The notes beneath the pieces are model-generated. The model had not been told where the DNA came from. It did no database searches and was given only the letters and a program-made list of their open reading frames with translations. Source: Candidatus Latescibacterota bacterium (GTDB lineage Bacteria; Latescibacterota; UBA2968). Taken from it: DNA of 64,000 nt. Where the stretch lies: NCBI GenBank assembly GCA_965204375.1, contig OZ241986.1, forward strand, positions 4,832,001-4,896,000. Direction: 5' to 3'. Each line of letters begins with the position of its first letter. Position 1 is the first letter of the stretch. The position numbers and the translations under genes were made by a program. Positions 1 through 64,000 of the stretch are shown piece by piece.

Positions 1-1973
1 AAAAATACGTATCGGTCACAGGCCCGCGCACGCCCACCGAAGACGTGATACCGATGAATTACGACATCGCCAACTCCAAAGAAGCCTCGTGGGGCATTCA
101 GACTCTGGTGCCCAATCGCGGAGTGGGACCGGGCACAGCCACCTCCAACTGGTGGCAGGGCGCTTCGCCCCAATCCGTTGATCCGGCCAATTTGCGACCC
201 TACGAAATTCACAACTTCGATTACGGCATTTATCCGCCCGTGCAAAACGCAGGCGAAGAAATCCATATCACGCAGTGGCAGACGCAGCACAACATCGTCG
301 TAACGCGCAAAGCCCATGCGTGGAGCCATCAGGATTTCGACGACTTTTTTATCCTGGAACTCGAGTTTGAAAATCGGGGTGGACAGCAACTCGACGACAC
401 CTACTTTGGCGTCATGAACTCCATGTATGTCAATAGCGCGGGAACATCCTTCCGCTATGGACACGAAGGCGGCCTGGTCACCTATCGCCGCAGTCAGGCA
501 CTGGACGACCACTATCGCTATAGCGAGGCATCCAACTTCGAAAACAATTCCTTAAGTGGGTTGTCTCCTGCGGATTTCCAGGGCAAATACATCATGTACC
601 AGTGGGATGGCAACTCCCCGTCCAGCTTTGAAGAAGACACGGGCGACCCCTACTTCTCCGACCTGGAGGCGCGAGGCTTTCCGGGCAGCAAGAGCAGGCC
701 CGAAGGCATGCCCATTGCACCGGCCTATCAGTTTATGGCTCCCCTCGCCTTTCGCAATGCCGGGAGTCACACATTCAACGCAGCAGACGCAGCAGAGGGC
801 TTTGTCGATCCACAGGGCGAACCCCTGTCGCACTGGTACGAGGTATTTGGTCGCCGCAACATCGACGACCCCACCCGGGGCGCGTTGAGCATGGCCGCCC
901 AGTACGACTTCTTCACCTCGCCCACAATGGACAATCCGACCTCTGAACAGATGCAGTGGGAAGACCTGATCTTTGGTCCCTACAGCCTATCACCCGGGCA
1001 AAAAGCCAAAATCGTGCTCGCCTACGGCTTTGGATCGTCCGCCGAATTTGACATCAACAGCCAAACGGGCTATGCCAACGACATCACAAAATGGTCGTGG
1101 AACGTGGGCGATATTGGCCCAGACGCACGCAAATCGCTCTTAGCCAAAGGCGAAGAGGCTATGCTGCGCCATCTGGAACACGCGCAATTTACCTACGACA
1201 ATGAGTACCAGATACCCAACGCACCCCCAGATGTGGATTTTTTCCAGGGGAGCAATGCCCAGGCCAAAATTACGCTGACGTGGTCAGATGCCGCGGAAAA
1301 AGCCATCAACCCCGAATACGGTCAGGCCGACGTGGTCGCCTATCGGGTCTATCGCTCGATCTGGCAGGAAACCGGACCGTGGGAACTGGTGGGTGAGGTT
1401 TCAGCTGGCAGCAGCCAGGGCGGCACGTACTCCTGGGTGGATGAAAATTCGCTGGCCGGATTCCAATTCGCCTACAATGTGCGCTCTGTTGCCAGCCCCA
1501 AATCGTCGTGGGCCGAAGGCTCCAAAACCCTATCCGATTTGCCCGAGACCGTGCGCAAGCACCTCACGGAAAATGGCTTGGAGAGCGGATGGTCGGCAGC
1601 CGAACAGCGCATGATCGTTCCGGGTAGCCCAATTTTGGCCGCCAATGACGCCGCCGACAATATGGAGAGGCCGGTAGTCGTGGTACCCAATCCGTTTAGT
1701 CTGGCGCAAGCCCAATCCAATTATCAGGGCACGCTCAAACTGCGCTTTGTCGGGGTGCCACACCAGGCAAAAATCTCCATCTTTACGGTTTCGGGAGATC
1801 TCGTTGCCGAAATCAACCACAACGATCCAACGGCCGGGGAAGCGCAGTGGCTTTTGAAAGATCGCTTTCTCACCGGTGAAGCCACCTCGTCTGCGTACTT
1901 CTTCGTGGTGGAGTCGCTCGTGCCTGCCAGTCGCGGTCGCAAGACCAAGGGCGCGTTCATAATCAACCGTTAA
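1..1973 (+). CDS. T9SS-type C-terminal sorting domain (CTD) surface protein with FN3-like domain; 5' end lies outside the window
   Basis: Frame is open from position 3 (KYVSVTGPRTPTEDV...). C-terminus VVVPNPF...LRFVGVP...ISIFTVSGDLVAEI...GAFIINR is a T9SS-CTD/FlgD-Ig-like signature. FN3-like LTW...VAYRVYRS...W. Followed directly by a PorV gene. Confidence 0.75.
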   Translation, partial: KYVSVTGPRTPTEDVIPMNYDIANSKEASWGIQTLVPNRGVGPGTATSNWWQGASPQSVDPANLRPYEIHNFDYGIYPPVQNAGEEIHITQWQTQHNIVVTRKAHAWSHQDFDDFFILELEFENRGGQQLDDTYFGVMNSMYVNSAGTSFRYGHEGGLVTYRRSQALDDHYRYSEASNFENNSLSGLSPADFQGKYIMYQWDGNSPSSFEEDTGDPYFSDLEARGFPGSKSRPEGMPIAPAYQFMAPLAFRNAGSHTFNAADAAEGFVDPQGEPLSHWYEVFGRRNIDDPTRGALSMAAQYDFFTSPTMDNPTSEQMQWEDLIFGPYSLSPGQKAKIVLAYGFGSSAEFDINSQTGYANDITKWSWNVGDIGPDARKSLLAKGEEAMLRHLEHAQFTYDNEYQIPNAPPDVDFFQGSNAQAKITLTWSDAAEKAINPEYGQADVVAYRVYRSIWQETGPWELVGEVSAGSSQGGTYSWVDENSLAGFQFAYNVRSVASPKSSWAEGSKTLSDLPETVRKHLTENGLESGWSAAEQRMIVPGSPILAANDAADNMERPVVVVPNPFSLAQAQSNYQGTLKLRFVGVPHQAKISIFTVSGDLVAEINHNDPTAGEAQWLLKDRFLTGEATSSAYFFVVESLVPASRGRKTKGAFIINR

Positions 1974-1991
1974 AACACAAGGATTGATACT

Positions 1992-2975
1992 ATGAAAAAT
2001 ACGATGTCCGCAGTGCTAATCGTTTTGATGGCGCTCGCCCTATCGGCTCCGGCCTCGGCGCAGGCACTCTTCCCAGAAGCCGAAGAAGTCCTGAATCCAG
2101 AGGGCCGCAGCAAGATCAAGCCATCCACATTCAATTTTCTGAAAGTGACCAACAATGCCCGAGTTGCGGGCATGGGCGATGCTTTTACCGCGGTATCCGA
2201 CGGGATAGACGGCATGATCTGGAACCCGGCGGGTCTGACCAAAGTGAACAATTTTGCATATACCTTTGGCTATACCCAATGGCTGGTCGAATCGTCATTT
2301 GTCACCGGATCCCTCGCGTACAATACCGGACAGTGGGGCGTGCTGGGCGTATCATTTGTGAACTTTTCCCTGCCCGACATGCCCGAAACAACTACCATGG
2401 AACCAGACGGCACCGGTGCTATGGTGAACTCGGGCGACCTCGCCATCGGCATGGTTTACGCCTATCAATTGACCGACAAGCTCTCGGCTGCGGCCTCCCT
2501 GCGCTTTGTCCAATCCGCGCTGGGACCAGAGACACTCAGCGCAGTCTCCGTGAATGTCAGTACCTTGATGTACACGGGCTTTCAAAGCCTGCGCCTTGGC
2601 ATGAACATGAAAAACCTGGGTGGAGAGCAGGAAATTGTGAGCGAAAAATCGGAAATGCCCCTGGTATTCCACACCGGGATAGCCATGGAATTGTATGGCA
2701 ACCTCGGCGACCCCGTATCCCTGACCGGCTCGTTTGAAGGCGCTTTCTTCACCGACCGGGAGCAACGCTGGAACCTGGGTGGTGAACTCTGGATACAGAA
2801 CCTCATCGCGCTTCGAGCGGGTTATAAGATCAAATACGATGCGGAAACCTGGAGCATTGGCGGTGGTCTCAAGGGGAAATTCGGGGGACGACACATCGCC
2901 TTAGACGTATCGTATAGCAATTTTGGCGATCTGTTCGACCCACCTCTGCGCCTGAACCTCTCGGGTTCGCTGTAG
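1992..2975 (+). CDS. PorV/PorQ family outer-membrane beta-barrel
   Basis: Signal peptide (ALSAPASA); FLKV...ARVAGMGDAFTAVSD...WNPAGL; LRAGY near C-terminus. Confidence 0.85.
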   Translation: MKNTMSAVLIVLMALALSAPASAQALFPEAEEVLNPEGRSKIKPSTFNFLKVTNNARVAGMGDAFTAVSDGIDGMIWNPAGLTKVNNFAYTFGYTQWLVESSFVTGSLAYNTGQWGVLGVSFVNFSLPDMPETTTMEPDGTGAMVNSGDLAIGMVYAYQLTDKLSAAASLRFVQSALGPETLSAVSVNVSTLMYTGFQSLRLGMNMKNLGGEQEIVSEKSEMPLVFHTGIAMELYGNLGDPVSLTGSFEGAFFTDREQRWNLGGELWIQNLIALRAGYKIKYDAETWSIGGGLKGKFGGRHIALDVSYSNFGDLFDPPLRLNLSGSL

Positions 2976-2992
2976 GAGGAGTCTGACGAATA

Positions 2993-3047
2993 ATCCGCAG
3001 AATGAAGGCGAGTAATTTGAGCCTGAACGCAGATGAACACAGATGAA
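2993..3047 (+). repeat. Dispersed 10-bp tandem repeat (GAACRCAGAT), copy 1
   Basis: ATCCGCAG at 2993; GAACGCAGAT-GAACACAGAT at 3025-3044; same motif at 5309 and 7473. Confidence 0.7.
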
Positions 3048-3106
3048 GGGCGAATGAGGTGTACAACTGGTTCAGAGGCCAGTTCATCTACGAATTGGCG
3101 AGCAAT

Positions 3107-3133
3107 GTAGGGGCGGTGCCCCTGTGCCCGCCC
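3107..3133 (+). repeat. GTAG-type REP-like palindrome
   Basis: GTAG followed by GGGCGG-TGCCCCTGTGC-CCGCCC stem-loop. Confidence 0.55.
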
Positions 3134-3179
3134 GTTGGGTGGTGAGGCTGGGTTCGTCTATTCGTCTTGCCGTGTTTTC

Positions 3180-3226
3180 ACACCCCGCCGGAAGTCTAAG
3201 TGCGAACCGACTTCTGTGCGGGGTGT
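3180..3226. terminator. Long hairpin, possible terminator downstream of the PorV gene
   Basis: ACACCCCGC-CGGAAGTC / GACTTCTG-T-GCGGGGTGT inverted repeat, 12-nt loop; weak T-tract after it. Confidence 0.45.
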
Positions 3227-3323
3227 CCCGTTTTAGCTAAAAATGCTTCATTTTGCTACAATATCTTGTATGTCCCATAAGTTTTAATTTTTAATTCCTA
3301 ATTCGCATTAACAGGAGAGACGT

Positions 3324-5303
3324 TTGGCCGAAGAACTGCAATCAGACCCAACAGGTGAACCAGTAAGAGGCATAACACTCCGCTCGGTTGCCCTGGGCAT
3401 TGGAATCGTAATCTTCATCAACCTGTGGGTGACTTATGCCGAGACCGTGGTAAAAACTTCTCGCCTGAACCTGAGCGTATTTCAAATAACGCTCCTCGCC
3501 GTCTTCATCATCCTGGTCGGGGTAGTAAATCCCCTGATCAAATCTGTAAATCGCCGCTACGCCTTTGCACCCGCCGAATTGCTATCCGTTGTCGCCATTG
3601 GCATCGTGGGCTGCGTCGTGCCCACATCCGGCATCACGGGATTTTTGATCGGGGTCATTTCCACTCCCTTTTATTTTGCCACACCCGAAAACGGATGGGC
3701 CGAGTACTATCACCCCAACCTCAACTCGTGGGTGGTACCCACCAATCAGGAAGCTGTACGCGCCTTTTACGAAGGCTTATTGCCCGGTAGCGCTATCCCC
3801 TATCGCGTATGGCTGGCACCACTCGCGTGGTGGGGTAGCCTGGTGGTGGCCGTATTTGCCGTTTCCGCCACACTGATGATCATCTTGCGAAAACAATGGG
3901 TAGAATACGAAAAACTCGCCTACCCCATCGCCGCCGTACCCATTGAAATGTCGCAAGATGCCCTTTCTGCGCGTTTCTTACCCGCATTCATGCGCGGTCC
4001 CATGTTCTGGATTGCGGCGGCTATACCATTTTTGATTTTTGTCTGGCACTCCCTGTCCTGGGCATACCCGCTCCTGCCCAGCATCGGCATCCTTCCGCAC
4101 GGCGGATATTTCCGCTTCACGCGCTATTCACCGGGCATGTACATTCAGCCCATGCAATTTTTGACCATCGGCTTTGCGTACTTTGCCAATACACAGGTAC
4201 TATTTTCCGTCTGGTTTTTCTTTTTACTCCACGTCCTGGAAGGGGGCATTTTTAACCGCCTGGGCTATCAGATCGAGCGGTCAACCGATTCTTTCAGCGC
4301 AGACCCGCCCACCGAAGCCTGGCAGTGTTTTGGCGCACTCGCCTGTCTCGTAGTATGGCGGCTATGGGTCGCCCGGCGGCATCTGCGCGATGTCGTTCTC
4401 AAAGCACTCGACAAAAAGCATCCAATAGATGACCGCGAAGAAATACTGTCCTACCGGTCGGCAGTTTTAATTTTGTCGTGCAGCCTCATCTACGTCTTAT
4501 TCTGGCTCCTGCAAATCGGAATGGACCTGAGCACCGCATTGATTTTTATGTCCGGCGTCGCCGTCATCTACATCGGCATCGCGCGCGTGGTATCAGAAGC
4601 CGGTGTCGTGTATTCGGGTGCCACTGTAACGCCGCAGGCATTTGTCATGGACCTGCGCGGCACCCACGTCATATCCGGAAGCAGCATGACGGCCATCGCA
4701 TTGTCCTATTCCCTTATCGATTATATGCGCGGGCTGTTTACCCCGGCGCTGGCTCAATCGATCAAATTGGGCGACCTGATCCGCGGCAACCGCCGTCTGT
4801 TATTCTATTGTGTGGGCATTGGCGTACTCGCCGGGTTTGTCTCTTCCGTATGGCTCATGCTCTATCTGGGCTATACGCATGGCGCGTACAATTTTCCGCG
4901 CTTCCCCTTCTTCAGCGGCGACCCAAAAGGCATCTACGGATCGACCCTTACAATGATGCGAACGCCCAAAGCACCCGACCCAAACCGCATCATCTTTTTT
5001 GCCATTGGCGCGGGCGCAATGGCATTGTTGACATTTTTGAGATACCGATTTTCCTGGTGGCCCATCAACCCCATCGGCCTGACCATTTCCGCTGCGGATA
5101 ACACGGCTTCGCTGGTCATGCCCGTATTCATCGCCTGGGTATGCAAAGCCTCTTTGCTCCGCATCGGCGGCGTGAACCTCTATCGCAAAGCCACGCCCCT
5201 ATTTCTGGGTCTGCTCGTCGGCTACACAGCCGGCGTCGCGTGGTCATTTCTCGTCGATGCCATCTGGTGGCCGGGCCAGGGACATTCGGTTCACTGGTGG
5301 TAA
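3324..5303 (+). CDS. DUF6785/DUF6784-type polytopic membrane protein (putative transporter), copy 1
   Basis: About 660 aa, many TM helices, motifs YFATPENGW, LRKQWVEYEKLAYP, WWPINPIG, PLFLGLLVG; SD AGGAGA before TTG. Confidence 0.75.
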   Translation: MAEELQSDPTGEPVRGITLRSVALGIGIVIFINLWVTYAETVVKTSRLNLSVFQITLLAVFIILVGVVNPLIKSVNRRYAFAPAELLSVVAIGIVGCVVPTSGITGFLIGVISTPFYFATPENGWAEYYHPNLNSWVVPTNQEAVRAFYEGLLPGSAIPYRVWLAPLAWWGSLVVAVFAVSATLMIILRKQWVEYEKLAYPIAAVPIEMSQDALSARFLPAFMRGPMFWIAAAIPFLIFVWHSLSWAYPLLPSIGILPHGGYFRFTRYSPGMYIQPMQFLTIGFAYFANTQVLFSVWFFFLLHVLEGGIFNRLGYQIERSTDSFSADPPTEAWQCFGALACLVVWRLWVARRHLRDVVLKALDKKHPIDDREEILSYRSAVLILSCSLIYVLFWLLQIGMDLSTALIFMSGVAVIYIGIARVVSEAGVVYSGATVTPQAFVMDLRGTHVISGSSMTAIALSYSLIDYMRGLFTPALAQSIKLGDLIRGNRRLLFYCVGIGVLAGFVSSVWLMLYLGYTHGAYNFPRFPFFSGDPKGIYGSTLTMMRTPKAPDPNRIIFFAIGAGAMALLTFLRYRFSWWPINPIGLTISAADNTASLVMPVFIAWVCKASLLRIGGVNLYRKATPLFLGLLVGYTAGVAWSFLVDAIWWPGQGHSVHWW

Positions 5304-5308
5304 ACGTT

Positions 5309-5375
5309 ATCCGCAGATGTACGCAGATGTACGCAGAGGAGAGATATCCACGAAGGACACTAACGACACGAAGAA
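5309..5375 (+). repeat. 10-bp triplet (ACGCAGATGT) followed by 9-bp triplet (CACGAAGGA-like)
   Basis: CCGCAGATGT ACGCAGATGT ACGCAGAG at 5311-5338; CACGAAGGA CACTAACGA CACGAAGAA at 5349-5375. Confidence 0.75.
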
Positions 5376-5407
5376 AGGCATGAAGGTAAGGACTGGAGCT
5401 GGGTGGA

Positions 5408-5474
5408 CTTCACACTTCACACTTCACACTTCACACTTCACACTTCACACTTCACACTTCACACTTCACACTTC
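5408..5474 (+). repeat. Perfect heptamer microsatellite (CTTCACA)x9 + CTTC
   Basis: Counted directly: nine exact copies 5408-5470 plus a partial copy, ending 4 nt before the ATG at 5479. Confidence 0.95.
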
Positions 5475-5478
5475 TTAA

Positions 5479-7464
5479 ATGGCAATACAAACAGAATTTG
5501 CACATGAAACCGATCCCCTGCAGGAAAAGGGCCTGACAGTCCGCTCGGTTGGGATTGCGCTGGGCGCAGTGGTATTCATCAACCTCTGGGTGACCTATGC
5601 CGAGACCGTGGTACATGCATCCAGACTGAACCTGAGCTTTTTTCAGCTCACATTGATGGCCGTATTTGTCTTGCTGGTCGCAGCCGTCAACCCGATCTTG
5701 AAACTCCTGGGATCGCACCGCGCGTTTTCGCCCTCAGAACTGCTGGCAATTGCGGCCATTGGCATGGTGGGGTGCGTGGTACCCGCTTCGGGCGTAACCG
5801 GATTTCTCATCGGCGTCATTTCCACGCCGATCTATTTTGCCACACCCGAAAATCGATGGGGCGAATTCTATCATCCCAATCTCGACTCGTGGGTCGTGCC
5901 CATAGATCCCGAAGCCCTGCGCATGTTCTACGAAGGCTTGCCACCCGGCGCGTCCATGCCCTGGGAAGTGTGGCTGATGCCCCTGCTGTGGTGGGCGAGC
6001 TTTATTGTCGCAGTATTCGCGCTCTCAGCCAGCATGATGGTCATTTTGCGCAAACAATGGGCAGAACACGAAAAACTGGTCTATCCCCTCGTGGCCGTGC
6101 CCCTGGAAATGGCGCAGGATGCGCGGTCTAAGCGACTGTTGCCGGGATTTATGCGGGGCAAGCTATTCTGGATCATGGCCGCAATACCATTTTTGTTATT
6201 TTTGTGGAATTCCCTATCCTGGTTTTATCCGCTCATGCCCGGAATCGGGATCTTTCCCCACGCCGGAAAGTTTAATTTTACGCGGTATTCTCCCCACGTC
6301 TATCTGGAACCCCTGAACCTGTTCACCATCGGCTTTGCGTACTTCGCCAACACACAGGTCTTGTTTTCCGTCTGGTTTTTCTTCTTATTACACGTCGTAG
6401 AAGGCGGCATTTTCAACCGTCTGGGCTACCAGATAGCCAAATCAACCGACTCGTTCAGCGCCGATCCCCCCACCGAAGCCTATCAGTGCTTTGGCGCGCT
6501 GGCATGCCTGGTCGTATGGCGATTATGGGTCGCGCGCTGGCATTTGCGAGACGTCTTCCTGAAAGCATTTAGAAAGGCGTATCCCGCTGACGACTCCCGG
6601 GAAGTACTGGCCTACCGCACAGTGGTCTTTGTATTTTTGGTGAGCCTGTCTTTTGTGCTCTTCTGGCTCTGCCACATCGGCATGGACATAACAACCGCAC
6701 TCGTCTTTCTATGTGCGCTATCCATCATTTATATCGGCCTGGCGCGGGTCGTATCAGAAGCCGGGATGGTGTATTCGGGCGCCACAGTAACACCGCAGGC
6801 ATTTGTCATGGACATGCGCGGCACAGAAGTCATGTCTGCGGGCAGTTTGACGGGCATTGCCCTATCGTATTCCATTGTCGATTACATGAGAGGACTATTT
6901 ACGCCCGGCGTGGCGCAATCGATCAAAATGGGCGAACTCATCCAGGGCAACCGCCGCGCATTGTTATTCTGGGCTGGCATAAGCGTTTTGCTGGGACTGG
7001 CCGCATCCGTATTTTATACCCTGCACCTGGGCTATTCTCACGGCGCGTACAATTTCCCGCGCTTTCCCTTTTTTAGCGGCGATCCAAAAGGTATCTACGG
7101 ATCGACGTTGGTCATGATGCACACGCCCAAAGCCCCCGACGGCGAGCGCATGGTCTTCTTTGCAATCGGAGCGGGCCTGATGGCATTGTTGACTTTCTTG
7201 CGCTACCGATTCCCGGGCTGGCCCCTGCATCCCATCGGCCTCACCCTATCGGCAGCCGATAATACCGGTCACCTCGTCATGCCCGTCTTTATCGCCTGGG
7301 CGTGCAAATCCGTAATCATGGCCGTCGGCGGTGTGAACCTCTATCGCCGCTCCAAACCCGCGTTTCTCGGTCTTCTCGTGGGCTATACAGCCGGAGTGGT
7401 ACTATCTTTCCTCATCGACGCGCTGTGGTGGCCGGGGGAAGGGCATCTCGTGCATTATTGGTAG
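5479..7464 (+). CDS. DUF6785/DUF6784-type polytopic membrane protein, copy 2 (close tandem paralogue of copy 1)
   Basis: Long stretches identical to 3324-5303 (FINLWVTYAETVV, STDSFSADPPTEA, GAYNFPRFPFFSGDPKGIYGSTL). Confidence 0.75.
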   Translation: MAIQTEFAHETDPLQEKGLTVRSVGIALGAVVFINLWVTYAETVVHASRLNLSFFQLTLMAVFVLLVAAVNPILKLLGSHRAFSPSELLAIAAIGMVGCVVPASGVTGFLIGVISTPIYFATPENRWGEFYHPNLDSWVVPIDPEALRMFYEGLPPGASMPWEVWLMPLLWWASFIVAVFALSASMMVILRKQWAEHEKLVYPLVAVPLEMAQDARSKRLLPGFMRGKLFWIMAAIPFLLFLWNSLSWFYPLMPGIGIFPHAGKFNFTRYSPHVYLEPLNLFTIGFAYFANTQVLFSVWFFFLLHVVEGGIFNRLGYQIAKSTDSFSADPPTEAYQCFGALACLVVWRLWVARWHLRDVFLKAFRKAYPADDSREVLAYRTVVFVFLVSLSFVLFWLCHIGMDITTALVFLCALSIIYIGLARVVSEAGMVYSGATVTPQAFVMDMRGTEVMSAGSLTGIALSYSIVDYMRGLFTPGVAQSIKMGELIQGNRRALLFWAGISVLLGLAASVFYTLHLGYSHGAYNFPRFPFFSGDPKGIYGSTLVMMHTPKAPDGERMVFFAIGAGLMALLTFLRYRFPGWPLHPIGLTLSAADNTGHLVMPVFIAWACKSVIMAVGGVNLYRRSKPAFLGLLVGYTAGVVLSFLIDALWWPGEGHLVHYW

Positions 7465-7472
7465 AAAATGTG

Positions 7473-7505
7473 ATCCGCAGATGGACGCAGATGAACGCAG
7501 ATGAA
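7473..7505 (+). repeat. Dispersed 10-bp tandem repeat, copy 3
   Basis: ATCCGCAGAT GGACGCAGAT GAACGCAGAT GAA. Confidence 0.75.
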
Positions 7506-7571
7506 TAAGGATGGATACGGCACAGGAAGGAATTACATCATAGCGGAGTAAACGATAAATAGAGATAATTT

Positions 7572-8003
7572 TCAGGGCGATTCTGAGTCTTCAGACTCTG
7601 TATCGGGTGCGGGGAGTATAGATTCTGCCCATTGGACAACAGCCTCGGCAAGTCTCACCGCTTCTTGATATTCTTCTTCATCAACTGATTCTGATACATC
7701 ACCGGGATAACGTAAAACAGTCGCATAAACGGACAGCTTTGCAGATTGAGAAAGTTCTGGTATCTTGGAAACATCTTCAGGGAGAAGATCGATCAACCTC
7801 TCGATAATGTGAATTTTGGGAAAAGCAATCCCTCTATTTACAAGCACAGCTTTGATGCTCTTTTCTGCTGCCTGTTGGGCATGGAAACACAGAAGCTCGT
7901 AAAAACTATTTTCCGGTAAGGAAACTTGCGCCAGTGCCAGGTCGCCTCTGGCATACCGGAGCCAATCAGCCGGTGAACCAGATGTTGGGACATCAGGCGG
8001 CAT
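7572..8003 (-). CDS. HEPN domain protein (partner of MNT)
   Basis: WLRYARGDL...CFHAQQAAEKSIKA...KIH...LRYPG; overlaps the MNT gene. Confidence 0.85.
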   Translation of the reverse strand: MPPDVPTSGSPADWLRYARGDLALAQVSLPENSFYELLCFHAQQAAEKSIKAVLVNRGIAFPKIHIIERLIDLLPEDVSKIPELSQSAKLSVYATVLRYPGDVSESVDEEEYQEAVRLAEAVVQWAESILPAPDTESEDSESP

Positions 8004-8310
8004 AGATTTCTTTCCCTTCTTCTAAAATGCGATAATAGATTAATCCGATATTACTTTTGTGTCTCTCAAGGTCTTCAGGTGTTGCAACCAGAATATCAAT
8101 GGGCAGAGGAATACCCCTCATTTCAATATGAAGATGCTGCGCTGTTCTTCGCCTGTGAACGCCATTGGGCATGACAACGAGTACATCCACATCGCTGTCC
8201 GGTCCCATCTCGCCTCGCGCAGCCGAGCCAAAGAGGATAATTTTGAGCGGGTTGACAACTTCGACAATTCGCTCTACGAGTTGATCAATGACATTCGCAT
8301 CGGGTTGCAT
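7993..8310 (-). CDS. Minimal nucleotidyltransferase (MNT)
   Basis: ILFGSAARGEMGPDSDVDVLVV (GS-x10-DxD), 105 aa. Confidence 0.9.
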   Translation of the reverse strand: MQPDANVIDQLVERIVEVVNPLKIILFGSAARGEMGPDSDVDVLVVMPNGVHRRRTAQHLHIEMRGIPLPIDILVATPEDLERHKSNIGLIYYRILEEGKEIYAA

Positions 8311-8421
8311 GTCTCACGCTCCAGAAAGCAGAACTCATCTCTGCTGAAACATAGCTTGATAGACATTAAAAGTCAATGCGAAGGATGATTTCTCAGGATA
8401 CTATACAAGGAGAATTTTCTA

Positions 8422-10841
8422 ATGAGACGCTCTCAAATCTGTATTCTCTATATACTCCTCTGCATCCTACCCATGGAACAGGCGGCAGCAGATCAGCGGG
8501 ACTCCCTGTTGACCCTGGGGCAAAAGTACCTTCGGGAGGGGCAGGCAGAAGCCGCCGTTGCGACATTCTCTAACCTGACCAAAACCTTCCCAAAAGACGC
8601 GCACATCCAATCTCGCCTGGGCTATGCGTACTTAAAGAACCGCGACTTTGAAAAAGCAGAAACCGTTTTCAAGATGGCCAAAGGTCTGGATAAAAATTTG
8701 GCAGAAGCGTATGTGGGCCTGGGACTCGTCTATGCCGAACGCCCGGCCTCGGGCCTATCGGCGTATAGCAACTTCCGCAAAGCCGTAGGCGAAGCCAAAC
8801 GCGCGACCAAACTGGACTCGACTTATGGACCTGCGTACCGACTACTGGGCGAATTGTACGAACGGTTTCAGGAAGACCACCAGAAAGCCGTAGATTACTA
8901 TCTAAAATATATCCAGGTGGAATCGGACAACCCCGACGGACTGTATTATTTTGGTCTCGCCTGTGTACAGGCCGATCAACACGACCTGGTTGCGGCGCAC
9001 ATCATCCCCTATATCAACGCACACGAACCGGAATCCCGCCTCTTACCCCTTGCCGCCGCAGGCTATTTTCATCAAAAAGAACACCGCCTCGCCCTGAACT
9101 ATTTCGAACGCTACTTACAGCGCGTTGACAAAACCGAACGCGCCTATTACACCGACATATCTCTCGTCGCTTCGGAAAAGGAATGGCACGCATATCAGAG
9201 CCTATCCGAAGAACCCGAAAAGCTGGACTATTTGCAAAAATTCTGGCGGCGGCGAGACTCGGATCTTTTGACCCAAATCAACGAACGCATCGTAGAACAC
9301 TACCGGCGGGTATGGTATGCGCGCACCTTTTTTTCTAAAAAAATCAGCCCCTGGGACCAGAGGGGCGAAGTCTATATCCGGTACGGCGAACCCGATTATC
9401 GGTCTCGCTCTAACCAGCGCGAATTTGTAATATCGCCAGAAGTAGAAGCCGTTCGCAACCGAATGGCAGCCGATATCTGGGGACCGGCAGCGACCTATCA
9501 CACATTCACGGGACCGGTCTTTCCCATACGCAGCCAGCGCAAACCATTTGAAGGCAATATCACAAACGAAAGCCTGAACACCGGCGTATTTGGCACAGAT
9601 GCCGGGGAAGACGACGCCGTCCTCGCCCTGAACCCAGGGGAAGAGGCAGAAACACTGGGATTCCAATTTGTAGTACCCGACCTCGTCGCATCCAGTCCTT
9701 TTGACATATCGGTTGCTCCCCGAACAGAGCAGCGATTCTTGAATTACAGTCCCGTAACATCAGACCGCGAATTCGAAACTGTACCCTGGGAAACCTGGAC
9801 ATATACGCAACTGCAAGGCGGCGTGGAATTTACCTTTACCGATGAAGTCGGAAACGGACATTTTGACTTCGCGCCCATGCCGCCCATGCCCCAAAGCGAC
9901 AACCGAATTGCCAGTGTGGCGCGGCTCATGGAATACGCGCCCGGGGTAATCTATCAGCAATCTATCGGCGCTGTACCCGACTATTATCGCCCCAGCGTGG
10001 GCAAAGACGCCCTGCACTTCTTTTACGACGTCGCGGATTTCCGCGGACCAGATGGCAAAACCATTGTAGAAGTGTATTACGGAGTGCCCCAGCAGAAGTA
10101 ACCGTGGGCAAAGGCGACCGGGATTATCTCATACACACAAAAGCCACCCTCGCCCTGGCGGACGCAAGCCATGAAAATATCTACCGCGCACACGAAATAC
10201 TCTCCTATCAAAACAGCCGGGAATTTCCCAAAACCCGGGGCGTATTCATCCCCGATGTCATACGCATTGAAGCATCTCCCGGAGAAAAATATCAGCTACA
10301 GGTACAATTGGAAGACGAATTATCCGGGCGCACGGGCGCGTACAAACAGGAACTCACGGTTTCCGACTTCAACTCCGAAGGCGTAAAAATCAGCGGCATT
10401 CAGTTAGCCTCCTCAATCGCCGAGACAGGCACCAATGACCGCCTCCAAAAAAAAGACATCTACGTATCGCCAATGGCTTCCCGAAGCTACCCCTTGGGCA
10501 GTCGGGTATTCGCCTATTTTGAAATCTACAATTTAAAACGCGACACCTTCGGACAAACCCGTTACAAAGTACAGTACCGCGTGCAATTTAACCCGCGCAA
10601 CACTGTGGGCCTCGCAGGCGTCATCACCTCGGGAATTCGCGCACTTCTGCGGCAGCAAAAACCCCAGGTCTCTGTAACCTATGAACAGGTGGGCTCCGAC
10701 GACGAAGAACGCGAATACGTAGAACTCGATCTAAAAAAAGCCAAACCGGGGGTAAATGTGGTAGAAATCACTGTACAGGACAAAGTAAGCGGAGAAAAAG
10801 CAACGCGAGAGGTCGTATTTTTTTACGGCGGATCGGGATGA
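8422..10841 (+). pseudogene. TPR + GWxTD-domain secreted protein split by a 1-nt frameshift (ORFs 8422-10101 and 10104-10841)
   Basis: Signal peptide, TPRs, FWRRRD...EHYRRVWYA...WDQRGEVYIRYGEPD. Adding one C to the CCCC run at 10087-10090 gives a continuous GVPPAEVTVGKGDRDY. The second ORF matches the C-terminus of the intact paralogue at 58583. Confidence 0.75.
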
Positions 10842-10854
10842 CAAAGGAGAGCCC

Positions 10855-11682
10855 ATGCCCATAACTGACGCCCTTCCCGGCATGAAACGGGAACTGAAAT
10901 TTTACCCGGCAAAAACTGATGCGCCCAAAAAACTGACGCGGGCGCAAATCCAGTACTTCAACGAAAAGGGATACATCTTCCCGCTCGACGTCTTCAGCAA
11001 AAAAGAAACCGAAGCCAATCGCGCGTATTTTGACAAACTCATGGGCAAAGCACAGGCAGCGGGTAAAAACAGCTACTCAATCAACGGATGGCACCGCAGT
11101 TGCAAAGGCATCTACGACCTGCTCGTCGATAACCGCATTCTCGACTACGTCGAAGACCTGCTCGGACCCAACCTCGTCTCGCGCATGACTCACTACTTCA
11201 GCAAAATGCCAGGAGACGGCAAAAAAGTCGCCTTTCACCAGGACGCATCCTACTGGCCCCTCACACCCTCCAAAACCGTAACCGTCTGGCTCGCCATTGA
11301 CGATGTTGACCTCGCAAACGCCCCCATGGAAGTCATACCTGGATCGCACCTCCACGGACAAATACCCTTTGAACGCAGCACACCAGAAGAAAATAACGTC
11401 CTCGGACAATCCGTTCACCACGCCGAAAAATTTGGCGACCCCGTACCCCTGATCATGAAAGCCGGGCAAATCTCCATCCACTCCGACTTATTGCTACACG
11501 GCTCCAGACCCAATGCCTCGCAACGGCGTCGCTGCGGCCTGACCCTGCGCTACATGCCCCCCGAAGTCCGCACCCGAGAAACCGACCACGCCCCCGCGGT
11601 CTTATGCCGCGGCATGGATCCTTCGGGATACTGGCAGCACATCTCCCGTCCCGACGGCGATGACATCCCGAAAAGAAAGTGA
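10855..11682 (+). CDS. Phytanoyl-CoA dioxygenase (PhyH) family Fe/2OG oxygenase
   Basis: FHQDASYWP, TVWLAIDD, IPGSH, LLHGSRPN...RR. Confidence 0.9.
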   Translation: MPITDALPGMKRELKFYPAKTDAPKKLTRAQIQYFNEKGYIFPLDVFSKKETEANRAYFDKLMGKAQAAGKNSYSINGWHRSCKGIYDLLVDNRILDYVEDLLGPNLVSRMTHYFSKMPGDGKKVAFHQDASYWPLTPSKTVTVWLAIDDVDLANAPMEVIPGSHLHGQIPFERSTPEENNVLGQSVHHAEKFGDPVPLIMKAGQISIHSDLLLHGSRPNASQRRRCGLTLRYMPPEVRTRETDHAPAVLCRGMDPSGYWQHISRPDGDDIPKRK

Positions 11683-11688
11683 AACACC

Positions 11689-12495
11689 ATGATGACCCCT
11701 GAACAGCGCTACCTCTTTGACCTCAACGGGTACCTGCACCTGCGCAATGCCCTCTCTGACGACGAACTGAGTGCCGCGCGAGAAGCAGCCGAACGCTACG
11801 TCACAACACCCGAATCGGAACTACCCGAGGGCTTTGGCAAAGACGGCAAACGCCACCTGCACGGCTTTGCATTCGACAGAGCACTCGAACGCCTGACCGT
11901 ACACCCCGCGATCTGGCCCATCGTCACAGAACTCACCAATGGCCGACCCCGCCTCACCAGCGGCACGCTTCAGGTCAACATCCCCGATCAAATCGACAAC
12001 GCACTTCGCCTGCACTGCGCCCGCGACGACTACGGCTGGGACGCCATCCGCTACGAAGTCCGCAACGGACACATCTTTTGCGACCACACCGTCTGCTTTC
12101 CCTACCTCACCGACGTGCATCCGGGCGACGGAGGTCTCCTCGTCATCCCCGGCTCACACAAAAGCATGTTTGATCGCCCCCGGCACCTCTTTCAAAACGG
12201 CCTGATCGAAAACCGCGACCACATCCCCGAAGGCGTGGTCAACATCACACCCAAAGCTGGCGACATCGTCGTCATGAACGAACTCGTCACCCACGGCGCC
12301 CTGCCCTGGACGCCAAAAGATCGCATGCGGATGATCCTCGTCTTGCGCTATCACCCCCAATACACAGGGGGATCAGAACTGCCCCAGGCCATCCAAAAAC
12401 GCCTCTCTCCTGAAACGCTCGAACTCACGGCACGCGCGGGTTATCAGGACCGAAAAGAAATCGCAACACGGGACAACATCGCGCTTACTGTATAG
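11689..12495 (+). CDS. PhyH family dioxygenase-like protein
   Basis: QRYLFDLNGYL, YLTDVHPGDGGLLVIPGSHK, KAGD...LVTHGALPW. Confidence 0.8.
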   Translation: MMTPEQRYLFDLNGYLHLRNALSDDELSAAREAAERYVTTPESELPEGFGKDGKRHLHGFAFDRALERLTVHPAIWPIVTELTNGRPRLTSGTLQVNIPDQIDNALRLHCARDDYGWDAIRYEVRNGHIFCDHTVCFPYLTDVHPGDGGLLVIPGSHKSMFDRPRHLFQNGLIENRDHIPEGVVNITPKAGDIVVMNELVTHGALPWTPKDRMRMILVLRYHPQYTGGSELPQAIQKRLSPETLELTARAGYQDRKEIATRDNIALTV

Positions 12496-12697
12496 GGTTC
12501 TGTCAATACGCCTCACATCACATCCTGTCCCTTTAGATGTTCTCAGTGAACTGGTCTGTACTGCCTGCTTATGTATCGGCAGACAGGCGCGCAAGCAGGG
12601 CTATGATCACCGGGGCCGCGTTTTTTCCGCACGAAGGTATCCAACTCATGCCGGACGGTCTCACCGGTAGAATCGGCCATGTTCCCCTTTTTTGGCG

Positions 12698-12740
12698 TAT
12701 AATGATAAATGAGTAAATTGCAATTATCTGCAATTTACTC
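12698..12740 (+). promoter_or_regulatory. TATAAT box followed by a perfect 12-bp inverted repeat (candidate operator)
   Basis: TATAAT 12698-12703; GAGTAAATTGCA-ATTATC-TGCAATTTACTC 12711-12740. Confidence 0.45.
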
Positions 12741-12900
12741 GAAAAAACAGGGGTTTGGAATGACATTTTGGCGAATAAAGTTTATTATATGCAAAAATTA
12801 AGACCTTCAAAATGTCTCAGTGTGAGAATCCAAAAAGAGTGTTCCTCCCTGAGCCTATTCACAACTTCCTTGCCCCAAAACGCATTTGCACACTGCCTGA

Positions 12901-13050
12901 AGCCGCGGTAAGCTGATCAGGCCGTGCGGTACGGGTAAGACGTTTGCCGCGCTACGTATCGTGGAGTCTATTGCGGGTATCGGTGGGCGTGTGCTCTATC
13001 TGGATCCGTCGATATTCGTAGGCGATGTAGCGGAAATAGTGGGCGAGTTG
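12901..13050 (+). pseudogene. Remnant of a type ISP (LlaGI/LlaBIII-like) R-M helicase gene
   Basis: Translates SRGKLIRPCGTGKTFAALRIVESIAGIGGRVLYLDPS (helicase motifs I and Ia in the RGKLIMxCGTGKT context); no start codon; absent from the ORF track. Confidence 0.65.
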
Positions 13051-13093
13051 TTAGAGGTAAGAGGAGAGAATTTTCTGGCGGGTGAAAGACTAT

Positions 13094-13717
13094 TTACCAT
13101 GTGGGTGGTTTAAAAAAATTACCATGGGCATCCCGTAATTGATCGGGAAGGAGACTCTGAGCGAGATGTGGGTTTATGATCTGCCCCACAAATGTGGCAT
13201 ACTCTTTAAGGATGGTTGATGGTCGGATACCAGGAAAATAGACACCTACGCTTAACCGCAATTCTCGGGTCACAATTCGGATGGCCTCCCCAAAATCAGA
13301 GTCATTGGATACCACAATGGCAGCTTCGTAATCCTTTTTGTAAGCATCGTTTAACAGGTGAACAGCAAGGTTGACATCTGAACCTTTTTCTTCAGTTTTC
13401 CAAACTTCCACAGTATTGGGAGGTGGCGTTACCAATGGCATTCTGGCTGAGCGGGTCTGAAAGTTGCCTTCAATAATTTCAATATTATTAAAAGTACGTA
13501 AAGCCCGCCAATAGAACGCTTGACGTGTCCGTTTTCCTGGATCATGCCGTGCATGTATACGAGCAGTAAAATACTTGATTTTTTGAATGTCATTACGAGG
13601 ATATCTGAGCGTAAACAATTTATTCAGGTCAAGCCACTTATAGGGTGTTCCCTTTAATGCACCGTAGTATAAGTTAAATCCATCAACATAAATATTTGTC
13701 TTGATTTTTTTCTTCAT
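13094..13717 (-). CDS. NYN domain (PIN-like, LabA/DUF88-related) ribonuclease
   Basis: IYVDGFNLYY, EEKGSDVNLA, VSNDSDF; acidic catalytic residues intact. Confidence 0.9.
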   Translation of the reverse strand: MKKKIKTNIYVDGFNLYYGALKGTPYKWLDLNKLFTLRYPRNDIQKIKYFTARIHARHDPGKRTRQAFYWRALRTFNNIEIIEGNFQTRSARMPLVTPPPNTVEVWKTEEKGSDVNLAVHLLNDAYKKDYEAAIVVSNDSDFGEAIRIVTRELRLSVGVYFPGIRPSTILKEYATFVGQIINPHLAQSLLPDQLRDAHGNFFKPPTW

Positions 13718-13761
13718 TATAATCTTTAAAATATAAAAATCGCGTTGGATATCATACGGTT

Positions 13762-13817
13762 AAACATAAATAGAATTGGCGCGAACCTCTTTGTTTCTGG
13801 TTTCGCGCCAATTCTAT
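13762..13817 (-). terminator. Intrinsic terminator-like hairpin between the RNA leader and the NYN gene
   Basis: Perfect 16-bp IR ATAGAATTGGCGCGAA / TTCGCGCCAATTCTAT (13770-13817); on the minus strand it is followed by UUAUGUUU. Confidence 0.65.
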
Positions 13818-13940
13818 ACTACGCAGTCTCAACATAGGAGACTTTCGATGTCTATCTCAAGAATAGATACTTAAAAATCTAAGAGTAGATACCTAAATAT
13901 CTACTCTTGAGCCCTGCTCCCGAAGCAACAGGGGGAATTA
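13762..13940 (-). ncRNA. Candidate structured RNA (five consecutive hairpins) upstream of the NYN nuclease
   Basis: CCCUGUU-gCUUCGGg-AGCAGGG (cUUCGg loop); AAGAGUAGAUA/UAUCUACUCUU; UCUAU/AUAGA; AGUCUC/GAGACU; terminator hairpin; bracketed by a promoter. Confidence 0.5.
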
Positions 13941-13945
13941 TGGGA

Positions 13946-13974
13946 AACTTAGCAAATACAGATACAAGAGTCAA
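13946..13974 (-). promoter_or_regulatory. Sigma70-type promoter for the RNA/NYN unit
   Basis: TTGACT - 17 bp - TAAGTT with extended TGn. Confidence 0.65.
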
Positions 13975-14009
13975 GCTCTTTATTGCAGGTTGCTCAATAC
14001 CATTCTTCC

Positions 14010-15202
14010 TTACTCTAAGACCGCAGGCAATGACCGGGTGCGTTGATCGATGGGCTGAGGCGCATCAAATTCTCCATCTCCAACGTCCAACTCCTGAAAC
14101 CGCCGCATAGAGGGCAAAACCCTGCGCTCCAGTGAACCAATGGCACCATTATAACTCTCAACGGCCTGATCGATATGGCGCCTCAAGGTGTTAAGGTGGT
14201 CGAAAAATGGCTTTATGCGCTGATACAGCTCTTTGCCCTCGTCTGCTATTTGACGCGCGTTTTCAGACATCGCCTGTTGTTGCCAGCCGTAAGCAACAGC
14301 CTTTAAGAACGCCAAAAGTGTAACGGGCGTTGTAATCAGCACCTAGCTTTGCAAGGCATATTCCAACAAACTCGGATCTTCCTCAAATGCCGCGGCAACA
14401 CTGGCTTCGACTGGCACAAACATTACGACAACCTCTGGTGCCTTTTCGAACTGCGACCAGTAGGCTTTTTGTCCCAATTCGCGCACTCGACTGCGTACCG
14501 CTTGAGCATGTGCTCTCATGTAGTCTTTGTATTCCGCATCATCACCAGCTTCTGCTGCATTCAAATATGCTGTCATTGGTGTTTTGGCATCTACCGGCAG
14601 CACTCCCCCACCTGGCAAATGCACAATCATATCCGGACGACCACTGTCACCCGACACCTGTTCCTCAAAAGCCACACGCCGTTCCATGCCCGCCAATTCC
14701 ACCACGCGACGTAACTGCACCTCGCCCCATTGCCCGCGTTTAGAAGACGATTTGAGTGCCTGAGATAACGTGACAGTCGTAGTTTGAAGTTCCTGCTGCG
14801 CTACCACGAGCCCCTTCAGCTGCTGGTCGAGTGCCCGATACGCGCCTTCTCGTTTCTCCTTCAGCGATCGCACATGCCCATCAAGTTTTGCATTTCTGTT
14901 TTCTGCGTTTTCCAGTCGCCGCGTACCTCATTTAGTACGCCGGTCATTTGCGTCTGCGCCTGTTTCAAAAACGCATCGGCATTGTGACGCAAAGACTTGC
15001 CTGCCAGCGAGTCAAAAGCCTCGCGCAATTTTTCTTCTGCTTTTTGGATCCACTCCTCTTTGTCAGTCTGGGCTTCCTTCTCGCTCTGCAACTTCGCCAA
15101 CTCAATACGCAAAGCCTCATCCCCACTCTTTCGCAGGCTCATAATCACGCCCCCAACTACACCCCCAATTACAAATGCGATCAATAGATACAGCATTTCC
15201 AT
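14010..15202 (-). pseudogene. rmuC: RmuC-family DNA recombination/nuclease protein, disrupted
   Basis: N-terminal TM + coiled coil; RGQWGEVQLRRVVELAG, RPDMIVHLP, VDAKTP, VMFVPVE, TTPVTLLA. Frameshift/deletion near 14870-14880 and in-frame TAG at 14343-14345. Confidence 0.8.
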
Positions 15203-15264
15203 ATAAACTCCTTTTGAGGACAACCAATAAAACATCCTTTGAGATGAATGCGTGACCTCGAGCG

Positions 15265-16332
15265 TCAATCATCATCCTTGCTCGGAATGATCAAGCGGAA
15301 CAGCACGGGATGATGATCCGAGTAGTATTTTGGAAATTCATAAATATCGTACGGATCGCCGGGATAAGGATCTGAGCTTTGCCATGTGTCGCGCATCTGG
15401 TTGATCAGGTCAATGATCTGAAAATCAAACGCCTCGTCTATCTCGTCTAACGCCGCATGCTTGGCTGGGCGATACATAACGTGGTCATAAGGCTTACTCT
15501 TCCCGGCTGCCGTATTCGTCTTTTGGCACTCGTCATTCAGCGATACAAATCCCGCTGGCGTCACATCCCAAAGCTCCGCTTTGTCTTCGATATTCATATC
15601 CCCTACGATGTAGAAGTCCTGTTCCTGTTCGCCGTGTTGGTCAATCCACTCGGCTATGCTCAAAAGCTCGGCCTTGCGTTCTTTTTTTTTGTTTCTGCCT
15701 GGGAACAAATGGACGTTGATGATGACAAAATCCATCTTGCCATCTATGGTGCGGAAGCTGTGGGCATGCGGTACACGGCGATACACGAGGTGGGCTGAGC
15801 GATCTTTTGCCAGAAAGCCGTGAGGTAAATCATCGGCAATCTTCAGTTTGTCAGGCTTGTAAAAAACTACCGACCATTCGGTGTTTATTCCCTTATTGTG
15901 GATTTTTTCTACACTGCCTGTGTCTTCACAAGATAGGGAGTAATCAAAGCCCTGTGCGCTCATCGCATCGAAGAAGGCATCTGCTTCGGGATCCTCTGTA
16001 TATGGCGTTCCATCGCAGTATTGACCGTTATCGGGCGGTGCGACGAGCTCTTGAACGACAACCATATCATAAGGGCTGACCAACTGAGCAAGACTCTTAT
16101 TCTGCTTCTTGTTCGATGAGCCAACGAATTTGATGTTGAAAGAACAGACTGTGATCTTCTTGTCGGTGACTGACTGTTGGCAACCGAACGAGAACAGTAG
16201 AATGCATAATAAAAAGTATTTTTTAAGGCTTTGTAGGTACAAGTATGGTCGCAGCCAAGGGCCATACTGCTCCGCGCCAACGGCCTTCCTCATCTCTAAC
16301 CTCACTACCGAGTTTTTCTCGGATATGCACAT
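15265..16332 (-). CDS. Endonuclease/exonuclease/phosphatase (DNase I-like) lipoprotein; start uncertain
   Basis: SFNIK, VQEL, VGDMN, YDH, SDHHPV motifs; lipobox-like KKYFLLCILLFSFGC near 16222. Confidence 0.8.
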   Translation of the reverse strand: MCISEKNSVVRLEMRKAVGAEQYGPWLRPYLYLQSLKKYFLLCILLFSFGCQQSVTDKKITVCSFNIKFVGSSNKKQNKSLAQLVSPYDMVVVQELVAPPDNGQYCDGTPYTEDPEADAFFDAMSAQGFDYSLSCEDTGSVEKIHNKGINTEWSVVFYKPDKLKIADDLPHGFLAKDRSAHLVYRRVPHAHSFRTIDGKMDFVIINVHLFPGRNKKKERKAELLSIAEWIDQHGEQEQDFYIVGDMNIEDKAELWDVTPAGFVSLNDECQKTNTAAGKSKPYDHVMYRPAKHAALDEIDEAFDFQIIDLINQMRDTWQSSDPYPGDPYDIYEFPKYYSDHHPVLFRLIIPSKDDD

Positions 16333-19300
16333 CTTGGGATAAAACCTCCTTAAGGAAACTCTGGTCTAGGTCAAGATGGGAAAATTTCGTATCGTCTTTG
16401 CGAAAATTTGTCCAGATAATATCTTCGACGAGTTCCCCATCAAGTTCTTCAGGTTTAGGATCGGAAGGCGAGAGTGCGAACAGCCGGAGTTCATGATTGA
16501 AAAAGTGTTCATCTCTCAAGTGGGCAACGAGGTAACTGAGCAATACCACAGGCTCGTCAGCATTATCCGAGAAATAGGCACGTTCCTCCTTGTCATAGGT
16601 GCCAATACCGAGAACGAGGTTTGGCATATCCTCAATATTCTCAGCGGTCCGGAGAGTCTGTAACGCACAGGCGATTATTGGGTGGTTAATACCACCACTT
16701 TTGCATCGGCTCACAGATGGAGATAGTGCTGCTGCTTCACGGTCAAAGACTACCCAACGATTTTGCATTTGATTGTCATTAATATAATAACGAATGGCCT
16801 CCTTTTCTTCAGACCGAAAACTGTCAGTACTAAGATCATAACTCACCTTGTTATAGTTCACTATCCCCTTAGTAGCTTTAATCTTGTCCGACTCTTGGAG
16901 TAGTTCAACCAGATGTTCCATCGTAGCCCTGCCTTTTTCGTCGGGGAGTTGTTCAACCCTGTGGCGGCGCAGTTCATCGTCCACCTGCTCCACATGTTGT
17001 TTGCCTGCTTCAACGGCCTCTCCAATAACCGCATCGTCGGCAGTTTGGCTGCTGAATAGATTTCGCAGTATTTCTAAAGGGATACCCGCCATAATGCGGC
17101 GAAAGTATTCCTCTTGCTTTGTCTCACTCTCCGTGAGATCATTCACGATGTCCAAAAGGCGCTTCGTAAGGCGCCAATATATATCAGCTTCGCGGGAGTC
17201 CCGCAGCAGAATTGTATCTACAATAATTTCATATATCGTGCCGATACGATGCACTCGCCCTATGCGTTGCTCCAAGACCATCGGGTTCCACGGCAGATCG
17301 AAATGGATCAGGCGCCGGGCAATTTGTAGATTGATTCCCTCGCCTCCAGCAGCACTCGACACAAGTACTCTGCGACCGAGGCGACCAGGCTTTGTGAAAT
17401 TCTCTATCGCCGTTCTTCGCTCTGAGGGATCTTGTCCTCCAACGATTACACAGCATGGAATGCCGAGTTGCTCCACATGGCGCTTTATCTCAAAGACCGT
17501 GTCCACGCTCTGGGCAAATACGACGAAAGGCTCATCCTCTTCTTCCAAGAGTTGTGTGAGAACATCGAATTTCGCCTTCGCCTGTGGTGAAGATATCAAA
17601 GAAGCGTACTGCATGAGAAGTTTCGAAAGCCGCCGCTTCTCTTCTTGGCGCATTGCAGCAACGCTGACAGGTCCAACTGATTCATTGAGATCATCGTCTT
17701 CCTCGACGTAATCAGATTCATCCTCTTTCACTGACTTGAGCAACTCTTCTATAAGATCCTCAGGCCTTTGTTTCGCGGACCGATGTCGATATGGAATCAG
17801 TAGCTTAACCCACTCCAGTAGTGTCTTTTCTTTTTTCTCATCAGCGAAATGGCGCAAGTAGCGGCGTAACAGGAAGGCGAATCCAGCCTTAGGGGAACTG
17901 GCCGCATATTGAAGGGCGTGACTCTTCACAAATCCGAGTGCTTGTCTCTTATCATTGGAGTTGTACTGGAGCCAATCGAAAAACTCAGCAATATCGGATA
18001 ACAGGTTATTGTATTCGGAAGGATTGTCTGCATAACGGGGCTGACGGACATTCCTTCGAGGAAAAACAGGACGATCATCCCAATCGCGTATTTCCTCCTT
18101 GATTCGGTAGATAACTCGTCCAGCTATCGCTCGTTGTTGTTCCTCTTGAGAGGCTCTGCGGCCAAGGCCGCACATGAGAGAAATCAAGTTTAGGAACACT
18201 TCGCGATTGCCTTGATGCGGCGTACCAGATAAAAAATAGACACGCCCGCCCTCAGCAAGATGGTGTCCAATGATCTGTTCAAATAGTCTAAACCACTTCT
18301 GAGCGTTTTGGCTATCGCCAGAGCCATACATCCTGAGTTTATGACACTCGTCAGCGATAACTACATCCCATTGTGTACCGCGAAGATAATTTTCTGGATT
18401 TGAGCCAAATCCGAGTCGATGAAGCGACGCGGCAACACATCGATCATGCTCTTTTAGTCCCAATCGGGCTGGAGAGTATTTCTTTTCATCCAGCGAACTA
18501 TTGGCGAATACCCAAAAATCATCCAAGCCCATGTTCTTAAACTCATCTACTACATTGGTTACCAAGCTCCCTGGGGTGACATATAGAACGCGTAAGTCAG
18601 GCTTTGCGGCCTTTAAGCGTTCCAAGAGGAGCCCCATCTCGATAGTCTTACCAAGACCAACTTCGTCAGCAATGAGCATCTCCCGTGGTGCCTCAGCCCC
18701 ACTGAGATACTCAACGAGACTTGTCTGGTGACGGAGTTGAAGAACAGGCAAGCTGTCGAGTTGCCCTGACTGGTTCTCAGCCTGAAGCCAGTAAGCCGCC
18801 AAGCGGCGGAAGTGCTCCTTAGAGTTAGAGACTGCCGCAATACCCTCGTGGGCAAGCTGAGCCGCAGGGGTATCCCAAAAGTCCGGCTTGGCCTCATTGA
18901 CAAACGGTTTCGGTACCTGGATGCGTGCTGGATGATGCTCTGGATCCACCGGTGATATATCCGAAACCGCAAGCCACTGCTCCTGTCCAAAGAGTCCGCT
19001 ACCCTCGGTCTGCACTTGGGCTATCCCCCACATAGGTCGGTCTCGAAAAACTACATATTCTCGCTGCTTCATGTATTGATTCTCCTTCTTCTTTTTATCG
19101 CCGAGAGTAGGCCGTAAAGTTCGGCCATCTTTCCACCAGCGATCAAAAACCTCGACTAACTGTTTGATTGTTGATTCCGAGAATTTTCCTGATAATCCTA
19201 CCGACATTTCGATATTGTGAGGTTGTATTCCCAGACCCAGACCTTTACCAGTCAGGTTCACCGATCCGACAACCGCTGCTTTATCATCCAGAATAAGGAT

Positions 19301-19784
19301 CTTCGGATGAAATATCCCATCTTCATCTCTTACTGGTCCTGGTCGCGCTGATGCGGTTCGACATTCAATTTCATCGCTGGCAAACATCGTCTCTATAATT
19401 GAGGACACCACCCGAGAATCAGTTTGCCCCATATCCGATAGTAACTTTATCTGGACTTGTCGGTCTCGGGTCAAACGTCGAATCCACTGAAGACCAAGCA
19501 CACTAACAGTGAATGTCGCGCATCGAATCGTTTTGAAGGACACCTCCTGTGCCGTTCTTTCGAGCCACTCCCTTAGGTAGTGTCTGAAAAGTCTGAATTT
19601 CCTCTAAATACCGATTTGGGCTATTCACCAAACCCTATAAAATAAGGTGTCTGATAAAATCGCTTACAAGTCATTTTAGGCTCAAAGCGACTTTTCAGAC
19701 AGAACCTAGTGCGATGCCGTCTTCCAACGCGATAACGCCTGCATCATCCTGTACCCTCAATCCCTTTTCTTTCAACTTTTCCAT
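16223..19784 (-). CDS. PLD(HKD)-nuclease / SNF2-type helicase fusion, 5' end interrupted by a MITE
   Basis: FHPKILILD...VGSVNLT (HKD); ADEVGLGKT, ADECH, SGTP, GGEGINLQ, DLPWNPMVLEQRIGRVHRIG. Removing 19576-19708 joins ATG 19784 (MEKLKEK...GIA) in frame to LREWLERTAQEVSFK. Confidence 0.8.
19576..19706. mobile_element. 131-bp MITE with 18-bp terminal inverted repeats and TA target duplication
   Basis: GGTAGTGTCTGAAAAGTC ... GACTTTTCAGACAGAACC (16/18 match), TA on both sides, no coding capacity; excision restores the host reading frame. Confidence 0.85.
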
Positions 19785-19845
19785 TGGTTGGCCTTCTGTT
19801 ACTCCATCGCTTCTTTTAATTCACGCTTGATACTCGCAACGCTAC

Positions 19846-21096
19846 TCATGAGGCCTTCTCCATGTCCTGATCAAGATGTGGAGAAGATTGCGCCAGTGTG
19901 TCTCGCCACCAGTTGAGAAGTACGCCGCGAGTAATGTAGTGAAAGCAGTGAAGATTAATGGGGACGTCTTTATTTAGCCAGGTTCCACCCTGCGAAGACG
20001 AAGCAAGACCGAATGGAACTTCTGGTGGAGGCGACTCGTTGTCAACGGGGTCTGGGAATAGAAGCATTGGGGCAGGAAATGGTATTCCGCCATGTAGATA
20101 CCGCGAACGATATGTGTAAATCTTGTTGAGAACTCTCTTCAATCCAGAATTTGACCATTTGACCTGGAGTGTCTCGTGCTCTGGCCTTTGGGCTGGCGCA
20201 TCTGGCATGAAATGCATCGTAAAGTCCCTGAACTTCTTGGTTGCACCAAGCGAAGATGCAATTAACTCAGCCACCTTACGAACGTGTTCAGCACCGCCAT
20301 GTTCTTCAAGATATGTTGCAAGCTCCGGTTTAGAGGCTCTGAGGCGTTCATCAGGACTGGTGTCGGTTTCATAAAAATCATTTGCGGCTGTTTCAAGAGC
20401 AGAGACAAACATCAGCCATGCAAGATTCGGTTCGGATTCCGCAATCCAAAGTGCGTTTTGGTAGGATCTGCACGCACGAATTAGGTTGACATATTGCTTA
20501 GGATCAATCCGGGGAATTGATTCCAGTATTTTCAATTCATCCATTGAATGCGTACCAACCACTGCCGGAAGGATCAATTGATTAGATCGGACGCGAACAA
20601 TGGGTTTGGGTTCGTACTGCCACTCGCGAGGTCGTCCGTACGGATCTCCGCTTGGTTCGAATCGACGCGATATACCACCTGCATGAATTCGAACCCCGAG
20701 GGCAACTGACATAAGTGCAGCAATTTCATCTTCCCATCCCCCACCGTGGTAAAGCGACTCGTCCGTCTTCGACATGTCAGGGGAGTAGTAGTCAGGCAAA
20801 TGTATCGCAGCCCTTAGAATGATCGGAACATTAACGATGCCGGGACCATCAGGGAATGGGACAGTATTTAGAAAGCTGTAGGGACCTAAGCCTTCGCGGA
20901 ATTCACCAGTGATATGTGCATCAGAGTAAAGGGAATATTCAACGACAAGAGCGTCGTGGGGATCTGATACGTTGCGCCAATTGAACCAGTTAAGCTGTGA
21001 CAAGAGTTCCGTTCCAGTGTTGGCGTCAGGAGAAGATTGTATATCATCAGATTGGGAAAGTTCTGCCATTTTTTTTTGCTTTAGTTTGTCAGCCAT
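19846..21096 (-). CDS. HEPN (ApeA-like) domain protein, putative defence RNase
   Basis: C-terminal YQNALW...LMFVSALE...LNKIYTYRSRYLHGG (RxxxxH); defence-island context. Confidence 0.6.
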   Translation of the reverse strand: MADKLKQKKMAELSQSDDIQSSPDANTGTELLSQLNWFNWRNVSDPHDALVVEYSLYSDAHITGEFREGLGPYSFLNTVPFPDGPGIVNVPIILRAAIHLPDYYSPDMSKTDESLYHGGGWEDEIAALMSVALGVRIHAGGISRRFEPSGDPYGRPREWQYEPKPIVRVRSNQLILPAVVGTHSMDELKILESIPRIDPKQYVNLIRACRSYQNALWIAESEPNLAWLMFVSALETAANDFYETDTSPDERLRASKPELATYLEEHGGAEHVRKVAELIASSLGATKKFRDFTMHFMPDAPAQRPEHETLQVKWSNSGLKRVLNKIYTYRSRYLHGGIPFPAPMLLFPDPVDNESPPPEVPFGLASSSQGGTWLNKDVPINLHCFHYITRGVLLNWWRDTLAQSSPHLDQDMEKAS

Positions 21097-21152
21097 ACAA
21101 TTCTCCGTTGAGGTTGTATATTATCAGATTGTGCAATATTTGTCTTCTAACG

Positions 21153-22130
21153 TCAACGCGTACTATTTCCCTTGTGCGGTCCATCTCCAATGACGGCAGA
21201 TATACGCGCTGCAAGCCTCTGCCGTAATTCTCCCGGCGTTTCCCAAACAATGTGATTGTACTGGCGTGTATCGAAATGGACATTTTGCAACGCATCCTCT
21301 TTACAGGTAAAAATGACCTCGATACCGAGTCCATGTGCAAAGCCAGCTTCGTAATAGACACCCCCACGCGCTCCATCCTCTCCCTGGGTGAAATCAGCGA
21401 CAACAAAGCGAGATCGTTTGATTTCGGCGATGATCTCGTCGTCTATCTTGTTGACATGTTCTTTTTGATCAATTCGGACAGCTTCATATCCTGCATCTTC
21501 GATTCCGCGCCTAATGCCTTCTTTCCACGCTTTGTCGGTAGAGTCGTCAAACCACATGGCTACAAAGCCTTTTGGTGATTCGGGAACCCTTTTCCTAAGT
21601 TTTGCGAGCTGACCGTACCCTGCGATAGTTAGGGTGTAAGAGATTCCGTCTATTTTTACCCAACCTTGCATAGACACATGTTCCAATAGGAAATCTATCT
21701 CGTGTGGTTCAATAGATTCCGTCCATGCTGCTATTGCATGGTTATCTATATCGGAGTGGGTGTAAGAAATAGATCGTCCAATCTCTGAAGTCTCATTTTC
21801 GATATATTGGAGAAGCCGGTCTGCACGGTCATAGACGGACAAGCCTATTGTCTGTTTCGCTATTCTGAGCCTGGTTGTGTCTATTTCTGGACATTTGACA
21901 CCTGACAGTCTTTGATCGACTAACCATGAAGTCAAACGCGCTCTGAATTTGGCATCATCCTTTGGGTACTGTAAGTAATGGCCCTCGGTATGTAGGGATG
22001 AACTGGCTGTTCCAGTGATGGAGTACCTGCCGCCCGCACGAGGCGAATCTATCATTTTTACATCTCTATCAAAAAGAGATTCTACAGAAGCTGGTGTACC
22101 CCAGATTGGACAGCGTGATTCTTGGTTCAT
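21153..22130 (-). CDS. Nucleoside 2-deoxyribosyltransferase/TIR-like domain protein with N-terminal wHTH-like region
   Basis: GFVAMWF...AVRID...IIAEIKRSRFVVADFT...GVYYEAGFAHGLG...HFDTRQYNHIVW. Confidence 0.7.
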   Translation of the reverse strand: MNQESRCPIWGTPASVESLFDRDVKMIDSPRAGGRYSITGTASSSLHTEGHYLQYPKDDAKFRARLTSWLVDQRLSGVKCPEIDTTRLRIAKQTIGLSVYDRADRLLQYIENETSEIGRSISYTHSDIDNHAIAAWTESIEPHEIDFLLEHVSMQGWVKIDGISYTLTIAGYGQLAKLRKRVPESPKGFVAMWFDDSTDKAWKEGIRRGIEDAGYEAVRIDQKEHVNKIDDEIIAEIKRSRFVVADFTQGEDGARGGVYYEAGFAHGLGIEVIFTCKEDALQNVHFDTRQYNHIVWETPGELRQRLAARISAVIGDGPHKGNSTR

Positions 22131-22186
22131 GCTTTCGTCTCCTTAATAACAGAAATCTCTCCGTGAGCCGCCACACACAAGGGATT

Positions 22187-22435
22187 TTATCTTTTAAAGA
22201 ATTCTGTTCTTTGCTCGGTTGATGTACCTGTAGCAAAGGTCTCTCCTTCAGGTTCAATACCTATCCAGCAGAGAAGCTCTATTTCGTCCTGATTGATCGG
22301 GGGCAGAAGCGGAGGGGGTTTAGTCGGTTCGGGGCCGGTCTCGAGGATTTGCTCAATTAGGCAACTTGCGATTGCTACACCGCTGTGGTCGTCGGATATG
22401 GCTAACGGCGGATAGTCGCGGATGAACTCGGCCAT
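22187..22435 (-). CDS. Small hypothetical protein or gene fragment
   Basis: 82-aa ORF filling the gap between co-oriented genes; no motif recognised. Confidence 0.3.
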   Translation of the reverse strand: MAEFIRDYPPLAISDDHSGVAIASCLIEQILETGPEPTKPPPLLPPINQDEIELLCWIGIEPEGETFATGTSTEQRTEFFKR

Positions 22436-22451
22436 GTGCAGGCCGCAGTAT

Positions 22452-23564
22452 TCAATCTACGGGTACTTCCTCATATTCTGGTGAAATTAGTCCTTCAAAG
22501 GCTTCACCAACTGTCTTGAAAAGCGGTAAACCAAGCAGATTGTCTTGTTCACAATGAGTTGGTAAAGGCAATTTGACCATTGGCAATTCTTTTTTAGAAC
22601 CCAAAAATATGAACCGCTTTCTCTTTTGGGCACTACCATAATCTGCAGCATTTAAGATGCGACTCTCAACATTGTAGCCCAGGCTATTCATGTGTCCAGT
22701 TATTTCCTTCAGCAAAGAGCCTTTTTCAATTCCCTTTAGATTTGATACATTCTCCATTACAAAATAAGGTGGCACTATCTCTTTCAGGAAGCGGATAAAT
22801 TCAAAAATCAATGCGCCCCGAGAATCACTGGTTCCCTTTTGTTTACCCGCTTGACTGAAAGCCTGGCAAGGGGGGCCGCCATAAACGACCCAAATATCGT
22901 CGCGGGATATGTTGCACTTTTTAAGCAATTGCTCGGGAACAATTTCTGAAATATCCGCATTAAACACTGCCACTTTATCCTTGAAATATCCCTTTAGCGT
23001 ATCGCAACGGTCTTTTTCAATTTCAACACAGGCAGTTGGTTCAAAATGACTACCATCATCCTCAAATTCTACGCTCTCAGCAGCTATATCTAATCCTCCT
23101 GCCCCACTAAATAAACTAAGTGTCTTGAAAGTTTTCTCATGCGGCCAGTGTTTCTTCAGAGAGATCATTAAGGATTCAAATATGGCCTTACCGAGTTCGA
23201 CTGGCACGGCATCTCCAACCTGACTCTGAACACTGGTAAGAGACCCCTTAAATTCAATATCATCTGGAAAACCCTGTAATCTTGCTGCTTCCCTCGGCGT
23301 GATAAATCGATTTTCATAAGGATGAACAAATTTATTAAAAATATAACCCGTTACGGTTAAAGAAGGTTGGCTCGGATCAAGTCTTATGATGCGCAGATTA
23401 GGGCCTCCCTTGCGAGTAGGATCTTCTTTAACATAGTAACGAAAACTTTCATGCCATAGTTCCTCTGGCAGATCCTGCATTTTCTGACCGATACCCAGCG
23501 CATTGATCCGTCGTTGGACATCTATTCCAACTCTGCGAGGTTGATGATTAAAGACTTCCAGCAC
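22452..23564 (-). CDS. DNA (cytosine-5)-methyltransferase, circularly permuted
   Basis: Motifs IX-X (RFITPREAARLQGFPD, QVGDAVP) precede I (LSLFSGAGGLD), IV (GGPPCQAFS), VI (ENV) and VIII (QKRKR). Confidence 0.9.
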   Translation of the reverse strand: MLEVFNHQPRRVGIDVQRRINALGIGQKMQDLPEELWHESFRYYVKEDPTRKGGPNLRIIRLDPSQPSLTVTGYIFNKFVHPYENRFITPREAARLQGFPDDIEFKGSLTSVQSQVGDAVPVELGKAIFESLMISLKKHWPHEKTFKTLSLFSGAGGLDIAAESVEFEDDGSHFEPTACVEIEKDRCDTLKGYFKDKVAVFNADISEIVPEQLLKKCNISRDDIWVVYGGPPCQAFSQAGKQKGTSDSRGALIFEFIRFLKEIVPPYFVMENVSNLKGIEKGSLLKEITGHMNSLGYNVESRILNAADYGSAQKRKRFIFLGSKKELPMVKLPLPTHCEQDNLLGLPLFKTVGEAFEGLISPEYEEVPVD

Positions 23565-23579
23565 GGTCTTCTCCCCATA

Positions 23580-24854
23580 TTAAAAAGTAAATGTCGATCT
23601 GATCCATTCATCACGGGCCGAAACCTCAATTAAAGAAACAATACCATCAACGAGATTAAACAGCCTTGTATCCGGAGGCAAATCCTTAGCACTTCTCACA
23701 GCCCTCGATTCATCCCTTGTCCAAATTATATCTTTTATTGCGCTCATATACGCCTCAAAATGTCTAACCGCCGGAATATTTGTTACAATTCCCACTTTGT
23801 AGTCAAAATTATACGCGGGCTTTCCTTCTGCGCCGACTTTCAGTACTTGATAGGTCGCTTTTTTAAGATCATCTGTTCTATCCATACCCACACTCGTTTT
23901 ACCATCAGAAATCGTCTCATAACCTACCCTCGGCCTCTTTGGCCAATCATCTGGTCTTGGATTAGGCGGTCCACATGCATTGGTAAACCAAAATGGTGTT
24001 TGAGGAACGCGAGTACCATAGCATTCAAAAGCGTCCTTCCAGAATCGAAAATAACTGTCAAGAAATGTGGAATCTGAATTTAAGAGGTTGAGAAGTCCAT
24101 CATATGCCCACGCTGTATCATTCCTTTCTTTTTTTGTTCCCAAAGGAAAGATTCGACCATCCCAGATATTTTCATCTTCTTTGTAAATTGGCAGATATAT
24201 TCCAATTTCGGAACCATAAAGTCCTGTGTGATCAGTCTCTCTATGGGATACGGTCTCTGTTAAAGAATCTATCTCTTCGGTTAATTCTTGTGTCCGCACG
24301 ACCAACGGCAATGTACAAAGCGGAGCAGCTTTGACCTCAGCGAAAAAGACTACTTCAGCGTCTGATGAATGATCTTGAAAAATCAAATCTACTGGCTCTG
24401 TTCCCCTTTTTATCTCAATGGATAAGCCTTTCCGATGAAACATTTCAGCTAAAAAAAGAGCTAAAAGTCTTGAAGTTGCCGCACCGATTGCCCCAGACTG
24501 AGGTTTATTGGCTTTATGGTACACAAACTGATCTTCGAGTAAACATCTTGGGCAGGCATTAATATACGGATAGAGTAAAAGCGGAGAGTCTCCTTCTGGG
24601 CAATAAACCCATCCCACATGGGCAACAGAACCATAATATTCTGCTGCAACGAGAAGATCAAAAGCCGCTGCTAAGTGAAGGGATTTTTCTTTTTTATCAG
24701 ATCTCAGACTAATTTCGTCTAATAGCTTAATTATCAAAGATTTTTCTATTTTCTCAGAATGAAATGGCTTTGTTCGCCTGAGAATTTCTTTAATCCAAGC
24801 ATCGCCATCAGGATGTGGGTTGGTAGAAGAAAATAGACCGATTTGTTTAGGCAT
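23580..24854 (-). CDS. Putative PD-(D/E)xK restriction endonuclease
   Basis: PVDLIF...FAEVKAA motif; CPRC pair; directly upstream of the C5 MTase. Confidence 0.55.
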   Translation of the reverse strand: MPKQIGLFSSTNPHPDGDAWIKEILRRTKPFHSEKIEKSLIIKLLDEISLRSDKKEKSLHLAAAFDLLVAAEYYGSVAHVGWVYCPEGDSPLLLYPYINACPRCLLEDQFVYHKANKPQSGAIGAATSRLLALFLAEMFHRKGLSIEIKRGTEPVDLIFQDHSSDAEVVFFAEVKAAPLCTLPLVVRTQELTEEIDSLTETVSHRETDHTGLYGSEIGIYLPIYKEDENIWDGRIFPLGTKKERNDTAWAYDGLLNLLNSDSTFLDSYFRFWKDAFECYGTRVPQTPFWFTNACGPPNPRPDDWPKRPRVGYETISDGKTSVGMDRTDDLKKATYQVLKVGAEGKPAYNFDYKVGIVTNIPAVRHFEAYMSAIKDIIWTRDESRAVRSAKDLPPDTRLFNLVDGIVSLIEVSARDEWIRSTFTF

Positions 24855-24899
24855 AAATCACCCATCAAAAGGTTAAAGATCACGACAATTTACGAATAT

Positions 24900-24928
24900 A
24901 TTATACTACACGTTAGTTCACGTATCAA
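24900..24928 (-). promoter_or_regulatory. Near-consensus sigma70 promoter of the R-M/defence operon
   Basis: TTGATA - 17 bp - TATAAT, about 45 nt upstream of ATG 24854. Confidence 0.75.
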
Positions 24929-25107
24929 GACCAAAAACTTACTGATTCAAAATCCGTTTTGATTCTTTGTAACAGAGCCATGATTGCCAGGTCCGCCAGT
25001 TGAAGTAGGGCGGGATTGCTGAATTCATATACATACCTGAGACATTTTCGAATCTGAAAGAAGCTCTACTTCATTCGACATATCACTCCTTTTCTGAATA
25101 CAGTCCG

Positions 25108-26007
25108 TCAGAGTGACTGATACGCCGGTATGTCCTCTTGATCCTTCCACAACCGCACGGTGAACCTATTTTCTTCCTCAATAAAGTCTGGTTCGGTGTT
25201 ATTGTGGGCACGCATACCTGGAATAATTTTGTTCCGCACGCCCATGCCTCGAGCATCAACATAACCGTAGTCGCGCATGATATTGACCAGCGTCTGATTG
25301 CGCGCGTAGCGCATGCCTGATTTCATCCCGTCTATTGTCACTGTATTGGGCAATTTACCGGGACTCTGAATCTCGAGACGATCAGAATAGATAGCCAGCA
25401 TGATGTCAGTCCCTGCAATACTGTAATCGCGGTGAACGAGCGCGTTCACAATAGCTTCCCGAATCACAATTTCCGGATATTCCCAGCGGTCAATACGCCG
25501 ACCGCGCTCGATATGGGCCGTTGGCGTCGTGTTGCGACGCACAAAGTCCCAGGCTTGCTCGACAAGGCCGATTTCAACTATGTTTCCGTTGGCGTCTTTC
25601 AGGGGAACCATAGGGCCGCGCAGGTCCTCATCGGCGCGGGTTGCGTAATCGGGTTCAGGTCCCGGATAGCAGATCGCGCGAATTCCCGATTGAGGCATGT
25701 ATCTATCTGGTTTTCTTCCAAAGAGAAGCAACCCATCGATGGTCGCAACGTGCTGGGCACCAGACACGGTCATCAGTTCGATATTTCGCAACAGCGTTTC
25801 CCAACCATCAAAATCATCTGTTGCTGGGGCTGGCCCACCGATAACCTGCATCAGGTAATCGCGTAGGCGACGAAGGTCAAAAGCGTCGAGACTCGCGCCT
25901 GGCACGGGCTTCAAACCGTAGCGAAAGTGGCCCGACGCCTGGTACATCCGCTCGAGCTCCTCTCGGCTCGCCTCTGATGCGTTAGTGGTGGGATCCTTGT
26001 CGTTCAC
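25108..26007 (-). pseudogene. N-terminally truncated AlbA_2/Schlafen-associated HATPase (RecG C-terminal-like) protein
   Basis: GLLLFG, YPEIVIREAIVNALVHRDYS, DRLEIQSPG, RN...GMGV. Sequence begins at EASREEL, so the usual N-terminal AlbA domain is missing. Confidence 0.65.
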
Positions 26008-26081
26008 TTCTATCTCCTCTTACAGATTTTTTTCGTCCTCAACATTCCCGAAAGGTCATAAATTCGGATCGGCATATCTAA

Positions 26082-27792
26082 CCTGAAAAATTCATAAAAA
26101 AGGTAGTTTCCTTATTCAAGTTATTGTATTATTATAGGTTATGGCAATAACCATTGAACAATAAACTTGGAGGAAACTACCGTGGGTTCCCAAGATAATC
26201 ATCACAAGGTTCCTTTGGCAAGCATTTTCGGCAAACGTGTCAATATCGCCTTTGATGGGGGCATCCTCACCAGTGATAGCGGCGCCTTATTGCTTCGAGA
26301 GGTGGAGGCCAGATCAGGTCTATTAGCACGCATCGGTGATGCCATCACGGATCGCCGGCATAAAAGTTATGTGGCTCATCGTGTGGCAGAGTTGATTAAA
26401 CAGCGCGTGTTCCAGATTGCCTGCGGGTATGAAGATGCCAATGATTGCAATGCCTTACGCAGTGATCCCGGCATCAAGGCTGCCTGTGGTGTCTTGCCCC
26501 TTTCAGGTGCCGACTTAGCCAGTCAACCGACGATGAGTCGTTTTGAGAACCAGATCAGGCGAAGCGAGTTGTATCGCATTGCCTGTGCCTTCCTCGATTG
26601 TTTTATCGCCTCTTATGCCCAGCCCCCTGCTGCGATTATCTTAGATATCGATGATACACAGGATACAGTTTATGGGACACAGCAGTTGTCCCTATTCAAT
26701 GGGTATTTGGGTGCCTATTGCTATCAGCCCTTGCACATTTATGAAGGACAAACCGGCAAGTTGATCACCACAGTTTTGCGTCCCGGTGTGCGACCAACAG
26801 GCCAACAGATTGTCGCCATACTCAAGCGTTTGGTGGCCTATCTGCGTCAGGCTTGGCCTGATGTGGCGATCATCTTGCGGGGTGATGCCCACTTTTCTTG
26901 TCCACAAGTCCATCAGTTGTGTGCCGATAGTGACCTGTATTTTATCCTTGGACAGACCAGCAATGCGAAGTTGAGACAGTTGGCAAAGCCCCTGATTGAG
27001 CAGGCGAAAAGGCTTTATGCACATACAAAGAAGCCTGTGCGTCTTTTTACCTCGTTTTGCTATCAAGCAAAGAGTTGGAACAAGGCACAACGCATCGTAT
27101 GCAAGGTAGAAATCAGTGACCGAGGCCAAAACACCCGCTTTGTCGTGACCAACCTTGAAAGTTCACAAGCCTCCTTTATCTACCAAAGCGTGTATTGTGC
27201 GCGCGGACAGATGGAAAACTTCATTAAAAATCACAAAACCTTTCTCCACTCTGACCGCACATCCTGTCACAGCTTTACTGCCAATCAGTTCCGTCTCTTC
27301 CTCCATTCGGCTGCCTATGTCCTGATACAGACATTGGCGCAAATCGGATTGAAAGGCACAACGTGGACAAACGCGCAGGTCAATACCATACAAAATCGCT
27401 TTCTCAAAGTCGCCGGACGCATCTGTGAATTGAAAACGAAGATTACGTTCCATTTGCCTGCGTCCTTTCCAGTGCAACATCTGTATCATAAAATCCTACA
27501 CAATCTGGCAAAGGCTTTCCCCTAACGCAAAATACGGGGGAGGGGAGGCAGACACCATCACTTGCTGACTGGACACGACACATACACCGCCTTGTGCAAA
27601 GACGCGGCAGGCAAGGGGCGTGTCTGTCCTTTTTGCCAACCACAGGCACGCACACCCGATGAAATGGACCAAACAGACCCCTGTAAAGACCCAATCGAGT
27701 CCGACAAGAACAGAAAAACAATGAACGAGAGCTTGGAACACCGAAATGATTACATAATTATCCTATTCTTCAACTTTCATGAATTAGTCGGG
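26082..27792 (+). mobile_element. IS1380-family insertion sequence, complete (1711 bp)
   Basis: Imperfect IRs CCTGAAAAATTCATAAAA / TTTCATGAATTAGTCGGG; CTAA duplicated at 26078-26081 and 27793-27796. Confidence 0.85.
26182..27525 (+). CDS. IS1380 DDE transposase
   Basis: FDGGILTSDSGALLL, GYEDAND, LASQPTMSRFEN, LDID, RGDA, YCARGQMENFIK; SD GGAGG before GTG 26182. Confidence 0.9.
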   Translation: MGSQDNHHKVPLASIFGKRVNIAFDGGILTSDSGALLLREVEARSGLLARIGDAITDRRHKSYVAHRVAELIKQRVFQIACGYEDANDCNALRSDPGIKAACGVLPLSGADLASQPTMSRFENQIRRSELYRIACAFLDCFIASYAQPPAAIILDIDDTQDTVYGTQQLSLFNGYLGAYCYQPLHIYEGQTGKLITTVLRPGVRPTGQQIVAILKRLVAYLRQAWPDVAIILRGDAHFSCPQVHQLCADSDLYFILGQTSNAKLRQLAKPLIEQAKRLYAHTKKPVRLFTSFCYQAKSWNKAQRIVCKVEISDRGQNTRFVVTNLESSQASFIYQSVYCARGQMENFIKNHKTFLHSDRTSCHSFTANQFRLFLHSAAYVLIQTLAQIGLKGTTWTNAQVNTIQNRFLKVAGRICELKTKITFHLPASFPVQHLYHKILHNLAKAFP

Positions 27793-28042
27793 CTAAATAT
27801 AAAAAGGTATAACAGGACAAAACAAGCCAAATACGGAAAGTCAGGATAAAGGGTAAGCAATTTATCAGATAGCCCGTAAAACCCATCGGCTTTAGCGATG
27901 GGAAGCAGACGTGAGTTAGCGAGCGTTGTTTTGCAAGGGCTTACGAATTTATGGGGTAGTGCTTTAGCGTTGGGGCACAATCATCAAGGGATTGTGGGCG
28001 GTGAGTCATTGTGATTCGTCCGATAGTTCCACGAAAAATGGG

Positions 28043-28071
28043 TTGACAAAATACACTCATAAATGTATATT
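28043..28071 (+). promoter_or_regulatory. Sigma70 promoter of tnpB (probably leaderless mRNA)
   Basis: TTGACA - 17 bp - TATATT; ATG 28078 lies 6 nt downstream with no SD. Confidence 0.7.
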
Positions 28072-28077
28072 TTTATT

Positions 28078-29196
28078 ATGTTTAAGTCCTTAAAATACAG
28101 ATTGCGCCCGACGAAAAAACAGGAGAAAATCCTGACGACGCATAGTGAAGAATGTCGCTTGCTGTACAACCAGCTTCTTTGTGTGAGAGTACAAGCATGG
28201 CAGCAAAAGCATCAGTCTTTGTCCTGCTATGACCAGATAAAAACCATTCCATTGATGAAGAAACAACGACCTGAATTTACGCAAGTGTATAGTCAGGTGT
28301 TGCAACAGGTCGCGGTACGGGTTGATCTTGCATTCAAGGCGTTCTTTCGTCGTGTCAAAGAGCGGGCAAAGACGGGTGAGAAAGCAGGCTTTCCCAGATA
28401 CAAAGGTCAGAATCGCTATGATTCTATCACCTATCCTCAGTTTTCCAACGGATGCCGATTGGACGATAAGGGCTTGCGATTGGGTAAGATAGGCTGTATT
28501 CGGATTGTCCAGCACAGACCCCTTGAGGGTATGCCTAAGTCTTGCACGCTCAGGCGCACAGCCACGGGCAAGTGGTTTGTTACTATCTCTTGTGACATAG
28601 GCGACGTGCCTAAAAAAACAGACGCTGGTCCCGCCGTTGGCATTGACGTGGGACTTGATAATTTTGCTATGTTTTCTGATAGAGAAAAGATCGCTAATCC
28701 TCGCTTTTTTCGTAAAGAGGAAAAGGCACTTGCCAAAGCACAGCGCAAGTGGGACAAAGTAAAAAAAGCGTCGCCAAAGAAACGAGAGAAAGCACGTAAG
28801 ACTGTTGCCAGAGTGCATGAGCGTATCCGTAATAGACGACATAATTTTGTGCATCAAGAAGCTCGAAAAGTCGTCAATAAGTATGGCTTTGTTGCAACAG
28901 AAAAATTAGACGCTAAAAAGATGCAAAAGAATCGTCGCTTGTCAAAAAGCATCTCAGATGCAGCGTGGTTCCTGTTTCGGCATTGTCTCGAATACAAAGC
29001 GGAAGAAGCTGGTATTGGATTCAAGCCTGTTGATCCTGAATACACGTCACAAGATTGCTCTTCTTGTGGACATAGACAGAAGAAAGCACTCTCTGATCGT
29101 GTGCATCATTGCAAAAAGTGTGGCTATACCACTGACAGAGACCACAATGCTGCGCTAAACATATTGACTTTGGGATTACAAAGTCAGGTGGATTGA
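28078..29196 (+). CDS. tnpB: RNA-guided endonuclease TnpB
   Basis: KYRLRPT N-terminus; RuvC GIDVG, TEKL, DRDHNAALNI; Zn ribbon CSSC/CKKC. Confidence 0.92.
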   Translation: MFKSLKYRLRPTKKQEKILTTHSEECRLLYNQLLCVRVQAWQQKHQSLSCYDQIKTIPLMKKQRPEFTQVYSQVLQQVAVRVDLAFKAFFRRVKERAKTGEKAGFPRYKGQNRYDSITYPQFSNGCRLDDKGLRLGKIGCIRIVQHRPLEGMPKSCTLRRTATGKWFVTISCDIGDVPKKTDAGPAVGIDVGLDNFAMFSDREKIANPRFFRKEEKALAKAQRKWDKVKKASPKKREKARKTVARVHERIRNRRHNFVHQEARKVVNKYGFVATEKLDAKKMQKNRRLSKSISDAAWFLFRHCLEYKAEEAGIGFKPVDPEYTSQDCSSCGHRQKKALSDRVHHCKKCGYTTDRDHNAALNILTLGLQSQVD

Positions 29197-29257
29197 CCGC
29201 CAAGAAGCCCAACTGCTTTAGCGTTGGGAGTAATCACTTGAAAGAGTACTAATTCCC

Positions 29258-30640
29258 TCATATCACTGTCCGTTTCCATCTACCCTTTAGATAGGACGCC
29301 CAGACCAGAACGCCCTGAAGGATGCCGCCAATCAGCCAGGCAATCCAGATGCCGAGGGTATCCATCCCAAACAGAAAAGATAGGACATAGGACAACGGCA
29401 GCATAACCACCCATTGCGCCAAAATCGTGTAATAGAGCGGAGGCCTGGTCTCACCGCCACCCGCCAGGACGCCTGCGGACACGATGGACAACGCGGAGAA
29501 AACCTGTGCAATCGTAAAAAACCAGAGCATGACGTAGCCCATATCAATGACGGCTACCGAATCGGTGAACAGATCGACGATTTCTCGGGCGAAGGTACAG
29601 ATGATAATAGCGCAAACAACGACAAACACCATGCAGAGGCGAATCGTGCTTGCCCCAAAGCGTTCCGCTTGCGGTATTTGCTTTGCGCCCAATCGCTGCC
29701 CAACCAGAGCAGTTGCCGCTACGCCAAAAGCCAGCGCTGGCATAATGCCGATCATCCGCATCTGTAGCCCAATCGTCAGCGCGGCGACCGCAGTAGTGGG
29801 CTGCGAGGTCCAACTCGCCACCCGATAAAACAGGATACGCGCGCCATTGCGGAAAAATCCCTGAATGCCCGCCGGCACCCCGATTCGCATCATCCGCCCG
29901 ATAATATCGCGGTTAAAAGACAGACGCCAGGTCCAGCGCATCTGCACACGCGAGCGCCCGGAAGTAAGCAACCAGAAACCGACAATACAACCGACAGCCC
30001 GCGACGCGAGCGTACCAACTGCAGCACCACAAACCCCCATCTGCGGTAGCCCCCAGGCACCAAAGATCAAGCCATAGGTGAGGGGAAGCTTCAAAACTAT
30101 AATAAGACACGAAATTTTTAACGGCGTTCGGGTATCGCCAGCGCCACCAAAAATCGCGCTGATGAGATAATTGAGCATCATAAAGATGACGCCGCCAAAG
30201 TAGATGCGCAGGAAGGGTACGGCATGACCGAGCACCTCGGGCTGTGCCCCCAACAAGATCAACGTGGGGCGGGCGATCAAGCCCCCGAGCAAAGCCATGA
30301 CAACGGCCAGCAGTGCCCCCATCAGAATGGCCTGTTGCGCCGTATGGCTGAGGTCCTCGTGGCGCTCGGCTCCGTAAAATTGGGCGACCAGAGTACGCGA
30401 CCCGGTGCTGATCGACATCGCCATGACCATCGTCAGAAACAGAATTTGCCGACTGAGTCCCACCGCTGAAATCGCTTCCGGACCCAATTGCCCGACCATG
30501 GAGATATCGATGAGGCCCTCCATGGCATCGAGCATCGATGCAGCCACCACGGGCCAGGCAATAGCCCAGACCTGGGGCAGGACAGGCGTCTGATCTATGG
30601 GCGTTGCAGGCGTGCGGGAAGCCGATCTGGATCGGGGCAT
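29258..30640 (-). CDS. MATE family efflux transporter
   Basis: 12-TM two-repeat pattern; DISMVGQLG, GAGDTRTP, MGVCGAAVGT, GQRLGA. Confidence 0.9.
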   Translation of the reverse strand: MPRSRSASRTPATPIDQTPVLPQVWAIAWPVVAASMLDAMEGLIDISMVGQLGPEAISAVGLSRQILFLTMVMAMSISTGSRTLVAQFYGAERHEDLSHTAQQAILMGALLAVVMALLGGLIARPTLILLGAQPEVLGHAVPFLRIYFGGVIFMMLNYLISAIFGGAGDTRTPLKISCLIIVLKLPLTYGLIFGAWGLPQMGVCGAAVGTLASRAVGCIVGFWLLTSGRSRVQMRWTWRLSFNRDIIGRMMRIGVPAGIQGFFRNGARILFYRVASWTSQPTTAVAALTIGLQMRMIGIMPALAFGVAATALVGQRLGAKQIPQAERFGASTIRLCMVFVVVCAIIICTFAREIVDLFTDSVAVIDMGYVMLWFFTIAQVFSALSIVSAGVLAGGGETRPPLYYTILAQWVVMLPLSYVLSFLFGMDTLGIWIAWLIGGILQGVLVWASYLKGRWKRTVI

Positions 30641-30648
30641 AGATGTGC

Positions 30649-32373
30649 TCAGTCGGCAGTTGGGTGGGAAATAGTGGGGAGCACGAGCCGCGAAGGATGG
30701 GCTGCCGAGTGATGTATGGCATTCGTCGCCCTCACCAGCTCGGTATCTGCCAGATCGTTCCTTCCCGTATTGTGATTGCGATCGTGATTGGGGAAATCGC
30801 TGGATGTGATCTCCAGACGGATGCGATGGCCCGGTTCAAAACGGCAGGCCGTTGGACCGAGTTGGACGCGCAACGCCACCACTGTCCCCGATTCCAACAG
30901 CTCTTCAACGTCGAGACCGTTGCGGTGACGCGCGCGCACCATGCCGTAGCACACCTCCAGCGCGGGGGCCTGGTCCCCGTCCGTGGACGGATATTCGTCA
31001 ATCAGGCGCGCAAAGAAGTCCGTATCTGGCGCTGACGAACTGACAAAGAGGACAGCTTCTGGATAGCCGGCAATCTCCACGGCTTCAGTCAGGGGCGCGG
31101 AGCGGTAGCAGAGGATGTCATCGCGATCCTCCAGCAGGCGCCGGTCCGACGGACCTGTAAACAACTGCTTCGTCCACAAGGTCGGCACCGGGTCGTGAGG
31201 ATCGTAGTCAAAGTGATCGACCTCGACATCGCCATTTCCACCGTCGGCAGAGAGCCGCCCGGAACCGCCAAATCCGGCATTGCCGTCGCTGCTCAATAAA
31301 TACGCGCAAGGTGTCGTGTTCGGCGGCGGCCAGGTATCGGCCTCGCGCCAATATCCCCCCTTCCCTGACATCGCGAAATAGCGCACTGCTGGCTCGCGAT
31401 CAATGCCATTGTCGTCTTCTTTGAGCCAGTAGTCGAACCAGCGGATAATCAGGCTCGGCAGATCGAGCTCGGCATCCGGGCCAAAGTCAAACTCCGCCAC
31501 CTGCCGGCTACCGAGACCCGGATGGTTCCACGGGCCGGCGACCAGCTTTGTCTGCGACCGCGCACCCTCGGTGCGACCGTTGCGCTGCATCAGTTGCAGA
31601 TGCCGCATCGAGCCATTGCAGTGATCGTACCAGCCGCTGAAGTCGAGATTTGGCACCGCGACTTCTCCGTGTACCTCGTCGAACCGCCACGCCCGCCGGT
31701 TTGGGTGCTCGAGCCAGTCTCTCGCGTACTCCGCCAGCCCCGGCGGCAGATGGCGCGGTAAATCGAGCCACGGCAGGTAGTCGAGCCATTGTTTTTCGAC
31801 ATCCTCGTTCCATCCCTCCAGCGCTTCCGCTGGCGTGTGCGGCGGCGGCAATCCCTGGCGTCGCCGAAGGTCCGGAGCCATGGAAGTGAGCCACCACTTG
31901 ATACGCCGTCCCGGGCGAAACCCGCCCGGCCAATCGACCTCTGTCAATTCCAGTGGAATGGTGTACGCGCACATCGCCACCAGATGCGGCGGGCGCAATT
32001 TTGCCAACTGCCACTGCATCCAGGCATTATAAGAGGCTCCCAGAGTACCGACTCTGCCGTTGCACCAGGACTGCGCTGCCAGCCACTCTACAGAATCGTA
32101 ACCGTCTTCGGCGTCCCCCGTATGCACCTCGGTAAACGGTATCCAATCGCCCTCAGAGCCGTAACGCCCGCGCGAATCCATACTCACCACGGCGTAACCG
32201 GCACGCACATAACGCTCAAATCCGGACTTTGGACGGCCATAAGGCGTGCGCAGCAAAATTCCAGGGAAGCGTCCCTCCGCATCGGGACGGAACACATGTG
32301 CCGCCATCCGCATCCCATCGCGCATCGGCACCCATACATCAGTCTCAGTAAGAATTTCCATAGCATTATTCAT
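30649..32373 (-). CDS. CocE/NonD family serine hydrolase
   Basis: VPMRDG, RTPYG, DSRGRYGSEG, GASY nucleophile, GWYD, GPWNH, HRIRLEITSSDFP. Confidence 0.9.
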   Translation of the reverse strand: MNNAMEILTETDVWVPMRDGMRMAAHVFRPDAEGRFPGILLRTPYGRPKSGFERYVRAGYAVVSMDSRGRYGSEGDWIPFTEVHTGDAEDGYDSVEWLAAQSWCNGRVGTLGASYNAWMQWQLAKLRPPHLVAMCAYTIPLELTEVDWPGGFRPGRRIKWWLTSMAPDLRRRQGLPPPHTPAEALEGWNEDVEKQWLDYLPWLDLPRHLPPGLAEYARDWLEHPNRRAWRFDEVHGEVAVPNLDFSGWYDHCNGSMRHLQLMQRNGRTEGARSQTKLVAGPWNHPGLGSRQVAEFDFGPDAELDLPSLIIRWFDYWLKEDDNGIDREPAVRYFAMSGKGGYWREADTWPPPNTTPCAYLLSSDGNAGFGGSGRLSADGGNGDVEVDHFDYDPHDPVPTLWTKQLFTGPSDRRLLEDRDDILCYRSAPLTEAVEIAGYPEAVLFVSSSAPDTDFFARLIDEYPSTDGDQAPALEVCYGMVRARHRNGLDVEELLESGTVVALRVQLGPTACRFEPGHRIRLEITSSDFPNHDRNHNTGRNDLADTELVRATNAIHHSAAHPSRLVLPTISHPTAD

Positions 32374-33257
32374 CGCACAGGCTCCGTATCAATAGTACCT
32401 ATCGGCACCTCCAGCAGGTCCTCTCCGAGGATCACCTGACCGTCGAAAACCTCTCCCACCTCGTGCAGCACCCGCTCCCGCACGCCGGGCGTTTCCAACT
32501 GCTCCGTCAAATGAACGAGCACCAGCGTCTCGACGCCGGCATCTCGCGCTGTAGTCGCCGCATCGAGGTGACCCGAGCAGCAACTCGTCAGGCGTTCGTC
32601 ATCGACCGCGCCATTGATGAAATGGCACATGTGCAGCAGCACATCCGCACTTCTTGCCAGATCCGTAAGCCGATCCACTGGCGCTGTATCGCCGCCAAAT
32701 ACGATGGTACCATCAGGTGTAGTCAAACGATATGCCAAACAGGTGAGTTGGGGCTGCACGTGTACCACCTCTGCCACATCGACCTGCCAGTTATCGGTCT
32801 CGATCCGATCTCCGGATCCGACCTCGCGCACCTGTGGATTGGGCCTCTTCCGCGGCATGGTGCCGCCGCGCGCCTCGTACACGAAATGGCTACCCGGGTG
32901 CAAGGTGCGGGCAGCCAGATCCGGACCAAAGGCGCCATCGGCAGAGAACAACCGGTGCGCCATATGCGCTGTTGGCGCCGGGCCGTACACCTGCAATTCC
33001 GGTATCTGGCCGACGCTCTGATCCCAGCGCGTCAGCACCAGATAGGCAAAATCGATACAGTGGTCGTAGTGCAGATGGGTGAGGAACAGGTAGTCAATCG
33101 AGGGCAGTGCAAGACCCGCTTCGAGCATGCGCCGCACCGACGCCGGACCGCAATCGAAAATCAGGGTCTCGTCACCCGTCTGGACGAGATAGCTGGAGCC
33201 GCCGCGGTGCGCGAGCGGTGCGGGAGTACCGGTGCAGAGGAGTTGGAGTCGCGTCAT
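32370..33257 (-). CDS. MBL-fold hydrolase (RNase Z/arylsulfatase AtsA-like)
   Basis: LLCTGTP, FDCG, THLHYDH, GDT, LVLVH; start reassigned to ATG 33257. Confidence 0.8.
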   Translation of the reverse strand: MTRLQLLCTGTPAPLAHRGGSSYLVQTGDETLIFDCGPASVRRMLEAGLALPSIDYLFLTHLHYDHCIDFAYLVLTRWDQSVGQIPELQVYGPAPTAHMAHRLFSADGAFGPDLAARTLHPGSHFVYEARGGTMPRKRPNPQVREVGSGDRIETDNWQVDVAEVVHVQPQLTCLAYRLTTPDGTIVFGGDTAPVDRLTDLARSADVLLHMCHFINGAVDDERLTSCCSGHLDAATTARDAGVETLVLVHLTEQLETPGVRERVLHEVGEVFDGQVILGEDLLEVPIGTIDTEPVR

Positions 33258-33333
33258 CTCTTTTATCCTGTTTTTTCGACATAGACACCCGGACAATATC
33301 CGACAAATTTCACCAAAGTGCAATGGCAACTCT

Positions 33334-34362
33334 TCATCCTTTGTGCAACCTTCCCAGAACCCTCTGAGCCACGTCCATATTGAACTGATGTCCCCCGTCG
33401 AACCGATCCACAAACAGATCATCTATCGCACCTGCAGCCCGATACGCCTTCCGAATACGCGCCAGACCGCGCTCTGCCCAATCGTGGGGAATAAGCCGGT
33501 CCTGCGTCCCAACTTCAATCACCATAGGCCGGGGCGCGATCAAAGAAAAAATCTCCGGGGTATCGCCATAGCGGAGCAGACCGGGAATCAACTGCGCGCC
33601 GCACTGACTCAGCGCCTGATAGCGTTCCTGGTACAAATTCATACAACCGGACGGAACCGCGATCTTAATCCGGGAATCAAATGCCGAAATCATCATCGTC
33701 ATCCGCCCTCCCAGCGACAGTCCTGCGCATCCCAACCGGTCCCCATCGACAAAATCGAGCGCCTGTAAAACATCCAGAGCAGCCTCCAGATCGCAGAGAT
33801 GGAGCGCCACCACAGTAGTCCCCAGCAAAGTGGCACACATATAATTCCGGGGACAAAAATCAGTTCGGGGACCGGGATAACCGGGCCGGCGCTCTCCAAA
33901 CCCTCGAAGATCCGGCGCGAGAACCACATAGCCCTGTTCTGCAAACCCGTGCCCGAAATTGTAACTGCATTTATCGATCTCAGCCTGCCGCTCGGGCGTA
34001 TCATTAAGCCCCACCACGCTATCCTTCCCAAAATGGCCGTGCCCGTGGATACAGAGAAGACCCGGCGCTTTATCTCCCTGCGCCAGCCCCTTCGGTATTA
34101 GAAGATAAGCCGGCACAAAAACCCCGGACTCCGTCTGATAGGAAATCCGTCTGCGCACGTACAAACCGCAGTCAATCTCCTCCTCAAATTCAAGACAAAG
34201 CGCAGCCCGTTCAGGCCGTGGGCCAATCAGCCCGGTCAGCACATCTCGAAACCGCTCTCGCCAGGCGCAAAACTCCTCCTGAGTCGCACCCTCAAACAGA
34301 AGAGACGGCTGCGCCTGATCGATCAAACGAGAAAGATCGTCTTCAAAGGATAGGGGTCGCAT
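33334..34362 (-). CDS. Alpha/beta hydrolase (dienelactone hydrolase/acetyl-xylan-esterase-like)
   Basis: HGHG, PDLRGFGER, GLSLGG, LIAPRP, FDGGH; start reassigned to ATG 34362. Confidence 0.8.
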   Translation of the reverse strand: MRPLSFEDDLSRLIDQAQPSLLFEGATQEEFCAWRERFRDVLTGLIGPRPERAALCLEFEEEIDCGLYVRRRISYQTESGVFVPAYLLIPKGLAQGDKAPGLLCIHGHGHFGKDSVVGLNDTPERQAEIDKCSYNFGHGFAEQGYVVLAPDLRGFGERRPGYPGPRTDFCPRNYMCATLLGTTVVALHLCDLEAALDVLQALDFVDGDRLGCAGLSLGGRMTMMISAFDSRIKIAVPSGCMNLYQERYQALSQCGAQLIPGLLRYGDTPEIFSLIAPRPMVIEVGTQDRLIPHDWAERGLARIRKAYRAAGAIDDLFVDRFDGGHQFNMDVAQRVLGRLHKG

Positions 34363-34561
34363 AGAATGCTCCTTTAGGATGAAACCGCCGCAGGGGGAGG
34401 TACAATCGCTGGCGTTTTCCATTTGGACATAGATGGAAGAATCCAGGAGCAAGATAGTGTGTCGTGTCTGCAAAAACAAGCGAGGATTTCCTTTGACATC
34501 CCTTTGTCACACCTGTACTTTGCGGGTGGGCTGACATTTAAAAATCTAAAGGAAAAAAACG

Positions 34562-35380
34562 GTGATTCTGGGACTGGCATCGCCAACCTACAGCGGTATT
34601 CTCCCTGAGCAGGCACCGCTATTGTGGTTGCTGGACCGCTGCGCGGAATACGACCTGAAGGCCATGGAGGCGCCGTTGCCCCTATCGGGGACGGACCATC
34701 CGAAGGAAGTCAAAGAGAAGGCGGCCGATCTGGGGGTGACGTGGGTGGGCTACTGGAGCGAGGATTTCGTAACGCCGGACGGGGGTGGAACCCGGTTGCG
34801 AGAGCGGGCGGAGCGGGCGTTTGACCAGGCCAGTATCGGCGGGGTGAAAACGGTCGTGATCTTTGGGAGAGGGAGCCTTCACAACCGGTTTACGCGCCAG
34901 CCCCCGCTGGCTGACCAGTTGAGCCTGGCGGCCGATCACCTGAGACCGGTGGCAGAAGCGGCGTCGGAGAGAGACATCCAACTCGCCTTGCTGCCCCACC
35001 TGGACTACCGGGGCCACGAGATGGTGTCGGTGATAGAAAAGGTGTGCCACCCAAACCTGATGATGGCGTTCGATACCGCTAATCCCTTTCCGGTCTGCGA
35101 AGAACCCGTAGCGGCCGCGAAGGTTGTGTTGCCACACACAGTGGCAGTGGCGTTCAAAGATGTACAGATCTATCCCCATCGCTCGAACGACGTGACAATC
35201 TGGGGAACGCCGATCGGGCGAGGCTCGGTCGATTTCGAGACACTTCTGCCGATGCTATCCGAACGGCTGCCCGATCCGGAAAAGACCACTGCCTGCATCA
35301 AACTGCGGCTGCCGCCCGGCAGTACCGAACACGCCGACTGGATGAACCAGAGTCTGACTTTTCTGCGGACGCATCTCTAA
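34562..35380 (+). CDS. Sugar-phosphate isomerase/epimerase (xylose isomerase-like TIM barrel)
   Basis: FDTANPFPVCEEP, AFKD, GTPIGRGSVD. Confidence 0.7.
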   Translation: MILGLASPTYSGILPEQAPLLWLLDRCAEYDLKAMEAPLPLSGTDHPKEVKEKAADLGVTWVGYWSEDFVTPDGGGTRLRERAERAFDQASIGGVKTVVIFGRGSLHNRFTRQPPLADQLSLAADHLRPVAEAASERDIQLALLPHLDYRGHEMVSVIEKVCHPNLMMAFDTANPFPVCEEPVAAAKVVLPHTVAVAFKDVQIYPHRSNDVTIWGTPIGRGSVDFETLLPMLSERLPDPEKTTACIKLRLPPGSTEHADWMNQSLTFLRTHL

Positions 35381-35400
35381 CCTCCTGGGCTGTGAACTCC

Positions 35401-36297
35401 TCAATCGCGCGCTCCCCGTATTGGATGAATCTCTCGAAACTTCTGAAACTCCCAATAGGCGTGGTCTGCCGCGTACCCGTTTGGAACCTCGTCTGTCTTT
35501 TCCAGCCGCTTGTACGCCACACGCACATGGAGCACCTGCGGTTCATCTACGGGAAGCGCGTTCACCTGCCAGTTAAAATCCCACGCGGGGCTACTCTGCC
35601 CCGGAACAATTGACCCGCCAGCACCCGAAGGAGAAAGATAGAACCGAAACCCCGGATAATCATCCGCCATAATTAAAAACATCATACTGCGAATAATGCC
35701 AAAATAAAAGGGATAATCGAAAGTATGTCCCGAATCCGAATGGCTGAAGTTCCGCTTCCCATCCAGGAATGCCGTAGCTGCATTCCGCCCCCAGGGTTCG
35801 CGTTCATCCACCGGCAGATTGGTCGGAAAAATCATCGCCCCCTGTCCGTGAATCGGATTGTAATAATAGGTCCACAACCCCTTCTCGATAAAATGGATAC
35901 CGCCATCCAGCGGAGAGTTGACATAGCAACACCATCCAAAAGAATAGTCTTCCTGTGGCCTGTGGCCCTCTCTGGCCGTAGCGGTCATTTCATAGTCAAT
36001 ATAGTGGGGTGGAACCAGTCGATAGACCCCCCGCGTCTCCACGAAATTATTGGCCTCTGATGCCTCCTTAAACAATTCCACGGCGGTCTCATCTACCCGC
36101 CGCACCGCGGGTCGTTTCCCCCGATGGTGGCCGAAAAGCAACACCCCGTTTCCCTGCGACACAGCGGTATGACCGTCTTTGACCGAAGTCAGAAACCAGA
36201 CCCCGCTGTGCTGATCCTGTCCGGCGCCGTGGTCGGTATCGTCTCCAATAATCGCGCGCAATTCGCCAGCAGAGATAAAGTAACATGGCTCAGACAT
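35401..36297 (-). CDS. Hypothetical protein
   Basis: 298-aa ORF, SD AAGGAG, aromatic-rich and beta-rich; no family recognised. Confidence 0.6.
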   Translation of the reverse strand: MSEPCYFISAGELRAIIGDDTDHGAGQDQHSGVWFLTSVKDGHTAVSQGNGVLLFGHHRGKRPAVRRVDETAVELFKEASEANNFVETRGVYRLVPPHYIDYEMTATAREGHRPQEDYSFGWCCYVNSPLDGGIHFIEKGLWTYYYNPIHGQGAMIFPTNLPVDEREPWGRNAATAFLDGKRNFSHSDSGHTFDYPFYFGIIRSMMFLIMADDYPGFRFYLSPSGAGGSIVPGQSSPAWDFNWQVNALPVDEPQVLHVRVAYKRLEKTDEVPNGYAADHAYWEFQKFREIHPIRGARD

Positions 36298-36547
36298 AAG
36301 TATTTCTCCTTATCTGTCGATAGCAGGGCCATCTGTTATCGGGAACTGATCCAAGCGTATATACCAGGTGAGCGCGGCAACACTTTTAGTCCGCCTCAGA
36401 AGGTCGGCATTATTGATCAATCAACTTGTGCCTATGCATTCCAGACGTATGGCTGGCGGAAGAGTAAACCGGAACCGTGGGAAGGAAAAGGTGAGGAAGG
36501 AAAGCACGAAGTGCCGCAGCGGTTTGACTTGAAAGCCCTTGTGTCAA

Positions 36548-36667
36548 TTAGGGGCGAGAAAGCAATACACTACCTGTTGGCCCATTGTAGGTCATTATGC
36601 AGTGCTGAAGAGTAGTCCGACCAATCAAGATATCAAAATTACTAAATGCCTTGGGAAATCCACACTC
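36548..36667 (-). pseudogene. C-terminal remnant of a retropepsin-like aspartyl protease
   Basis: ECGFPKAFSNFDILIGRTTLQHCIMTYNGPTGSVLL*; hydrophobic-LIGR...YNG ending typical of clan AA; no DTG or start codon. Confidence 0.55.
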
Positions 36668-37076
36668 AATTTGATTCACCGAAAGCTCCAAATTGAACTG
36701 ATGACGGCAAGATGAATGGGGGTTGATCTGGTCCCACGCGTCGGATTAGATAGTGTGTATCTCCTCCAACGCCATATTTTTTTCCCGCAGCTATCCATGC
36801 TTCACGGAAATCGTTAAAAATTCCGAGGAGTTTTTTGTCTCGGACGACAGCATACTTGCCAAGATGATCGCGCTCAAGTTCCTCTCGCATAGTTTCGTAT
36901 GCGGCTTTTTCCGCCCTTATCTTTTGCAAATCGCTCTTTATTTTTTGAGTGCGGTCATCGTCTTCGGGTTGGATTTCGATGGCTTGATCCACTGTCTGGC
37001 CTTCCTCTATTTTAATCATATCAATGACCCTCGCTTTCCAGTTTCTCCCGGACAGAATGCGTGTCTCTTTCTTCAA
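36666..37076 (-). CDS. DUF5678-like small protein
   Basis: YETMREELERDHLGKYAVVRDKKLLGIFNDFREAWIAAGKKYG; true start may be ATG 37019. Confidence 0.55.
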   Translation of the reverse strand: MKKETRILSGRNWKARVIDMIKIEEGQTVDQAIEIQPEDDDRTQKIKSDLQKIRAEKAAYETMREELERDHLGKYAVVRDKKLLGIFNDFREAWIAAGKKYGVGGDTHYLIRRVGPDQPPFILPSSVQFGAFGESN

Positions 37077-37336
37077 GACATAATCACTTGAGCCATCGTT
37101 TTACGGTAAACTTGCCCTGAATGCTTGTTAATAAAAAACGACAGTTTACAAAAAGAAATATGGCAAACTTTCATACAAATGACAACCCTACTTTGATAAG
37201 GGATGTATAGTTGACTTTATGTGTCAATCAGGCTATTTTTTACGACATTAAACTCCTGTATCTAAAATCTCAGTTTTTTACGCATCATAGGCCAATATAT
37301 ATGTCTCTCTCCATCCATTTATCATTACGTTAACAC

Positions 37337-37618
37337 ATGATCAAGAGTTTTGCAGACAAGCGCACCGCGGCTATCTTTGCAGGCCATACTGTTCGCGGCC
37401 TGCCTCTGCAACTCCAGCAACGAGCGCGGGCGAAGCTTCTGGCAATTGATGCTGCTAATCGGCTCAACGACCTGCTTATTCCACCTGGCAATCGTCTCGA
37501 GGCTTTGCGAGCTGATCGTAGAGGGCAATATAGTATTCGCATCAATGACCGATGGCGCATCTGCTTCGTTTGGCGCGATGGTGAATCACGGGAAGTCGAG
37601 ATCGTTGACTATCATTGA
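37337..37618 (+). CDS. higB: HigB (RelE/ParE-family) toxin
   Basis: MIKSFADK...PPGNRLEAL..DRRGQYSIRINDRWRICFVW...EIVDYH. Confidence 0.92.
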   Translation: MIKSFADKRTAAIFAGHTVRGLPLQLQQRARAKLLAIDAANRLNDLLIPPGNRLEALRADRRGQYSIRINDRWRICFVWRDGESREVEIVDYH

Positions 37619-37626
37619 GGAGGTAA

Positions 37627-38013
37627 ATGATGACCATTAAACGCGAAGAACTGGACCGGCGAAAGGTTGACTTCTCGGAAGTCACAACCGGACAGCTACT
37701 GTCTCCGGTACATCCTGGCGAGATCCTGCGCGATGAGTTCCTTATTCCGATGAATCTCAGTGTGACTCGCCTTGCTCAAGAGATCAAGGTTTCGGAGAAA
37801 GACTTAGACGCTATCGTGCATGGAATTAACGGAATTACAATCGATACCGCGCTACGCCTTGGTCACTACTTTGGCATGACGCCTGAGTTCTGGATCAATC
37901 TTCAGACCCGCTACGATCTCGATGTCGCCGAGCACACGGTACGTCGCCAAATTGAGCGGGAGATAGAACCTCTGATTGCATCCTCCATAGCACGACAGAC
38001 TGGCACAACATAA
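37627..38013 (+). CDS. higA: HigA antitoxin (HTH XRE)
   Basis: PVHPGEILRDEFL...ITIDTALRLGHYFGMTPEFWINLQTRYDL. Confidence 0.92.
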   Translation: MMTIKREELDRRKVDFSEVTTGQLLSPVHPGEILRDEFLIPMNLSVTRLAQEIKVSEKDLDAIVHGINGITIDTALRLGHYFGMTPEFWINLQTRYDLDVAEHTVRRQIEREIEPLIASSIARQTGTT

Positions 38014-38159
38014 GATGCAAAGTTGATCCGCCATCGCTGAAAATTCATGGCATCAAAAGGTTGCTCCTGTAGTCTCTCAAACAGAACACCATAGCCCGAT
38101 TTGATAGCCTTTAAACTGCCTGACCGTATCCACCCAATTTAAGACAATCTTCACCACAC

Positions 38160-38203
38160 AAAAAACAAACGCCAGTGCAACAGAACCCTGCACTGGCGTT
38201 TGT
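38160..38203 (-). terminator. Intrinsic terminator of the TBDR-cargo-PorV operon
   Basis: Perfect 15-bp IR ACAAACGCCAGTGCA / TGCACTGGCGTTTGT with a T-run on the minus strand, 23 nt after the PorV stop. Confidence 0.85.
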
Positions 38204-38226
38204 ATATTTGAAAATCTCGAACGATT

Positions 38227-39294
38227 CTACTTATAGCTAATACCGAGCGTTACGAGATGCACATAGTTCAACCGCCCGAAATCTACCAGAGCGTAATCCA
38301 CGCGCAGGCCCAGTTGTCCGGTATTGTGCCGAACACCCGCTCCAAACGTCAACCCCTCCTCATCGTAGTTGTACCTGTACCCGGCCCGTAAAATCCCTAT
38401 ATTATTATAAGTGTACTCCGCACCAAAATTCAATTTTTCCCGACCATCGTTCGGGTGTACAAACTCGCCCACGAGGGTCATAAAATGCGGATCTTCTTCA
38501 TCCTCGAACAAATCAATGGCTGCGCCCAGTGAAAAAGACATAGGCATGCGGACATTGACCGGAGGCGTCTGGATGCGTTCGTCGTATTCGGAAAACTGCG
38601 TATCCGGACCGAAATTCCGACCGACCATTGCTATCCGCAAGCTTTTGATCCCCGTGTAATACACAGTGCCGATATCCAGTGCCCAGTTGGCTGTTTTTGC
38701 CCCCTGCACATCGTCTAATTGTTCCTCCATATAGCGCAGATTACCACCGATTTGCAGCCGGTCTGTCACTTTCCTACCATAAGTCAGGCCAATGGAGAGA
38801 TTGCCGCCGCTAAATGTGCCTTCGTCCAGATTGATGGATACGTTGCCCGTGCGCCTGCCCGCAGCATCCAGAACTTCAATATTTTCTGTGCGGTACATGG
38901 TGCCGTAATCCAGAGCGGTCGCATTGATCCCCACATAGCCCCACTGGTCCAGATTCTTGACAACACTGCCCACATTGTATCCGATATCGGCAATCCAGTT
39001 GATTCTACCCACGAAAATATCTAAGTCTTCAACATCTGTTGTAGAAGCCGGATTGTTGAATGCAAAACTGGCATCACCGTGGCTAATGGCGGTAGCGACA
39101 CCACCCATTGCAGCGATGCGGGCACTGGTCGGGATTTTCAAGAACTGCCAGCCGGACATGCCAACGCGTTCAAAAGGTGCTGGCGAAATGCCCAGACCAA
39201 ATTCCTGTTCGCCGTAAACTGTCTGCCCGCTGGCCCTGTGCGGCAGGAAGAATACGGCCAATATTGCGCATAAAATGTAGAAATGGCGATTCAT
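38227..39294 (-). CDS. PorV/PorQ family outer-membrane beta-barrel
   Basis: Signal peptide; FLKIPTSARIAAMGG, NPAS, LRAGY, VDYA; SD GGAGG before ATG 39294. Confidence 0.85.
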   Translation of the reverse strand: MNRHFYILCAILAVFFLPHRASGQTVYGEQEFGLGISPAPFERVGMSGWQFLKIPTSARIAAMGGVATAISHGDASFAFNNPASTTDVEDLDIFVGRINWIADIGYNVGSVVKNLDQWGYVGINATALDYGTMYRTENIEVLDAAGRRTGNVSINLDEGTFSGGNLSIGLTYGRKVTDRLQIGGNLRYMEEQLDDVQGAKTANWALDIGTVYYTGIKSLRIAMVGRNFGPDTQFSEYDERIQTPPVNVRMPMSFSLGAAIDLFEDEEDPHFMTLVGEFVHPNDGREKLNFGAEYTYNNIGILRAGYRYNYDEEGLTFGAGVRHNTGQLGLRVDYALVDFGRLNYVHLVTLGISYK

Positions 39295-39324
39295 TATTCT
39301 GTCCTCCAATTATCCGTAACAGGG

Positions 39325-41442
39325 TTATTTGATGACGACGAATTTGCCCGTAGCAGATTCGCCTTCATGTCCGGGCACTTCCGAAGTTATCTGATAAATA
39401 TAAAGCCCAGGCATCACATTGTGGAAAAACCGCGTGAGCATATAATCGTTATCCGTGGTAGATCCCCAGGCTTCTTCGCCGAATCCGTCATCGTGCTGGA
39501 TGGTGCGAATCAAATCTCCCGCCAGATTGTAGATGCGAATAGTACATTGCGACGGCACATTCACAAATGTCAACCGCTTTGCCTGCCCGGGATCGGGATG
39601 TCCACTGACCTGTCGGAAGGGATTTGGCACCACGCGCACATCTGCAAAATCATTTGAGGGTGCTCGCTTCGACGTGATCGAATCGTAGGTATAAGCCGTC
39701 AAGCCACTTTCCAGTCCTTGCGTATCAAAACTGGTCACGCCATAGCGCAGTGGAATACCGGGATCGGTTTCAAGCTGGAAAACCACCCGCCCGTCCTGGA
39801 TGTTCTCCTGGCCTTTGTTGATGGTGGCCCGCAACTCCCAGGGACCTTCGATGCCGACGGGGGACGAATACACCTTGTAACCTGCAAAATCGGCTTCGCC
39901 CGTGAGCGGATCCACATAATTGCTCGGAACGGGTATCCACCGGAGTTCGACGCCGGACTTGAACGACCCACCTTCCTCGGATTTGAAAATCTCCGCTTCC
40001 AGTTCATCACCCAAAAGCATCTTGGGGGGATTGCCCACGGTAGGTGGAGGAACAGCAGCCGGCGTGTAAAAACCCGTCGTATTCCTAATTTCGATCAATT
40101 CCATTGCCGAGTCCCAGTTTTTGCGAAATTCCTTGATGGAAGCGTGTTCATTACCCGCCCCTTCCACCTCACTTGCAAAGTCCATGTCGATCAGTCTCGT
40201 AGCCGCTTCGCCGCCCAGCATGGCGAGATTGCGGTCCATTTCCCCGGCACACATGATACGGGTAAATGTGATCGAATCTCCGGGAGCCAGACTGTACGGT
40301 CCAATAGCCATAGCATAGACCGGCCACCGTTCGTAGATGCCACCATCTGAGGTCGTTGGATCCTGTGCGGCTGCTCGATAGCTCATTTTCGACTGGGAAA
40401 ATGCAAATGGACTGGGCATATCCGAAAATCTATCGAGATTTAACACATTTGGAGCACCTGTTCCCCACACCCATTTTGCGTTTTCCGACTCCGGAGCCGT
40501 CGGGTGTACGCCAGTGGGGGAAAGGCTCCAGTCGTAATTGGTGATTGAGTGGTGTACCCTGGACTCGCCGAACGCATTTGGCGGCACATTCACAAACCCG
40601 TATCCGACGACCTGGGGAGAATAGAGCTGATAGTCGATCGATCCCTGGCTCTTGATATTGCCCGGATCTCCGACATCTCCCGTGACATTACCCGGTGCAA
40701 TATCGTAAGCGACTGCCTGCAGGGTATTGATCGGAACGGAGTTGTCATCGTAGAAGACAAAAACCTCTCGTTTTGCATCCCAGATATACTCGATATCATA
40801 CTGGGTTTTCAACTCCCCAACGCGGCCCTGCCGCGTAACCTGCACCGCAAAACTGTGGATGAAGAACATGTTGCGGAAAGGGGCAAAGTCGTCATTGATA
40901 ATCGTGTATTCCGTGATGACGAAGTCGTCGTATTTGGGAATGCTCCAGACCATACTTCTGGTCCTGAGGATATACTTCAGGTTGTCCGCGTCAGTTCCGG
41001 GGGGCCACCCGGTATGGTTCGAAATCAGCCCGCCCTCCATAACCTCTTCCGGAAAATGGATACCCCTTTCGACAAAATTGTAATTCTTAATAATCCTCGT
41101 GGGTTCGCCGATGCTGACCCAGGGAGGCTGGTACTGGTTGCCATCAAACCCATGCACGAAGGCAGTGTCGTTCCGCACCGCTCGCACCGAGCCTGTGGTC
41201 CAGGAACCCGCTCCATTCAAAGAATTTTTGATACTCCCCTGATAACCGGGATACGAGATCTGTCCGCATCCCGCGATGCTGCCCGAAACCGGAATACCCG
41301 CTTCATAGGATTCCATCCACATCTTCGCCCGTGTGAGAGCCTCGTTGTTCACATTCTGTGCCCGCACTGCGGACGCGGCAACCGCCAACCCGAGCAGCGG
41401 GGTCAACAGTGCCCATCTAAACCACCTGAAATATGAGCGCAT
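39325..41442 (-). CDS. T9SS-type CTD surface protein, paralogous to 1-1973
   Basis: Signal peptide; DDFVITEY, GDPG, IGPYSLAPG, FAGYKVY; C-terminal VRVVPNPF...LTFVNVP...IRIYNLAGDLIRTI...GKFVVIK. Confidence 0.8.
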   Translation of the reverse strand: MRSYFRWFRWALLTPLLGLAVAASAVRAQNVNNEALTRAKMWMESYEAGIPVSGSIAGCGQISYPGYQGSIKNSLNGAGSWTTGSVRAVRNDTAFVHGFDGNQYQPPWVSIGEPTRIIKNYNFVERGIHFPEEVMEGGLISNHTGWPPGTDADNLKYILRTRSMVWSIPKYDDFVITEYTIINDDFAPFRNMFFIHSFAVQVTRQGRVGELKTQYDIEYIWDAKREVFVFYDDNSVPINTLQAVAYDIAPGNVTGDVGDPGNIKSQGSIDYQLYSPQVVGYGFVNVPPNAFGESRVHHSITNYDWSLSPTGVHPTAPESENAKWVWGTGAPNVLNLDRFSDMPSPFAFSQSKMSYRAAAQDPTTSDGGIYERWPVYAMAIGPYSLAPGDSITFTRIMCAGEMDRNLAMLGGEAATRLIDMDFASEVEGAGNEHASIKEFRKNWDSAMELIEIRNTTGFYTPAAVPPPTVGNPPKMLLGDELEAEIFKSEEGGSFKSGVELRWIPVPSNYVDPLTGEADFAGYKVYSSPVGIEGPWELRATINKGQENIQDGRVVFQLETDPGIPLRYGVTSFDTQGLESGLTAYTYDSITSKRAPSNDFADVRVVPNPFRQVSGHPDPGQAKRLTFVNVPSQCTIRIYNLAGDLIRTIQHDDGFGEEAWGSTTDNDYMLTRFFHNVMPGLYIYQITSEVPGHEGESATGKFVVIK

Positions 41443-41475
41443 AAATCACTCCTCTCCTTTCAGCTATAAACAACT

Positions 41476-44400
41476 TTACCACCTCACCTGAACGCCAAAT
41501 ATCACCTCGCGCGGCATCTGCCGTTGGTTGTACCAACGCCAGACATCGTCCTCTTCCTCCCGGAATTCGCCAGTGCCATACACGACAAATGGCAACCTGC
41601 CCTGCTCGTGGTATTGCTCCAGGTTGTTGCCCGATGGGAGGCGCAGTTGTTTCTGATTGAAGAGATTGATCACCGTGACATTGATTTCCGTTCGCGCACC
41701 CGGAATAATATTGTCAAATCCCTTCGAGACCATCATGTTGGTATTCCACATGGGTTTCCACCGCCTGTTCAACGGCTCAGTAGATGGATCGCCCGGCGCG
41801 TGGTAGGTGTATTTGAAGCCCTGATTCCAGGTGGAATGCAGGTTCACGTTCCAATCACCCAGAGGTCTCCAACCGCCCACCATCACAGGTCCGAAATTCG
41901 CCGGCGTAAACACCGTAGCCGTCAATTTGGCACTGTTCCGGGGGTTCCAATACGCGTTGTCTCTGCCAGATACCCCCTTGTCCCTGTTGTTGGCGCCGTG
42001 ACGGCTATCTGATCGCGCCTTCTGGCCATCCGGCTGAACGCGATACACATTCCGCAATCCATAGATGCCGGTATTCGAGTAAGACAAATTGTAGTGGAAC
42101 TTGAAGTGGGCATACTGTCGAAAACGGCTATCCATCGTTATTTCCAGCCCGCGCACATCCTGGAAAAACATATTGCCGTTAACCACCAGACTCCCGCTCT
42201 TACCCGGTCCTCTGGACCCCAGGCCGTTAAAATCGGGGAACAAGCGGTGGCCCGTACCGGTATATGTCCCGTAATAGGCGAGAAAACTCTCGTCATTCCT
42301 GAATCCGGCGGCCGTCAGATTCTTGCCATCCTTGTAATACAGGGTCACGTCCAGATTGAGCAATTCGGCGATGTTCTGATCAAAACCGACCTCATACTGG
42401 ATCATTTTTTCGAACTCCAGACCGGGATTTCCGGCACCTGCCCAGTGCGTGTACGAATAGCCGTACTTCTGTCCGTAGTCCGCCGGCAGCGGCGTGAGGA
42501 TGGGATCAGTCTCGGGATAGGGTCTCAACTGCATGAAAGGCGTGTTGGTCATCTTCTGCCACGAAGGCCGCTGATTGAAATGTCCGTACATAAAGTGTAG
42601 CACGGTCTTATCTGTAATGGGATGGGAAATGCCGATTCTGGGCGAAATCGCCCACTGCGTGGGGGTGTGTACTGCAAACTCGTCAGTACTGGAAATATTC
42701 TTATATCCATAGGGATCGCCGATGGATATCTCGCTCTGTTTGACATTGCCCGGCGTGTCCTCATCAATTCGCAGCGGGTCGAAAACATCATCACTGACGT
42801 ATGCGTTGACATTGTACATATCCACCCGCAATCCGGCATTTACGATCATGCCCCGGGTCTCGATCTTATCCTGAATGTAGATCGCACCCTCGTAGGGATT
42901 GGTATCCCGGGCGATCGGATCCGTGACCCAGGCTGTGCTGATATACCCGAAGTGGAAGTACCGATCGAAAAACTGGTAAGATCCGTATAACCCGGCCTTC
43001 AGCTGATGCACTTCATCGACCTGCTTGGTAAAATCGGCCTTGATGGTATAATTATAGGCCTTGGCGTAATCCTGAGCGTGGTCGCCCGGATAGTTGAGGC
43101 CCCAACCGGGAATCCCGGAGATTCTGCCAACGCCGTGAAATGGCAGGCCTCTGGTCAGGCGCTTGTTTTCCTCCTCCACCAGCACTTCGTTCCAGTCAAA
43201 GCCCTTCGAATAGGCGGCGTGGCTGGTCTTCCACAAATTGTCTCGCCTGTAATTGGCCTCGCGGAAATACCAGAAATAGCTCAAATTGACATCCAGAAAT
43301 GTTCTGGGATCAAAAATATGGGTCAGCTTTGCCTGCCCGCTCCACATCCGCACGTATTCGGGTGCTCGAGGCGTCGGACTCGGGGTGCCCTGAGCCACAA
43401 AGGGGAAAAATTTCCAGCTATTGGAGGGATACGCAATATGCGCGCCGCTGCGGTTCTGCCACAAGCCGTTGTCCTCGCTGGAACCGTACAGCGTGCGGAA
43501 CTGATCCGTATTGTTAAACCCGCCGTGCATCCCCTGAAGTTTGACCCTCGAATCCTGAGTGACATCAAAAGTCAGGGAGCCCTGTAAGTTCCATTCCGGG
43601 TTGTAATTCAATGCGGAAGGATACTTGGGAACGCCCTTGTGGTACCTGCCCGAAGCCATAAAAGAAGCCCTATTGGCCAGAGGACCGTAGAGCGTGCCTT
43701 CATATCCGTGCTGCGTGCGTTTGTCGTACTCTTTTAAATCCTGTATCCAGGGCGCAGTCAGATAGTTCATAATCCAGTGCTGCGCCAGAGCCGTATTCAC
43801 GCCATCGCGATTATCGCGAAGACCCTTCTTATACTCGTCTGCCGCAGTGACGTGGCCCGTCCCGAACCAGCCGGGTGGTGGGTGATTATTCCACCAGTCC
43901 GGATTGCTCATCACGCGGTTCTCGTAGCGCTCAGGGCCGTAAATATGCCCGCCCCAGTGATAGATGCCAGCGGGGCGCATTTTGTAATCGAGTGTACTGT
44001 GGACCCTGGTCCTCGATGATTTGGTCACCATATTGATCACAGCGCCATTGGCGCGGCCGTATTCGGCATTGTACCCTCCCGACAGGACCTCCAGTTCCTG
44101 CACCGTGGAAGTGTTGATACCCGTCCAGTTGGAGTTGGACGCACCATCGCGCAACTCCATACCATCTACATAATAGGAAACATCCAGACCGAACCCACCG
44201 CGGATGCCGCCGTTGTAGTTGACGCCCTGCTGTGTATCTACGGCTTGCTTGATATTGGCGACAAAACTCCGGTCGAGTTCGACGGATGACATAACGGCTT
44301 TGCTGCCAGTTAAATCGACTTCGACGGGCGGCCGTTCGGCCACAACGACCATTTCTTCGGCAGCGAGGACCTCTTCTCGGAGGCTAAAGTTCAGGACCGA

Positions 44401-44688
44401 GGTCTGGTCGATTTTCACGCGAACCTCGGTCTGCGTGACATCCTGGTATCCCACCATCGATGCCTTGACGGTATGCAGGCCTGGCGGAACAGCCAGAATG
44501 AAGAACTGTCCGTTCGCATCGGTAGAAGCACCCACCAGAATGCCCTCTACCTGGACGACGACATTTGCACCGGGCAAAGCCTGTCCGGCTGCGTCTTTGA
44601 CGGTCCCGGTAAGTTTACCGGTTGTGCCGGCATATACCATCGATGCCGAACACAAAAAAACGAGAAACGCTATTGCAATCTTTTTCAT
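41476..44688 (-). CDS. TonB-dependent receptor with N-terminal carboxypeptidase-regulatory-like domain
   Basis: GTTGKLTGTVKD...LPGANV...GQFFIL; plug IRGG...YYVDG...SGGYNAEYG; ISPRIGISHPIT; NLFN; terminal aromatic (VRW). Confidence 0.9.
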   Translation of the reverse strand: MKKIAIAFLVFLCSASMVYAGTTGKLTGTVKDAAGQALPGANVVVQVEGILVGASTDANGQFFILAVPPGLHTVKASMVGYQDVTQTEVRVKIDQTSVLNFSLREEVLAAEEMVVVAERPPVEVDLTGSKAVMSSVELDRSFVANIKQAVDTQQGVNYNGGIRGGFGLDVSYYVDGMELRDGASNSNWTGINTSTVQELEVLSGGYNAEYGRANGAVINMVTKSSRTRVHSTLDYKMRPAGIYHWGGHIYGPERYENRVMSNPDWWNNHPPPGWFGTGHVTAADEYKKGLRDNRDGVNTALAQHWIMNYLTAPWIQDLKEYDKRTQHGYEGTLYGPLANRASFMASGRYHKGVPKYPSALNYNPEWNLQGSLTFDVTQDSRVKLQGMHGGFNNTDQFRTLYGSSEDNGLWQNRSGAHIAYPSNSWKFFPFVAQGTPSPTPRAPEYVRMWSGQAKLTHIFDPRTFLDVNLSYFWYFREANYRRDNLWKTSHAAYSKGFDWNEVLVEEENKRLTRGLPFHGVGRISGIPGWGLNYPGDHAQDYAKAYNYTIKADFTKQVDEVHQLKAGLYGSYQFFDRYFHFGYISTAWVTDPIARDTNPYEGAIYIQDKIETRGMIVNAGLRVDMYNVNAYVSDDVFDPLRIDEDTPGNVKQSEISIGDPYGYKNISSTDEFAVHTPTQWAISPRIGISHPITDKTVLHFMYGHFNQRPSWQKMTNTPFMQLRPYPETDPILTPLPADYGQKYGYSYTHWAGAGNPGLEFEKMIQYEVGFDQNIAELLNLDVTLYYKDGKNLTAAGFRNDESFLAYYGTYTGTGHRLFPDFNGLGSRGPGKSGSLVVNGNMFFQDVRGLEITMDSRFRQYAHFKFHYNLSYSNTGIYGLRNVYRVQPDGQKARSDSRHGANNRDKGVSGRDNAYWNPRNSAKLTATVFTPANFGPVMVGGWRPLGDWNVNLHSTWNQGFKYTYHAPGDPSTEPLNRRWKPMWNTNMMVSKGFDNIIPGARTEINVTVINLFNQKQLRLPSGNNLEQYHEQGRLPFVVYGTGEFREEEDDVWRWYNQRQMPREVIFGVQVRW

Positions 44689-44949
44689 AAGATTTCCTCC
44701 TTAAAAAATTAAAAATAAGTAACACATATATATACTGAAGAATACCTTATGTTACTTTAATGCGTTATAAAAAGCATCCAAAACTGTATAAAATTAATGA
44801 TAGCACGCCAACAATATATTTCACATTATTACGCAATGCAAGAGTTTTATTAATCTATTACATAAGGAAATAAACAGTTGTAATTGTAGTAAAATTTACA
44901 GATATTGGCGCTGGTCCTCTGGATTTCCTTTGCATAAATCACAGCTATC

Positions 44950-45006
44950 AGCGTATCCTGAGCCATACCTGGTATGCGCTATCGCAGGAGATACGCTTCT
45001 TTTTTC
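44950..45006 (+). promoter_or_regulatory. Long imperfect hairpin plus T-tract immediately before the operon start (attenuator-like)
   Basis: AGCGTATC.CTG.AGC.CATACC-T-GGTATG.GCT..CAGG.GATACGCT then TCTTTTTTC; ATG at 45012. Confidence 0.35.
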
Positions 45007-45011
45007 TAATT

Positions 45012-46994
45012 ATGGCTCAACCTTCTGAATCGCTGAGACACACCGCCGCGATTGACCCGTCTGAATCCCAGGGCGTGCGCAAGCAAGTCTGGCTGGTAGC
45101 GGGCATCACACTAATCCTCGCATGCGTGATGGCGACGTATGTGGAGATGAAACCTCGCACCGTGCGAATGGGAATGGCCACATTGCCAATGGCCGTGCTA
45201 TTTCCATTTGTCTTCTGGCTGCTGGGCAACAGCCTGCTCAAACGGTTCTGGCCCGGAGTATCGCTGTCTTCGGGGGAACTCCGCTTATTGTTTTGCACCC
45301 TGTGGGTAGGCGGGGTATTTCCGGGCACCAACTGGGCCACGGCCTGGGCGGGGCGGGTAGGGGCGGCGCGGTATTTCGCATCTGCGGAAAACCGATGGCA
45401 GGAATTGATCTTTGACAATTTGCCCTGGTGGATGTTTTTGACGGACTCGCCCGGTGTCCTGCGGGGATTTTACGAAGGATTGGAATACGGCGAAGCCGTA
45501 CCGTGGGCCGCGTGGGTAGCGCCAGCCTTCTGGGCTATGTCGGCTGCGCTGGCGATAACGGGCATTGGACTGGGACTGACGGCGATTTTTCAAAAACAGT
45601 GGGCGCGGCACGAGCGACTGGCTTTTCCCCTGGCAGAAGTGGCGCATGAACTGACCGCCGGGTTTGACCGGCGCCGGGGGTGGCCGCCATTTATGCGCAC
45701 CTGGGCGTTCTGGGTGGGGTTTTTTATTGCGGCCCTGCCGGAACTGTGGGATATGGTATCGTGGTTTGTGCCGGATTTTCCCCGCAACGAACTCTGGGCA
45801 ATCCACCAGCGGAGATTGATCGACATATCGCGGCATTTGTCGCCCAATACGCTTCAGGTTCGCCTGCTACCCAACTTGATGGGATTTACGTTTTTGTGCA
45901 ACTTAGACATCCTCTTCGGGATATGGTCGGTCTATGCGATAGCAATGACAGCGCTATATGGGATGAACCGCACGGGCTTTTCCATCGGACTGGCCGGGCA
46001 AACAGCCGATGGCGCAGAAATTCTGAATATTTTTACCAGCGGAGCGATGGTAGGACTGGTGGTATGGGCCGTGTGGGTAGCACGAGGACACTTGAAGCGG
46101 GTATTCCAGCAGGTGCGGACATCGGTACCAGGGGAAGAGGCCGAAACAGCGATACTCTCGCCCCGGATGGCATTGGCTATCCTGTTGGGGAGCCTTTTGT
46201 ATTTGTTCTTCTGGGTAATGCACGCGGGGTACGAACCGCATCTGGCACTCCTGTGGGTAGGGCTATTTGCGATGGGGCTATTTGCGGCAATGAAGTTTTT
46301 GGCAGCCAGTGGATTTCCCTACATTTACCCCCCCTTTCCCGCGAACAGCCTGAGTCTGCTGGGCACGCGGGGATTTTCGGAATCATCACTGGTGGGACAG
46401 GGCCTGGTGAACAACCATCTGCTGGCTGGCTGGCGGGTGCCACAGGCCATCCCCCATGTGGCCAGGCTTCGGGAAGGCATCCGGAACACATCGGGATTGA
46501 TCTGGGGCGGGGTAATTTTAGGCATGCTGGTCACCATTATATACGCAGTCTGGCTGTGTTATCAGTTCGGCGGGATTCACATGGACGAGTGGTTGATGCG
46601 GCGGGCGCCCCGAAGCACCCTCAACCGCATTGCCGGCGAAGTGGCCAATACGCAGCGCCCAGTATTTGACCTGGCCAAAGCCACGACCTGGATTTTAGGG
46701 GGTATGGTAGCCGTACTATTTGGACTCTTACAGGCGCGATTGCCCTGGTGGCCCGCGCATCCATTGGGACTGATGCTATTTACGCTATATCCGATTCGCG
46801 TGTACATGCTGAATATCTTCCTCGTGTGGCTGGCCAAGTTTATCGTTTTGCGATTCGGAGGGATTCAGCTTTACCGACGACTCAAACCGGCCTGCTATGG
46901 TCTAATTGTGGGATTTATTTTATCGTTGGCTGTGGGGGCATTAATCGATTTTATCTGGTTCCCGGAACAGGGACATTTGATTCACAGTTGGTGA
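45012..46994 (+). CDS. DUF6785/DUF6784-type polytopic membrane protein, copy 3
   Basis: YFASAENRW, FQKQWARHERLAFP, WWPAHPLG, C-terminal WFPEQGHLIHSW. Confidence 0.75.
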   Translation: MAQPSESLRHTAAIDPSESQGVRKQVWLVAGITLILACVMATYVEMKPRTVRMGMATLPMAVLFPFVFWLLGNSLLKRFWPGVSLSSGELRLLFCTLWVGGVFPGTNWATAWAGRVGAARYFASAENRWQELIFDNLPWWMFLTDSPGVLRGFYEGLEYGEAVPWAAWVAPAFWAMSAALAITGIGLGLTAIFQKQWARHERLAFPLAEVAHELTAGFDRRRGWPPFMRTWAFWVGFFIAALPELWDMVSWFVPDFPRNELWAIHQRRLIDISRHLSPNTLQVRLLPNLMGFTFLCNLDILFGIWSVYAIAMTALYGMNRTGFSIGLAGQTADGAEILNIFTSGAMVGLVVWAVWVARGHLKRVFQQVRTSVPGEEAETAILSPRMALAILLGSLLYLFFWVMHAGYEPHLALLWVGLFAMGLFAAMKFLAASGFPYIYPPFPANSLSLLGTRGFSESSLVGQGLVNNHLLAGWRVPQAIPHVARLREGIRNTSGLIWGGVILGMLVTIIYAVWLCYQFGGIHMDEWLMRRAPRSTLNRIAGEVANTQRPVFDLAKATTWILGGMVAVLFGLLQARLPWWPAHPLGLMLFTLYPIRVYMLNIFLVWLAKFIVLRFGGIQLYRRLKPACYGLIVGFILSLAVGALIDFIWFPEQGHLIHSW

Positions 46995-47032
46995 TTTCGA
47001 CCCGTATCTGCACCCAGCGCTGGAGGTAAGCC

Positions 47033-48397
47033 ATGAAACTCTATTATGTGGTCTGGTTTACAATCGTTCCGGCCGTACTCATCCATCTGTCGGGTATCTC
47101 GCCCGTTTGGGCACAGGATATTCCAGACCCGTCATTGAAAGACCCTGGGATATTGCAGATTGTTGTGGAAACAACGGGGTTTCGAGGCCCAGAGGGATTC
47201 ACACGGGTAGATATCTGTACGGTCGTAGATGCCCAGTCGCTCCAATTTGTACCCCAAGAAGACGCATTTGTAGCTCAGTTGCAGTATGCAGTGACCCTAT
47301 CGGATTCGACCGGGCAAAAGGTAAAAGTCAAAACGTGGACGCAGAATATCTCAGTTCCAGATATGAACGCACCCCGACAAGCAGGTGCCGTGGTTCGGGA
47401 GATAGTGGGACTGGACCTGTCCCCAAAAACGTATCGGTTCAAGTTGTCAGCCGAGGATATTTACAGCGGAAAAACGGGGATTCTTGAGACATGGCTCCAG
47501 GTGCGAAATTTTGATCGAAAGGACCTGTTGATCAGCGACCTGTTATTTGCCACAAAAATCACGCCACAAGAGGAAGCCGGAAAATTTGTAAAAAACGGGT
47601 GGAATATAGTACCCAATGTCAGCCATCGGTACCGGGTGGGCGAGCCTGTGCGCGTTTATTTTGAAATTTACAATTTGAAACGCCAAAAAGACCAATCTGC
47701 AGAGCCGCTGATTCTGGGATACAGCTTTACCGACTCGTCCGGAATGCAGGTAAAAAAACTTCCTTCCCGCCGGATTCGGGTATCGGGAGAGAGCTTTGTC
47801 AAGACAGAGACAATCGAGACAGACGGACTAAATGCGGGCGTCTATTTTTTTCAAGTGGAGGCATTTGACCGGGGCACCCGAGAGCATGTGCGACAGCGCA
47901 GAGCGATCTTCCTATTTTCCGATGAGTTGAGTGATGAAGCGCAGGATCAACTCCGATATTTTAAGGACATCCGGTACATAGCATCGAGCAAGGACCTCAA
48001 CAGCTATGCAGCGCTGACCACCGAAGCGGAACGCATGGACTTCTTAAAAGCATTCTGGAGAAAAATGGATCCAACGCCCGGCACGCCATTGAACGAGCGA
48101 CTGCGAGAACACATGACGCGGGTACAGTTTGCAGATGAACACTTCGGGTCAGAAGCTCATAAACGGGGGTCAGATACGGACAAGGGCCGCGTGTACATCA
48201 AATACGGCCCGCCCGACGATCGGGACTTCGAACAGTCATCAGACAATTTTGCAGGCGCAATAGAGAAATGGACTTACGATCGATCAAAGCGGTATCTCTT
48301 CGTATTTCAAGACCGGCGGCGCTACGGCGTGTATGAGTTGATACACTCGACAATGCCGGGAGAACTGTACAACCCGAACTGGAAAGAGAGTCAATAG
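47033..48397 (+). CDS. GWxTD-domain secreted protein
   Basis: Signal peptide; YFEIYNL; FWRKMDPTPGTPLNE...EHMTRVQFADEHF...GSDTDKGRVYIKYGPPD. Confidence 0.8.
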   Translation: MKLYYVVWFTIVPAVLIHLSGISPVWAQDIPDPSLKDPGILQIVVETTGFRGPEGFTRVDICTVVDAQSLQFVPQEDAFVAQLQYAVTLSDSTGQKVKVKTWTQNISVPDMNAPRQAGAVVREIVGLDLSPKTYRFKLSAEDIYSGKTGILETWLQVRNFDRKDLLISDLLFATKITPQEEAGKFVKNGWNIVPNVSHRYRVGEPVRVYFEIYNLKRQKDQSAEPLILGYSFTDSSGMQVKKLPSRRIRVSGESFVKTETIETDGLNAGVYFFQVEAFDRGTREHVRQRRAIFLFSDELSDEAQDQLRYFKDIRYIASSKDLNSYAALTTEAERMDFLKAFWRKMDPTPGTPLNERLREHMTRVQFADEHFGSEAHKRGSDTDKGRVYIKYGPPDDRDFEQSSDNFAGAIEKWTYDRSKRYLFVFQDRRRYGVYELIHSTMPGELYNPNWKESQ

Positions 48398-48402
48398 AGA
48401 AC

Positions 48403-50250
48403 ATGGCTAAAAATCAGAACGCAGCAGCACTTGCAGACCAGAGCTTGACCGCGGAAACCATCTCCGAAATTCCGGATTGGCGCCACATTGCAAACGGCCG
48501 GGAAATTCCCAGCAAAGGATATTGCGATCAGCCCTATGTGGTAAAAACGGACGACGGAGCTTGGCTATGTGTTATGACAACGGGAACGGGCAGAGAAGGC
48601 GCGCACGGGCAGCACGTCGTATCAGCGCGCAGTACCGACAGAGGACAGACCTGGGCGGATCTAGTCGATGTGGAGCCTGCACACGGACCTGAAGCCTCGT
48701 ATGCCGTGGTACTAAAGGTCCCGTACGGACGAATATACGTATTTTACAATCACAATACAGACAACGTCCGGAAAGTGAAAGGAGACAATCCACCTTATAG
48801 AGACGGATATTGTACCCGGGTAGATTCGCTGGGACATTTTGTGTTTAAATACAGCGACGATCACGGGCGAACCTGGTCGGCGCAACGCTACCCGATTGCG
48901 GTGCGGGAAATGGCGATCGACCGGGAGAATGCGGACGGGGGCAAACTGCGGTATTTCTGGAACGTAGGCAAAGCGATAGCCGACGGTCGGGCCGCGTACG
49001 TATCGCTGCACAAAGTGGGAGGATTCGGAATGGGATTCTTCACCCGTTCGGAAGGCGTACTCTTGAAAAGCGAAAATCTCCTGACAGAACAGGACCCACA
49101 GAAAATCGCCTGGGAAACGCTTCCGGATGGCGATGCAGGACTGCGGACGCCACCGGGGGGCGGTCCAGTCTCCGAAGAACACAGCTACAGCCGCTTGAGC
49201 GACGGGTCATTTTACAGCGTGTACCGTTCAATTGATGGGTACCCGGTATGCGCGTACAGCCGGGACAACGGACACACATGGACAGAACCGGCGTATCAGT
49301 GCTTTGCAGACGGACGACCCATGAAACATCCGAGAGCGGCTAATTTCGCGTGGCAATGCGAAAATGGAAAATTTCTCTACTGGTTTCACAACCACGGGGG
49401 GCGGTTTATCGGAGAACACCCGGACCGGCGCTCAATATCTTATCAGGACCGCAACCCGGTGTGGTTGTGCGGCGGGGTCGAAGCAGACGCGCCAGAGGGC
49501 CGGATAATCCAGTGGTCACAACCAGAAATCGCGCTTTATGACGACGACCCGTACATCCGCATGAGCTATCCAGACCTGGTGGAAGACGGCGGTAAGTATT
49601 ATCTTACGGAAACCCAGAAGGATATTGCCCGCGTACACGAACTGGACACCACACTCCTGAAGGGATTGTGGGAACAGGCTGAAAATACGGAAATAGCTCC
49701 CGAAGGTCGCGTACTGGATTTACCCAGACCAGAGCCGGGCGAGGTAAAAATGCCGGAACTGCCGGCATTCAACGAGCGAGACAGCGCCAGCCCTTATGCA
49801 ACGCGAGACCTGAGACAGGGCTTTACCCTTGATCTGTGGTTAAGACTGCCATCACTGGATACTGGACAAATACTGCTGGACAGCAGGCTGGAGAACGGAC
49901 AGGGAATGTGCGTGCAGACCACAGAGCGAGGCACAATCGAAATCGTCTTAAACGACGGGCGAACCGAGAACCGGTGGGACTGCGATTCCGGTTATCTGCG
50001 CGCGGGCGAACAGCACCACATTGCGGCGATTGTAGATGGCGGCCCTAAAATCATCACATTTGTGGTAGATGGCAAACTCTGCGATGGAGGTGCGAATCGC
50101 CAATTTGGCTGGGGGCGGTTCAGTCCGAATCTAAGACACGCCAACGGGGCCGAAACGCTTCGAATCGGTCCCGGACTTCAATCTCTGCGGATTTACAACC
50201 GGTACTTGCGCACATCGGAAGCCATTGGCAATTTTCACGCAGGTCCATGA
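48403..50250 (+). CDS. BNR/sialidase-like beta-propeller with C-terminal LamG-like domain
   Basis: Asp-boxes STDRGQTW, SDDHGRTW, SRDNGHTW; SYPD; HHIAAIVDG...FVVDG. Confidence 0.75.
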   Translation: MAKNQNAAALADQSLTAETISEIPDWRHIANGREIPSKGYCDQPYVVKTDDGAWLCVMTTGTGREGAHGQHVVSARSTDRGQTWADLVDVEPAHGPEASYAVVLKVPYGRIYVFYNHNTDNVRKVKGDNPPYRDGYCTRVDSLGHFVFKYSDDHGRTWSAQRYPIAVREMAIDRENADGGKLRYFWNVGKAIADGRAAYVSLHKVGGFGMGFFTRSEGVLLKSENLLTEQDPQKIAWETLPDGDAGLRTPPGGGPVSEEHSYSRLSDGSFYSVYRSIDGYPVCAYSRDNGHTWTEPAYQCFADGRPMKHPRAANFAWQCENGKFLYWFHNHGGRFIGEHPDRRSISYQDRNPVWLCGGVEADAPEGRIIQWSQPEIALYDDDPYIRMSYPDLVEDGGKYYLTETQKDIARVHELDTTLLKGLWEQAENTEIAPEGRVLDLPRPEPGEVKMPELPAFNERDSASPYATRDLRQGFTLDLWLRLPSLDTGQILLDSRLENGQGMCVQTTERGTIEIVLNDGRTENRWDCDSGYLRAGEQHHIAAIVDGGPKIITFVVDGKLCDGGANRQFGWGRFSPNLRHANGAETLRIGPGLQSLRIYNRYLRTSEAIGNFHAGP

Positions 50251-51035
50251 GGGAGACTATAAACATGGAAATGACCCCTGAAAAAAAAGCGTTTTTCAAA
50301 GCACACGGCTATCTCAAGATAGAAGGCGTGATTCCAGAGCCTATGGTGGCACAGGCAGTAAAAAAAATCAACCATCAACTGGGCAGCGAAGGCATGGTTC
50401 CGGGAGGAGACTATCCGCTCACGCTGTACAATGGGTATTACTCACACAAAAACCATCCGGATCCATTCTACGCCAGCCTGGTAAATGAGACGCCGATCTT
50501 CGAGATAGCCGAATCCCTGATGGGAAAAGGGAAACTCCGACCAATTGGAAGCGGACAGATCGCATTGCCGTTTCCGAAGATGGAAGACCGGGCGTCGGTA
50601 ATGCTATCGGGACACATCGACGGGATGGGTGGCAAAAAAACCAAAGTGCCCGAAGGAGAATTCTGGCGAAATTTTACCGCTATTTGCGTGGTAATACTGT
50701 CGGACTTGCCCGAACCGTATATGGGCAATTTTACGGTATGGCCGGGATCCCACCGCTATCTGGAATCGTATTTTCGAACAAACGGACACAGCCAGTTATT
50801 CCAGGACTTGCCCAAACTGAGAAAAGAATTGCCCCACGGGCCGGTGCAGATCACCGGAAAGGCGGGAGATGCGGTACTGGTACATCACCAGATGGTACAC
50901 GCGGCTGGCCCCAATCTATCGCCGCATATCCGGTATGCAGTGATCTTCCGTCTAAACCATGTGGATATCCAGAAAAACGGGACAGAAGTACTGACAGATA
51001 TCTGGCGAGAATTTGAAGGCGTGAGGGGACTCTGA
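50247..51035 (+). CDS. PhyH family dioxygenase
   Basis: FFKAHGYL, GHIDG, GNFTVWPGSH, KAGD...MVHAAGPN..R. Confidence 0.8.
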   Translation: MRETINMEMTPEKKAFFKAHGYLKIEGVIPEPMVAQAVKKINHQLGSEGMVPGGDYPLTLYNGYYSHKNHPDPFYASLVNETPIFEIAESLMGKGKLRPIGSGQIALPFPKMEDRASVMLSGHIDGMGGKKTKVPEGEFWRNFTAICVVILSDLPEPYMGNFTVWPGSHRYLESYFRTNGHSQLFQDLPKLRKELPHGPVQITGKAGDAVLVHHQMVHAAGPNLSPHIRYAVIFRLNHVDIQKNGTEVLTDIWREFEGVRGL

Positions 51036-51036
51036 T

Positions 51037-52143
51037 ATGAGGGGAACTATGGATCGAAAGAGATCGATCAACATAGCCGTAATAGGCGCGGGAAACATCG
51101 CCACGCGGCACCTGGAAAACCTCGCATTTCTCGGTGGCAATCGCATCGCCGCGATATGCGACCTGGACGAAGATCTGGCGCGCGCCAAAGCCGCTACTTA
51201 CGGGGCGCAAGCATACACAGATTGGGAAAAGGTCTTTGAAGAAGTCGAGAACCTGGGCGCGATACTCATCTGCACGCCTCCCGTTCTTCGCAAACCAGTC
51301 ATACAGGCCGCCGTGCAGAACAACGTGCCCTTCCTCTGCGAAAAACCCCCCGCCCAATCCCTGCGAGAAGCGCGCGAAATCGTCGCACTCCTTCGGGGTA
51401 CGAATCTGGTACACAGCGTCGGCTTCAACCAGCGTTACGCGCCTTCTGTAGATCGATGCCTGGAGCTATTGGAAGGCAGGCAGATCAGCCTGGTAGATGC
51501 CGCGGTAATCACCAATCCGGGATTGACCCGCAATCTCGGAGCCGACTGGTTTTACCTCAAAGAAAAAGGCGGATCGCTATTCGACAACACCATCCACACC
51601 CTCGATGTAATCCGCTATATCGCAGGTGATATTGACACAGTACACGCTCTTGGCAGCAACCTCACGATACCCATCAGCGACAGTTTCACCATCGAAGACA
51701 GCATGTCGATCAACCTCCAGTTCTCCTCCGGAGCGATCGGCAGTGTCCTCCTCTCCTGGGCCTGCGCACAAAGGCGGAATGACCTCACCTTCTTCGGCAG
51801 AGATATTCGGCTTTCGCTCTCCACCATCCCCCCCAGAATAGAAGGTCTGATCGGAGCACCGGATGAAAAAGCCAAAAGCATATCCGAACAATTTCCGCAG
51901 GGACCGGCCATGGGGCGAAGCGGCGAAATCCACCCCAACAGACAACCGCAAGATCCACCCGACCCCCCACATTTTGAAGAACTCAAAGTATTTCTGGACG
52001 CCATCCGCAATCCGTCATCGACTTCTGCGATCCGATCGGATTTTGCAGATGCGGCTCGCACCACAGCACTGCTACACGCCATCGAAGCTTCCATAGCCAG
52101 CGGAAATGTAGAAAAGGTGCCTTTGATTGAAGGAACGCCATGA
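51037..52143 (+). CDS. Gfo/Idh/MocA family oxidoreductase
   Basis: VIGAGNIA, CTPP, CEKP, VGFNQRY, DNTIH. Confidence 0.9.
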   Translation: MRGTMDRKRSINIAVIGAGNIATRHLENLAFLGGNRIAAICDLDEDLARAKAATYGAQAYTDWEKVFEEVENLGAILICTPPVLRKPVIQAAVQNNVPFLCEKPPAQSLREAREIVALLRGTNLVHSVGFNQRYAPSVDRCLELLEGRQISLVDAAVITNPGLTRNLGADWFYLKEKGGSLFDNTIHTLDVIRYIAGDIDTVHALGSNLTIPISDSFTIEDSMSINLQFSSGAIGSVLLSWACAQRRNDLTFFGRDIRLSLSTIPPRIEGLIGAPDEKAKSISEQFPQGPAMGRSGEIHPNRQPQDPPDPPHFEELKVFLDAIRNPSSTSAIRSDFADAARTTALLHAIEASIASGNVEKVPLIEGTP

Positions 52144-52200
52144 AAATTGCCTACGGTACCTACGCCATGCCAGACATATCTCTGGAGCAGGCAATTCCGC
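52140..52200 (+). pseudogene. N-terminal stub of a sugar-phosphate isomerase/epimerase-like gene
   Basis: ATGA overlap with the upstream stop; MKIAYGTYAMPDISLEQAIP, then it runs into the RBS of the next gene. Confidence 0.5.
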
Positions 52201-52213
52201 CGGAGATTGTGCC

Positions 52214-54214
52214 ATGGCACAGCCATCTGGAGCGTTGAGCCGTGAAGTTCAAGCGGCAGAAGCGGTGGCCGAGGCCGAGCGGGTGCGGTGGGGGATGGTG
52301 CTGATTGCAATCGCCACCCTGGCCCTGGGCTGCATCGCGTCTATGTACCTGGAGATGAGAACCCGGTCTGTGCGAATGGCCGTATCCAACCTGCCGATGA
52401 CCGCGCTGCTGCCATTTGTGTTCTGGCTCCTGATCAATACACTATTGAAGCGGTTCATGCCGCGGTTATCGCTGACTTCTGCGGAACTCCGGCTGTTGCT
52501 TTGCGTACTCTGGATCGGCGGACTATTCGTCGGATACAATTGGGCGAGCCAATGGGTGGGACAAATGGCCGGACCGAGGTATTTGGCGTCGCCCGAGAAC
52601 CGCTGGGAGGAACTGATCTTCGATCACCTGCCCTGGTGGATGTACCCGATCAACGCCCCCAGAGTACTGGAGGGATTTTACCAGGGTCTGGGACCTGGCG
52701 GAAGCGTCCCCTGGGGGGCGTGGTCAACACCGCTTTTCTGGTCGGTCTCCACGGCACTGGCGATTACCGCGATTGGCCTGGGGCTGACAGCACTGTTTCA
52801 AAAACACTGGGTGCAGCACGAACGCCTGGCCTTTCCGCTGGCTGATATCTCCCTGTCTCTGACCGAGGGATTTGATCGGCGCCGAGGTTGGCCGCCATTT
52901 GTGCGAACCCGGGCGTTCTGGGTGGGATTTGCGGTCTCGGCTTTTCCAGTGCTCTGGAATATCGCGACATACTGGGTACCGGGTTTTCCCCGGATTTCCA
53001 TTTACGACCATCACGCGAGACGAAAAATTCATCTGTCCCGCTATCTCTCGATTCACGCGCTGACCTACCGCATTCTGCCCACGCTGACCGCATTTACGTT
53101 TCTGTGCAATCTGGATATCCTTTTTGGAATCTGGGCACCGTACGTCGTGGGATGCACCATTCAGTACTGGATGAACCGAACCGGAGTCGCTGTGGGACTG
53201 AGTGGACAACAGGTGGATTACTGGGGGGCGGCACCCATCTTTGCAAACGGCGCGATCGCGGGACTGGTGGTCTGGGCGATCTGGACCGCGCGAGGTCATC
53301 TGAAACGCATATTCCGGCAAATCGCAGCGCCCATCCCGGGCGAGGCGCCAGAGACGGCGGTACTTCCTCCCAGGATGGCGGTAGTAGTCCTGGCCGGTGG
53401 TCTGATCTACATGGCTTCCTGGCTGTACAATGTGGGCTGCGATCCTCTGGTGATCGCATTCTTTCTGCTCAGCTTCTGCATGGTGCTGCTCGCGACCATG
53501 AAACTTCTGGCGGTCAGCGGATACGCCTTTGTGCATCCCTTTTGGAGCGGCCTGTCCAAAACCAACACCATGACGCTTTTGGGCACAACCGGAATGTCGG
53601 ACTCGAGCCTGGTTGGGCTGCAAGTGGTCCACCCCCGCAGCCTGGCTGGCTGGCGCGTGCCGCCAGCGCTGCCCCAGATAGCCAGGATTTGGGGCAAAAC
53701 AAAGGGGAGCGTGCGGCTGATCTGTATCGGCCTGCTGGTAGGGCTGTTGACCTCGGCGCTTTCCACCATCTGGCTCTGTTACGCAGACGGGGGCGCCAAT
53801 CTGGATTACTGGAACACAGAGGGCGCGGCTCGGAACGTCTATAACCGCGCCGCAGGTCTGTTAACCGAAACAGAGCGAACAGTATTCGATCCTTATAAGG
53901 TGGGAATCTGGTTGACAGGGGGGCTACTGGTCGTACTATTCGGAGTGCTGCAGACCCGGGTGTTGTGGTGGCCGGCACACCCGCTGGGACTGATGCTTTT
54001 CGGAATGCCTTATTTGCAGTTTTACATGCTGAACGTATTTCTCGTGTGGGTTGCCAAGCTGGCGGTGCTGAGGTTGGGCGGGATCGAGCTTTATCGGCGT
54101 GTATTGCCCTGCTGCTACGGACTAATCGTGGGATACGTGTTCGCGGTGGGGTGCAGTTGCCTCGTAGATGTCATCTGGTTCCCGGAACGCGGGCACCATG
54201 TTTATTCGTGGTAG
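52214..54214 (+). CDS. DUF6785/DUF6784-type polytopic membrane protein, copy 4 (closest to copy 3)
   Basis: MAQPS start shared with copy 3; SD GGAG; GFDRRRGWPPF, LAGWRVP, WWPAHPLG. Confidence 0.75.
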   Translation: MAQPSGALSREVQAAEAVAEAERVRWGMVLIAIATLALGCIASMYLEMRTRSVRMAVSNLPMTALLPFVFWLLINTLLKRFMPRLSLTSAELRLLLCVLWIGGLFVGYNWASQWVGQMAGPRYLASPENRWEELIFDHLPWWMYPINAPRVLEGFYQGLGPGGSVPWGAWSTPLFWSVSTALAITAIGLGLTALFQKHWVQHERLAFPLADISLSLTEGFDRRRGWPPFVRTRAFWVGFAVSAFPVLWNIATYWVPGFPRISIYDHHARRKIHLSRYLSIHALTYRILPTLTAFTFLCNLDILFGIWAPYVVGCTIQYWMNRTGVAVGLSGQQVDYWGAAPIFANGAIAGLVVWAIWTARGHLKRIFRQIAAPIPGEAPETAVLPPRMAVVVLAGGLIYMASWLYNVGCDPLVIAFFLLSFCMVLLATMKLLAVSGYAFVHPFWSGLSKTNTMTLLGTTGMSDSSLVGLQVVHPRSLAGWRVPPALPQIARIWGKTKGSVRLICIGLLVGLLTSALSTIWLCYADGGANLDYWNTEGAARNVYNRAAGLLTETERTVFDPYKVGIWLTGGLLVVLFGVLQTRVLWWPAHPLGLMLFGMPYLQFYMLNVFLVWVAKLAVLRLGGIELYRRVLPCCYGLIVGYVFAVGCSCLVDVIWFPERGHHVYSW

Positions 54215-54234
54215 GCAAAAGGAACAAAAGGAAC

Positions 54235-55815
54235 ATGATCCAACAACCAGAGCCAAATATTGAAAACTGTGTAAAAAACATGAAGCGATCCATTCGAAAG
54301 ACCGATTATGATGTGCTCTTCAATCAAGATTACCTGTGGCGCAGTCTCGGCACAGCACCCGGCGGATCGGCTCTGACAGATATGGAAACCGTGCAGTGTC
54401 ATGTGGATCTGGTGGCAGATGCCGGCTGTGATGCACTGGCCCTGTGTCCAAATAGCCTGTATCAGGTTCCAGGATGGGATTCGGACCACGATCCCTTCTG
54501 GCGGGAGGAGTTCCATACCAGGAAATTCGAAGGCTTTGGCTGCAACAACTACAAGCGAGCGGGCGAGCTGATCCTGGACGGATTTGATGTGATTCAGATC
54601 GCGCAGAACCGGGCGCAGGAAAGAGGAATCGCCTTCCTTTTCTCGTGGCGGATGAATGAGAGCCAGTTCGTCGAAATCCCGGGCAGCGACACGACTTCGC
54701 GTTTCTGGCGGGAGCACCCGGAGTACCGGATCGGGGGTCCTTCGGCTCCATTGGCCCCCGAAGGCAAAGGGACGAATCGGACGTGTCGCAAACGCCTTGC
54801 TCTGTGTTTCTTGCACCAGGAAGTGCGCGATTATCAGTTTGGGTTTGTCGAAGAACTGTGCCGACGCTATAAAATTGATGGTCTCGAGCTGGACTTTCTG
54901 CGGTGGCCGTGGTTTTTTCCGGACGAGATGCCTTTTGAAGAGAAGGCGCCTGTTATGACGGCGTTTGTGCAGCGCATCAGGGAGATGGTGGACCAGACAG
55001 GTGGAAAACACGTTCCGATCATCGCCAGAGTTCCCAATCGGCTGGATCTGTTGCGCGACATCGGGCTGGACCTGATGAACTGGGTCGAACGCGGCCTGAT
55101 CAATTCCATCAATATTTCGGCGCTGTTTCACACGCAACCAGACGGCGAGATCGAGGCGTTTCGCAAGGCCTACCCCGAGACCACCCTCCATGCAGAAATA
55201 GGGCACTGCATTTCTTCCGATCCGAACGGGCGGAGGATCATGACTCGGGAGATGTTTCATGCAACCGCTCATAGTTTTCTGGAACGAGGGGCCGACGGCA
55301 TCAGCCTTTTTAACTTGCCCTATGCGAATCCCCGCGGGCAGAGGTGGCCAGATTATTCGCCTTTGCAGCACATCGCGGATTGCGAGTTTCTGGCGAGACA
55401 GCCGAAACACTATTTCATCGGGGACAATCAAATTGATTCGGATCTCTCGTTCTCTAAGCAGCTCGATGCAACGCTTACAGGGGATCGACCTGTGATCCTT
55501 CAGATTCACCTGGCTGATGCCAACCCGGCGCACACCTTCTCCCGTGCGATTCTGAGATTGATGGCAAAACAGGCAATCAAAACGAGGCGCATTGCAGCCT
55601 TTCTCCACTCGGTTTGTCTGGATGAAACCGCGCACGAGGGCGAACTGTTTGAAACGCCGTACGAGGGAGGCATTCCTGAGACACAAGCGGTCTATAAAGA
55701 TTTTTTGGTTCCGTTGAATTTACTGCAAAAGGGGTGGAATGCGTTTGAGTTTGGATTTGAAGACCGTGGCGAGGCGGTTACGCTCACGCGTATGGAGCTG
55801 GCGCTTTATCCCTGA
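54235..55815 (+). CDS. Glycoside hydrolase-like TIM-barrel protein (GHL10/DUF187-like)
   Basis: FNQD, SWRMNE, FWREHPEYRIG, EVRDY...EELCRRYKIDGLELDFLR, GADGISLFN; start reassigned to 54235. Confidence 0.65.
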   Translation: MIQQPEPNIENCVKNMKRSIRKTDYDVLFNQDYLWRSLGTAPGGSALTDMETVQCHVDLVADAGCDALALCPNSLYQVPGWDSDHDPFWREEFHTRKFEGFGCNNYKRAGELILDGFDVIQIAQNRAQERGIAFLFSWRMNESQFVEIPGSDTTSRFWREHPEYRIGGPSAPLAPEGKGTNRTCRKRLALCFLHQEVRDYQFGFVEELCRRYKIDGLELDFLRWPWFFPDEMPFEEKAPVMTAFVQRIREMVDQTGGKHVPIIARVPNRLDLLRDIGLDLMNWVERGLINSINISALFHTQPDGEIEAFRKAYPETTLHAEIGHCISSDPNGRRIMTREMFHATAHSFLERGADGISLFNLPYANPRGQRWPDYSPLQHIADCEFLARQPKHYFIGDNQIDSDLSFSKQLDATLTGDRPVILQIHLADANPAHTFSRAILRLMAKQAIKTRRIAAFLHSVCLDETAHEGELFETPYEGGIPETQAVYKDFLVPLNLLQKGWNAFEFGFEDRGEAVTLTRMELALYP

Positions 55816-55938
55816 GATGTATAAGCAGCAAACGGGGAAGGCAATCTGAAAATATGAACGACTCCAACGGATCCAAAGATGGAAAATCGCAAGAGAATGG
55901 ACGCAATGATAAGAACCCAGATCAACAGAGGAGCACCC

Positions 55939-57390
55939 ATGAATACCCAACCCGACATAGTCTTCATCTGTTCCGACCAGTGGAACGCGCGCTATCTGGG
56001 GTGCGCGGGACACCCGCAGGTCCAGACCCCGCACCTCGATGCGCTTGCAGCCAGCGGCTGTATCTTCGACGCGGCCTATACGCCATCGCCCGTATGTATG
56101 CCGGCGCGCGCATCGCTCGCCAGCGGCCTCTACCCGCACGCGCACGGATTCTTTTGCAACTACACCGGCATACTATTCCCCCCTGAGCGAGTCACCCTCT
56201 TCCGCTGCTTGCAAGAAGCGGGCTACACCACCGCAAAGATCGGGAAATACCACTACTTCAGCCTGGAATGGGGCCAGGACTATGAAGACTACCGGGACTA
56301 CTACGACCAGCTCGGTCTGGATTGGGCAGAAGAAACCTCGACACCATTCCAGGGCCCCTTCCTGAACACGGGCTACAGCCGCCTGCTAAAAAAAGAGGGC
56401 CTCCTCGACACCTTCATCACCGACATAGGCGACCGCTACGTAGATGGACAATACACCCCCCGGCCCTCACCACTACCGCCGGACATGACGCCGGACGGCT
56501 ACGTCTGCCGACAAACGCTGGCGTACCTCGACCGCGCACCGATTGACAAACCTCTATTCCTCTTCGCCAGCCTTCCCGGACCCCATCCACCTCTGGACGC
56601 ACCCGGAAAATACGCCAAAATGTACGACCCCGCCGATGTGGTCCTCCCAGAAAACTACAACGAAAAACGCTGCAAATACGGCCGCCAGGCCACCGCCGAA
56701 ATGACCGCCCAGTACATGGGCAAAATCACCCATTTCGACGACCGCGTAGGAGAAATCGTAGCCGCCTTGAAACAACGCGGCAACTGGGAAAACACCGTCG
56801 TCGTATTTACCTCCGACCACGGAGAACGCATGGGGGAACACGGCCTCGTCTCCAAAACCGGCTTCGAGGAAGGATCCGCGCGCGTGCCCCTCATCATCGG
56901 CGGACCAGTCGTCGCCAGCGGGCACCGCAACGCCTCGCCTGTCTCCTTCCTGGACCTGTTCCCCACCTTCCTGGACCTATCGGGCGCAGAAATCCCGGAT
57001 TACTGCCAGGCTGTATCGCTCCTGCCCATCGTCAGCGGCGAAACCGACCGCGTTCACGACGCCGTCTTCTCTGAAATCTCCCGCCAGGACCAGTTCTGCT
57101 ACATGGTCCGCGACGCCCGGTGGAAATGGTCCATCCAGGCTCAAAATGAACGCCTGTACGACCTGCAAAACGATCCCCATGAAATGCAGAACCTGGCGCA
57201 ATCGCCCGCACATGCAGACACTACTCAGCGTCTCCGCAACAGACTACTGACATTTCTCACCGACACGCAACTCAACCACGCCCGCGGATACAAACCCCTG
57301 TTCACCCGCATCGGCATGCAATTCCCGACAGAGGACCCCGAAGACAGAAAACGCATCATTCGCGACCGCTTGCGGCAGGTCCACGAGTAA
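55939..57390 (+). CDS. Sulfatase (formylglycine type)
   Basis: SDQ, CMPARASLASG (CxPxR), GYTTAKIGKYH, PHPP, TSDHGE; SD GAGGAG. Confidence 0.92.
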   Translation: MNTQPDIVFICSDQWNARYLGCAGHPQVQTPHLDALAASGCIFDAAYTPSPVCMPARASLASGLYPHAHGFFCNYTGILFPPERVTLFRCLQEAGYTTAKIGKYHYFSLEWGQDYEDYRDYYDQLGLDWAEETSTPFQGPFLNTGYSRLLKKEGLLDTFITDIGDRYVDGQYTPRPSPLPPDMTPDGYVCRQTLAYLDRAPIDKPLFLFASLPGPHPPLDAPGKYAKMYDPADVVLPENYNEKRCKYGRQATAEMTAQYMGKITHFDDRVGEIVAALKQRGNWENTVVVFTSDHGERMGEHGLVSKTGFEEGSARVPLIIGGPVVASGHRNASPVSFLDLFPTFLDLSGAEIPDYCQAVSLLPIVSGETDRVHDAVFSEISRQDQFCYMVRDARWKWSIQAQNERLYDLQNDPHEMQNLAQSPAHADTTQRLRNRLLTFLTDTQLNHARGYKPLFTRIGMQFPTEDPEDRKRIIRDRLRQVHE

Positions 57391-57416
57391 GCAATTCCCA
57401 ACGGAGGGTACGCGCA

Positions 57417-58568
57417 ATGCTAATCAAAGAGGTCAAAATCCATCTCCTAAAGATGGAAGGGAAGCGCCCTATAAGAACCATGTTCGTAATACCCGGACAA
57501 CTCCGGTCTCAATTCGACAGGCGGGCAACGCCGGGTAAGGAGCCTAATCAATTGTGTTTCATCCGGGTAATTACCGACACCGGGATCGAGGGCTGGTGCA
57601 CGGCATTTTATACCTGGGGACCTGCCCGGGCCTTTGCAGAGACCTGGCTGGACGCGTTCCGACACGAACTGGTGGGCGCAGACCCCCTGGACCGGGAATA
57701 CATCTTTCAAAAACTGTGGTTCGCCAACCGCTTCAACTGGCTACACCCGTGGAATATGAGCTATGCAGACGTGGCGCTGTGGGATATTGCCGGCAAATAT
57801 GCCAGGCTACCCGTAGGCAAACTCTTGGGGACGTTTCGCGACCGAATACCGACGTATGTGAGTTCGGGAAATTATCCAGACCCGGAGCGGTTTGTAGAGT
57901 TCGGATTGGAAGTAAAAGAAGAGGGATACAAGGGTTACAAACTACACAGCCGGTTGGGACCTGAAGCGGATATCCAGGTCGCGCGAAACGTGCGAGAAGC
58001 ACTGGGTGATAAGTTCACCTTGATGCACGATCCCGTTCAGATATACACCTATCCGGAAGCAGTACAAGTAGGGCGGGCACTGGAGGAATTGAACTACAAG
58101 TGGCTGGAAGAGCCGCTCCAGGAGTGGGACATCACAGCACTCAAAAAACTGTGCGATACCCTGGATATTCCCATCGCGGCGTCGGAATGGGTATTCGGAG
58201 GATCTCACCATGTGGCGACGCTACTGGCTCAAGGCGCAGCAGATATTGTGCGGGGAGACGCGATCGTATCGGGCGGGATTACGGGATTGATGAAAGTAGC
58301 GCATGTGGCCGAAGCATTCGGAGTGGCGTGCGAAGTACACGAGCGCGGACCAATGTTCTGCTTTGCCCATGCACAGGCGCTGGCCGCGATGAGCAATTGC
58401 GAGTTTTTTGAATTAAATGGCGTAAATCCCAAGACACCGACCGAGGATCCGCTCGTAAAGAATCCCATCCAGATAGAAGATGGGTACCTGATCGTGCCGC
58501 AGGAACCGGGATTGGGCGTGGAACTGGACTGGGAGGAAATGGAGCGCCGGACAATAGAAGTACTCTGA
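57417..58568 (+). CDS. Mandelate racemase/muconate lactonizing enzyme (enolase superfamily)
   Basis: DVALWDIAGK...P...LLG, LMHD, WLEEP, GGITG, PGLGVELD. Confidence 0.9.
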   Translation: MLIKEVKIHLLKMEGKRPIRTMFVIPGQLRSQFDRRATPGKEPNQLCFIRVITDTGIEGWCTAFYTWGPARAFAETWLDAFRHELVGADPLDREYIFQKLWFANRFNWLHPWNMSYADVALWDIAGKYARLPVGKLLGTFRDRIPTYVSSGNYPDPERFVEFGLEVKEEGYKGYKLHSRLGPEADIQVARNVREALGDKFTLMHDPVQIYTYPEAVQVGRALEELNYKWLEEPLQEWDITALKKLCDTLDIPIAASEWVFGGSHHVATLLAQGAADIVRGDAIVSGGITGLMKVAHVAEAFGVACEVHERGPMFCFAHAQALAAMSNCEFFELNGVNPKTPTEDPLVKNPIQIEDGYLIVPQEPGLGVELDWEEMERRTIEVL

Positions 58569-58582
58569 GTCCGTCCAGGGAG

Positions 58583-60865
58583 GTGTTTATGGATATCTGG
58601 CGCTTCTGGTTTCGCGTGCTCGTTATTTTGATCCTAACGTCCGGCCTGGCGCAGGCCGACGAGACGTGGGATCCTCAAGCCATGCGGCTGGTGGATGAAG
58701 GCCATGCACTGATTGTACAGAAACAGTTCCGCGAGGCCGAGGATGCGTTTGAGCGTGCCCTGAAACGCGATCAAAAGCTAATCCCGGCGATGAAGGGTCT
58801 GGGAAAGGTGGGAGTTTTCCAGGAGGATTGGGGCAAAGCGAAGAAGTGGTACAGAAAAGTCCTGAAAGCAATTCCAGAAGATCCGGAGGCACTTTACAAC
58901 CTGGCTCTTAGCTACCGCGAAACGGGAAAGTTCAAGGCCACGCTGTTTCGGAAGCGGGAATGGGACAGGGCAGAGGGATACTTTAAGCGACTCATTGCAG
59001 CAGATTCGCTCTACCTGGACGGATTCTACCAGTATGCAACGTTAGAGCGGTACCGGGAAAAATACCGGGAGGCGATTTATCTCGGGCACCGACAGGTGGC
59101 GGCAAAGCCGCATCTGACGGCCATCCAGCGGGGGCTGTTCCGGCTTTACCGCTACCTGCTGGACCACGGAGATCCGGTGGAAGCAAAAGGCTGGCTGGAG
59201 ACTCAAGGGACCGAGCACGCGGACTATTTTGTGGGAGAAGCTGAACGACTAACTGGGAATCTGGAAGCGGCTACCGGGACGCTGAAGGCCTGGTTGGCAT
59301 CGGATTCGGCCATCAGCCCGGCACCGGCGAGATTATCTCTCGCCCGAGTGTACTACGCCCTGGGAGCGCCGCAAACGGCCGAGGAATTTTTCTTTGAAGC
59401 GGTCGATCATATCCACAACCGTCTGGATGCCGAGTTGATTTTCGAGGATGTGAAGTATGTTGTGACAGATAGGGAACTGCAACAGTTTTTGTCCCTGATC
59501 ACACCCGAGGACTATGCCGACTTTTTTCGACGCTTTTGGCTTCGCAGAGACCCCACACCGGCCCTGTCGCATAACGCCCGGTTGACCGAACATTACAGGC
59601 GTTTGATGGTGGCCGAGACGTACTACCGGTATGACGGACTGCGCGCATGGTTCAACAATCCCGATAAACTGAGCGTATTCAATTTCCCGCCTGCTTTTGC
59701 GCTCAACGATCGGCTGAACGACAAAGGGCTGATCTATATTCGCCACGGGGATCCGGCCGACCATGCCCGGACCATCGACCAGGATCTGATCCAAAATGAG
59801 TCCTGGTTCTACGACCCGACGCCCGCTCTGCCCCAGATGATTTTCCATTTTAATATCGACCGGCACGGGACGCGGAACAACTGGCGGTTGGCACCTTATC
59901 CGCCCACACTGGAAGACCGGAACATGTGGGGGCCGCCCTATCTGTATCCGGAGCGGTTCAAAGACCCGCTCTACCAGATGCAGATTCAAAATGAGATCAC
60001 CCTGCAGAGTCGGCAGGCAGTGGATGTGGCGTTGCGTACAGACCGCCATACGTGGCTGGATGTTGACCCGCTCCCTTTTCATATGTATATCGGATTTTTC
60101 AAAGGGAAAGAGAAGACGGATGCAGTGTGTTTTTACGGGATCCCGCTGTCGGATAAAAATCTGGAGAACCTGGCCGATACATCTGCGGTTTACGAATATG
60201 GCATGACGCTGCACGATCGAAACTGGAACCGGGTTGTCCAGCAGCGGGAAGACGTGATCCGGCGGGATATGCGCTGGTTTGGGGGGATGGGACTCGGCAC
60301 AATTCGATTTCGGGTGGAGCCAGATACCTATAACAATGCCTTTTTTATTCAACAGACCCGGGAAGGACGCTTTGGGGGGTGGAAGGGAACGCTGCAGGTA
60401 CCGGCATTTTCGCAGGTGCGGCTGGATGTGAGCAGCATTGTACCGGCCTATGAAATTGCGGCTGTGGATTCCGGCCGATTTGCCTTCCGCGACCACCGCC
60501 TGATACCCAATCCGACGCGGCGGTTCGACCCGGCACGGCCAATGTATGTGTATTTCGAGGTTTATAATCTGACACCTGATGAGTTCGGGACGACGTCTTT
60601 TGTGATCGAATATACGGTGGCAAAAATCCAAAAAGAAACGAATACGGTACTCGAGGATTTGCTCAGGATCTTCGGCAGCAAGGACAAACCCACAACCTCC
60701 GTAGAAGTAGAATATCTGGGAGATACGCCCGATTCTGCGGAGTATCTGGCGCTGGATCTGAGCAATGCCGGGAAGGGGGATTTCCGGCTGAATATGCGGG
60801 TGAAAGACCTGCACTCGGGAGAAGAGAAACAGGCGTTTTTGGATCTGGAGTTAAAGCCTGATTGA
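58583..60865 (+). CDS. TPR + GWxTD-domain secreted protein
   Basis: Signal peptide, TPRs, FWLRRDPTP...EHYRRL...LNDKGLIYIRHGDP, YFEVYNL. Confidence 0.78.
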   Translation: MFMDIWRFWFRVLVILILTSGLAQADETWDPQAMRLVDEGHALIVQKQFREAEDAFERALKRDQKLIPAMKGLGKVGVFQEDWGKAKKWYRKVLKAIPEDPEALYNLALSYRETGKFKATLFRKREWDRAEGYFKRLIAADSLYLDGFYQYATLERYREKYREAIYLGHRQVAAKPHLTAIQRGLFRLYRYLLDHGDPVEAKGWLETQGTEHADYFVGEAERLTGNLEAATGTLKAWLASDSAISPAPARLSLARVYYALGAPQTAEEFFFEAVDHIHNRLDAELIFEDVKYVVTDRELQQFLSLITPEDYADFFRRFWLRRDPTPALSHNARLTEHYRRLMVAETYYRYDGLRAWFNNPDKLSVFNFPPAFALNDRLNDKGLIYIRHGDPADHARTIDQDLIQNESWFYDPTPALPQMIFHFNIDRHGTRNNWRLAPYPPTLEDRNMWGPPYLYPERFKDPLYQMQIQNEITLQSRQAVDVALRTDRHTWLDVDPLPFHMYIGFFKGKEKTDAVCFYGIPLSDKNLENLADTSAVYEYGMTLHDRNWNRVVQQREDVIRRDMRWFGGMGLGTIRFRVEPDTYNNAFFIQQTREGRFGGWKGTLQVPAFSQVRLDVSSIVPAYEIAAVDSGRFAFRDHRLIPNPTRRFDPARPMYVYFEVYNLTPDEFGTTSFVIEYTVAKIQKETNTVLEDLLRIFGSKDKPTTSVEVEYLGDTPDSAEYLALDLSNAGKGDFRLNMRVKDLHSGEEKQAFLDLELKPD

Positions 60866-60907
60866 GGCTGTTTTCCAAAAGAAAATAGCAGATAAGGAGC
60901 GCGTTGT

Positions 60908-62269
60908 ATGTCCAATGCCGAATGCCCTAATATTATACTCATTCTAACCGATCATTTCCGGCGCGATGCCCTGGGAAAGAGCACGCCCAATTTAATGGCT
61001 TTAGCTGCAGAAGGAACGCAGTTTACCAACGCGTATTGCGCCACGCCGCTGTGCGGGCCTTCGCGAATTTCGATCATTACCGGAATGTACCCATCGCATA
61101 CGGGAGTATGCGGGAACCAGGCCGATGTGATTCACCCGGAGCTTCGGGACGATACGTTCATGCATCACCTTCAGCAGGCGGGATATTATACGGCAATGAT
61201 TGGCAAGCACCATTATATTGACAGCTACGGGTACTGCATTGATGTAACGGAGAACGACGAAGAACTGAGACGATATGGATTCGACTATATATTTCAGGTT
61301 CAGGACGACGGAGAAAACGGACACAATGACGATGAGTACACGAATTACCTGAAAAAACAAGGAAAGCTGGAGACGTTCCGGGAGGCGCTTCGCAAAGGGG
61401 GATTTCGGCATGTGTTCGACGATCCAGACGAGACGGCCGACGGGTTTATCGGGGTAAAAGGGATCCGATTCGTGGAGGACTATATAGAGGACCGGCCTTT
61501 TTATTTGAATCTGTCATTTATCGGGCCGCATCCACCGATGTGGCATCCGGGCGAGTTGCAACACGATCCCGAAGAGATGTCGCCACCTCTGGGGGCACCG
61601 GACGAAGCATCGGTGCGCCTGAGGCGGGCACACTATATGGACAAATGCGCGCTAATCGATGCTTATGTGGGCCGGCTGGTGGAGGCGCTGAAAGCGAAGG
61701 GGATATACGATAATACGGTAATCATTTTCACTTCGGACCACGGAGATTGCCTGGGCGATTATGGGATATTGGACAAGAGGTATTTCTACGAGAACAGTGT
61801 AGGCGTGCCGTTTTTGATGTGCGGTCCGGGAATCCCAAAAGAAGAAAGGATGAACGGGCCGCGGGTGAGCAAGGCACTGGTGTCTCACCTCGACCTGTAT
61901 CCGACGATACTTCGGCTTGCGGGGACCAGGCTCGCGTTCGACCGCCGCCGACCCGGGCTGGATATCCCCGCTATGGTTCGGGGGGAACCGCACATTGGGA
62001 GAAACGCGGTATTTGCCGAACTGGCTACATGTGCGATGGTGCGCACCGGAAACTGGAAACTGGTATTCGATCCAGAACAGGGCGGCGTACAGCACCTGTA
62101 TAACCTGGCAGTGGATCCGCTGGAACAGCAAAATCTGGCGGGAGTAGCCGGTTACGAGCATGTGACATTGGATCTGGTGCAACGCCTGTTGACGCACCGA
62201 ATTCAACAGACGCAGTACACACATATCAAAGAAGAACAGCGACTGCAACGCGTGCGCGTGCTACCTTAG
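60908..62269 (+). CDS. Sulfatase (formylglycine type)
   Basis: PNIILILTD, CGPSRISIITG, GKHH, PHPP, TSDHGD. Confidence 0.92.
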   Translation: MSNAECPNIILILTDHFRRDALGKSTPNLMALAAEGTQFTNAYCATPLCGPSRISIITGMYPSHTGVCGNQADVIHPELRDDTFMHHLQQAGYYTAMIGKHHYIDSYGYCIDVTENDEELRRYGFDYIFQVQDDGENGHNDDEYTNYLKKQGKLETFREALRKGGFRHVFDDPDETADGFIGVKGIRFVEDYIEDRPFYLNLSFIGPHPPMWHPGELQHDPEEMSPPLGAPDEASVRLRRAHYMDKCALIDAYVGRLVEALKAKGIYDNTVIIFTSDHGDCLGDYGILDKRYFYENSVGVPFLMCGPGIPKEERMNGPRVSKALVSHLDLYPTILRLAGTRLAFDRRRPGLDIPAMVRGEPHIGRNAVFAELATCAMVRTGNWKLVFDPEQGGVQHLYNLAVDPLEQQNLAGVAGYEHVTLDLVQRLLTHRIQQTQYTHIKEEQRLQRVRVLP

Positions 62270-62346
62270 AAGGGAACTCCCATGAATGATCGAAAAATAA
62301 TCCGCCCCTCCCGCGAACTGGTAGTTCCTTTTTGGGATATCAGCTC

Positions 62347-63543
62347 ATGCCTGTAATACTCACCATCAACGCCGGCAGTTCTTCGATTAAATATCAGTGC
62401 TTCGATATGGACAACGAAGAATGTCTCGCAAAAGGACACGTCGATCGGCTACTCTCTTCATCCGCAGAATTGTCTTACACGCGGCGGGATGGCGTCACCC
62501 GTCGCATTCCCGTACCTCAAACCGCTCATGAAGCCGTTTTTCAACGCATCTTTGAAATCCTTCTCCACCCGGAAAAGGGAATCCTCCGCGCGCCCGATGA
62601 AATTCACGCAGTCGGGCATCGCGTTGTACACGGGGGGAGCCACTTCGCAGCCTCCACCCGGATCACGCCCGAAGTCGAAAAAACAATCGAACAGAGCGCT
62701 CCCCTCGCCCCCTTACACAACCCCTTCAACTTGCGGGGAATTCGCGCCTGCCAGACCATACTACCCGACATCCCACACGTTGCGGTATTCGACACCGCAT
62801 TCCACCAGACCATCCCGGAATACGCCCACACTTATGCCCTGCCCCACGCGATATCCGAACAATACCAGATTCGACAATACGGTTTCCACGGCATATCGCA
62901 TCAATACGTCGCCATGCGTGCAGCGGAAATGCTCGGCTCGCCCTTGAAAACGCTAAAACTGATCACATGCCATCTGGGCAACGGCTGTAGCATCACAGCT
63001 ATCGCCGATGGAAAATCAATCGACACCAGCATGGGCTTTACACCTCTTCAGGGACTCGTAATGGGAACGCGCAGCGGAGACATCGACCCGGCGATCATCC
63101 TCTACCTGATCAGAGAACACCAGATGACACCAGACCAAATCGACCAGATGCTCAACCATCAAAGCGGTCTCATCGGCGTATCTGGAATCGGATCAGACCT
63201 CAGAGATCTAATCGCCGTCCATGAGGAAAATCGGCGTGCGGCACTTGCAATCGACATCTTCTGCTACCGCATCCGCCAATACATCGGAAAATACGCGGCA
63301 GTCCTCGACGGGATAGACGCGCTCGTATTCACCGCCGGAATAGGGGAAAACGCGCCACTCATTCGGGCGCGCATCTGTGAAAAACTCGGATTTCTGGGCG
63401 TACATCTCGACCAGGCAAAAAACGAGGGCAATCCCATGAACGAAACAATTCATCATGGGACCGCCCCGGTATCCGTACTCGTCATCCCCACCAACGAAGA
63501 ACTGATGATCGCGCGAGACACGCTACATGTGATTAAGAGCTAA
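62347..63543 (+). CDS. ackA: Acetate kinase
   Basis: INAGSSSIK, GHRVVHGG, LAPLHNP, VFDTAFHQT, YGFHGISH, CHLGNG, DTSMGFTPL, FTAGIGEN, PTNEE. Confidence 0.95.
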   Translation: MPVILTINAGSSSIKYQCFDMDNEECLAKGHVDRLLSSSAELSYTRRDGVTRRIPVPQTAHEAVFQRIFEILLHPEKGILRAPDEIHAVGHRVVHGGSHFAASTRITPEVEKTIEQSAPLAPLHNPFNLRGIRACQTILPDIPHVAVFDTAFHQTIPEYAHTYALPHAISEQYQIRQYGFHGISHQYVAMRAAEMLGSPLKTLKLITCHLGNGCSITAIADGKSIDTSMGFTPLQGLVMGTRSGDIDPAIILYLIREHQMTPDQIDQMLNHQSGLIGVSGIGSDLRDLIAVHEENRRAALAIDIFCYRIRQYIGKYAAVLDGIDALVFTAGIGENAPLIRARICEKLGFLGVHLDQAKNEGNPMNETIHHGTAPVSVLVIPTNEELMIARDTLHVIKS

Positions 63544-63616
63544 CATAGTTTGACCACCCTTTAATCCGCGAGCAATCCGCGCAGATATCTGGCGGCCAGG
63601 CCGATCGCAGAGCTTC

Positions 63617-64000
63617 TCAATCCACCGGGATGCGGTAGGAACTGCGACTGATATTCTCGTGGTCGGATGAACGGGCGACCCTGAGCGCGTGCTCGGTCAG
63701 CGGAAGGAAGGAATGGGTCTCGGCGTGCAGGGAAATAAAACCTTCTGCGTACGCACAGCGCCCCGCGCTACCAAACGCGCCGTCGCTGGTCTCGATCCGT
63801 TTCCGGGCATAGGCACCGCCGTATCCCTGGCTCACCAGGCAGTCCAGCGCCGCCAGCTTTTTCTCTACAACATCGGTGATATCGATGAACACATCGTTGT
63901 AGTAGCCCCCCTCGGAGCCCCAGACCTGTCGGGGAATCCCCGCACCGCCTCCCCCAAAATAAAAGACCTGCGCGACCCGGTGGGGGGGATTCCGGTCACC
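63617..64000 (-). CDS. PIG-L/LmbE family deacetylase, 3' part (gene starts beyond the window)
   Basis: VFIDITDVVEKKLAALDCLVSQ...YAEGF C-terminal signature; frame open to the window edge. Confidence 0.65.
   Translation of the reverse strand, partial: GDRNPPHRVAQVFYFGGGGAGIPRQVWGSEGGYYNDVFIDITDVVEKKLAALDCLVSQGYGGAYARKRIETSDGAFGSAGRCAYAEGFISLHAETHSFLPLTEHALRVARSSDHENISRSSYRIPVD

Follow-up and report, generated by a model that had tools for sequence, protein, structure and literature searches.

The window (the whole 64,000-nucleotide stretch of Candidatus Latescibacterota DNA analysed here) carries on its minus strand a compact locus made up of a promoter, five hairpins and an intact gene for an NYN-fold ribonuclease (Table 1). 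The open reading frame had NYN (PF01936) as its only Pfam match (41.9 bits against a cutoff of 24.2, E = 1.8e-10), and its product matched the PADLOC family HEC-09 over positions 5-202 of 203 (E = 3.5e-40). Residues D12, D114 and N138-D141 (including D139 and D141) were invariant across 20 sequences, and the top PDB matches of the AlphaFold2 model (pLDDT 88) were 2qip and the NYN domain of MARF1. The window protein has the NYN fold with its acidic active-site residues intact, in agreement with the original prediction of an intact NYN nuclease. The family is large, with at least 7929 homologues at E <= 1e-10.

Table 1. Features of the NYN locus in the window (positions are those of the window).
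Feature	Position	Strand	Basis or remark
NYN locus: promoter, five hairpins and intact NYN gene	13094-13974	minus	
-35 box of the RNA promoter, TTGACT	13974-13969	minus	read directly
Extended -10 element, TGc+TAAGTT	13954-13946	minus	17-nt spacer from -35; ends 6 nt ahead of the covariance-model match
NYN-associated RNA motif: C-rich 5' tail, hairpin 1, hairpin 2, U-run (intrinsic terminator)	13872-13939	minus	covariance model R1
Hairpin 1	13934-13911	minus	7 pairs, G.G mismatch, then C-G pair closing a UUCG loop
Hairpin 2, perfect 11-bp stem	arms 13908-13898 and 13891-13881; U-run 13877-13873	minus	arms followed by AGAUUUUUAA
Third 11-mer copy (UAUCUAUUCUU)	13859-13869	minus	pairing with the hairpin-2 5' arm possible in read-through RNA
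Short stem 3	about 13867-13851	minus	
Short hairpin 4, 6 bp	13843-13825	minus	kept in G016
Hairpin 5, perfect 16-bp stem	arms 13817-13802 and 13785-13770; whole element 13817-13762	minus	U-rich tail UUUAUGUUU
NYN-fold ribonuclease gene, 207 aa, HEC-09 family	13717-13094	minus	Pfam, PADLOC, AlphaFold2

The neighbourhood of the gene is a defence island, as had been proposed, with HEPN, a PLD-SNF2 helicase, a TIR-like gene, a type II restriction-modification pair and insertion elements. The helicase (16223-19543) had HmaA as its best PADLOC match (2.1e-53), with DrmD and BrxH close behind; no Hma methylase or ATPase was identified near the window NYN gene, the neighbouring methylase scoring as type II. 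HEC-09 itself is an Hma-embedded candidate defence gene (PADLOC PDLC04163), which, when cloned with its native promoter region, gave no protection against the phages tested in E. coli (Payne et al., bioRxiv 10.1101/2024.01.29.577857). The earlier statement that no named system has this form was thus mistaken for the protein, which belongs to a PADLOC candidate already tested with phage without a phenotype. The window gene resembles HEC-09 in its full-length protein match, in the MARF1-like NYN fold that is also reported for that family and in the HmaA-like helicase beside it; the accessible text of Payne et al. (10.1101/2024.01.29.577857) mentions neither an RNA partner nor toxicity for HEC-09.

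The leader region of the NYN gene lies 35 nt past the rmuC stop codon. The 251-nt stretch is predicted to fold at -85.4 kcal/mol, against -48.5 +/- 4.3 kcal/mol for 200 shuffled sequences, none of which equalled it (z = -8.6). Most of what the original prediction had described here was borne out, namely the promoter (TTGACT-17-TGc+TAAGTT, 13974-13946), the five hairpins with their UUCG-capped, 11-bp and 16-bp stems, the three occurrences of the 11-mer AAGARTAGATA (two direct, one their reverse complement) and the absence of a GGAG-like Shine-Dalgarno sequence ahead of the NYN ATG. The window promoter was missed by a consensus scan because its -10 element has only 3 of the 6 bases of TATAAT; the -10 at this place is better in relatives, and TTGAYTC stands at the equivalent position in G016, G005 and G006, the three genomes with which this type-A leader was compared, the closest proteins (P0001-P0005, 80-98% identity) being left out. 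The minimum-energy fold of the leader adopts the alternative pairing between the third 11-mer and the 5' arm of hairpin 2. In G005 and in G006, deletions break immediately past this third 11-mer. Hairpin 5, preserved in G016 through a compensatory change, is a second terminator-like element, at which a longer form of the RNA may stop. Apart from two small frames, of 31 and 27 aa, the leader has no coding potential of this kind; one of the two starts in the -35 box and the other in a hairpin loop. Among Logan metatranscriptome contigs, which are assembled sequences from which RNA starts, ends and strand are not readable, X5 covers 12950-13891, that is the NYN gene with hairpins 3-5, and ends in the loop of hairpin 2; none lay over 13892-14020, a region included in the same-sample DNA, which spans the whole stretch.

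The widely conserved unit within this leader consists of hairpins 1 and 2 with the U-run, and by comparative analysis it is a two-hairpin RNA motif of ~65-70 nt with its own promoter and intrinsic terminator. The window copy gave a full-length match to covariance model R1 (50.0 bits, E = 8.8e-14). A structured RNA of ~180 nt had been proposed; structure was upheld, but the conserved unit extends over only ~68 nt, and hairpins 3-5 are a genus-level addition that is found also without NYN. Among the 46 seed copies of the motif, 93% of cells were paired and 16 of 20 pairs had changes on both sides; the covariation score was reached by none of 500 shuffles, and slid controls gave only 35-48%. A repeat on 70 metagenome matches yielded 96.4% pairing, again with 0 of 500 shuffles reaching the score. 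Summed from the seed pair table, G.U pairs made up 76 of 890 cells, and since each would be a C.A mismatch on the opposite strand, the structure belongs to the motif strand. In the window, a strain variant at 13898 converts an A-U pair of hairpin 2 to G.U (RNA sense). The bases at the feet of both helices, CCC/GGG and GCGAG/CUCUGC, are nearly invariant across phyla, both variants of the RNA have a C-rich, unpaired 5' tail, and the unpaired parts amount to a few nucleotides each. The shape of the RNA varies with the clade of the NYN protein. Window hairpin 2 stands where the motif family has a GCGAG...CUCUGC terminator helix. A sigma70-like promoter (>=9/12) lay directly upstream of 44 of 79 motif copies, compared with 1 of 309 control offsets, and was present in 34 of 58 tandem and 10 of 21 opposite-strand copies. 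A covariance search of window positions 12000-15500 with Rfam 15 returned no match at E <= 1, and the same search of eight motif-bearing loci returned nothing relevant, the sole match being a weak and unrelated ylbH elsewhere in L074. The NYN-linked RNA motif is a family absent from Rfam 15 and so far without a name.

Of 80 NYN homologues drawn from many phyla, 79 had the motif beside them in a covariance-model search; the contig of the eightieth has just 48 nt of sequence upstream. The RNA lies upstream of and in tandem with NYN at 58 loci, where the end of its terminator falls 0-36 nt before the NYN start codon in 56 cases, is divergent from it at 13 and is convergent and downstream at 8, with the RNA gene -3 to 21 nt from the NYN stop codon. 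The order promoter, RNA, terminator and ribonuclease that had been likened to a type III layout was confirmed in the window, but because the RNA gene may also be divergent from or convergent with NYN, it is, on these arrangements, an independent gene and more than a leader. In a metagenome sample scanned without reference to genes, NYN or an NYN fragment adjoined 49 of 66 motif copies. Within the genus, each of the 14 NYN genes with 57% identity or more was accompanied by the motif, and no NYN gene of the window clade without the RNA was seen in the genus genomes. Hairpin 1 occurs only three times in the 6.34-Mb window genome, even at up to 5 mismatches, with 24 nt identical in all three copies and a 22-nt core identical at exact sites in genus relatives. 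A dispersed MITE away from NYN genes, which the original prediction had named as the case that would tell against it, was thus not found, and the check for conserved, covarying structure beside NYN homologues that it had proposed came out strongly positive (79/80 loci, 16/20 pairs, 0/500 shuffles). Together, these two results give good support to a dedicated structured RNA tied to NYN, and the comparative data leave very little doubt that the linkage is real.

The association also extends to mobile elements. Small ColE1-type plasmids carry motif and NYN together, as do a Leptospira plasmid and a Mycobacterium prophage, in which the pair lies close to the immunity region. In the 4.6-kb plasmids of E. 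coli, a type present in 10 of 5426 complete E. coli genomes and with only the protein annotated, the hairpin unit forms a tandem array (period 33 nt, 2.6 copies, 96%) with an additional diverged unit, ahead of the terminator and NYN. Two or three tandem copies of the whole motif are found at four further loci (L075, L126, L140 and L025). Taken across genomes, the RNA gene is an obligate neighbour of HEC-09-type NYN genes, and the pair is a predicted mobile two-gene module of defence islands, small plasmids and prophage. Co-occurrence across such a breadth of phyla, plasmids and prophage suggests an RNA-controlled toxin or defence module.

The RNA can outlast the nuclease. Within the genus genomes, NYN is broken at 4 loci and has been lost from beside 7 motif copies. 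One such copy, in G001, maintains hairpin 2 by compensatory change, and another, in G117, has lost NYN and lies instead 215 nt upstream of a DUF3800 gene. Of 60 motif copies flanked on each side by 300 nt or more of contig, 11 (~18%) had no NYN nearby. We looked for another protein partner of these orphan RNAs and rejected the idea: the neighbours of the 11 copies differ (AbiEii, hsdR/hsdM, an addiction-module antidote, DnaA/MaoC, beta-lactamase and others), with no common alternative partner found among them.

In type III toxin-antitoxin systems, tandem direct RNA repeats encoded ahead of the toxin gene make up the antitoxin, and the toxin inhibits growth, is neutralised by the RNA, cuts its precursor and binds the product. 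Set against the accessible descriptions of ToxIN, CptIN and TenpIN, the NYN module has the same elements in the same order (promoter, small structured RNA, Rho-independent terminator, endoribonuclease gene), is likewise mobile and defence-associated, and in some relatives has RNA arrays, as on the E. coli plasmids with their 33-nt period. The terminator is represented in the window by hairpin 2 with its U-run (13908-13873), followed by a terminator-like hairpin (13817-13762). Against these same descriptions, the module differs in its toxin fold, which is NYN/PIN-like (2qip, MARF1) and not ToxN/AbiQ-like, in that the window and most motif copies have a single two-hairpin unit and no tandem repeat array, and in that the RNA gene can also be divergent or convergent. 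The NYN module is not a member of the ToxIN, CptIN or TenpIN families. We found no paper joining NYN with type III toxin-antitoxin systems, no mention of NYN in the main text of the structured-RNA surveys listed, and no RNA partner among the papers found on the NYN domain, PF01936, DUF88 or LabA-like proteins.

A second comparison is with the DUF3800-I to -XI, drum and skipping-rope motifs (Weinberg et al. 2017, PMC5737381), protein-associated RNA motifs that end in a terminator, as the NYN motif does. In both cases different RNA shapes go with different protein clades, and the partner protein has an RNase fold used in defence, DUF3800 now being known as an RNase H-fold RNase in defence. The NYN-linked motif matches none of these Rfam 15 families, and because its partner is NYN and not DUF3800 (G117 being the sole exception), it stands beside the named motifs as a sister case and belongs to none of them. 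Since the DUF3800-type RNAs have no known function, the likeness provides no mechanism.

We consider the RNA to be a trans-acting partner of the nuclease, most probably its antitoxin within a layout of type III-like form, a reading to which we assign a probability of about one half. An RNA of ~65-70 nt would be made from 13872-13939 (minus strand) of the window, starting at its own promoter and ending at the hairpin-2 terminator. Because most transcripts would halt at this terminator, the RNA would be in excess of the nuclease, which would come from read-through only; in the window, read-through would have to cross two terminators and would lack a Shine-Dalgarno sequence. The RNA would bind the NYN protein through the conserved bases at the feet of both helices and hold it inactive, and the logic would be that of a type III toxin-antitoxin or abortive-infection system. 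The pattern of decay, with NYN broken or lost and the RNA retained, fits a toxin gene. Several observations weigh on the other side. Cloned together with its own promoter region, HEC-09 did not protect E. coli from phage, as stated in the accessible text of Payne et al. With a single unit and an NYN fold, the window lacks two defining type III features. The ~18% of motif copies without NYN nearby mean that the RNA may have a role of its own. Finally, identical hairpin 1 sequences stand upstream of two NYN clades with ~61% protein identity, so that for an antitoxin something further would have to be assumed, for example cross-neutralisation, gene conversion or the action of a host factor.

It is also conceivable, though unlikely, that the RNA regulates the expression of NYN and not the NYN protein, in a type I-like or autoregulatory manner as in ribonuclease leaders. 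The E. coli rne and rnc leaders contain autoregulatory stem-loops of ribonuclease genes, and Regnase-1, an NYN/PIN-like RNase, cleaves stem-loops in its own mRNA; by analogy, a hairpin in the transcript of the NYN nuclease could be bound or cut by it. Those examples are strictly cis-acting, whereas the NYN-linked RNA has its own promoter and terminator and lies on the opposite strand in 21 of 80 loci, which a purely cis element (a terminator or attenuator with a structured 5' end) cannot account for. In favour of expression control, the tandem arrangement is found at 58 of 80 loci, and in 56 of these the terminator stops 0-36 nt short of the start codon. A trans-acting form of regulation would have the C-rich tail, unpaired in both variants, pair with a G-rich ribosome-binding site, or would act by antisense at loci with a convergent or divergent gene order. 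At the 8 convergent loci, where the RNA gene directly adjoins the NYN stop codon (-3 to 21 nt), NYN transcripts could run through it in antisense. However, antisense action needs no conservation of the helix feet across phyla, yet these bases are nearly invariant, orphan copies persist with compensatory changes, and the genome contains no long complementary target for hairpin 1 on either strand at up to 5 mismatches.

We regard as improbable a third view, in which NYN would use the RNA as a positive cofactor or as a substrate, the RNA being either the scaffold, guide or sensor of an active ribonucleoprotein or a precursor matured by NYN. The pattern is that of the DUF3800-, drum- and skipping-rope-type RNAs (Weinberg et al. 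2017, PMC5737381), one motif copy has come to lie 215 nt upstream of a gene for DUF3800, itself an RNase H-fold defence RNase, and the lack of phenotype given for HEC-09 in the accessible text of its report may mean that particular conditions or partners are needed. On the other hand, the unpaired segments of a few nucleotides are too short to serve as a guide, an RNA that persists after NYN is lost suits an antidote better than a cofactor, and the terminator throttles the protein and not the RNA. That the hairpins are a DNA-level or incidental feature (the rmuC terminator, a MITE/REP element, a recombination site or a tiny coding frame) is very improbable: the region does lie 35 nt beyond the rmuC stop codon, contains frames of 27 and 31 aa and has the G005 and G006 deletion breakpoints just past the third 11-mer, but the pairs are strand-specific and include G.U, a promoter precedes the motif and a U-run follows it, and NYN linkage holds across phyla regardless of the upstream gene. 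With three copies in 6.34 Mb, a dispersed repeat is rejected, and for a coding leader there are only the two small frames, whose starts in the -35 box or a hairpin loop are implausible.

Returning to the antitoxin reading, we propose tentatively, and at slightly less than even odds, that HEC-09-type NYN nucleases with their dedicated terminator-ended small RNAs constitute a new and very widespread class of RNA-neutralised toxin or abortive-infection system, type III-like but with an NYN-fold toxin. If so, the class would comprise thousands of loci in at least 15 phyla, including small plasmids of E. coli and Klebsiella, Leptospira plasmids and a mycobacterial prophage, and would add a new toxin fold to the RNA-antitoxin systems. 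The module would be directly testable in the copies on 3.5-4.6-kb E. coli plasmids. Should NYN function depend on a neighbouring unannotated small RNA, single-gene assays and catalogues would be incomplete. The same proposal would supply a hypothesis, open to testing, for the terminator-ended RNAs that accompany RNase genes and have long lacked an explanation (Weinberg 2017, PMC5737381), and together with the DUF3800-associated RNAs it would make a defence RNase with a private small RNA a general design that protein-centred defence catalogues have overlooked.

At the window locus, the predicted arrangement of a promoter, a hairpin-rich stretch and an intact NYN ribonuclease frame was borne out by reading of the sequence, by folding and by a repeat search. 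The 251 nt of 13950-13700 fold with an energy of -85.4 kcal/mol, against -48.5 +/- 4.3 for dinucleotide shuffles (z = -8.6, 0/200 as stable), and the repeat search recovered the perfect 11-bp and 16-bp inverted repeats that had been described as stems. In the -10 element, 3 of 6 positions depart from the consensus, and the promoter is therefore missed by a simple consensus scan; the same simple promoter/terminator scan scored the 11-bp hairpin plus AGAUUUUUAA as terminator-like. The missing Shine-Dalgarno sequence was also confirmed, no GGAG-type ribosome-binding site being present before the NYN ATG. A coding leader was rejected, since just two frames exist (31 and 27 aa) and the starts of both are implausible.

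Features of the NYN locus and its flanks in the window
Feature	Coordinates	Strand	Basis or remark
Walker-A helicase fragment	12900-13113	plus	no Pfam hit; abuts NYN stop codon
NYN frame, 207 codons	13717-13094	minus
Hairpin-rich stretch, ~180 nt		minus	between promoter and NYN
Hairpins 3-5	13869-13762	minus	outside the family-wide motif
Match to R1, covariance model of the motif	13872-13939	minus	50.0 bits, E = 8.8e-14
TGc-TAAGTT (-10)	13954-13946	minus	read in sequence; 17-nt spacer from -35
-35 TTGACT	13974-13969	minus	read in sequence
5-nt insertion in related strain	after 13998
rmuC in pieces	14010-15268	minus	end of split gene at 14010
rmuC frame	14010-14342	minus	Pfam RmuC
rmuC frame	14343-14873	minus	Pfam RmuC; in-frame TAG between this and the preceding frame
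rmuC frame	14861-15268	minus	N-terminal part; overlaps 14343-14873

The call of an intact NYN/PIN-like nuclease gene held up: the protein has a Pfam NYN match (E = 1.8e-10), retains the invariant residues D12, D114 and N138-D-S-D141, and has a predicted structure (pLDDT 88) that, among solved structures, best matches 2qip and the MARF1 NYN domain. It belongs to a family of at least 7929 homologues at E <= 1e-10 and is HEC-09, an already known candidate. In the excerpted text of Payne et al. (bioRxiv 10.1101/2024.01.29.577857), HEC-09 cloned with its native promoter region gave no protection against any tested coliphage, and that text notes no toxicity.

For identification of related loci we compared a 20-sequence alignment with species-representative genomes, which returned 80 loci at 45-57% identity. 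By record title these fall in the Acidobacteriota, Chloroflexota, Gemmatimonadota, Actinomycetota, Proteobacteria, Verrucomicrobia, Saccharibacteria, Oscillospiraceae, Desulfatiglandaceae, Zixibacteria, Latescibacteria, Armatimonadetes, Planctomycetota and Trueperaceae. Nearly all carry one and the same short element: a short unpaired stretch whose last bases are a C-run, helix 1 (usually with a CUUCGG cap and CCC/GGG closing), a single base, helix 2 with a conserved GCGAG...CUCUGC foot and a bulged U, and a final U-run. When 46 aligned copies were scored against a structure written by hand, with which RNAalifold was consistent, 93% of cells were paired and two-sided changes occurred in 16 of 20 pairs (144 cells). 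No shuffle out of 500 equalled the observed value, and partners slid by 1-3 columns paired in just 35-48%. The pair table sums to 76 G.U pairs in 890 cells, which would be mismatches if read on the other strand. On this comparative evidence the RNA is conserved, strand-specific and covarying.

R1 matched 79 of the 80 loci over its full length, with scores of 32.9 bits or more; the eightieth, on a contig with only 48 nt upstream, gave a truncated match. Together with the window match, this defines hairpins 1 and 2 (numbered from the promoter towards NYN) and the U-run as the conserved unit, window hairpin 2 being a sequence variant of helix 2. Conserved, covarying structure at NYN homologues, the check proposed with the original prediction, was therefore found; of the ~180-nt RNA thought to be tied to NYN, hairpins 1-2 and the U-run stood, and hairpins 3-5, outside the motif and separable, did not. 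In one genome (G016) all five hairpins are kept, the 16-bp stem through a compensatory change, and are followed by a different small gene in place of NYN, indicating that the five-hairpin unit is separable from it. By fold prediction, the 5' arm of hairpin 2 has a potential pairing partner in read-through RNA, the third copy of the 11-mer AAGARTAGATA. Among assembled contigs, one from a metatranscriptome (12950-13891) reaches through NYN and hairpins 3-5 into hairpin 2, of which it has the 3' half, and the sample's DNA covers the entire stretch. The contig ends at 13891-13894, in the loop of hairpin 2, where the DNA runs on; a break in the assembly or a site of processing could account for this.

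The 6.34-Mb genome has exactly three copies of the 24-nt hairpin 1, and allowing up to 5 mismatches adds none. One is in the window, one precedes a 61%-identical NYN paralogue by 37 nt, and one is an orphan that has the same second hairpin and no NYN. An R1 scan of this genome scored only these three, the next best reaching 18 bits, so that a dispersed repeat or MITE is ruled out. A search of 132 genomes from the class for the 22-nt core of hairpin 1 (<= 2 mismatches) gave 21 sites in 15 genomes, against none for the reversed pattern. Ten sites precede an intact NYN, four a broken one (one by truncation, one by an internal deletion and two by a ~1.2-kb insert that splits the gene) and seven have no NYN; in two genomes (G005, G006) the RNA start runs straight into the NYN 3' end or into downstream DNA. 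In these genomes, NYN has thus often been lost while the RNA stays. Conversely, the hairpin is present at 14/14 NYN genes of >= 57% identity, with compensatory changes in hairpin 2 (GAAGCC/GGCUUC vs GGAGCC/GGCUCC; GUAUAG/CUAUAC vs GCAUAG/CUAUGC). We noted a palindrome, GTGTCAAAAATAATTGACAC, over the -35 box of the type-B promoter (L010, L003, L014-L017) that looks like an operator, and two more small hairpins ahead of hairpin 1 at these loci. L010, L012, L013 and L038, whose insertion sites are otherwise unrelated, share a ~21-nt sequence, GGRATTATGTAGRATAGTGMC, some 100-250 nt ahead of NYN; it may mark the boundary of an element or be a repeat of the REP type.

A phylum sample of 151 genomes yielded few strong hits beyond the genus. 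One (52.5 bits; G021) is separated from a 47%-identical NYN by an inserted ISL3 transposase, ~2.9 kb apart, and a further one is an orphan. In G117 (L157 1501-2554) the gene that follows the motif (63 bits), 215 nt further on, is DUF3800 and not NYN, which may connect it with the DUF3800-associated RNAs of Weinberg 2017.

The position of the motif relative to NYN falls into three arrangements. It is tandem and directly upstream at 58 loci, with <= 36 nt left to the NYN start at 56 of these; divergent at 13, mostly Acidobacteriota, with 56-97 nt from the RNA 5' end to the start codon; and convergent at 8, mostly Actinomycetota, directly past the stop codon (-3 to 21 nt). A sigma70-like promoter (>= 9/12, -10 ending 3-14 nt before the motif) was found at 44 of 79 copies vs 1 of 309 control offsets (by strand class, 34/58 and 10/21). 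In a reverse test we ran a degenerate DNA pattern over metagenome contigs, ignoring genes; 66 of 80 loci were full R1 matches, with 96.4% of cells paired and 0/500 shuffles equal, the pattern-fixed positions being unable to vary. A NYN homologue or fragment adjoins 49 of the 66 (30 tandem, 10 convergent, 9 divergent). Of the other 17, six are on contigs with < 300 nt on one side, and the remaining 11 orphans share no gene family among their neighbours, several of which are toxin-antitoxin or restriction genes and others housekeeping. One orphan (L193) sits between hsdR and hsdM of a type I restriction system, "embedded" like HEC genes. Across the loci compared, the RNA has its own promoter and terminator and is an obligate neighbour of HEC-09-type NYN genes; that this neighbour is kept while side and strand change argues for a trans-acting partner.

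The RNA-NYN unit is also mobile. NYN homologues are found on 96 plasmid records (28 from Klebsiella, 25 from Escherichia and 7 from Leptospira among them), many being ColE1-type plasmids of 3.5-5.7 kb, and in the Mycobacterium prophage prophiGD43A-1 near integrase and repressor. The motif adjoins NYN in 4/4 such records tested: convergent in the prophage (62.8 bits), and tandem in a Leptospira plasmid (37.7 bits) and in E. coli plasmids of 3461 bp (31.8 bits) and 4612 bp (25.7 bits). In the 4.6-kb ColE1-type pRHB40-C03_3 (L294 577-721), the C-rich tail and hairpin 1 form a tandem array of period 33 (2.6 copies at 96%; a further, fourth unit has diverged, its changes being compensated), followed by one terminator and NYN; this plasmid type occurs in 10 of 5426 complete E. 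coli genomes, where only the protein is annotated. The 3461-bp plasmid apparently has two copies, the first without a U-run (L293 3062-3170), and L075, L126 and L140 have two each. More distant NYN clades have other RNAs at the same place. At 33-39% identity, 14 of 16 loci gave weak R1 hits (9-21 bits), and the RNA (L011, L022-L035) is transcribed divergently and differs in sequence, with covarying stems, a C-tail, an AUAGUAU-looped hairpin and a terminator; this clade includes the third paralogue of the window's genome (L011 1318-1374; G000:C1 about 5100360-5100420) and a locus (L025) with three tandem copies ~200 nt apart. At ~30% (L297-L303; Klebsiella/E. coli ColRNAI, Aeromonas and Pseudomonas/Xanthomonas plasmids), other structured leaders with a terminator just before the start codon were seen by eye; GCGAUUAAGUUACGC occurs twice in the enterobacterial leaders and partly in Aeromonas. 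The "nicB/HspA" hydroxylase annotation of the Pseudomonas/Xanthomonas genes is probably a misnomer.

The surroundings are a defence island, as anticipated, with HEPN, TIR-like and Schlafen-like genes, a PLD-SNF2 helicase (best PADLOC hit HmaA), a type II methylase-endonuclease pair and insertion elements nearby. The break in rmuC may mean that the gene is a pseudogene or is read through, or may come from a sequencing error. In G005_C12, DNA of the helicase fragment directly follows the RNA, with NYN deleted.

Our preferred reading, to which we give a probability of roughly one half on sequence grounds, is that the RNA would bind and silence the nuclease by type III toxin-antitoxin logic, the terminator setting an excess of RNA over NYN. 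In the window, NYN comes after two terminator-like hairpins and lacks a Shine-Dalgarno sequence, in keeping with very low expression. The repeat arrays on E. coli plasmids bring the parallel closer. Against it count the lack of coliphage protection or noted toxicity for HEC-09 in the excerpted text of Payne et al., the orphan RNAs, which are not rare, and hairpin 1 being identical ahead of two NYN clades only ~61% alike. That the RNA controls NYN expression seems rather unlikely; the switching of side and strand makes a cis leader alone insufficient. Still less probable, and argued by analogy, is a positive cofactor of NYN, like the unexplained DUF3800, drum and skipping-rope RNAs; the partner domain of the DUF3800-type RNAs is now known as a defence RNase.

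As for silencing, the unit may work like ToxIN, CptIN and TenpIN, and the predicted order of promoter, RNA, terminator and RNase stood; it is not a member of these systems, because the toxin fold differs from the ToxN type and the window copy has no repeat array. The view that no named system has this form holds for the RNA and not for the protein, already known as HEC-09: Rfam 15 has no family for the motif, and our search, which took in a set of structured-RNA survey papers in their main text, found no paper that describes the RNA. It is a sister case of the DUF3800-type RNAs (Weinberg 2017, PMC5737381), with NYN as the partner here and DUF3800 only in G117.
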